DNA from: a virus
Taxonomy: Duplodnaviria > Heunggongvirae > Uroviricota > Caudoviricetes
DNA length: 7,881 nucleotides
IMG/VR virus record: IMGVR_UViG_2585427735_000015
Reading direction: 5' to 3' (one strand)
Part shown: in pieces, positions 1 to 7,881 of the stretch
How positions within the stretch are numbered: the stretch's first letter is position 1
Layout of the letters: the number at the start of each line of letters is the position of its first letter
Notes under the pieces: model-generated
Databases searched by the model: none
What the model was told of the DNA's origin: nothing
The model's input: only the letters and a program-made list of their open reading frames with translations
Made by a program: the position numbers and the translations under genes

Positions 1-2
1 TG

Positions 3-68
3 ACGTACCTGACAAACCTTTATTTCAAGATTAAAGAAGATAAGCGCAAGGCTGCGAGAGGTGAATAA
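3..68 (+). CDS. Holin C-terminus (pinholin S21-like), 5'-partial at window edge
   Basis: Frame ending in TAA at 66-68 reads ...[21 protein letters not shown], a charged C-terminal tail resembling the phage 21 pinholin as I recall it. The stop overlaps the endolysin ATG (TAATG), typical holin-endolysin coupling. Only 21 codons are visible. Confidence 0.5.
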
Positions 69-565
69 TGCCTCCATCATTACGAAAAGTCGTTGCTGCT
101 GCTATTGGTGGCGGAGCAATTGCTATAGCATCAGTGTTAATCACTGGCCCAAGTGGTAACGATGGTCTGGAAGGTGTCAGCTACATACCATACAAAGATA
201 TTGTTGGTGTATGGACTGTATGTCACGGGCATACAGGAAAAGACATCATGCTCGGTAAAACGTATACCAAAGCAGAATGCAAAACACTCTTGAATAAAGA
301 CCTTGCCACGGTCGCCAGACAAATTAACCCGTACATCAAAGTCGATATACCGGAAACAACGCGCGGCGCTCTTTACTCATTCGTTTACAACGTGGGTGCT
401 GGCAATTTCAGAACATCGACGCTTCTTCGCAAAATAAACCAGGGCGATATCAAAGGCGCATGTGATCAGCTACGTCGCTGGACATATGCTGGCGGTAAGC
501 AATGGAAAGGTCTCATGACTCGTCGTGAGATTGAGCGTGAAATCTGTTTGTGGGGTCAGCAATGA
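68..565 (+). CDS. R: SAR endolysin (phage lysozyme, T4-lysozyme-like fold; phage 21 R / RrrD-type)
   Basis: 165-aa ORF with an N-terminal Gly/Ala-rich weakly hydrophobic segment ([20 protein letters not shown]) typical of a signal-anchor-release domain. E35, D44 and T50 sit at the catalytic-triad positions of R21-type lysozymes. Near-identical by recall to P21 R and the E. coli prophage lysozymes RrrD/RrrQ. Confidence 0.93.
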
Positions 566-1026
566 ACAGAGTAACCGCGATTATCTCCGCTCTGGTTATC
601 TGCATCGTCGTCTGCCTGTCATGGGGTGTTAATCATTACCGTGATAACGCCATCGCCTACAAAGAACAGCGCGACAAAAATGCCAGAGAACTGAAGCTGG
701 CGAACGCGGCAATTACTGACATGCAGATGCGTCAGCGTGATGTTGCTGCGCTCGATGCAAAATACACGAAGGAGTTAGCTGATGCGAAAGCTGAAAATGA
801 TGTTCTGCGTGATGATGTTGCCGCTGGTCGTCGTCGGTTGCACATCAAAGCAGTCTGTCAGTCAGTGCGTGAAGCCACCACCGCCTCCGGCGTGGATAAT
901 GCAGCCTCCCCCCGACTGGCAGACACCGCTGAACGGGATTATTTCACCCTCCGGGAACGACTGGTAATGATGCAGGCCCAACTTGAAGGTGCTCAGCAAT
1001 ACATAACCGAGCAGTGTTTAAAGTAA
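562..1026 (+). CDS. Rz: Rz i-spanin (inner-membrane spanin subunit)
   Basis: ATG at 562 overlaps the endolysin stop (ATGA). N-terminal transmembrane helix ([20 protein letters not shown]) followed by a long charged, predicted coiled-coil periplasmic domain. Position immediately after the endolysin and the embedded Rz1 gene match the lambda Rz architecture. The ORF track's GTG at 550 is a less likely start. Confidence 0.9.
782..967 (+). CDS. Rz1: Rz1 o-spanin (outer-membrane lipoprotein), embedded in +1 frame inside Rz
   Basis: 61-aa ORF wholly inside Rz in another frame. Signal peptide with lipobox (LVVVGC), then a proline-rich mature region ([27 protein letters not shown]), close to lambda Rz1 / K-12 RzoR as I recall them. 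Confidence 0.9.
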
Positions 1027-1097
1027 AATCTTAACTACAATATGATTCATTTTGATGATTGTTTCATAAGGAACAGTGAAGTAAGATCTAAGAGGAG

Positions 1098-1146
1098 TTA
1101 AATTTTATACAGTATAATCATAATATTGCAGCAAGGTGGTTATAAT
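1098..1146 (+). promoter_or_regulatory. Possible sigma70-type promoter elements upstream of trkG (weak)
   Basis: AT-rich intergenic region with exact TATAAT hexamers at 1113-1118 and 1141-1146 and a TTGCAG at 1126-1131, but no -35/-10 pair with canonical 16-18 bp spacing. Based on hexamer matches only. Confidence 0.25.
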
Positions 1147-1163
1147 TGAAAGAATATTTAGAT

Positions 1164-2621
1164 ATGAATACATCTCATGTAAGAGTTGTTACTCATATGT
1201 GTGGGTTCCTGGTTTGGCTCTATAGTCTTTCAATGTTGCCACCAATGGTTGTAGCATTGTTTTATAAAGAAAAAAGCCTGTTCGTTTTCTTTATAACTTT
1301 CGTTATATTTTTTTGCATTGGTGGCGGAGCGTGGTATACAACTAAGAAATCTGGCATTCAATTACGTACCCGTGATGGGTTTATTATAATTGTAATGTTT
1401 TGGATTTTGTTTTCTGTTATTAGTGCATTCCCTTTATGGATTGACTCAGAACTTAATTTAACGTTCATTGATGCTCTGTTTGAAGGGGTTTCTGGAATAA
1501 CAACAACAGGAGCAACTGTAATTGATGATGTTAGTTCATTACCTCGGGCATATTTGTACTATCGGTCACAGTTAAATTTTATAGGTGGTTTAGGAGTTAT
1601 TGTTCTGGCGGTTGCTGTATTGCCATTATTGGGTATTGGTGGTGCAAAGCTTTATCAGTCAGAAATGCCGGGGCCATTTAAGGATGACAAACTCACTCCC
1701 CGCCTGGCCGATACGTCACGGACACTGTGGATAACTTATTCTTTATTAGGTATTGCTTGTATTGTCTGTTATAGACTTGCAGGAATGCCTTTGTTTGATG
1801 CTATTTGTCACGGGATTTCCACAGTTTCGCTTGGTGGTTTCTCAACTCATAGCGAGAGTATCGGATATTTTAATAACTATTTGGTTGAGCTGGTGGCTGG
1901 TTCTTTTTCCCTGCTATCGGCTTTCAACTTCACTCTTTGGTATATTGTTATTAGCAGGAAAACGATAAAACCTTTAATCAGAGATATTGAACTTCGTTTC
2001 TTTCTGTTAATAGCCTTAGGGGTGATCATTGTTACCTCTTTCCAGGTCTGGCATATAGGTATGTATGACTTGCATGGAAGTTTTATTCATTCGTTTTTTC
2101 TTGCCAGCTCCATGCTCACTGATAATGGTTTAGCTACGCAGGATTATGCAAGTTGGCCCACGCACACGATAGTGTTTTTGCTGTTGTCAAGTTTCTTTGG
2201 GGGATGTATAGGTTCAACTTGTGGTGGAATTAAGTCACTTCGATTTCTTATACTTTTCAAACAAAGCAAACACGAGATAAATCAGCTTTCTCATCCCAGA
2301 GCGTTGTTGAGTGTAAATGTAGGAGGGAAGATAGTTACAGATCGTGTAATGAGGTCTGTATGGAGTTTCTTTTTTCTTTATACTCTCTTCACGGTGTTTT
2401 TTATACTGGTGTTAAATGGTATGGGATATGATTTTCTTACATCATTTGCAACAGTGGCTGCATGTATTAATAATATGGGATTAGGTTTTGGGGCTACTGC
2501 ATCGTCATTCGGAGTGCTTAATGACATTGCAAAATGTTTAATGTGCATAGCTATGATTCTTGGTCGCCTTGAAATTTATCCTGTTATTATATTGTTTTCA
2601 GGTTTTTTTTGGCGCTCCTAA
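1164..2621 (+). CDS. trkG: TrkG, Trk-system K+ uptake membrane protein (TrkH/TrkG family)
   Basis: 485-aa polytopic membrane protein starting MNTSHVRVVTHMCGFLVWLY at ATG 1164, which I recognise as E. coli TrkG, the Rac-prophage-encoded TrkH paralogue. Contains repeated pore-loop-like glycine motifs (GITTTGAT, GGFSTH, GLATQDYASW, NNMGLG). Strongly AT-rich compared with flanking phage genes. The ORF track's 1146 start is a TTG 6 codons upstream and less likely. Confidence 0.93.
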   Translation: MNTSHVRVVTHMCGFLVWLYSLSMLPPMVVALFYKEKSLFVFFITFVIFFCIGGGAWYTTKKSGIQLRTRDGFIIIVMFWILFSVISAFPLWIDSELNLTFIDALFEGVSGITTTGATVIDDVSSLPRAYLYYRSQLNFIGGLGVIVLAVAVLPLLGIGGAKLYQSEMPGPFKDDKLTPRLADTSRTLWITYSLLGIACIVCYRLAGMPLFDAICHGISTVSLGGFSTHSESIGYFNNYLVELVAGSFSLLSAFNFTLWYIVISRKTIKPLIRDIELRFFLLIALGVIIVTSFQVWHIGMYDLHGSFIHSFFLASSMLTDNGLATQDYASWPTHTIVFLLLSSFFGGCIGSTCGGIKSLRFLILFKQSKHEINQLSHPRALLSVNVGGKIVTDRVMRSVWSFFFLYTLFTVFFILVLNGMGYDFLTSFATVAACINNMGLGFGATASSFGVLNDIAKCLMCIAMILGRLEIYPVIILFSGFFWRS

Positions 2622-2707
2622 TATATGGCTGATTTATAATTGTGAGTTTAATATTATGTTGACTCACTCATTGATCCAATACCTAACTTTACCAGCAACC
2701 CCTCCGT

Positions 2708-2742
2708 CCCCAGTAGCACTGGCTGCTGGGGTGCGTTTTATT
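2708..2742 (+). terminator. Rho-independent terminator-like hairpin downstream of trkG
   Basis: GC-rich inverted repeat CCCCAGTAGC (2708-2717) / GCTGCTGGGG (2722-2731), 10-bp stem with one mismatch and a 4-nt loop, followed by TGCGTTTTATT. Lies in the trkG-ynaK intergenic region, 17 nt before the next start codon. Confidence 0.5.
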
Positions 2743-2758
2743 CATAAAGCAAGGCTGT

Positions 2759-3550
2759 ATGAGCGAGAAATTAAAGATAGTCTATCGCCCATTACAAGAA
2801 TTGTCACCGTATGCGCACAACGCCAGGACGCACAGCCCTGAGCAGGTGGCACAACTGGTAGAAAGTATTAAGCAATTCGGCTGGACTAATCCGGTGCTGA
2901 TTGACGAAAAGGGCGAAATTATTGCGGGTCACGGTCGTGTTATGGCGGCTGAAATGCTCAAAATGGATTCTGTTCCGGTCATTGTTCTGTCTGGCCTGAC
3001 GGATGAGCAGAAAAAGGCGTACCGCCTGGCAGATAATCGCCTGCCGATGAATGCTGGCTGGGATGAAGATCTGTTGCGGATGGAGCTGTCGGACCTAATC
3101 AATGCTGATTTTGATGTCTCCCTGACAGGCTTCATCCCGACAGAAATTGATGAACTGTTGACGGATGTTTTGCCCGGTACAGGAAATGAGGAGGAGCCGT
3201 ATACGACGAAAATTGATACGCCTGTTTATGAGCCGTCGGGCGGTAAACCGGATATCAGTGAACTGTACGACGATACGAAAACTCAGGAGCTGATCAGCCG
3301 GATACGTTCGGCGTCCCTTGAGCCTGATATTGAGAAATTCCTCCTGTGTGCGGCAGAACGTCACACGGTGTTTAATTTCAGCAGAATTGCGGACTATTAC
3401 GCTCACGCCCCCTCTGAAATTCAGTGTTTTTTCGAGGAGTCGGCGCTGGTGATCATTGATTATCAGCAGGCTATTGAAAATGGATTTGTCCGGATGACGC
3501 AGCGCATGGTGGAGATCATGCATGGTGGTGAGGAGGAGGAATATGCGTGA
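2759..3550 (+). CDS. ynaK: ParB/Srx-like nuclease-domain protein (YnaK-like)
   Basis: 263-aa ORF. The N-terminal ~90 aa carry the ParB N-terminal domain signature (LSPYAHNARTHSPEQVAQLVESIKQFGWTNPVLID...IIAGHGRVMAA, an arginine motif analogous to ParB GERRxRA). The C-terminal ~170 aa are of unknown function and end in an acidic tail (GGEEEEYA). Gene order trkG then ParB-like matches K-12 Rac (trkG-ynaK-ydaY); the symbol is assigned by synteny and recall. Confidence 0.8.
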   Translation: MSEKLKIVYRPLQELSPYAHNARTHSPEQVAQLVESIKQFGWTNPVLIDEKGEIIAGHGRVMAAEMLKMDSVPVIVLSGLTDEQKKAYRLADNRLPMNAGWDEDLLRMELSDLINADFDVSLTGFIPTEIDELLTDVLPGTGNEEEPYTTKIDTPVYEPSGGKPDISELYDDTKTQELISRIRSASLEPDIEKFLLCAAERHTVFNFSRIADYYAHAPSEIQCFFEESALVIIDYQQAIENGFVRMTQRMVEIMHGGEEEEYA

Positions 3551-4475
3551 TGATTTTTGCGCCTTTATTCTGACTCACGGGCGACCGGACAAAGTTCTGA
3601 CTTACCGGACGTTGCGTCGTGCTGGCTATACCGGGAAAATTTTTATCGTTGTTGATGATGAAGATAAGACACGGAATCAGTACATGGCTGAATTTGGTGA
3701 ACAGGTGCTGGTGTTTTCCAAAGCCGATATCGCCAGTCGTTTTGACGAAGCCGATAATTTCTGTGACCGCCGCTCAATTTTTTACGCCCGTAATGCCTGT
3801 TTCGACCTGGCAAAACTGGTCGGGTGTAAATACTTCATTCAGCTCGATGATGATTATCACGAGTTCCAGTTTCGGGTGGATCGCAACTATGACCAGGCCT
3901 ATTTTCCGATAAGGAAACTGGATGCGATCCTTTCTGAAATGCTGGCGTACTACGAATCAATACCTGCTCTTTCCATCGCTATGTCGCAGGGCGGGGATTT
4001 TCTTGGTGACAATGGCGGCCATGCTTCGTGGGTGAAACGCAAGGCAATGAACAGCTTTATCTGTTCGGTTGATCGACCGTTCTCATTCATGGGGCGCATT
4101 AACGAGGATGTGAATACGTACACGAATCTCGGTCGCTGTGGTGAATTGTTTATGACGATCGGTGCTGTCCAGTTAGGGCAGAAACAGACGCAGAAAAACA
4201 GCGGCGGAATGACCGAGCTGTATCTGGATTCCGGAACCTACGTTAAAAGTTTTTACTCCGTCATGTATGCGCCGTCGTGCGTAAAAATCTCACTGATGGG
4301 TGCCAGCCATAAACGCATTCACCATCAGGTCACCTGGAACAACGCTGCAGTAAAAATCCTTCACGAAAAATACAGGAAGAAGACACCCTGCATATCAATG
4401 GGGGTGACAAATGATTCCGTATTCGAAAGTCGAGTCTCTGGCAGCGTGCCGGATGACTGCACAACAAATCGCTGA
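3543..4475 (+). CDS. ydaY: YdaY-like protein with GT-A (nucleotide-diphospho-sugar transferase)-like motifs; function unknown
   Basis: ATG at 3543 is preceded by GGAGGAGGA (a strong SD, 5-6 nt spacer) and overlaps the ynaK stop (ATGCGTGA). Contains CAFILTHGRPD...KIFIVVDDEDK and ARNACFDLAKLVGCKYFIQLDDDY, which resemble the first beta-strand/DD and ARNxG...DxD motifs of GT-A fold glycosyltransferases. The ORF track's ATG at 3522 lies inside the SD and is less likely. Confidence 0.7.
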   Translation: MRDDFCAFILTHGRPDKVLTYRTLRRAGYTGKIFIVVDDEDKTRNQYMAEFGEQVLVFSKADIASRFDEADNFCDRRSIFYARNACFDLAKLVGCKYFIQLDDDYHEFQFRVDRNYDQAYFPIRKLDAILSEMLAYYESIPALSIAMSQGGDFLGDNGGHASWVKRKAMNSFICSVDRPFSFMGRINEDVNTYTNLGRCGELFMTIGAVQLGQKQTQKNSGGMTELYLDSGTYVKSFYSVMYAPSCVKISLMGASHKRIHHQVTWNNAAVKILHEKYRKKTPCISMGVTNDSVFESRVSGSVPDDCTTNR

Positions 4476-4662
4476 CGTTCTGGATGTTGATCTGAACCGA
4501 CTGAAAGAAAATCGGGAAGCAATGACAGATTTTTATGCGGCCATCCGTAAGGGCAGAGCGAAAGGTGAAGCCGAGTTACGAGCGGCATTGTTTAAGCTTG
4601 CCAGAAAAGGGGATGCCTTTGCTCTGCGCGAACTACTCAGGGTGGATAAAAATCAGGACTAA
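4411..4662 (+). CDS. Small hypothetical protein, helical and charged, possible HTH DNA-binding protein
   Basis: 83-aa ORF preceded by GGGGTGA (4401-4407). Overlaps the 3' end of the ydaY-like gene by 65 nt in another frame; an internal ATG at 4453 (MTAQQIADVL...) would cut the overlap to 23 nt. The sequence TAQQIADVLDVDLNRL looks HTH-like. Ends 3 nt before the terS ATG. Confidence 0.45.
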   Translation: MIPYSKVESLAACRMTAQQIADVLDVDLNRLKENREAMTDFYAAIRKGRAKGEAELRAALFKLARKGDAFALRELLRVDKNQD

Positions 4663-4665
4663 CTG

Positions 4666-5760
4666 ATGAGCAGACCGGACTGGGGGGCGTTGCAGCAGGA
4701 GTATATTGCTGAATACACCCGCTCCGGTATATCTCCGGTGGCATGGTGTGAAGCAAGGGGACTGAATTACGCAACAGCCCGTCGTTACATCAAAAAAACT
4801 CCGAAAAATGCGCAGACAGAAATGTGCAAAACTGCGCAAAAAAGTGCGCAGAAAAAATCTGCGCAGACTGCACAAAAGCGGAACGAAAAATCTCAGGAAA
4901 AAAAGCCAGTATTCGATGCGGGCCTGAATGAGGGCGACGCGGAGGAATTTTCGTTCTGTCCCGATGAATTCGGCATTTCTGACCAGCAGGCTAAGTTTGC
5001 GATGCTTGTTGCTCAGGGTAAAAAGCCGACAGAGGCGTACCGACTAGCCGGTTATGAGGGGCAAGGTGCGACAGCTAACAGCAACGCCAGTCGTATGCTT
5101 AGAAATGCCAGGGTTTTTCGCGCTATCAGCTACTTCCGCAATCAGTACCAGAAACGCTATACCGCAGACCTGGATTTACTAGTGAGTCAGTTGATGGCTA
5201 TTGTCCTGGCCGACCCCAATCAGCTTGCACAATTTCGCCGTGTTAACTGCCGTTATTGCTGGGGCGAGAATCATCTCTACCAGTGGCGCGATATAGCAGA
5301 ATTCGACAAGGCAGCGGCGCAGGCTTCCAGAGATGGCAAACCCGAACCGGAATATGGAGGCCTCGGCTTTGTTGATAACGCCATACCCAATCCGGACTGC
5401 CCGAAGTGCTGCGGTGAGGGAACGGGACAGCTTTATATGGCTGATACCACTCTGCTTGATGGGGATGCGCGGCAATTATATGCAGGGGCAAAATTCGGAA
5501 AATTCGGCGTTGAGATCCTGCTGGAGGATAAGGCTGCCGCCCGGCGTGAATTGTTGCGTTTGTTTTCTGCTGGCGGGGCTTTATGTGCAGATAAACGGCT
5601 ACAGGAACTGGAAATTGAACGGCGCAGAATGGAAAACCAGAAGCTGCGCAAAGAGATCGAAACGGTGGAAGATAATGAACATCCCCAGCCTGTGGCGATC
5701 AATATTAATGTGGTTGATGCCAGAGTAAGGAGTGATGAAGATGATCTCTCCGACGCTTAA
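4666..5760 (+). CDS. Terminase small subunit (TerS), extended form
   Basis: 364-aa ORF with AGGA SD 7 nt upstream. N-terminal HTH-like region (ISPVAWCEARGLNYATARRYIKK) and a segment (GISDQQAKFAMLVAQGKKPTEAYRLAGYEG...ANSNASRMLRNARV) matching the small-terminase family signature as I recall it. Sits directly upstream of, and overlaps, the large-terminase gene. Carries an unusual Lys/Gln-rich repeat linker and a CxxC...CxxCC motif. Confidence 0.8.
   Translation: MSRPDWGALQQEYIAEYTRSGISPVAWCEARGLNYATARRYIKKTPKNAQTEMCKTAQKSAQKKSAQTAQKRNEKSQEKKPVFDAGLNEGDAEEFSFCPDEFGISDQQAKFAMLVAQGKKPTEAYRLAGYEGQGATANSNASRMLRNARVFRAISYFRNQYQKRYTADLDLLVSQLMAIVLADPNQLAQFRRVNCRYCWGENHLYQWRDIAEFDKAAAQASRDGKPEPEYGGLGFVDNAIPNPDCPKCCGEGTGQLYMADTTLLDGDARQLYAGAKFGKFGVEILLEDKAAARRELLRLFSAGGALCADKRLQELEIERRRMENQKLRKEIETVEDNEHPQPVAININVVDARVRSDEDDLSDA
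4808..4876 (+). repeat. Degenerate tandem TGCGCA(G/A)A repeats inside terS
   Basis: Six spaced copies of (A/C/G)TG(C/T)GCA(G/A)A at about 4808, 4823, 4832, 4844, 4859 and 4868, spaced 9-15 bp apart. They encode the AQK/SAQ-rich peptide NAQTEMCKTAQKSAQKKSAQTAQKR. Confidence 0.45.
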
Positions 5761-6496
5761 TGTGCCTCAGGCGCGATTTCTTTCAATGCCCCATAAATTT
5801 AAAGCCTATATTGCTGGTTTTGGCTCGGGCAAAACATGGGTTGGGTGTGGCGGCATATGCAAGGGGATTTGGGAGCATCCAGGTATAAATCAGGGATATT
5901 TTGCGCCAACGTATCCCCAAATTCGCGATATTTTTTACCCTACAGTGGAAGAAGTTGCTGCTGACTGGGGATTGAACGTAAAAATTAATGAGGGAAATAA
6001 AGAGGTTCACTTTTATTACGGACGCCAGTATCGGGGAACCACTATCTGCAGATCGATGGAGAAGCCACAAACGATCGTCGGTTTCAAAATTGGTAATGCG
6101 TTGGTGGATGAACTGGACATTTTGCCGAAGGAAAAAGCCAGAACGGCGTGGCGCAAGATAATTGCACGTATGCGTTATAAGATTGATGGACTTCGCAACG
6201 GTATTGACGTTACAACCACGCCGGAAGGATTCAAATTTGTCTACGAGCAGTTTGTTAAAGCCGTGCGTGAAAAAACAGAGCTGGCCTCACTGTATGGTCT
6301 GGTGCAGGCATCTACTTTCGATAATGAAAAGAACCTGCCAGCAGATTACATTCCTTCGCTTCTTGAATCATACCCTCCAGAGCTGATTAAAGCCTATCTT
6401 CGAGGACAGTTTACTAACCTGACAAGTGGTACTGTTTACCATCAGTTTGACCGGAAACTGAATAATTGCGAAGAAGTGGAGCAGCCAGGGGAGTAA
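5741..6496 (+). pseudogene. Terminase large subunit (TerL), N-terminal ATPase fragment truncated by IS4 insertion
   Basis: Start ATG 5741 is preceded by TAAGGAG (5726-5732, 8-nt spacer). Walker A (AGFGSGKT) and Walker B-like (ALVDELD) motifs typical of the TerL ATPase domain. The ORF stops after ~250 codons at a TAA that coincides with the first bases of the IS4 left end, whereas typical TerL is 450-650 aa and the nuclease domain is missing. Confidence 0.8.
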
Positions 6497-6542
6497 TGCC
6501 GATCAGTTAAGGATCAGTTGACCGATCCAGTGGCTGTGTAAG

Positions 6543-6577
6543 AATCCGGAAACGCTCACTTGTTTCCGGATTTTTTT
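6543..6577 (+). terminator. Perfect 11-bp stem-loop plus T7 tract in the IS4 left end, immediately upstream of the transposase ATG
   Basis: AATCCGGAAAC (6543-6553) and GTTTCCGGATT (6562-6572) are exact reverse complements with an 8-nt loop, followed by a T-run through 6577 and then ATG at 6578. No SD is apparent outside the stem. Confidence 0.55.
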
Positions 6578-7881
6578 ATGCACATTGGACAGGCTCTTGA
6601 TCTGGTATCCCGTTACGATTCTCTGCGTAACCCACTGACTTCTCTGGGGGATTACCTCGACCCCGAACTCATCTCTCGTTGCCTTGCCGAATCAGGTACT
6701 GTAACGCTACGCAAGCGCCGTCTTCCCCTCGAAATGATGGTCTGGTGTATTGTTGGCATGGCGCTTGAGCGTAAAGAACCTCTTCACCAGATTGTGAATC
6801 GCCTGGACATCATGTTGCCGGGCAATCGCCCCTTCGTTGCCCCCAGTGCCGTTATTCAGGCCCGCCAGCGCCTGGGAAGTGAGGCTGTCCGCCGCGTGTT
6901 CACGAAAACAGCGCAGCTCTGGCATAACGCCACGCCGCATCCGCACTGGTGCGGCCTGACCCTGCTGGCCATCGATGGTGTGTTCTGGCGCACACCGGAT
7001 ACACCAGAGAACGATGCAGCCTTCCCCCGCCAGACACATGCCGGGAACCCGGCGCTCTACCCGCAGGTCAAAATGGTCTGCCAGATGGAACTGACCAGCC
7101 ATCTGCTGACGGCTGCAGCCTTCGGCACGATGAAGAACAGCGAAAATGAGCTTGCTGAGCAACTTATAGAACAAACCGGCGATAACACTCTGACGTTAAT
7201 GGATAAAGGTTATTACTCACTGGGACTGTTAAATGCCTGGAGCCTGGCGGGAGAACACCGCCACTGGATGATACCTCTCAGAAAGGGAGCGCAATATGAA
7301 GAGATCAGAAAACTGGGTAAAGGCGATCATCTGGTGAAGCTGAAAACCAGCCCGCAGGCACGAAAAAAGTGGCCGGGACTGGGAAATGAAGTGACTGCCC
7401 GCCTGCTGACCGTGACGCGCAAAGGAAAAGTCTGCCATCTGCTGACGTCGATGACGGACGCCATGCGCTTCCCCGGAGGAGAAATGGGGGATCTGTACAG
7501 TCATCGCTGGGAAATCGAACTGGGATACAGGGAGATAAAACAGACGATGCAACGGAGCAGGCTGACGCTGAGAAGTAAAAAGCCGGAGCTTGTGGAGCAA
7601 GAGCTGTGGGGTGTCTTACTGGCTTATAATCTGGTGAGATATCAGATGATTAAAATGGCGGAACATCTGAAAGGTTACTGGCCGAATCAACTGAGTTTCT
7701 CAGAATCATGCGGAATGGTGATGAGAATGCTGATGACATTGCAGGGCGCTTCACCGGGACGTATACCGGAGCTGATGCGCGATCTTGCAAGTATGGGACA
7801 ACTTGTGAAATTACCGACAAGAAGGGAAAGGGCCTTCCCGAGAGTGGTAAAGGAGAGGCCCTGGAAATACCCCACAGCCCC
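6578..7881 (+). CDS. insG: IS4 transposase InsG (DDE family with YREK signature), 3'-partial at window edge
   Basis: Open frame from ATG 6578 to the window end (~434 codons, no stop), so absent from the supplied ORF track. Translation [36 protein letters not shown]... matches IS4 InsG as I recall it, with DDE-like residues in [19 protein letters not shown] and [13 protein letters not shown]. Confidence 0.9.

Follow-up and report, generated by a model that had tools for sequence, protein, structure and literature searches.

The concept of the ‘moron’ was reportedly set out for lambdoid phages by Juhala, Hendrix and colleagues in 2000, and the morons of such phages include bor and lom of lambda as well as those of HK97 and HK022. 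The trkG locus considered here resembles these in being an extra gene of benefit to the host, with a deviant nucleotide composition, a promoter of its own and expression from the prophage, and it occupies the slot after Rz/Rz1 that bor fills in lambda-type phages (bor, however, lies on the opposite strand, whereas trkG points the same way as the late operon).

The gene itself (b1363) belongs to the Rac prophage of Escherichia coli K-12 (Schloesser et al. 1991, J Bacteriol 173:3170, cited in PMC9898762) and was studied there by Tanudjaja et al. 2022 (PMC9898762). Its product and TrkH both belong to family PF02386 and both use TrkA, but TrkG is Na+-dependent, repressed by H-NS and encoded at 38% GC, whereas TrkH is Na+-independent, not regulated by H-NS and encoded at 53% GC (PMC9898762). 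A further parallel is argF of CP4-6, which is likewise a core metabolic or transport paralogue residing in a cryptic prophage and equipped with a constitutive sigma-70 promoter; argF, however, is described as a product of duplication or transposition of the host argI gene (PMC5811629), while TrkG forms a distinct enterobacterial clade whose closest relative outside prophage copies is only 79% identical. The low GC content, foreign origin, sigma-70 promoter and partial H-NS silencing of trkG have all been published, so that the core finding is already known, and confirming a textbook prophage-borne host gene alters little. The present analysis adds the boundaries of the cassette, the probable backbone origin of the hairpin that follows it, and comparative support for a TTG start codon.

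The window (the whole stretch of DNA analysed, 7,881 nucleotides) contains trkG of a Rac-type lambdoid prophage of E. coli. Its DNA is matched at 100% by the Rac-type prophage of strain SE11, and its TrkG is 100% identical to annotated TrkG and matches PF02386 (TrkH/TrkG family) over essentially its full length (484.2 bits, gathering cut-off 27; positions 3-500 of the 502 in the profile). The cassette is 99.9% identical to that of BW25113, and the K-12 locus has in common with it low GC, a Rac location, H-NS repression and a published promoter of its own (PMC9898762, PMC5811629). The two prophages differ downstream, where a deletion in K-12 begins inside ynaK, while that in the window is more complete, with a full-length ParB-like gene, TAGT, terS and a terL cut by IS4. 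Among 5,426 complete E. coli genomes, 1,551 carry the cassette, 1,516 of them at an identity of at least 99%. The features of the window are as follows.

68-565, + strand: phage lysozyme of RrrD type, penultimate in the lysis cassette (PF00959, 154.8 bits; rrrD in the SE11 annotation)
562-1026, + strand: Rz i-spanin, its last three codons (from 1017) within the low-GC segment (PF03245, 179.5 bits)
782-967, + strand: Rz1 o-spanin lipoprotein, in another frame within Rz (PF06085, 69.5 bits)
1017-2691, + strand: low-GC cargo cassette, comprising a regulatory spacer, trkG and an AT-rich 3' spacer (change points, homology breaks)
1113-1118, + strand: TATAAT, most likely the -10 element of the trkG promoter (near-invariant block in E. 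coli and E. albertii; active lux fragment 652-1163)
1133-1139, + strand: Shine-Dalgarno (SD) sequence AAGGTGG, 6 nt 5' of TTG 1146 (anti-SD duplex)
1141-1146, + strand: second TATAAT, in the spacer between SD and start codon, sharing the first T of TTG 1146
1146-2621, + strand: trkG from TTG 1146, 491 aa, Trk-system K+ transporter subunit of the TrkH family (PF02386, 484 bits)
2622-2691, + strand: AT-rich 3' spacer, GC 0.271
2705-2743, + strand: intrinsic-terminator-like hairpin (13-pair stem, one bulge, ACUG loop) plus UUUUAUUC
2736-3550, + strand: start of shared backbone, with T-run, SD and ParB_N-domain gene (94-96% identity to trkG-less prophages)
2759-3550, + strand: ParB_N-domain gene, the full-length form of K-12 ynaK (PF02195)
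3543-4475, + strand: gene of the TET-associated glycosyltransferase (TAGT) family (PF20691, 121 bits)
4666-5760, + strand: terminase small subunit, terS (PF03592; SE11 annotation agrees)
5741-6496, + strand: terminase large subunit, terL, N-terminal part only, interrupted by IS4 (PF03237)
6494-7881, + strand: partial IS4 element running past the window end, transposase from 6578 (PF13006, PF01609)

An earlier note on this DNA had described trkG and its flanking spacers as visibly richer in AT than their surroundings, and the GC profile bears this out, with a discontinuity that separates positions 1027-2758 (GC 0.374) from the flanks at 1-1026 (0.486) and 2759-6496 (0.488); the composition of the trkG segment is distinct in the sense expected of a moron. 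GC is 0.255 in the upstream spacer and 0.381 in trkG, and a two-breakpoint model of GC, which gains 39 log-likelihood units, places the low-GC block at 1017-2691. On the left, homology to many lambda-type phages breaks at 1016/1017, within Rz and three codons 5' of its stop, and a diverged copy in E. albertii has the same left junction; on the right, near-identity to 10 trkG-less loci begins exactly at 2736. The stretch 2622-2691, which contains a small hairpin (2642-2667) without a T-run, was not significantly similar either to phages without trkG or to the flanks in E. fergusonii and E. albertii. The segment specific to trkG-bearing prophages is 1017-2691.

Low GC might be ascribed simply to a Phe/Ile/Leu-rich polytopic membrane protein, with no foreign origin involved: TrkG is very hydrophobic, T-rich codons reduce GC, and the AT skew of the gene is strongly negative along its length. 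Yet GC3 is 0.323 in trkG against 0.40-0.55 in the neighbouring genes, the non-coding spacers are lower still (0.26-0.27), E. coli trkH has the much higher GC quoted above, and homologues at 62-71% amino acid identity have a GC of 0.44-0.59, in line with their hosts (0.58 for an Enterobacter homologue and 0.58 for its host). Because homologues in other genera match the GC of their hosts, the protein does not force a low value; the GC3 and homologue comparisons refute the explanation, which keeps practically no probability, and the foreign composition of trkG is supported. A search for the donor identified none, the best non-prophage relatives being those of E. fergusonii (79% aa identity), Citrobacter sp. 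(77%) and Pectobacterium (75%). The first and the last of these have a GC below that of their surroundings or host genome, and the Citrobacter sp. copies (0.455-0.465) lie on contigs of similar GC. Between trkG and its E. albertii copy dN/dS is 0.049, which shows purifying selection and a retained function.

The trkG segment is located between the lysis and packaging modules, as the earlier note had it, but the clean insertion between two phage genes that was also proposed is unproven. A composite query of 500 nt each from Rz and the ParB-like gene, searched by megablast for E. coli and by blastn for phages, did not find the two flanks within 1 kb of each other in any of 5,426 E. coli genomes or 50,697 phage records. 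In the trkG-less relatives the lysis cassette is of another kind, and lambda-type phages with the same Rz carry bor downstream of it, so that the flanking genes were not found adjacent in related phages. Comparison with trkG-less prophages, suggested earlier as a way of defining the insertion, located the right-hand homology break (2736), and that with lambda-type phages the left-hand one (1016/1017); neither yielded an unoccupied site. The two junctions are separate module boundaries, so that insertion of the segment as a single event is no more than an inference from them.

The GC-rich hairpin and T-tract claimed downstream of trkG are present, at 2705-2743. A hairpin at 2708-2731 was the top terminator-like match in the scan (10 pairs, 7 of them GC), and the fold extends to 2705-2735 with a stability of -22.5 kcal/mol (z = -3.4; 0/200 shuffles as stable), directly followed by TTTTATT; the stable GC-rich stem-loop and subsequent U-run of an intrinsic terminator are therefore both found at 2705-2743. 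Natural variants leave the pairing intact or make it stronger, as where 35 loci have C-G in place of U.G.

The earlier proposal was that promoter, gene and a terminator at 2708-2742 were imported as one self-contained unit between formerly adjacent genes. The order of promoter, gene and terminator-like hairpin does exist at trkG, and high identity to trkG-less phages starts only at 2736, past the hairpin; but the hairpin region (2692-2735), with its GC of 0.705, begins only after the low-GC block has ended (at 2691), a significantly similar hairpin occupies the same position in trkG-less phages, none is found downstream of the E. albertii trkG copy, and no adjacent pair of flanking genes came out of the genomes and phage records searched. 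In the shuffle tests, 2692-2735 scored 18 against the hairpin preceding the ParB gene of the trkG-less locus L082 (7.5+/-1.3 in shuffles; 0/1000 as high), and against L058 and L075 1/1000 shuffles did as well in each case; the similarity is short (about 42 nt at about 74% identity), and two of the five comparators were marginal, at about 65/1000 shuffles. An Rfam scan of the window returned nothing at E up to 1, and in two trkG-less loci it returned tRNAs and sok only, with nothing on the conserved element before ParB.

Given its position beyond the low-GC block, its likeness to the hairpin in phages without trkG and its absence in E. albertii, the hairpin is probably a resident terminator element of the phage backbone rather than trkG's own, and import of the whole as one unit is improbable. 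In these respects trkG differs from the lambdoid morons, since no empty site was found for it in the collections above and the terminator, by all appearances, is part of the common backbone and not of the insert. The ‘classic moron layout’ of the earlier note accordingly stands in part: distinct composition and a promoter of its own are there, whereas a terminator imported with the gene and adjacent flanking genes are not. The literature search found no paper that terms trkG a moron, its three matches being coincidental. A terminator of the kind usually assigned to a moron is here likely a backbone insulator common to trkG-less phages, which makes the promoter-gene-terminator layout alone a poor ground for calling an inserted unit; the slot that separates Rz/Rz1 from the packaging module is a cargo site whose edges recombine independently.

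The autonomous transcription that had been proposed for trkG is supported by published work. Genomic SELEX located a constitutive sigma-70 promoter at trkG, the only one reported in Rac, RNA polymerase holoenzyme binds this promoter in vitro, and the authors state that trkG was inserted along with it (PMC5811629); a lux fusion of the fragment equivalent to 652-1163 of the window is active (PMC9898762). In the spacer ahead of trkG, E. coli and E. albertii agree at 82% of positions; at four-fold degenerate sites the figure is 52.5% (P about 1e-11), and on this comparison the spacer is under purifying selection. The position of trkG inside the late operon, in the same orientation, would suit a gene that is a mere passenger of the phage late transcript, but in K-12, where the Rac prophage is cryptic and uninduced, trkG mRNA is at about the level of trkH (PMC9898762), and the active lux fragment, the in vitro binding of holoenzyme and the constraint on the spacer all speak against it. 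Expression from the late transcript only is refuted by the published expression data and has very little probability left.

Two TATAAT hexamers lie upstream of ATG 1164, as the earlier note had claimed. Their -35 hexamers are poor (3/6 matches each), for which reason both are missing from a generic promoter scan, which found 7 promoter-like sites in the window, fewer than the 11.4 of shuffled sequence; it is published activity and spacer conservation that establish the promoter, the letters themselves offering only TATAAT boxes with weak -35 elements. The hexamer at 1113-1118 is most likely the -10 element, which would put the transcription start near 1125, and it precedes the SD, a requirement for translation from TTG 1146. 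The second, at 1141-1146, is probably not the main -10 element, because its mRNA would be without the SD and the ribosome-mapped TTG.

H-NS partly represses trkG, which is derepressed in an hns mutant (PMC9898762), and binds it by ChIP-chip; trkG is listed in H-NS regulons and is induced 3.8-fold by SlyA (PMC5797941). The trkG segment is AT-rich, as H-NS-silenced xenogeneic DNA would be; of 13 window matches to a 10-nt H-NS nucleation motif (at most 2 mismatches) 4 fall in the cassette, which is no enrichment and tells little either way. As a separate matter, homology of the upstream spacer to the chromosomal trkG-like locus of E. fergusonii was rejected in a shuffle test (score 10 against 9.1+/-1.3, not significant); co-import of the promoter from an E. 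fergusonii-like locus was withdrawn because this similarity is not significant, and what the two have in common upstream is the SD, spacer and TTG only.

The earlier note had remarked that no good SD precedes ATG 1164 and had questioned that start, on both counts with reason: the anti-SD duplex there is -0.9 kcal/mol, against -7.7 kcal/mol at TTG 1146, and only 1.7% of in-frame positions in the body of trkG have an SD as good. Across the 35 loci of the TrkG subclade, which come from at least nine genera and comprise 32 relatives, the window and its two identical copies, the start codon is TTG or GTG in 35/35 and AUG in none, with a purine-rich SD at the same place in all (mean duplex -6.9 kcal/mol); codon 1146 is TTG in all five aligned homologues. 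The position of ATG 1164 is ATG in all Escherichia copies and reads CTG, ATT or CTC outside the genus. TetRP ribosome profiling gives values of 75, 59 and 36 at the TTG (-18) versus 0, 11.8 and 0 at the ATG (PMC4909307). TTG 1146 is the better supported codon and probably the true start, giving a protein of 491 aa; the RefSeq start, ATG 1164 (485 aa), lies six codons 3' of it.

Initiation at ATG 1164 could dispense with an SD if the mRNA began just past TATAAT 1141-1146 and had a leader of ~11 nt. That hexamer is a perfect match 18 nt upstream of the ATG, all RefSeq annotations use this codon, all Escherichia copies have it, and lacZ fusions of both start codons, in which expression was highest with both mutated, did not confirm the TTG (PMC4909307). 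Initiating ribosomes, on the other hand, map to the TTG and scarcely or not at all to the ATG, the anti-SD duplex of the latter is feeble, and every subclade member outside Escherichia lacks the ATG, while all members have TTG or GTG behind a strong SD; a start at ATG 1164 is accordingly judged unlikely. Beyond the preferred start at TTG 1146, it may be proposed, though with slightly more doubt than belief, that virtually all E. coli genome records misplace the start of TrkG by six codons, and that the 491-aa Enterobacterales subclade has kept UUG or GUG with a strong SD, suggesting selection for a fixed, throttled rate of translation of a channel-like, Na+-conducting membrane protein. The subclade differs from TrkH in its non-AUG start, and its 486-aa sister subclade has an AUG start and a weak SD. 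The N-terminus of TrkG in structural and expression studies that use the RefSeq start is probably six residues short, and constructs cloned from ATG 1164 are also without the native SD.

The overall picture that we consider likely is one of a trkG cargo cassette in a Rac-type prophage, with its own promoter, a TTG 1146 start and a backbone hairpin as terminator. The low-GC segment of ~1.7 kb (1017-2691) carries a TrkH-family K+ transporter gene together with its constrained upstream regulatory region, on the strand of the late operon, between the end of Rz/Rz1 and a pre-existing backbone hairpin ahead of the ParB-like, TAGT and terminase genes. In the lysogen, a sigma-70 promoter belonging to trkG itself (with TATAAT 1113-1118 most likely as -10 element) drives its transcription, which H-NS partly silences because the segment is AT-rich; translation from TTG 1146 through the AAGGTGG SD gives the 491-aa protein, and the transcript would most likely end at the backbone hairpin (2705-2743), so that the packaging genes stay silent. 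TrkG with host TrkA then provides a second, Na+-dependent route of K+ uptake. For the packaging genes to be reached in lytic growth, antiterminated late transcription would need to pass through trkG and the hairpin.

The gene order on either side agrees with the earlier note upstream, where the lysis genes precede trkG, but the packaging genes do not come next downstream, the ParB_N and TAGT genes intervening before terS and terL. The match of terL with intact prophages stops at 6493, directly before the IS4 element.

The first part of the window (1-6493) is 100% identical to a Rac-type lambdoid prophage of many E. coli strains (for example, SE11), and every gene of the window lies on the + strand. 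These genes, with identities from Pfam, are:

68-565, +, lysozyme
562-1026, +, Rz
782-967, +, Rz1, embedded in Rz
between Rz and the ParB_N-domain gene, +, trkG
2759-3550, +, ParB_N-domain gene, the full-length form of K-12 ynaK
3543-4475, +, TET-associated glycosyltransferase (TAGT) family gene (PF20691)
between the TAGT gene and terS, +, small ORF
4666-5760, +, terS
after terS, cut at 6493/6494 by IS4, +, N-terminal half of terL
6494-7881, +, IS4 element (Nterm_IS4 and DDE transposase), whose inverted repeat begins TAATGCCGATCAG at 6494

The IS4 element splits terL after codon 251 and donates a stop codon; because terL is uninterrupted in intact relatives, the prophage copy in the window is unable to package DNA. 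The ParB_N-domain gene (of which K-12 ynaK is a truncated remnant) overlaps the TAGT gene, and the pair (2759-4475) lies immediately ahead of terS. The window has no TET/JBP gene, and the pair could form a DNA-modification or packaging-associated module.

The four elements described in the earlier note (an AT-rich island, TATAAT hexamers, a hairpin followed by a T-run, and the lack of a Shine-Dalgarno (SD) sequence at the annotated ATG) are real. Its reading of trkG as a ‘moron’ holds for foreign composition and for a promoter of its own, both already known, and is not supported for a terminator of its own or for insertion between adjacent phage genes; the finding is thus largely a known one, with minor refinements to the terminator, the junctions and the start codon. 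The GC content of 1027-2758 is 37.4% (versus 48.6% and 48.8% in the left and right flanks), the GC3 of trkG is 0.323 (versus 0.40-0.55 for its neighbours), and a two-breakpoint likelihood model delimits a low-GC block at 1017-2691 with a gain of 39 log units. That trkG is a compositionally foreign cargo gene is an established point, argued since 1991 from its low GC (38% versus 53% for trkH) and its location in Rac (PMC9898762). The gene is partly repressed by H-NS and StpA, is expressed in uninduced K-12 at about the level of trkH, and has an upstream fragment, placed here by its primers at window 652-1163, that is active in a lux fusion (PMC9898762). Genomic SELEX located a constitutive sigma-70 promoter at trkG, with no other reported for Rac, and its authors state that the gene entered along with this promoter (PMC5811629); trkG is also induced 3.8-fold by SlyA overexpression and appears in two H-NS regulon data sets (PMC5797941). 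Since its own promoter, its expression and its foreign origin are all in the literature, the central claim is already published: the SELEX promoter and the lux-active fragment bear out autonomous transcription, and expression from the late phage transcript only is excluded by that in uninduced K-12.

The TrkG clade is widespread across Enterobacterales, and in most genera the GC content of the gene matches that of the host (Enterobacter, 0.58 versus 0.58; Serratia, 0.53 versus 0.56; Xenorhabdus, 0.44 versus 0.43), so that the low GC is not forced by the protein. The closest relative outside a prophage is a chromosomal gene of E. fergusonii (locus L084 6001-7458, GCA_052538815.1; 79% amino acid identity, GC 0.424), flanked by porin genes and a DJ-1/PfpI gene; next come Citrobacter sp. 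(77%), with copies of GC 0.455-0.465 on contigs of comparable GC, and Pectobacterium brasiliense (75%), with GC 0.418 against flanks at 0.489. Like the Pectobacterium copy, that of E. fergusonii falls below its surroundings or host genome in GC. Among the TrkG relatives compared, none qualifies as a donor, the best being that at 79%.

Comparison with Rac-like prophages lacking trkG had been proposed in the earlier note as a way to define the boundaries. On the left, Rz is shared with many lambda-type phages (about 94% identity), every one of which loses homology after 1016 (directly after GAGCAGTG), where their sequence runs into bor on the opposite strand; the low-GC segment therefore takes in the Rz stop and the three codons ahead of it, and the junction is also the composition change point (1017). 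On the right, the ParB-like module occurs in 1,610 genomes, almost always directly after the trkG stop, and at 94-96% identity in ten trkG-less loci (E. coli STEC711 and nine viral contigs), in all ten of which high identity begins exactly at 2736, the first T of the T-run. These trkG-less phages carry a lysis cassette of a different kind, with no detected similarity to window 1-1026, and have in common a conserved structured element of about 100 nt whose terminal GC-rich hairpin abuts the same T-run.

The hairpin that the earlier note had described downstream of trkG folds here at 2705-2735 (a 13-pair stem, -22.5 kcal/mol, z = -3.4), with UUUUAUU directly after it, and no other terminator-like site of the window is as strong. 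The segment 2692-2735 (GC 0.705) aligns with the element of locus L082 in unchanged register at about 74% identity over 42 nt, with a score of 18 against 7.5+/-1.3 that none of 1000 dinucleotide shuffles reached; 1 of 1000 reached the score observed for L058 and L075, and the matches to L002 (STEC711) and L056 are marginal (about 65 of 1000). The preceding stretch, 2622-2691 (GC 0.271), matches neither trkG-less phages nor E. fergusonii or E. albertii flanks. A diverged cassette (84% nucleotide identity) in an E. albertii prophage remnant retains the Rz remnant, the left junction and the upstream spacer; its similarity is lost just past the stop codon, and no comparable hairpin lies downstream of it. 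The likeness to the trkG-less element, the absence in E. albertii and a composition change point at 2691 together point to a diverged terminator already resident in the phage backbone, upstream of which trkG landed; the terminator is most likely borrowed rather than the gene's own. Among trkG-bearing loci, hairpin variants keep or strengthen the stem. An empty site, with Rz adjoining the hairpin, was found neither in 5,426 complete E. coli genomes nor in the phage collection, so that a single clean insertion, strictly between adjacent genes, stays an inference.

The 100-nt element itself (L056 5880-5977; also L002, L058, L065, L068, L073, L075, L079, L081 and L082) lies just upstream of the ParB-like gene, is kept regardless of the sequence further upstream, and consists of a long imperfect hairpin (GGCATTACAGCAGCCC...GGGGCTGCGATAATGCC) followed by a terminator-like one. 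It matches no Rfam family; candidate roles are those of an sRNA, a double terminator and a packaging-related site.

The annotated ATG at 1164, already suspected for want of an SD, has an anti-SD duplex of only -0.9 kcal/mol. The ORF opens six codons upstream, at TTG 1146, with AAGGTGG 6 nt before it (-7.7 kcal/mol), an SD equalled at only 1.7% of the in-frame positions along the body of the gene. The resulting 491 residues equal the length of many TrkG homologues, whose N-termini align with the extension (MKEYLD/MNTSH against MQRYLT/LNFSQ and MKNHYS/INSSQ), and a DNA alignment across five genera shows TTG throughout, with CTG, ATT or CTC in place of ATG 1164 outside Escherichia. In a survey of 80 loci (one genome per species), all 35 of the subclade (32 relatives, the window and two identical copies) carry TTG (25) or GTG (10) there, and their SD duplexes average -6.9 kcal/mol; the 40 members of the sister 486-aa subclade (Serratia, Buttiauxella, Xenorhabdus and others) all start at an ATG that precedes the conserved His by 11 codons and follows a weak SD (mean -2.3). 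Independent evidence comes from K-12, where tetracycline-inhibited ribosome profiling lists a new start, ‘TTG -18’, for trkG, with signals of 75, 59 and 36 at the TTG versus 0, 11.8 and 0 at the ATG of the annotation (PMC4909307). The start is most likely TTG 1146, although RefSeq still gives the ATG. The lacZ fusions made as a check in the profiling study did not confirm the TTG: expression was highest with both codons mutated (PMC4909307, Fig. 4), which could reflect a third start (such as ATG 1197) or repression tied to translating the first codons.

The TATAAT hexamers were found at 1113-1118 and 1141-1146, each with a 3/6 match at -35; a generic promoter scan of the window listed neither and found no excess of promoter-like sites, so that a promoter is not established from sequence alone. 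Use of TTG 1146 would require transcription to start upstream of 1133, which favours the first hexamer as the -10 element and would put the second in the SD-to-start spacer. Although synonymous divergence between the copies of E. coli and E. albertii is near saturation (dS 0.92; 52.5% identity over 200 four-fold sites), the spacer 1027-1145 has 82% identity (P about 1e-11), and hardly any change is seen from TATAAT 1113 to the end of the SD; the coding sequence is under strong purifying selection (dN/dS 0.049). This conservation is a stronger argument for upstream function than similarity to E. fergusonii; homology of the spacer to the flank of the E. fergusonii gene was not supported by a shuffle test.

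In the E. fergusonii gene, annotated like E. coli trkG from the downstream ATG, the codon equivalent to TTG 1146 is likewise an in-frame TTG, preceded by GGAGG at a distance of 5 nt. The deposited 485-aa homologue of Citrobacter sp. Awk 4 (L095 / L089 3961) begins at a CTG in the DNA, with an in-frame TTG and SD six codons upstream, and looks like an annotation artefact in which the E. coli start was transferred.

The trkG cassette occurs in 1,551 of 5,426 complete E. coli genomes, nearly always as a single copy at least 99% identical, and in 10 deposited phage records; 15 of its 1,558 places in the E. coli genomes are plasmid-borne, which may reflect phage-plasmids or the capture of prophage fragments. 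Different cargo precedes the lysis genes in the trkG-less relatives: STEC711 (L002 2901-4119) encodes a scabin-related ADP-ribosyltransferase together with the B subunit of a subtilase-family AB5 toxin, and L056 and L082 have several tRNA genes, with a hok/sok locus additionally in L056.

What the first reader, a model, noticed from the sequence alone, without database searches (positions are those of the whole stretch)
2759..4475. Translationally coupled ParB/Srx-like and GT-A-like gene pair in the lysis-packaging moron slot
Two genes (YnaK-like 2759-3550, YdaY-like 3543-4475) overlap by 8 nt (ATGCGTGA), and the YdaY SD (GGAGGAGGA) doubles as the codons for YnaK's acidic tail (EEEE). YnaK has a ParB N-terminal domain, which in characterised proteins binds DNA and/or nucleotides, fused to an unassigned ~170-aa C-terminal region. 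YdaY shows GT-A-like motifs (IFIVVDDEDK; ARNAC...KYFIQLDDDY), suggesting an NDP-sugar or nucleotide-dependent transferase. Such a pair is not needed for lysis or packaging and sits where lambdoid phages carry accessory cargo. As inference, it could be a DNA- or nucleotide-directed modification module, or a defence/anti-defence or superinfection-exclusion system. I know of no characterised function for this pair.
Basis: partly seen in the sequence, partly recalled or inferred. Interest (0 to 1): 0.75.

Follow-up and report, generated by a model that had tools for sequence, protein, structure and literature searches.

The report
Paired phage sugar-transferase next to terminase
Two overlapping genes of a common E. 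coli prophage encode a sugar-adding enzyme, from a family known to decorate phage DNA, and a dedicated ParB-like helper; hundreds of unrelated phages keep this pair just before their DNA-packaging genes, but what it modifies is unknown.

Summary
The sequence features are real. ORFs 2759-3550 and 3543-4475 overlap by ATGCGTGA, and GGAGGAGGA precedes the second start. The name "YdaY-like" is wrong: true YdaY is an unrelated tail-region protein that abuts ynaK in K-12 only because of a deletion. Gene 2 is a GT-A glycosyltransferase of Pfam TAGT (PF20691, E 8e-35), the family of the T2/T6 enzyme that adds a second glucose to DNA. Gene 1 has a ParB/Srx nucleotide-binding domain, a disordered linker with an invariant YTxKIxxPxYEP motif, an acidic helical C-domain with no Pfam or PDB match, and an acidic tail. 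The two genes are always together: 44 of 45 genome loci, the 45th being cut by its contig end, and 77/77 viral loci, spanning many bacterial phyla and a haloarchaeal virus. Their ends overlap in 107/110 adjacent pairs, and a terminase gene almost always follows. One Vibrio phage keeps only the C-domain next to the enzyme. Here trkG is the moron; the pair is phage backbone. I found no hydroxymethyl-pyrimidine pathway, so the acceptor is unknown. Best reading: a late-expressed two-subunit DNA glycosyltransferase acting before packaging, analogous to ParB-dependent phage thymine dioxygenases. This is a new variant of a known kind, uncharacterised and readily testable.

The parts
2708..2731 (+). 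Terminator-like hairpin (10-bp stem, 7 G-C pairs, followed by TGCGTTTTAT) between trkG and the pair. It closes the trkG moron. The pair starts 28 nt downstream with no promoter-like site in between.
   Evidence: GC step from 37-40% (trkG) to 48-50% (pair)
2759..3550 (+). YnaK-type partner protein, 263 aa, pI 4.5, net charge -25. It consists of a ParB/Srx-fold N-domain, a helical extension, a disordered linker, a conserved acidic C-domain and an acidic tail.
2759..3058 (+). ParB/Srx (ParB-CTPase fold) N-terminal domain, about aa 1-100. N21 (NxR), G57 (GxxR box; AGHGR here) and N93 (DN) are invariant. No HTH DNA-binding domain follows.
3200..3235 (+). Motif Y148-T-T-K-I-D-T-P-V-Y-E-P159 (family consensus YTxKIxxPxYEP) inside a linker predicted to be disordered (aa 137-167, pLDDT below 50). 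Y148, P155 and Y157 are invariant and K151 is at least 90% conserved across 36 sequences from several phyla.
   Evidence: also present in the stand-alone C-domain protein of Vibrio phage pv27
3260..3520 (+). Conserved acidic helical C-domain (aa 168-254). It has no Pfam or PDB match and is the invariable companion of this TAGT clade. Invariant residues: L195, R201, F205, A211, Y214, E226, I232, D234, A238.
3521..3547 (+). Acidic C-terminal tail (MHGGEEEEYA). A D/E-rich tail is a family feature: 29 of 36 homologues have at least 4 D/E in the last 12 residues, including sequences from Bacteroidota. It is therefore not only a by-product of the SD sequence.
3531..3539 (+). Shine-Dalgarno-like GGAGGAGGA for the glycosyltransferase gene, embedded in the tail codons of YnaK.
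3543..3550 (+). 8-nt start/stop overlap, ATGCGTGA. An overlapping junction is found in 107 of 110 directly adjacent pairs in related loci (-11 nt in 44, -8 in 41, -4 in 13).
3543..4475 (+). TAGT-family GT-A glycosyltransferase, 310 aa (RefSeq WP_001204037.1, annotated 'hypothetical protein'). Motifs: G13-R14; D38..D41 (3654-3665); D102-D103-D104-Y105 (3846-3857); N187-E-D189-V (4101-4112); R258/H260/H261/W265. The last ~25 aa are an enterobacterial extension that is not conserved elsewhere.
4453..4662 (+). Small ORF overlapping the 3' end of the glycosyltransferase gene. The RefSeq start corresponds to window 4453; the longest ORF starts at 4411. It matches part of a small-terminase PHROG and is the first gene of the packaging block.
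4666..5760 (+). Terminase small subunit. It is context, not part of the pair, but its adjacency to the pair is conserved.
5732..6496 (+). N-terminal part of the terminase large subunit. It is cut off by an IS4 insertion that begins at about 6472-6494, so this prophage copy cannot package DNA.

Best explanation
The two genes encode the two subunits of one enzyme system carried in the backbone of the phage. The catalytic subunit is a TAGT-family GT-A glycosyltransferase. The non-catalytic partner is YnaK. Its conserved linker motif and acidic C-domain bind or regulate the transferase, and its ParB/Srx nucleotide-binding N-domain acts as a nucleotide-dependent switch or clamp that engages the complex with double-stranded DNA. 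The overlapping stop and start give coupled, roughly equimolar synthesis. In this lambdoid prophage the pair is transcribed only with the late operon, by read-through of the trkG terminator, together with the terminase genes. The complex would therefore glycosylate replicated phage DNA just before or while it is packaged, and the injected genome would be shielded from restriction or other nucleic-acid-targeting defences in the next host. The sugar donor is a host nucleotide-sugar in E. coli. Some relatives bring their own phosphatase-nucleotidyltransferase gene. The acceptor group on DNA is unknown, because no hydroxymethyl-pyrimidine-forming enzyme accompanies the pair. Shown: family, fold and motif conservation; strict pairing; overlap; position next to terminase; absence of a detectable precursor pathway. 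Inferred: physical complex, late expression, DNA as the acceptor, and a protective role.
For: (2) The pairing is obligate. Starting from the glycosyltransferase, 44 of 45 genome loci have a YnaK homologue immediately upstream, and the 45th is cut by the contig end. Starting from YnaK, all 77 viral loci with room downstream have the glycosyltransferase, 64 of them adjacent. No other gene cluster occurs in more than 12 of the 45 loci.
(3) The junction overlaps in 107 of 110 adjacent pairs.
(4) The C-domain is the core partner. Vibrio phage pv27 has a stand-alone C-domain (HMM E 8e-49) directly upstream of its TAGT and no ParB domain. The C-domain family, 1189 clusters at 50% identity, occurs almost only as ParB-N plus C-domain proteins of 240-300 aa.
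(5) There is a precedent. ParB-like proteins with a nucleotide-binding domain, a linker and a C-terminal domain, but no DNA-binding domain, are required by phage thymine dioxygenases specifically on dsDNA (PMC13229309). ParB-methyltransferase fusions are enriched in prophages (PMC12704722; phrog_498).
(6) Position. The first large ORF downstream is a terminase subunit in about 72 of 77 non-redundant loci, my estimate from overlapping family counts, spanning at least five terminase families. In Lactobacillus phage c5 the pair is the first two genes after cos. The same layout occurs in Porphyromonas, Nocardia and haloarchaeal viruses.
(7) Fifteen viral loci add a nucleotidyltransferase: 14 carry a His-phosphatase/RfaE-domain-II-like fusion gene after the YnaK gene (13 of them shown to lie between the pair), and one has a stand-alone domain just after the glycosyltransferase. 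This fits supply of an activated donor.
(8) In the window there is a terminator-like hairpin and no promoter-like site upstream of the pair, and its GC matches the backbone.
Against: No thymidylate-synthase-like hydroxymethylase or TET/JBP dioxygenase was found in the intact E. coli prophage, in the complete 31.8-kb genome of phage c5, or around 131 loci. The hydroxyl acceptor used by every characterised family member is therefore missing, and no chemistry is known for glycosylating unmodified DNA. YnaK is strongly acidic (pI 4.5) and has no DNA-binding domain. The catalytic Glu of the ParB GERR box is His here (AGHGR), and the box varies in the family, so CTP-clamp behaviour is unproven. A TAGT relative in animals, GREB1, is reported to glycosylate a protein (my recollection, not checked here). 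Position next to terminase could simply mean 'first genes of the late operon'. No complex prediction or experiment was possible, and the C-terminal half of the glycosyltransferase model has low confidence. My TET/JBP test was indirect: annotation, Pfam scans of selected ORFs and a top-25 family census.
Confidence: 0.5

Rival explanations
1. The transferase glycosylates a protein made at the same time, such as a capsid, portal, tail or terminase protein. Virion protein glycosylation is known in some mycobacteriophages (my recollection, not checked here). YnaK would act as an adaptor or chaperone.
Against: The downstream structural modules belong to unrelated families: at least five terminase types and several portal families. 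No common protein acceptor is apparent, yet the transferase keeps 43-100% identity. In Vibrio phage pv27 the pair sits among replication genes (primase, exonuclease, helicase) and not among structural genes. Family membership and the ParB partner both point to nucleic acid.
Confidence: 0.13
2. YnaK is itself the acceptor. The transferase glycosylates the invariant Tyr/Thr of the YTxKIxxPxYEP motif, in the manner of glycogenin or glycocin systems, and the glycoprotein then does something else.
For: The invariant hydroxyl-bearing residues Y148 and Y157, plus T/S149, sit in a linker predicted to be disordered. The motif travels with the C-domain even when the ParB domain is absent. GT-A enzymes with an adjacent peptide substrate exist, for example SunS.
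Against: Stop/start overlap in 107 of 110 pairs suggests subunits made in fixed proportion, not an enzyme and its substrate. An invariant linear motif is equally expected for a docking peptide. This reading gives no role to the ParB domain or to the terminase adjacency.
Confidence: 0.1
3. The acceptor is a small molecule, a nucleotide or RNA, for example a defence signalling nucleotide or a modified tRNA base. The pair would be an anti-defence enzyme unrelated to genome modification, and the ParB/Srx domain would work as an NTP-using enzyme, as Srx and SerK do.
Against: No PADLOC hit and no known anti-defence family hit. Late-operon placement next to terminase is unusual for early-acting anti-defence genes. 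The motifs of DNA-acting relatives are conserved.
Confidence: 0.1
4. This is the first reader's alternative: a moron expressed from the lysogen for defence or superinfection exclusion.
For: It lies next to the trkG moron. The related SE11 prophage also carries a GmrSD type IV restriction gene.
Against: The pair has backbone-like GC, no promoter-like site, and a terminator-like hairpin just upstream. It also occurs in Lactobacillus delbrueckii phage c5, whose 31.8-kb genome has no annotated integrase or CI-type repressor (only a Cro-like repressor and an anti-repressor), at the same position. It is always tied to the terminase genes. There is no PADLOC hit for the transferase.
Confidence: 0.05
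5. The pair is a decaying remnant of a former dioxygenase-ParB-glycosyltransferase pathway and no longer has a function.
For: The expected precursor enzyme is absent. This particular prophage is defective because IS4 interrupts terL.
Against: At least 97% conservation of 47 positions, including the active-site residues, across 112 sequences from several phyla and an archaeal virus. Both reading frames are intact in 867 complete E. coli genomes. The sequence is identical to that of intact prophages.
Confidence: 0.02

Closest known systems
T2/T6 beta-glucosyl-HMC-alpha-glucosyltransferase, the founding characterised TAGT (PF20691)
   Same: Same Pfam family and same PHROG (phrog_842, E 1e-103), with the GT-A fold and DxD-type motifs. 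It is a phage enzyme that acts post-replicatively on DNA (PMC13216743, PMC13390438).
   Different: The T-even enzyme extends a glucose already placed on 5-hydroxymethylcytosine, so it needs dCMP hydroxymethylase and an alpha-glucosyltransferase. None of these is present here. tblastn did not reach T2/T6 at all. The nearest T4-like relative found, Aeromonas phage 65, is only about 23% identical and has no YnaK C-domain next to it or fused to it. The NAR 2026 paper lists 'solitary' TAGTs in 288 of 753 phage genomes as functionally undefined.
ParB-dependent phage thymine dioxygenases: 5mYOX176 with ParB176 (O'Toole et al., PNAS 2026, PMC13229309)
   Same: A small phage ParB-like protein with a nucleotide-binding domain, a short helical segment, a disordered linker and a C-terminal domain, but no DNA-binding domain. 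It is encoded beside a DNA-modifying enzyme, often near terminase, and is needed for activity on dsDNA. YnaK has the same layout.
   Different: The partner enzyme here is a glycosyltransferase and not a dioxygenase. In that study the ParB-dependent dioxygenases go with amino-acid/kinase-type thymine hypermodification, while glycosyltransferases go with the ParB-independent class. ParB176 is 194 aa against 263 aa here. I could not test whether the C-terminal domains are homologous, because the sequences are not held.
Metavirome GT-A DNA glycosyltransferases acting on 5hmC, and the trypanosome base-J glucosyltransferase (Pyle et al. 2024; bioRxiv 2023.12.21.572611)
   Different: Those enzymes sit in clusters with a C5-methyltransferase plus TET, or with a thymidylate-synthase homologue, which make the hydroxymethyl acceptor. 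That paper set aside the roughly 65% of glycosyltransferase contigs lacking such a neighbour as less obviously DNA-modifying. The present pair belongs to that unexplained majority.
ParB-N-methyltransferase fusion proteins of prophages (Kaljevic et al., PNAS 2025, PMC12704722; phrog_498; PADLOC MTase_II)
   Same: The YnaK N-domain matches the ParB part of these fusions at E 1e-50 (phrog_498) and 2e-38 (PADLOC). They are prophage-enriched, combining a ParB fold with a DNA-modifying activity.
   Different: Here the enzyme is a separate polypeptide recruited through a dedicated C-domain, and the chemistry is glycosyl transfer rather than methyl transfer.
Chromosome/plasmid partition ParB (Spo0J, Noc, KorB)
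   Same: The N-terminal domain fold and most nucleotide-contacting positions.
   Different: No HTH DNA-binding domain, no adjacent parA in the annotated loci examined, and an acidic protein. The 'partition protein' annotations in phage records are misleading.

Membership tests
TAGT, TET-associated glycosyltransferase (Pfam PF20691) | Sequence match above the curated Pfam threshold over the whole domain | tested here: met
   121.1 bits against a cutoff of 27.5, E 7.6e-35, residues 8-222 on profile positions 4-205 of 205; phrog_842 E 1e-103; best BFVD structural matches are TAGT-domain proteins, E 4e-22
TAGT, TET-associated glycosyltransferase (Pfam PF20691) | GT-A fold with Asp-rich metal/nucleotide-sugar motifs (R...DDD...ED) | tested here: met
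TAGT, TET-associated glycosyltransferase (Pfam PF20691) | Genomic association with a TET/JBP dioxygenase or another source of 5-hydroxymethyl-pyrimidine | tested here: not met
   None is annotated in the intact SE11 prophage. There is no Pfam hit in its DUF/unknown ORFs or in the unknown ORFs of phage c5. No ThyA-like tblastn hit was found in 131 loci totalling 1.6 Mb. TET_JBP is not among the 25 families listed (of 60 matched) for recurrent neighbour clusters. The TET test is indirect.
TAGT, TET-associated glycosyltransferase (Pfam PF20691) | Transfers a sugar to a DNA base or to a sugar already on DNA | not testable with these tools
   Needs biochemistry or LC-MS of DNA.
ParB/Srx N-terminal domain (ParB-CTPase fold, PF02195) | Sequence and fold of the ParB N-terminal domain | tested here: met
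ParB/Srx N-terminal domain (ParB-CTPase fold, PF02195) | Intact nucleotide-binding and hydrolysis motifs (box I Q/NxR, box II GERR, box III N) | tested here: inconclusive
   N21/R23, G57 and N93 are conserved. Box II is AGHGR here (Glu replaced by His) and varies in the family (GGNMR, AGNGV, GGERR). Nucleotide binding cannot be predicted from sequence (PMC12704722).
Partition ParB (ParABS systems) | Central HTH DNA-binding domain, ParA-interaction motif, adjacent parA | tested here: not met
   TIGR00180 scores 38.5 against a cutoff of 58.45, and only on the N-domain. No HTH or ParB_C Pfam hit. The neighbours are trkG and terminase, and no parA is present.
ParB-like activators of phage DNA-modifying enzymes (5mYOX-associated ParB, PMC13229309) | Nucleotide-binding domain, linker and C-terminal domain, no DNA-binding domain, encoded beside the cognate enzyme | tested here: met
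   Model: N-domain with pLDDT about 88, helices 103-134, disordered 137-167, helical C-domain 168-254. The gene always lies directly upstream of the enzyme gene.
ParB-like activators of phage DNA-modifying enzymes (5mYOX-associated ParB, PMC13229309) | The cognate enzyme is a 5-methylpyrimidine dioxygenase | tested here: not met
   The cognate enzyme is a TAGT glycosyltransferase in all 121 loci examined.
ParB-like activators of phage DNA-modifying enzymes (5mYOX-associated ParB, PMC13229309) | The enzyme requires the partner for activity on dsDNA | not testable with these tools
   Needs co-expression or in vitro assays.
Lambdoid moron (accessory cargo) | Deviant composition, own promoter/terminator, patchy presence unrelated to the neighbouring module | tested here: not met
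   The pair has 48-50% GC, like the lysis and terminase genes. trkG has 37-40% and is followed by the hairpin at 2708-2731. The pair keeps its position beside terminase in unrelated phages.
YdaY (E. coli K-12 b1366) | Sequence similarity to K-12/RefSeq YdaY | tested here: not met
   BLASTP finds no alignment at E up to 100. YdaY maps between the tail tube and tape-measure genes in the intact prophage. The K-12 adjacency results from a deletion.

The most novel reading that the evidence does not exclude
The YnaK-TAGT complex places a sugar directly on ordinary or merely host-methylated DNA, on a base or on the backbone, without any hydroxymethyl-pyrimidine precursor. The ParB-like subunit would open or present the duplex. 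That would be a DNA glycosylation chemistry not yet described. It would be carried by prophages in roughly one in six complete E. coli genomes and by phages of Bacteroidota, Firmicutes, Actinobacteria and haloarchaea.
Probability: 0.2. Interest if true: 0.9.

Novelty: new variant of a known kind. Interest (0 to 1): 0.6.

Why it matters
Phage DNA glycosylation is understood only where a hydroxymethylated base is made first. Recent surveys flag large numbers of 'solitary' phage glycosyltransferases with no such pathway as unexplained: 288 of 753 phage genomes, and about 65% of glycosyltransferase-bearing contigs. This finding gives one large clade of them a defined anatomy: an obligate partner protein with a previously undescribed C-domain, coupled translation, and a fixed place before the terminase genes. 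It also provides a tractable E. coli example. If the target is DNA, very common E. coli prophages and many gut Bacteroidota and Firmicutes phages would carry an unrecognised genome modification. That would bear on restriction evasion, on type IV restriction enzymes such as GmrSD, on sequencing artefacts and on phage engineering. It would also extend the recently discovered role of ParB-like proteins as activators of DNA-modifying enzymes from dioxygenases to glycosyltransferases. If the target is not DNA, the TAGT family is functionally broader than its name implies.

Tried and rejected
- YdaY identity for gene 2: rejected.
- ATG 3522 as the start of gene 2: rejected in favour of 3543, from the conserved N-terminus.
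- Moron status of the pair: rejected from composition, the promoter/terminator scan and the conserved position.
- Defence-system membership: PADLOC gave nothing for the transferase, and its only hit for YnaK was to the ParB part of methyltransferase fusions.
- Rosetta-stone fusions of the C-domain with the transferase: none seen. The long hits are tandem ParB domains or low-complexity tails. Aeromonas phage 65 has a different N-terminal extension.
- Search for a precursor pathway: nothing found, but the TET test is indirect because the alignment-mode Pfam census prints only 25 families.
- Sequences of the published 5mYOX-associated ParBs were not available in the held supplements, so homology of the C-domains could not be tested.
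- The Iyer et al. 2013 paper that defined TAGT is not held. I recall that it links ParB to DNA-modification genes, and Burke et al. cite it for that idea.
- The afdb50 fold library was unavailable.
- Complex prediction could not be run.
Full report
**Where the window comes from.** The window is the late region of a Rac-like lambdoid prophage of E. coli. Bases 1-6493 are 100% identical to E. coli SE11 and many other strains. The gene order is:
- lysozyme (68-565)
- Rz/Rz1
- trkG (1146-2621)
- the two genes of the finding (2759-3550 and 3543-4475)
- a small ORF (4453-4662)
- terminase small subunit (4666-5760)
- the first 254 codons of the terminase large subunit, which an IS4 element then interrupts

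**Checking the observation.**
- Both ORFs exist at the stated coordinates.
- The second ORF has in-frame ATGs at 3522 and 3543. The N-terminus MRDDFCAF, produced from 3543, is conserved in all 20 aligned homologues, so 3543 is the start.
- The YnaK stop is TGA at 3548-3550, which gives the 8-nt overlap ATGCGTGA.
- GGAGGAGGA (3531-3539) sits at Shine-Dalgarno distance and also encodes the glutamates of the tail HGGEEEEYA.
- The one factual error is the name. RefSeq YdaY is a 119-aa protein encoded between the tail tube and tape-measure genes of the intact prophage. It shows no similarity to the 3543-4475 product. In K-12 a deletion removed everything from codon 88 of ynaK to ydaY and made the two neighbours.

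**What the second protein is.**
- It matches Pfam PF20691, the TET-associated glycosyltransferase (TAGT) family, at 121 bits against a threshold of 27.5.
- It falls in the same PHROG as the beta-glucosyl-HMC-alpha-glucosyltransferase of T2/T6 (E 1e-103). That enzyme adds a second glucose to glucosyl-hydroxymethylcytosine in DNA (PMC13216743 and PMC13390438).
- In 112 non-identical relatives at 43-100% identity, 47 positions are at least 97% conserved. They include G13-R14, D38, D41, D103-D104-Y105, N187 and D189. This corresponds to the R...DDD...ED signature reported for phage DNA glycosyltransferases and for the trypanosome base-J glucosyltransferase (bioRxiv 2023.12.21.572611).

**What the first protein is.**
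- There is no helix-turn-helix domain and no parA neighbour, so this is not a partition protein.
- The remainder resolves into helices 103-134, a linker predicted to be disordered (137-167), a helical domain (168-254) and an acidic tail.
- An alignment of 36 homologues from several phyla (29-64% identical) shows invariant N21, G57 and N93 in the N-domain. It also shows an invariant Y148/P155/Y157 motif (YTxKIxxPxYEP) in the linker, and invariant L195, R201, F205, A211, Y214, E226, I232, D234 and A238 in the C-domain.
- The C-domain has no Pfam, NCBIfam or PDB match.
- The protein is very acidic: pI 4.5, net charge -25. The C-domain has pI 4.1-5.2 across the family, while the transferase is mildly basic.
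- The D/E-rich tail is kept in 29 of 36 homologues, including those from Bacteroidota. It is therefore a protein feature that in E. coli also serves as the ribosome-binding site.

**The pair is a unit.**
- A scan of one genome per species with the transferase profile returned 45 loci. They came from Enterobacteriaceae, Bacteroidota, Clostridia, Veillonella, Desulfovibrionaceae, Chlorobia, Acidobacteriota, Saccharibacteria and others.
- In 44 of the 45 the gene immediately upstream encodes a YnaK homologue. The 45th is cut by the contig end. Every full-length homologue has both the ParB domain and the C-domain.
- The reverse scan of viral contigs with the YnaK profile matched at least 578 contigs. 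Of the 77 retained loci with room downstream, all 77 carry the transferase, 64 of them directly adjacent.
- No other gene cluster is shared by more than 12 of the 45 genome loci.
- In 107 of 110 adjacent pairs the stop of the first gene overlaps the start of the second: -11 nt in 44, -8 in 41 and -4 in 13. Some of the -8 cases are near-identical enterobacterial copies.
- The C-domain family comprises about 1,189 clusters at 50% identity. Nearly all are proteins of 240-300 aa with the domain at the C-terminus.
- In Vibrio jumbo phage pv27 the gene directly upstream of the transferase is a 139-aa stand-alone linker-motif-plus-C-domain protein (HMM E 8e-49). No ParB domain lies within 6 kb. The C-domain is therefore the core partner and the ParB domain a usual but dispensable addition.
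- More distant T4-like TAGTs, such as that of Aeromonas phage 65, have no such partner.

**Position of the pair.**
- The first large ORF downstream of the transferase is a terminase subunit in about 72 of 77 non-redundant loci. This is my estimate from overlapping family counts. The terminase families include Terminase_3/6N, T7-like, lambda GpA, TerL_ATPase and Terminase_2.
- Upstream genes are ends of replication or recombination modules: SSB, VRR-NUC, PcfJ/K, SNF2-methylase and resolvases.
- In Lactobacillus phage c5 the order is cos, ParB-like, transferase, terS, terL.
- The same layout occurs in Porphyromonas and Nocardia phages, and in the haloarchaeal virus HHTV-2, where the pair lies about 3 kb upstream of terL.
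- In this window trkG is the compositional island (37-40% GC) and is followed by a terminator-like hairpin at 2708-2731. The pair has 48-50% GC, like the lysis and terminase genes, and no promoter-like site precedes it.
- The pair is therefore backbone and not cargo, and it is probably transcribed only with the late operon. Late-only transcription is an inference.

**A variant that bears on the donor.**
- In 13 viral loci a 318-aa gene lies between the two genes, and a fourteenth locus (L117) carries the start of the same gene after its YnaK gene before the contig ends.
- It fuses a histidine phosphatase (His_Phos_1, E 2e-39) to a cytidylyltransferase-like domain. That domain is nearest to RfaE domain II, the heptose-1-phosphate adenylyltransferase, and to TagD.
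- One further locus has the nucleotidyltransferase domain alone, just after the transferase.
- This fits supply of an activated donor and supports the transferase being catalytically active.

**What is missing.**
- All characterised relatives act on a hydroxymethyl-pyrimidine or on a sugar already attached to one.
- The intact SE11 prophage has no dioxygenase, no thymidylate-synthase homologue and no DNA methyltransferase among its annotated genes. Its DUF proteins show nothing of the kind in Pfam.
- The complete 31.8-kb genome of phage c5 has none either.
- tblastn with ThyA found nothing in 131 loci totalling 1.6 Mb.
- Recurrent neighbour clusters are portals, structural, lysis and replication proteins.
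- The TET/JBP test is indirect, and a very divergent dioxygenase cannot be excluded.
- The literature agrees that many such glycosyltransferases stand alone: 288 of 753 phage genomes and about 65% of glycosyltransferase-bearing contigs.

**Most likely mechanism (confidence about 0.5).**
- The pair is a two-subunit, late-expressed DNA glycosyltransferase. The TAGT subunit catalyses the transfer.
- YnaK binds it through the linker motif and C-domain. Through its ParB-type nucleotide-binding domain it couples the enzyme to duplex DNA, so that replicated genomes are modified before or during packaging.
- The closest precedent is experimental. Phage thymine dioxygenases of one subclass require a cognate ParB-like protein with the same domain layout and no DNA-binding domain, specifically on dsDNA (PMC13229309).
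- ParB-methyltransferase fusions, which the YnaK N-domain matches strongly, are enriched in prophages.
- The idea that ParB proteins direct modification enzymes to DNA during packaging is attributed to Iyer et al. 2013 by Burke et al.. I could not read the 2013 paper.
- Shown: family, fold, motifs, strict pairing, overlap, position and the absence of a detected precursor pathway.
- Inferred: the physical complex, the timing of expression, DNA as the acceptor and the protective role.
- The weakest point is the acceptor. No chemistry is known for glycosylating DNA that lacks a hydroxymethyl group.

**Rival explanations.**
- Glycosylation of a virion or packaging protein (0.13). The structural modules differ between hosts, and pv27 places the pair among replication genes.
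- YnaK as the acceptor, through its invariant tyrosines and threonine (0.10). This is plausible for the motif but gives the ParB domain no role.
- A small-molecule, nucleotide or RNA acceptor, with the ParB/Srx domain acting as an enzyme (0.10).
- A lysogen-expressed defence moron (0.05).
- A decaying remnant (0.02). The conservation argues against it.

**Novelty and interest.**
- The families are known, and ParB proteins near phage DNA-modification genes have been noted before.
- New, as far as the searchable literature shows, are four things: the strict two-gene unit; the previously undescribed partner domain, which can occur without ParB; the constant position before terminases of unrelated types; and the lack of any precursor pathway.
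- At least 80% of the 2-kb stretch spanning the pair (window 2700-4700) is present in 867 of 5,426 complete E. coli genomes, and 1,600 carry some part of it.
- I rate it a new variant of a known kind, with interest 0.6. The question is open and acknowledged in the field, and the E. coli pair makes it directly testable by co-expression and nucleoside mass spectrometry.

**Limits.** No complex prediction or experiment could be run. The C-terminal half of the transferase model is unreliable. The dioxygenase search was indirect. Gene calls in related loci are my own ORF-based calls.

Noticed in passing
window 6472-7881: An IS4-family element interrupts the terminase large-subunit gene after about codon 254. 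Identity to intact prophages ends at 6493. This prophage copy is therefore packaging-defective, although the ParB-like/glycosyltransferase pair is intact and identical to that of intact prophages.
   Followed up: partly
window 1146-2731: trkG is a clear low-GC island (37-40% against 46-52% in the flanks). A promoter-like site lies at 1017-1046 and a terminator-like hairpin at 2708-2731. trkG, and not the pair, is the moron between the lysis and packaging genes.
   Followed up: partly
window 4411-4662: A small ORF (83 aa from ATG 4411; RefSeq starts it at 4453) overlaps the non-conserved 25-aa C-terminal extension of the E. coli transferase. It matches only an internal segment of a small-terminase PHROG (phrog_309, E 8e-23). 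Its relation to the 364-aa small terminase that follows is unclear.
   Followed up: no
L001 7902-9584 (E. coli SE11 prophage, early region): The same Rac-like prophage in SE11 carries a full GmrSD-type (DUF262/DUF1524) type IV restriction enzyme. This family is known for cutting sugar-modified hydroxymethylcytosine DNA. Whether it tolerates the product of the prophage's own transferase is an open question.
   Followed up: no
L070 6731-7687 (also L065, L069, L074, L078, L081, L083, L084, L086, L087, L089, L092, L117, L120): A His-phosphatase/cytidylyltransferase-like fusion gene is inserted between the ParB-like gene and the transferase gene in a sub-clade of viral contigs. L077 has the nucleotidyltransferase domain alone just after the transferase. 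This probably makes a special activated donor.
   Followed up: partly
L127 5459-5878 (Vibrio phage pv27): A stand-alone linker-motif-plus-C-domain protein without a ParB domain lies directly upstream of the transferase. It sits among primase, exonuclease and helicase genes of a 191-kb phage and not next to terminase.
   Followed up: yes
L039 3587-4441 and 5268-6137 (Hyphomonadaceae MAG): Two TAGT paralogues lie in tandem downstream of one YnaK homologue. This may be a two-step glycosylation.
   Followed up: no
alignments A4 and A5; loci not identified: Among the neighbours of the pair, one locus has a C5-cytosine DNA methyltransferase as the first large ORF after the transferase. One recurrent neighbour cluster matches heat-labile enterotoxin A chain (E 2e-119). 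I did not trace which loci these are.
   Followed up: no
E. coli K-12 ynaK (L131 4378-4641): The K-12 gene is an 87-aa stump of the ParB domain. A 2026 overexpression screen reports that it raises MICs of six antibiotics 3- to 6-fold (PMC12924614). That phenotype concerns the fragment and not the intact pair.
   Followed up: partly
phage records: Public annotations call the partner 'chromosome (plasmid) partitioning protein' or 'ParB-like partition nuclease', and call the transferase 'beta-glucosyl-HMC-alpha-glucosyltransferase', even in phages with no hydroxymethylcytosine pathway. Both names over-interpret.
   Followed up: partly

Follow-up and report, generated by a model that had tools for sequence, protein, structure and literature searches.

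The window, meaning the whole 7,881-nucleotide stretch of DNA analysed here, carries part of a lambdoid prophage of the Rac family. Synteny and identity around trkG place it there: positions 582–3012, which hold Rz/Rz1, trkG and the start of a ParB-like gene, are 99.7% identical to rzpR-rzoR-trkG-ynaK of the K-12 Rac prophage. The order lysozyme-Rz/Rz1-trkG-ParB-like-TAGT-terS-terL is common to many E. coli prophages, and in relatives a Q antiterminator lies upstream of the lysis-trkG-terminase-head operon. The original prediction had counted an intact ynaK-ydaY segment among the genes of this element, but neither name fits. Positions 2759–3550 encode a full-length ParB-like protein of 263 aa, K-12 ynaK being no more than a remnant of its N-terminal part, and positions 3543–4475 (annotated start; the longest ORF runs from 3522) encode a glycosyltransferase of the TAGT family rather than ydaY. 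In relatives, the gene of the YdaY family follows the tail tube gene, in a region that the window does not reach.

The terminase genes follow. The terS gene (4666–5760, + strand) is intact and encodes a small terminase subunit of 364 aa (Pfam Terminase_2; phrog_51, terminase small subunit). A public collection lists this exact protein in 17067 blocks, and the look-up returned only genomes in which the terL site described below is empty. In K-12 Rac, terS, terL and the head genes have been deleted from inside the ParB-like gene, whereas the window prophage keeps both terS and terL, the latter interrupted by an insertion sequence.

A terL reading frame that ends in the interdomain linker

The terL gene starts at the ATG at 5741, downstream of an AAGGAG at 5727–5732 and inside the end of terS, so that the two genes overlap by 20 nt. 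Its frame (5741–6493, + strand) comprises 251 sense codons and is closed by a TAA at 6494–6496. The product has the N-terminal ATPase domain expected of a T4-type large terminase (Pfam Terminase_6N, residues 24–238, E=8e-34), with a Walker A motif (AGFGSGKT, 26–33), a Walker B motif (ALVDE, 120–124) and a TTT motif (158–160). The C-terminal RNaseH-like nuclease domain is absent from the 251-codon ORF.

The uninterrupted terL of E. coli 7/2 provides the intact counterpart. It encodes 433 aa, is 100% identical to the window over 5741–6493 (codons 1–251), and carries both Terminase_6N at 24–238 and Terminase_6C at 255–417. Since Terminase_6C occupies residues 255–417 of this allele and the window's ORF stops at 251, the window gene is a truncated terL rather than a functional member of the family. 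The break falls in the linker that connects the ATPase domain to the nuclease domain. The original prediction was thus right that the nuclease domain is lost and that the ATPase motifs are retained, but it placed the break just past Walker A/B, whereas the frame continues past the entire ATPase domain. By comparison with the two-domain terminases of the T4 gp17 type (Terminase_6N plus Terminase_6C), the intact allele has both domains, whereas the window retains the ATPase domain alone in one reading frame. No solved structure matched TerL by sequence.

The full-length form is the rule among homologues. The 433-aa protein is present in hundreds of E. coli genomes, and full-length homologues at ~40–50% identity occur in siphoviruses of Salmonella and E. 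coli, including Jersey-like phages. The site is uninterrupted in 756 of the 772 complete E. coli genomes that contain this terL stretch, and in 838 of 846 phage records with a match, the alignment spans at least 80% of the 433-aa query. No homologue that ends naturally at codon 251 was found in the complete E. coli genomes or the phage records, as the original prediction of a truncation would have it. These comparisons bear on the reading in which the large terminase is naturally short or split, with ATPase and nuclease made as separate proteins. Two protein families lend that reading some color: phrog_38319 (271 positions, "unknown function") corresponds to the N-terminal part of TerL and phrog_10250 (228 positions) to the C-terminal part. 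However, phrog_38319 matches as far as residue 268 and phrog_10250 from residue 208, so that they overlap and neither has a boundary at codon 251. The stop codon is moreover IS4 sequence, and the gene is continuous in the genomes and phage records counted above. A naturally split terminase is refuted at this locus by the empty-site alleles, and we regard it as almost certainly wrong.

Two further candidates from these searches were set aside. Logan contigs that carry the intact allele and end 0–2 nt past the site could be taken for mixed alleles, but an exact-protein look-up picks contigs ending there. Phage records named vB_EcoS-...R.. carry an identical terL and could be taken as proof of viable particles; these are prophages detected in clinical isolate genomes (bioRxiv 10.1101/2022.06.29.498070) and so say nothing about viability.

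The IS4 element and its junction with terL

The DNA that follows the truncated frame is IS4. Nucleotides 1–1388 of the 1426-bp element occupy 6494–7881 on the + strand, in the same orientation as terL, and are cut by the window end; this rests on the K-12 mobile-element annotation and on alignment. Identity to K-12 IS4 is 1387/1388, the sole difference being a synonymous TTG/CTG change at codon 80. The left end was placed through the K-12 annotation, which has 84 nt between the end of the 1426-bp element and the transposase ATG. With the window's transposase ATG at 6578, the left end falls at 6494, where the element begins TAATGCCGATCAG... The 18-bp left terminal inverted repeat (6494–6511, + strand) matches the right repeat at 16 of 18 positions, as judged from the two ends of K-12 IS4. 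The right end, expected at 7919, lies 38 nt past the last base of the window, so that only the left repeat is visible. The transposase gene insG (6578–7881, + strand; Pfam and K-12 insG coordinates) contributes codons 1–434 of 442 and remains open to the window end. Its single ORF contains Nterm_IS4 (E=3e-33) and DDE_Tnp_1 (E=3e-31) domains, which together with the near-identity to the reference DNA identifies the element as IS4.

Two signals precede the transposase gene. A terminator-like hairpin (6540–6577, + strand) lies directly before its ATG, with a 15-bp stem (6540–6554/6561–6575), a 6-nt loop and a U7 run (6571–6577). Its predicted minimum free energy is −23.5 kcal/mol (z = −5.6), and none of 200 shuffled sequences folds as well; a simple terminator scan did not list it. 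A consensus scan also picked out a promoter-like site at 6518–6545 on the + strand (TTGACC, 16-nt spacer, TG-AAGAAT), which is a pattern match only. The candidate −10 hexamer of this site sits in the left arm of the hairpin. The left inverted repeat, the pre-ATG hairpin and the transposase are the same in the K-12 copy (insG, b4278; 1426 bp). That copy, however, sits between yjgZ and nanX, with CAGAACCAAGAT as its target, whereas the window copy sits in a prophage terL at the target CAGCCAGGGGAG.

The boundary between terL and IS4 is exact. Past the site, the E. coli 7/2 allele reads ...GGGGAG followed by CCGATTTAT..., and it departs from the window exactly after 6493. Because the intact allele diverges after 6493 and IS4 begins at 6494, the TAA at 6494–6496 (+ strand) consists of the first three bases of IS4, and the stop codon is supplied by the element. 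Alignment to both K-12 IS4 and the E. coli 7/2 allele therefore bears out the two central claims made earlier, that an IS4 insertion truncates terL and that the first bases of the element provide its stop.

An independent public assembly, Logan SRR1186690 (locus L004), contains this junction with IS4 in the same orientation; over window positions 922–6519 its sequence is 100% identical, and it stops 26 nt into IS4. The junction was present in none of 5426 complete E. coli genomes, and exact junction patterns had no match in species-representative genomes, JGI metagenomes or IMG/VR. Exact matches to the 251-aa product were confined to short Logan contigs, which stop at the IS4 boundary or a little way into the element. 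Among start variants, the 254-aa form had no exact protein match and the 253-aa form matched one short contig.

Copies of insertion sequences are classic sites of misassembly, and the junction could in principle be a chimera that joins the end of a terL contig to an IS4 contig. Against this, an identical junction is found in the independently built read-set assembly, possibly of the same strain. In addition, the join is base-pair exact at the IS4 terminus, the flank matches the IS4 target preference, and in a second strain IS4 has inserted at this very nucleotide. We therefore hold a chimera to be highly improbable.

Target preference and a second insertion at the same nucleotide

The 12 bp to the left of IS4 (6482–6493, + strand) read CAGCCAGGGGAG and represent the left copy of an expected 12-bp target-site duplication; the second copy would be expected at 7920–7931 of the source genome, beyond the window. 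This sequence is duplicated in E. coli 14EC029 (NZ_CP024141), which has an IS4-split terL annotated as two pseudogenes (CR538_RS14200 and CR538_RS14190). There, IS4 lies at the same terL nucleotide of the same prophage family, but in the opposite orientation. It is flanked at both ends by the 12-bp CAGCCAGGGGAG, and past it terL resumes and runs on into the portal and head genes. The 251-codon truncation is shared despite the opposite orientations because both ends of IS4 begin TAATGCC. There are 59 differences between the 14EC029 prophage flank and the window over 5952 positions, and the 14EC029 insertion is thus an independent event. At least two independent IS4 insertions, in the window and in 14EC029, have therefore occurred at this nucleotide.

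The site itself is a typical IS4 target. Twelve IS4 sites share the pattern A-rich/CG ... CAGCC..GG.(T/A)G ... CG/T-rich, and the terL site conforms to it; the duplications at the eleven others measure 12–14 bp. The IS4 subgroup has been described as having strong target-arm specificity and target-site duplications of 10–13 bp (PMC2266710), and that general statement was all that was found in the literature on a classical IS4 target consensus. Megablast matches of IS4 that run 10–20 nt into the terL flank might suggest diverged terL copies. They were rejected as such, being unrelated loci with similar flanks, among them raiA-bamD, trg, yicI, lacY, hyfE and an IS66 tnpA; these loci resemble the terL flank because of the IS4 target preference.

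The fit of the terL site to the palindromic preference of the 12 IS4 copies makes it a minor hot spot. In a stronger version, the 12-bp linker site would be a true IS4 hot spot, hit again and again in either orientation across E. coli lineages and leading to recurrent loss of packaging from Rac-family prophages that keep their lysis genes and trkG; precise excision across the 12-bp repeat might in principle undo the change. This version strikes us as very unlikely.

There is a historical parallel in galT. Work from the Starlinger laboratory in about 1979–1981 reportedly described polar IS4 insertions at one preferred site in that gene, in either orientation, with 11–13-bp duplications and with inactivation of the gene. 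The preferred site, the use of either orientation and the inactivation all recur in terL. The setting differs, since galT belongs to an ordinary operon that showed strong polarity, whereas terL belongs to a phage late operon that in relatives lies downstream of the Q antiterminator.

Origin and consequences of the insertion

We consider it highly probable that a K-12-type IS4 transposed into its preferred 12-bp target in the terL linker of a Rac-family prophage of E. coli or Shigella, leaving an ATPase-only product and abolishing packaging. In this mechanism, the element would have entered CAGCCAGGGGAG, between the ATPase and nuclease coding parts. Because the insertion fell on a codon boundary, the TAA that opens the IS4 inverted repeat would halt translation right after Glu251, yielding a 251-aa polypeptide with only the ATPase domain. 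The part that encodes the nuclease domain would be ~1.4 kb away, past the right end of IS4. The event is recent, because prophages that differ from the window by 1 mismatch in 6493 nt have an empty site.

We infer that this was a simple insertion, with a right junction and a duplication in the source genome. If so, the DNA downstream of 7881 should read ...CTGACTGGCATTA and then CAGCCAGGGGAGCCGATTTATATTGG. The right junction would be ...GAAAAAGAGCCAGTCAGTTGCTTAACTGACTGGCATTA, then CAGCCAGGGGAG, then CCGATTTATATTGGGATGGAT, with CAGCCAGGGGAG and then CCGATTTATATTGG standing straight after the right end of IS4. The junction might instead be one end of a deletion or inversion between IS4 copies, in which case the DNA past the right end would not be the rest of terL. 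The window does end short of that point, many E. coli genomes hold multiple IS4 copies (in up to 32 places per genome), and the halt of the L004 contig shortly inside IS4 is what a repeated element would produce. Other IS-associated deletions also occur in the prophage of close relatives (L021, L023). However, IS4 is bordered on its left by a sequence that makes a good target for it, the sister insertion in 14EC029 is simple and has its 12-bp duplication, and a C-terminal TerL fragment of 177 aa that begins at Met257 (MDFNVGKMAG...) is annotated on 50 public contigs (for example, EEV9948153.1, EFO3269953.1, KEK73867.1 and STF82376.1), which indicates that split alleles keeping the 3′ part exist. 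A rearrangement is accordingly improbable. The cluster representative P0002 yielded nothing beyond one metagenome contig, fragmentary and unrelated.

The expected consequence is a phage that cannot package its DNA. With ATPase and nuclease no longer united in one TerL, concatemers would not be cut, heads would not be filled and no infectious particles would form. We infer, on what we take to be sound grounds, that packaging would be lost; the argument is drawn from known two-domain terminases, and other lesions may lie elsewhere in the prophage. The lysis genes and trkG are unaffected by the insertion. That they and other intact genes are kept for the benefit of the host, as the original prediction proposed, is speculation. 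The same prediction held that the IS4 hairpin would be polar on downstream head genes. The hairpin and its U-tract are real, but in lambda, Q-modified RNA polymerase passes through terminators. Polarity during induction is doubtful because a Q antiterminator lies upstream in relatives.

It is possible, although unlikely, that the prophage was already defective outside the window and that IS4 arrived as a late, neutral event rather than as the cause of crypticity. Near-identical relatives (L021 and L023, with 1–2 mismatches in 6493 nt) carry a truncated portal or large deletions, and the losses in K-12 Rac begin inside the ParB-like gene and take in terS, terL and the head genes. In contrast, the part of the prophage that the window shows upstream of the junction is undamaged, with no gaps and only 1–20 substitutions relative to complete relatives, and the equally close L026 and L027 retain a complete head-tail region over the extent that was read. 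A prior defect would touch only cause and timing, not the insertion itself.

For annotation, this terL is best labelled an IS4-split pseudogene, and the prophage should be scored as packaging-defective regardless of the state of its other genes. The insertion is an event of known kind, one more example of ordinary IS-driven prophage decay. More broadly, the independent hits on one terL nucleotide, in both orientations, illustrate the strong target preference of IS4, and this preference could confound the use of a terL insertion as a phylogenetic lineage marker.

IS4 and the loss of the TerL nuclease domain

The large terminase gene (terL) of the window runs from an ATG at 5741, preceded by AAGGAG at 5727–5732, to a TAA at 6494–6496, and it overlaps the small terminase gene terS (4666–5760; Pfam Terminase_2) by 20 nt. 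Its 251-aa product carries Pfam Terminase_6N at residues 24–238 (E = 8e-34). The IS4 transposase ORF (Pfam Nterm_IS4 and DDE_Tnp_1) follows from an ATG at 6578, with no stop codon before the window ends. K-12 IS4 is annotated as a 1426-bp mobile element in which the transposase gene, insG, starts with an ATG 84 nt in from one end and stops 13 nt short of the other. Transfer of these coordinates places the left end at 6494 and the expected right end at 7919, 38 nt past the end of the window. The K-12 alignment is perfect exactly from TAATGCCGATCAG at 6494, and the single difference in 1388 nt is a synonymous TTG/CTG at codon 80. Thus, the original prediction had the coordinates right, and the TAA that ends terL is indeed IS4 sequence.

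Of 5426 complete E. coli genomes, 785 have the 753-nt stretch of terL that precedes IS4, for the most part at ≥99% identity. In E. coli 7/2, terL is 100% identical to the window through GGGGAG (6493), then reads CCGATTTATATTGGG and continues to a full length of 1302 nt (433 aa), followed by genes for a portal protein (DUF4055), a Mu F-like minor head protein, a DUF6651 protein and a P22-type capsid protein. Since the 433-aa TerL comprises Terminase_6N at 24–238 and an RNaseH-like Terminase_6C at 255–417, IS4 lies in the interdomain linker and removes the entire nuclease domain, as had been proposed. Nothing suggests that any TerL homologue ends naturally at codon 251. Among the 772 complete E. 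coli genomes with the stretch matched by a 600-nt probe centered on the site, 756 have no interruption there. Homologues occur in 846 phage records, and in 838 the match spans at least 80% of the 433-aa protein. Among the matches listed, which range from Jersey-like Salmonella phages to a Pseudomonas phage, each homologue is unbroken. Judging from what is established for two-domain terminases, a TerL lacking its nuclease domain is likely to be unable to mature or package DNA, and the window prophage would then do neither.

Split or miscalled versions of terL do exist in phage databases, since two PHROGs families correspond to the N-terminal (phrog_38319, 271 positions, “unknown function”) and C-terminal (phrog_10250, 228 positions) parts of the E. 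coli 7/2 TerL (7001–8302 of that locus); their boundaries differ from the IS4 break. Through phrog_38319, the ATPase half of TerL is mislabeled in these databases. Separately, some E. coli proteins (P0005 and P0048; 235 and 240 aa) join a ParB_N domain to the Terminase_6C of this TerL, which suggests deletion alleles fusing the ParB-like gene to the 3′ part of terL in other strains.

A recurrent IS4 target

The terL–IS4 junction of the window was absent from the 5426 complete E. coli genomes, and exact junction patterns found no match in species-representative genomes, JGI metagenomes or IMG/VR. Exact look-up of the 251-aa product recovered a Logan contig (read set SRR1186690) that is 100% identical to window 922–6519 and reaches 26 nt into IS4 at its left end. 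Thus, the junction is not peculiar to one assembly.

A chimeric probe joining the terL flank to the opposite IS4 end matched one complete genome, E. coli 14EC029, in which IS4 occupies the same terL nucleotide in the opposite orientation (junctions at 8239–8262 and 9660–9700 of that locus; 6482–6496 in the window). The left junction reads GTGGAG CAGCCAGGGGAG | TAATGCCAGTCAG... and the right ...CTGATCGGCATTA | CAGCCAGGGGAG CCGATTTAT, giving a 12-bp target duplication, CAGCCAGGGGAG. Past IS4 come the 3′ part of terL, annotated as a pseudogene, and then the head genes. Because both IS4 ends begin TAATGCC, insertion in either orientation creates the same immediate stop. The opposite-orientation junction also occurs in a Logan contig from read set SRR30348603 (5561–5601), whose prophage background has 13 mismatches to the window. 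Over 5952 positions, the 14EC029 flank has 59 mismatches to the window. At least two independent insertions have therefore hit this exact nucleotide, which points to an IS4 hot spot in terL. A simple-insertion architecture is very likely in the source genome of the window.

The classical IS4 target consensus is AAA-N20-TTT, and the single IS4 site in galT is likewise classical. From complete genomes, we compiled 12 different IS4 sites (loci L001, L012–L017 and L031–L035). Nine have target duplications of 12 bp and two of 13 bp; in one palindromic case the duplication is apparently 14 bp. Their common pattern is roughly palindromic: an A-rich run, CG(C), a core such as CAGCC..GG.(T/A)G, (C)CG and a T-rich run. 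Several of these sites, such as CAGCGAGCGGAG ccgtttttt and CCTCCAGTGGAG agcattttt, are very similar to the one in terL, gtggag CAGCCAGGGGAG ccgatttat, and this common pattern explains why many IS4 megablast matches extend 10–20 nt into the flanking terL sequence. For the IS4 subgroup, strong target-arm specificity has already been published (PMC2266710).

The IS4 hairpin and late transcription

The IS4 hairpin was expected to be polar on downstream head genes. The hairpin itself is real (stem 6540–6554/6561–6575, U7 run, minimum free energy −23.5 kcal/mol, z = −5.6), and it stands in the path of transcription arriving from terL, just 5′ of the transposase ATG. Its polarity is unsupported. In relatives, a Q antiterminator gene lies upstream of a holin–lysozyme–Rz–trkG–ParB–TAGT–terS–terL–head operon, and in lambda, Q-modified polymerase reads through terminators; head-gene expression may therefore persist on induction.

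A promoter-like site at 6518–6545 has its −10 hexamer, AAGAAT (6540–6545), at the start of the hairpin left arm, so its transcripts would lack that arm. Given this predicted promoter position, outside read-through transcripts alone would form the full hairpin. IS elements commonly shield their transposase from outside transcription by such an arrangement, and the IS4 hairpin looks like an instance of it.

Prophage background

The insertion is recent: in each of ten long contigs encoding an identical TerS, the site is empty and TerL has 433 aa, and three of these contigs differ from window 1–6493 by a single base. Close relatives are both complete and decayed. Two (L026 and L027) have complete head–tail regions; in L021, an IS (DDE_Tnp_1_5) truncates the portal gene and the head–tail region is lost; L023 carries a deletion 3′ of the portal gene; and in L029, an IS3-family element separates the TAGT gene from the small ORF. 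Such a mixture does not allow the condition of the remainder of the window prophage to be inferred. Decay in this prophage family takes many routes, and the terL insertion is ordinary IS-mediated decay, a textbook element at one of its preferred targets. The suggestion that the remaining intact genes are retained for host benefit is unsupported.

The match between the window and K-12 Rac is confined to 582–3012 (99.7%); a deletion that starts within the ParB-like gene took everything beyond that point from Rac, terS, terL and the head genes included. K-12 ynaK is the N-terminal remnant (first ~84 codons) of the ParB-like gene; in the window, the gene at 2759–3550 encodes a full-length ParB-like protein of 263 aa. 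The overlapping gene at 3543–4475 had been mistaken for ydaY; it encodes a protein of the TET-associated glycosyltransferase family (TAGT; PF20691; phrog_842, “beta-glucosyl-HMC-alpha-glucosyltransferase”), and the YdaY family (PF27119) gene of relatives lies 3′ of the tail tube gene. Situated between trkG and terS, the ParB-like and TAGT genes may form a DNA-modification module. The host-type potassium transporter gene trkG (1146–2621) is a cargo gene between the lysis cassette and the packaging genes, and looks to lie inside the late operon.

Just 5′ of terS, a small ORF at 4411–4662 (83 aa from the first ATG; 69 aa as called in relatives) matches positions 145–218 of the small-terminase family phrog_309, and there may be two TerS-related ORFs in tandem. 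The lysis cassette includes lysozyme (68–565), Rz (550–1026) and an embedded Rz1 (782–967). Its lysozyme region (1–561; 165-aa allele) is identical in other relatives, but blastn does not align it with the E. coli 7/2 counterpart (158-aa allele); the cassette is mosaic, with the recombination boundary near 560.

Follow-up and report, generated by a model that had tools for sequence, protein, structure and literature searches.

In phage lambda, the winged helix of gpNu1 binds the R sites of cosB, which provide several contacts near the cut and near terS and lie outside the coding sequence. The Bacillus phage SPP1 also has several TerS contacts near the cut, near or inside terS, with pacL and pacR flanking the cleavage position (PMC9611059). 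In the headful phage P22, the packaging signal is found within the coding sequence of terS (gene 3) (PMC9611059); it consists of one asymmetric 22-bp pac, and the P22 TerS has no extra N-terminal helix-turn-helix (HTH) domain. The pac site of phage P1 is a 161 bp segment within pacA that contains seven TGATCA/G repeats carrying Dam sites, and synonymous recoding of these hexamers lowered packaging about 9-fold (PMC10028697). The annotation of P1 places pac cleavage at nt 276-285 of pacA, next to an IHF site; the TGATCA/G hexamers, read in more than one frame, are at nt 194-233 (four) and nt 324-380 (four by pattern). According to a 2022 review, the binding of TerS to pac in vitro is mostly weak and sequence-independent and specific recognition has been poorly demonstrated (PMC9611059). 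Pac sites are still to be found for some well-studied headful phages, for example ES18 (PMC11260489).

The window, that is, the whole stretch of 7,881 bases analyzed here, comes from a Rac-type prophage of E. coli in which the 5' part of terS carries an array of TGCGCA-type hexamers. The preliminary description of this DNA suggested that the array could be a terminase recognition site, but could equally be a repeat prone to slippage in a dead prophage where constraint is relaxed. The arrangement resembles that of P22 in that the phage is of the headful type, has a head module of the P22 family and carries the candidate signal within the coding part of terS. However, the element is a palindromic array accompanied by a dedicated HTH, and the TerS is not gp3-like, so that it does not correspond to a P22-type pac. 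Several TerS contacts near the cut and near or inside terS would also be a feature in common with SPP1 and lambda, although the protein folds and the site sequences of these phages are unrelated to those of the window. As described below, the closest likeness is to P1.

The prophage and its terminase small subunit

The window contains lysis genes (68-1026), trkG (1146-2621), a ParB-N-domain gene (2759-3550), a gene of the TET-associated-glycosyltransferase family (3522-4475), an 83-residue ORF upstream of terS (4411-4662), terS itself (4666-5760, plus strand) and the N-terminal part of terL (5732 to 6493-6496, plus strand; Terminase_6N, Pfam E 8.7e-34). Only the first 254 codons of terL are present because the gene is interrupted by an IS4-family insertion sequence (6494-7881). 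In megablast, thousands of E. coli records had annotated IS4 elements with 99.6-99.8% identity to it. Since the IS4 breaks terL, this copy of the prophage is packaging-defective and the array within it is probably a relic.

The corresponding sequence of strain ECCHD184 is 100% identical to the window through base 6493, but its terL runs on intact, and downstream of it are genes for the portal (DUF4055), a minor head protein and the major capsid protein (P22 family). Judging from this terL, portal and capsid context, the array-bearing terS belongs to a P22-like headful packaging module. The terS allele of the window therefore also exists in a prophage whose terL, portal and P22-family capsid genes are all intact. 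The gene is present in 896 of 5426 complete E. coli genomes and relatives are known in Klebsiella, Enterobacter, Citrobacter, Salmonella, Yersinia and Aeromonas. The genes upstream of terS vary between relatives. Both the ParB-like gene and the 83-residue ORF were considered as binding partners of the array and rejected, since they are absent from relatives that have the same array.

The 1095-nt terS ORF encodes a protein of 364 residues. Its identification as a terminase small subunit is based on the ORF listing, a Pfam match to Terminase_2 (PF03592) over residues 122-321 (E 3.7e-8, 34.5 bits compared to a cut-off of 26.1), a full-length match to PHROG 51 'terminase small subunit' (E 1.7e-75) and the RefSeq name of the identical protein, 'terminase small subunit'. 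The AlphaFold2 model had a mean pLDDT of 51.6 and was confident for residues 1-44 and 99-160 only. The first of these segments (4666-4797, plus strand) is predicted to be an HTH domain with helices at residues 6-20, 24-30 and 35-38 (pLDDT 75-87) and a putative recognition helix, ..NYATARRYIKK, and is the candidate sequence-specific reader of the hexamers. The second (4960-5145, plus strand, pLDDT 73-88) is the helical part of the Terminase_2 domain identified by Pfam, the conventional DNA-binding region of TerS. Residues 47-94, encoded by 4804-4947 on the plus strand, had pLDDT values below 50 and are predicted to form a disordered linker between the HTH and the Terminase_2 domain, in agreement with the earlier suggestion that the array also encodes a flexible linker.

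The N-terminal HTH is common to several PHROG TerS families. It was not recognized in the Pfam search, which gave only sub-threshold hints of HTH_29 and transposase-type HTH domains. A search of the PDB sequences with the HTH profile gave no meaningful match, and a Foldseek comparison of the TerS model with the PDB returned nothing (best E 0.5). When the databases were searched with a 45-residue HTH profile, the only sequences returned were short gene calls of 44-79 residues and no new fusion partners were found. The length of these matches indicates that gene calls are often broken at the A-rich linker.

Constraint on the hexamers

Six matches to TGYRCARA were found on the plus strand of terS between 4809 and 4876 (nt 144-209 of the ORF), with starts at 4809 (TGCGCAGA), 4823 (TGTGCAAA), 4833 (TGCGCAAA), 4845 (TGCGCAGA), 4860 (TGCGCAGA) and 4869 (TGCACAAA). 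The consensus of this putative pac recognition element is aaac-TGCGCA-Raa, and the palindromic TGCGCA core reads identically on either strand. Hexamers 1 (4809-4814), 3 (4833-4838), 4 (4845-4850) and 5 (4860-4865) are exact copies of TGCGCA, while hexamer 2 (4823-4828) is TGTGCA and hexamer 6 (4869-4874) is TGCACA. Five of the six are in the frame xxT GCG CAx and encode x-Ala-Gln, specifically N-A-Q (hexamer 1, AAT GCG CAG), T-A-Q (hexamers 3 and 6) and S-A-Q (hexamers 4 and 5). The exception is hexamer 2, which is in another frame and encodes Met-Cys-Lys (ATG TGC AAA).

The six degenerate copies reported earlier in the 5' part of terS are therefore real and correctly placed, with four exact and two a single transition removed from TGCGCA, and their clustering is not expected by chance. 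Four exact or six degenerate copies per 70 bp did not occur in any of 2000 first-order Markov simulations of the window, in which the maxima were three exact copies (once) and four degenerate copies (three times). The window as a whole has 10 TGYRCARA matches compared to 3.2 expected, and none of 200 shuffles reached 10. The preliminary description also gave the spacing as roughly one helical turn. This is loosely correct for the window, where the start-to-start distances are 14, 10, 12, 15 and 9 bp, but helical phasing was not borne out: in 42 distinct arrays of relatives the commonest spacings were 7, 9, 12 and 14 bp and the histogram had no 10.5-bp periodicity.

Many E. coli alleles have six exact hexamers, which for this reason is taken as the ancestral state of the E. 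coli subfamily. The window allele would then have lost exactness at two sites through single transitions, a C-to-T change in hexamer 2, which is TGCGCA in most E. coli alleles (M/V/L-R-K), and a synonymous G-to-A change in hexamer 6, which is TGCGCA in many relatives. The copy number among close relatives ranges from 4 to 7 through the gain or loss of whole units. In Klebsiella-type relatives a further 2-4 hexamers are clustered at nt 348-400, about 150 bp downstream of the first cluster; this second group is absent from the window and its E. coli subfamily. In strain CUWW10 an IS1 sits at the edge of the array, and an apparent mosaic boundary at base 4810 (match H59) was rejected because it corresponds to an IS1 insertion.

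The relatives sampled comprised 42 loci, with each species represented by a single genome, and 80 loci from IMG/VR. Three to seven exact TGCGCA copies, at approximately nt 130-230 of terS, were present in nearly all genes that encode this N-terminal domain. The preliminary description had suggested that the repeat count be compared among relatives and that absence of the repeats from functional relatives would speak against a recognition site; the comparison gave 4-7 exact copies, at the same place and in all three frames, in about 40 species of Enterobacterales and an Aeromonas phage (phiARM81mr, seven copies). In 34 TGCGCA-type loci from different Enterobacterales species, there were 4.5 TGCGCA per locus in nt 100-200 of terS and approximately 0.05 per 100 bp in the 3 kb on each side. 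The hexamers are exact between genera whose TerS proteins are only about 40% identical. Klebsiella phage TerS proteins that are approximately 44% identical to that of the window, for example, have six exact TGCGCA at the same place, in frames encoding T-A-Q, L-R and C-A.

A motif-first scan of IMG/VR, which was blind to genes and looked for three TGCGCA separated by 1-10 bases, gave at least 121 arrays in the first 120 stretches. This HTH directly preceded 73 of them on the correct strand (E < 1e-20), and a few others were the same module cut by the end of a contig or belonged to a more divergent HTH-terS (L136). The remainder were unrelated: some were tandem repeats in coding sequence, others were intergenic, and one, iteron-like, adjoined a winged-helix protein. 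The occurrence of TGCGCA arrays in unrelated contexts counts against the pac reading.

The repeats could in principle be the mere reflection, in DNA, of a low-complexity linker rich in (S/T)AQK that arose by duplication, since x-Ala-Gln is encoded by five of the six copies in the window, disorder is predicted for the linker and close relatives differ in copy number (4 to 7). The frames in which the hexamers are read make this extremely unlikely. Among 206 hexamers in 42 distinct arrays, 162 were in the frame xxT GCG CAx (Ala-Gln), but 35 were read as xTG CGC Axx (Leu/Val/Met-Arg) and nine as TGC GCA (Cys-Ala). When codons were resampled synonymously with the protein sequence kept, 0.1-0.9 hexamers were expected compared to 3-6 observed, an excess of about 10-fold over the number that the peptide allows, with P <= 0.001 in 34 of 34 genes including the terS of the window. 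The same procedure applied to P1 pac as a positive control gave 2.4 expected hexamers compared to 8 observed, a number reached in none of 2000 resamples. Frameshifted alleles lose the peptide but keep the DNA motif: in an E. coli allele (L102, protein P0036) with a one-base insertion, the linker reads KKCAERNAQNCAKKCAKK... and every hexamer is intact. Moreover, in 57 distinct E. coli alleles the synonymous diversity was lowest at codons 49-60 (0.004 compared to 0.1-0.35 in the gene body), while the amino acid diversity over the same codons was raised (0.12). The mixture of frames, the codon resampling, the frameshifted allele and the allele diversity together indicate that the TGCGCA motif is conserved as DNA and not as peptide, independently of the reading frame.

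The same data bear on the alternative in the preliminary description, a slippage-prone or decaying repeat under relaxed constraint in a dead prophage. The window copy does have two degenerate hexamers and an IS4 in terL, alleles differ by whole-unit insertions and deletions, A-runs in the linker give rise to many truncated gene calls of 44-79 residues, and there is the IS1 at the array edge in strain CUWW10. However, the spacers between the hexamers differ in both length and sequence, so that the array is not a head-to-tail tandem repeat, and Tandem Repeats Finder gave only weak rows with periods of 12 bp (2.3 copies) and 36 bp (2.1 copies, 80% match). Neither exact hexamers in TerS genes whose products are about 40% identical nor a minimum of synonymous diversity located exactly at the array is expected of a sequence that is free to decay. 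The window allele is the commonest one sampled and is also seen with an intact packaging module, so its two weak sites need not mean dead-prophage decay. The claim that decay was an equally likely explanation is thus largely rejected, and this alternative is now considered very improbable.

Selection on the nucleic acid could also act on the transcript, if the self-complementary hexamers were to pair with one another in the mRNA and regulate the translation or stability of terS. The segment 4790-4900 has a predicted folding energy of -29.8 kcal/mol (z = -4.2; none of 200 shuffles was as good) and there are terminator-like hairpins on the minus strand, but any set of palindromic hexamers folds in this way and the structure is an expected by-product. 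The spacing, from 7 to 16 nt, and the copy number vary, TGCGCAcTGCGCA cannot form a hairpin and the arrays share no pairing geometry. In addition, the hexamers are invariant instead of covarying as paired bases would. A function of the hexamers in mRNA structure is accordingly as implausible as their origin from the peptide.

The N-terminal HTH domain and its repeats

The sole constant companion of the array is the N-terminal HTH domain encoded just upstream, and the array always lies 10-20 bp past the HTH-coding segment. Three classes of HTH could be distinguished by the putative recognition helix and the repeat with which it is paired. In class 1, which includes the window, the helix ..A(T/S)ARRY(I/L)K.. 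is paired with TGCGCA. Class 2 has the helix ..(T/S)AKRYIK(I/V).. and TGCGAAT, often as the palindrome TGCGAATTCGCA (TGCGAAT(TCGCA)), and has examples in Trabulsiella, Kluyvera, Serratia, Yersinia phage vB_YenM_29.18, Klebsiella phage RothD and Providencia phage PSTCR3. In class 3, the Stx phage Min27 has the helix ..TARTRIKM.. and four copies of (C/T)GATCATRA. The TerS of the Stx-converting phages (Min27/933W group), with the helix ARTRIKM and GATCAT, and that of the Yersinia, Providencia and Klebsiella phages, with the helix AKRYIKI/V and TGCGAAT/TGCGAATTCGCA, thus belong to the same HTH family and have the array at the same linker-coding position as the window. The class 2 and class 3 arrays also exceeded the synonymous expectation, clearly so in six of seven genes; the other (L038), with two hexamers, gave P = 0.06.

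A total of 137 non-redundant modules, each consisting of the HTH and the DNA downstream, was examined. Helices of the R39 type (RRY, RRH, HRY) were paired with TGCGCA in 126 modules, KRY with TGCGAA(T) in seven and RTR with GATCAT in one, with no discordant pairs. The remaining three modules had few repeats and are truncated pseudogenes. Each of classes 1 and 2 was found with all three types of C-terminal core, the Cys-rich Terminase_2 of the window, the PHROG-370-type and the PHROG-32222-type. Because of this distribution, the TerS core appears to have been exchanged repeatedly while the reader and its repeats stayed together. The covariation of HTH and repeat is suggestive of co-adaptation but is not proof of it, since the two are only 10-20 bp apart and linkage or shared descent alone could keep the pair together.

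The HTH family extends to P1. A profile of 16 HTH sequences aligned to residues 3-40 of P1 PacA over 38 columns (hhalign probability 92%, E 5.5e-7), and BLASTP also aligned LNYATARRYIKK with the PacA N-terminus. In both systems, multiple palindromic TG..CA hexamers are found in the 5' part of the small terminase gene just downstream of the homologous N-terminal HTH, in mixed frames, with irregular spacings of 7-15 bp and in excess over the synonymous expectation. The Klebsiella-type relatives are closer still, with two clusters (6 + 3) about 150 bp apart compared to 4 + 3/4 in P1. Judged at the level of sequence, the arrangement in the window is the same design as in P1, the one experimentally established case, with a homologous reader domain.

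There are also clear differences from P1. The hexamer is TGCGCA rather than TGATCA and, since it lacks GATC, control by Dam methylation as in P1 is impossible; among the repeat classes of the window family, only that of the Stx phages (GATCAT) contains GATC within the hexamer. The window subfamily has a single cluster, in contrast to the two that flank the cut in P1. The IHF consensus WATCARNNNNTTR had no match near terS, although a consensus scan is a weak test. The TerS of the window has a Terminase_2 core with a Cys-rich insert where PacA has its own C-terminal region, and its partner TerL and head genes are P22-like, not P1-like. PacA has an ARRY helix like that of class 1, yet reads TGATCA instead of TGCGCA, so that residue 39 alone cannot set the specificity.

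Neither selection at the level of DNA nor covariation with the HTH, both of which point to a constraint like that on a binding site, reveals the purpose of binding. The hexamers might instead be operators through which the HTH of TerS, or another DNA-binding protein, regulates terS and terL. Operators typically have palindromic cores and the sites are within the transcribed 5' part of a late packaging operon, but no promoter-like site was found in 4300-5300, and P1 PacA with its hexamers, the only homologous arrangement that has been studied experimentally, is a packaging site. The HTH and its array, moreover, are without exception joined to a terminase small subunit, whichever of the three cores is present, which is a better fit to the recruitment of a packaging enzyme than to gene control. 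A role as operators is therefore unlikely, if less so than the alternatives considered above.

A candidate P1-type pac element

The array is probably the pac recognition element of a Rac-like, P22-type headful prophage, a variant of the P1 type with no GATC and a single cluster. This reading is based on the conservation of the hexamers as DNA, their independence of the reading frame, their excess over the synonymous expectation, the covariation with the HTH and the homology to PacA with its equivalently placed hexamers. The same evidence favors the first of the two proposals made initially, that of a terminase recognition site. It counts against this reading that the window copy has two degenerate hexamers and a terL broken by IS4, so that it cannot be active. 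A search of the literature gave no description of TGCGCA repeats as pac and no mapped pac site for Stx, Rac-like or TGCGAAT-class phages of this TerS family.

If the array is a pac element, the N-terminal HTH domains of a TerS oligomer would bind the TGCGCA hexamers in the DNA that encodes the linker of TerS itself. A TerS ring would have several HTH domains on tethers of about 50 residues, which may allow them to fill irregularly spaced hexamers and so mark the DNA. The Terminase_2 core and TerL would assemble next and TerL would make the first cut nearby; to judge from P1 and the two-cluster Klebsiella-type relatives, this cut would be no more than a few hundred bp downstream. Headful packaging would then proceed in the direction of terL and the head genes. 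Lying next to each other, the reader (the HTH) and its site (the array) would travel as one cassette between unrelated TerS cores.

A broader proposal, about as likely to be right as wrong, is that the HTH and its own array, some 210 bp in all, act as a portable and self-contained cassette for packaging specificity. This cassette would have been exchanged between three or more TerS cores that are unrelated to one another, would be shared with P1 PacA and would exist in at least four natural specificities (TGCGCA, TGCGAAT(TCGCA), GATCAT and TGATCA). If correct, such a cassette would be a natural readout of sequence-specific pac recognition by small terminases and a simple route to reprogram which DNA a headful phage packages. 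The family could serve as a test system for TerS-pac specificity, since it offers a small separate HTH, a discrete multi-copy hexamer and natural variants on otherwise identical cores. The array may also provide a compact packaging signal for the design of phagemids or transducing particles.

For the phages themselves, the array is the predicted position of pac in prophages of a very common group, and the same design with another hexamer is found in Stx-converting phages. Knowledge of the pac site and of the direction of packaging would indicate which chromosomal genes near such prophages may be moved by lateral transduction.

A second hexamer cluster and related repeats

In Klebsiella-type relatives, an extra TGCGCA cluster of 2-4 copies was located about 150 bp 3' of the first, at terS nt 348-403 (2869-2925 in relative locus L002; 2790-2834 in L003), and was also present in L012, L013, L015, L017, L020, L030 and L035. 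The second cluster lies in the DNA encoding the Terminase_2 domain (..VAQAIAQQQKASIVRT..), where the number of TGCGCA copies exceeded the synonymous expectation. These relatives mirror the two-cluster layout of the P1 pac site, while the subfamily of the window differs from P1 in having no second cluster.

Stx-converting phages encode a helix-turn-helix (HTH) of the same family as that of the window TerS, followed by four (C/T)GATCATRA repeats (L131, Stx phage Min27, 1642-1683; terS nt 142-183) that encode IDHEIDHKTDHEIDHD. The repeats resemble the P1 hexamer, and a GATC Dam site was present in every one of them. This HTH was borne by 108 Stx2a and 4 Stx1 records, as counted by tblastn with an 80-residue N-terminal query.

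TGCGCA arrays were also found outside terS in viral contigs (L164, 10433-10530; L174, 1118-1260; L249, 1553-1700). One such array was iteron-like and directly 3' of the gene for a winged-helix protein, while two related contigs had intergenic arrays of 5-8 copies.

Genes flanking terS

Upstream of terS, a gene encoding a ParB-N domain overlaps a glycosyltransferase gene assigned to the TET-associated family (PF20691, E 8.4e-35), the two spanning window positions 2759-4475, with the packaging genes directly downstream. The pair may constitute a DNA-modification module; a TET/JBP gene was absent from the window. The ParB-N-domain gene is the full-length counterpart of the K-12 remnant ynaK.

An 83-aa ORF (4411-4662), immediately 5' of terS, had neither a Pfam nor an NCBIfam match. 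It aligned with the central part (positions 145-218) of the 319-position PHROG 309 profile, 'terminase small subunit' (E 8.3e-23), and may represent either a fragment of terS or a small accessory protein. Downstream, terL is split after codon 254 by an IS4-family insertion sequence (6494-7881); the gene is intact in the strain ECCHD184 prophage, which is otherwise identical to that of the window.

Altered terS copies and the linker-coding DNA

Two terminator-like hairpins with T-runs occur on the minus strand at window positions 4845-4876 because the hexamers are palindromic and the coding strand is A-rich, and are probably incidental. Many database gene calls (proteins P0121-P0240), 44-79 aa in length, consist of the HTH alone, which suggests that A-runs in the linker-coding DNA frequently give rise to frameshifts, either real or sequencing errors.

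In E. coli CUWW10 (L004, 2645-3360), terS is truncated by an IS1 whose insertion point coincides with the beginning of the hexamer array, equivalent to window base ~4811. The terS of phage Rac-SA53 (L001, 2412-3440), annotated as a deletion fusion, lacks the N-terminal HTH, and three of its five surviving hexamer positions are mutated (GTTCGCA, TGCGCT and TGCCCA), a single case that would fit a relaxation of constraint on the hexamers following loss of their reader.
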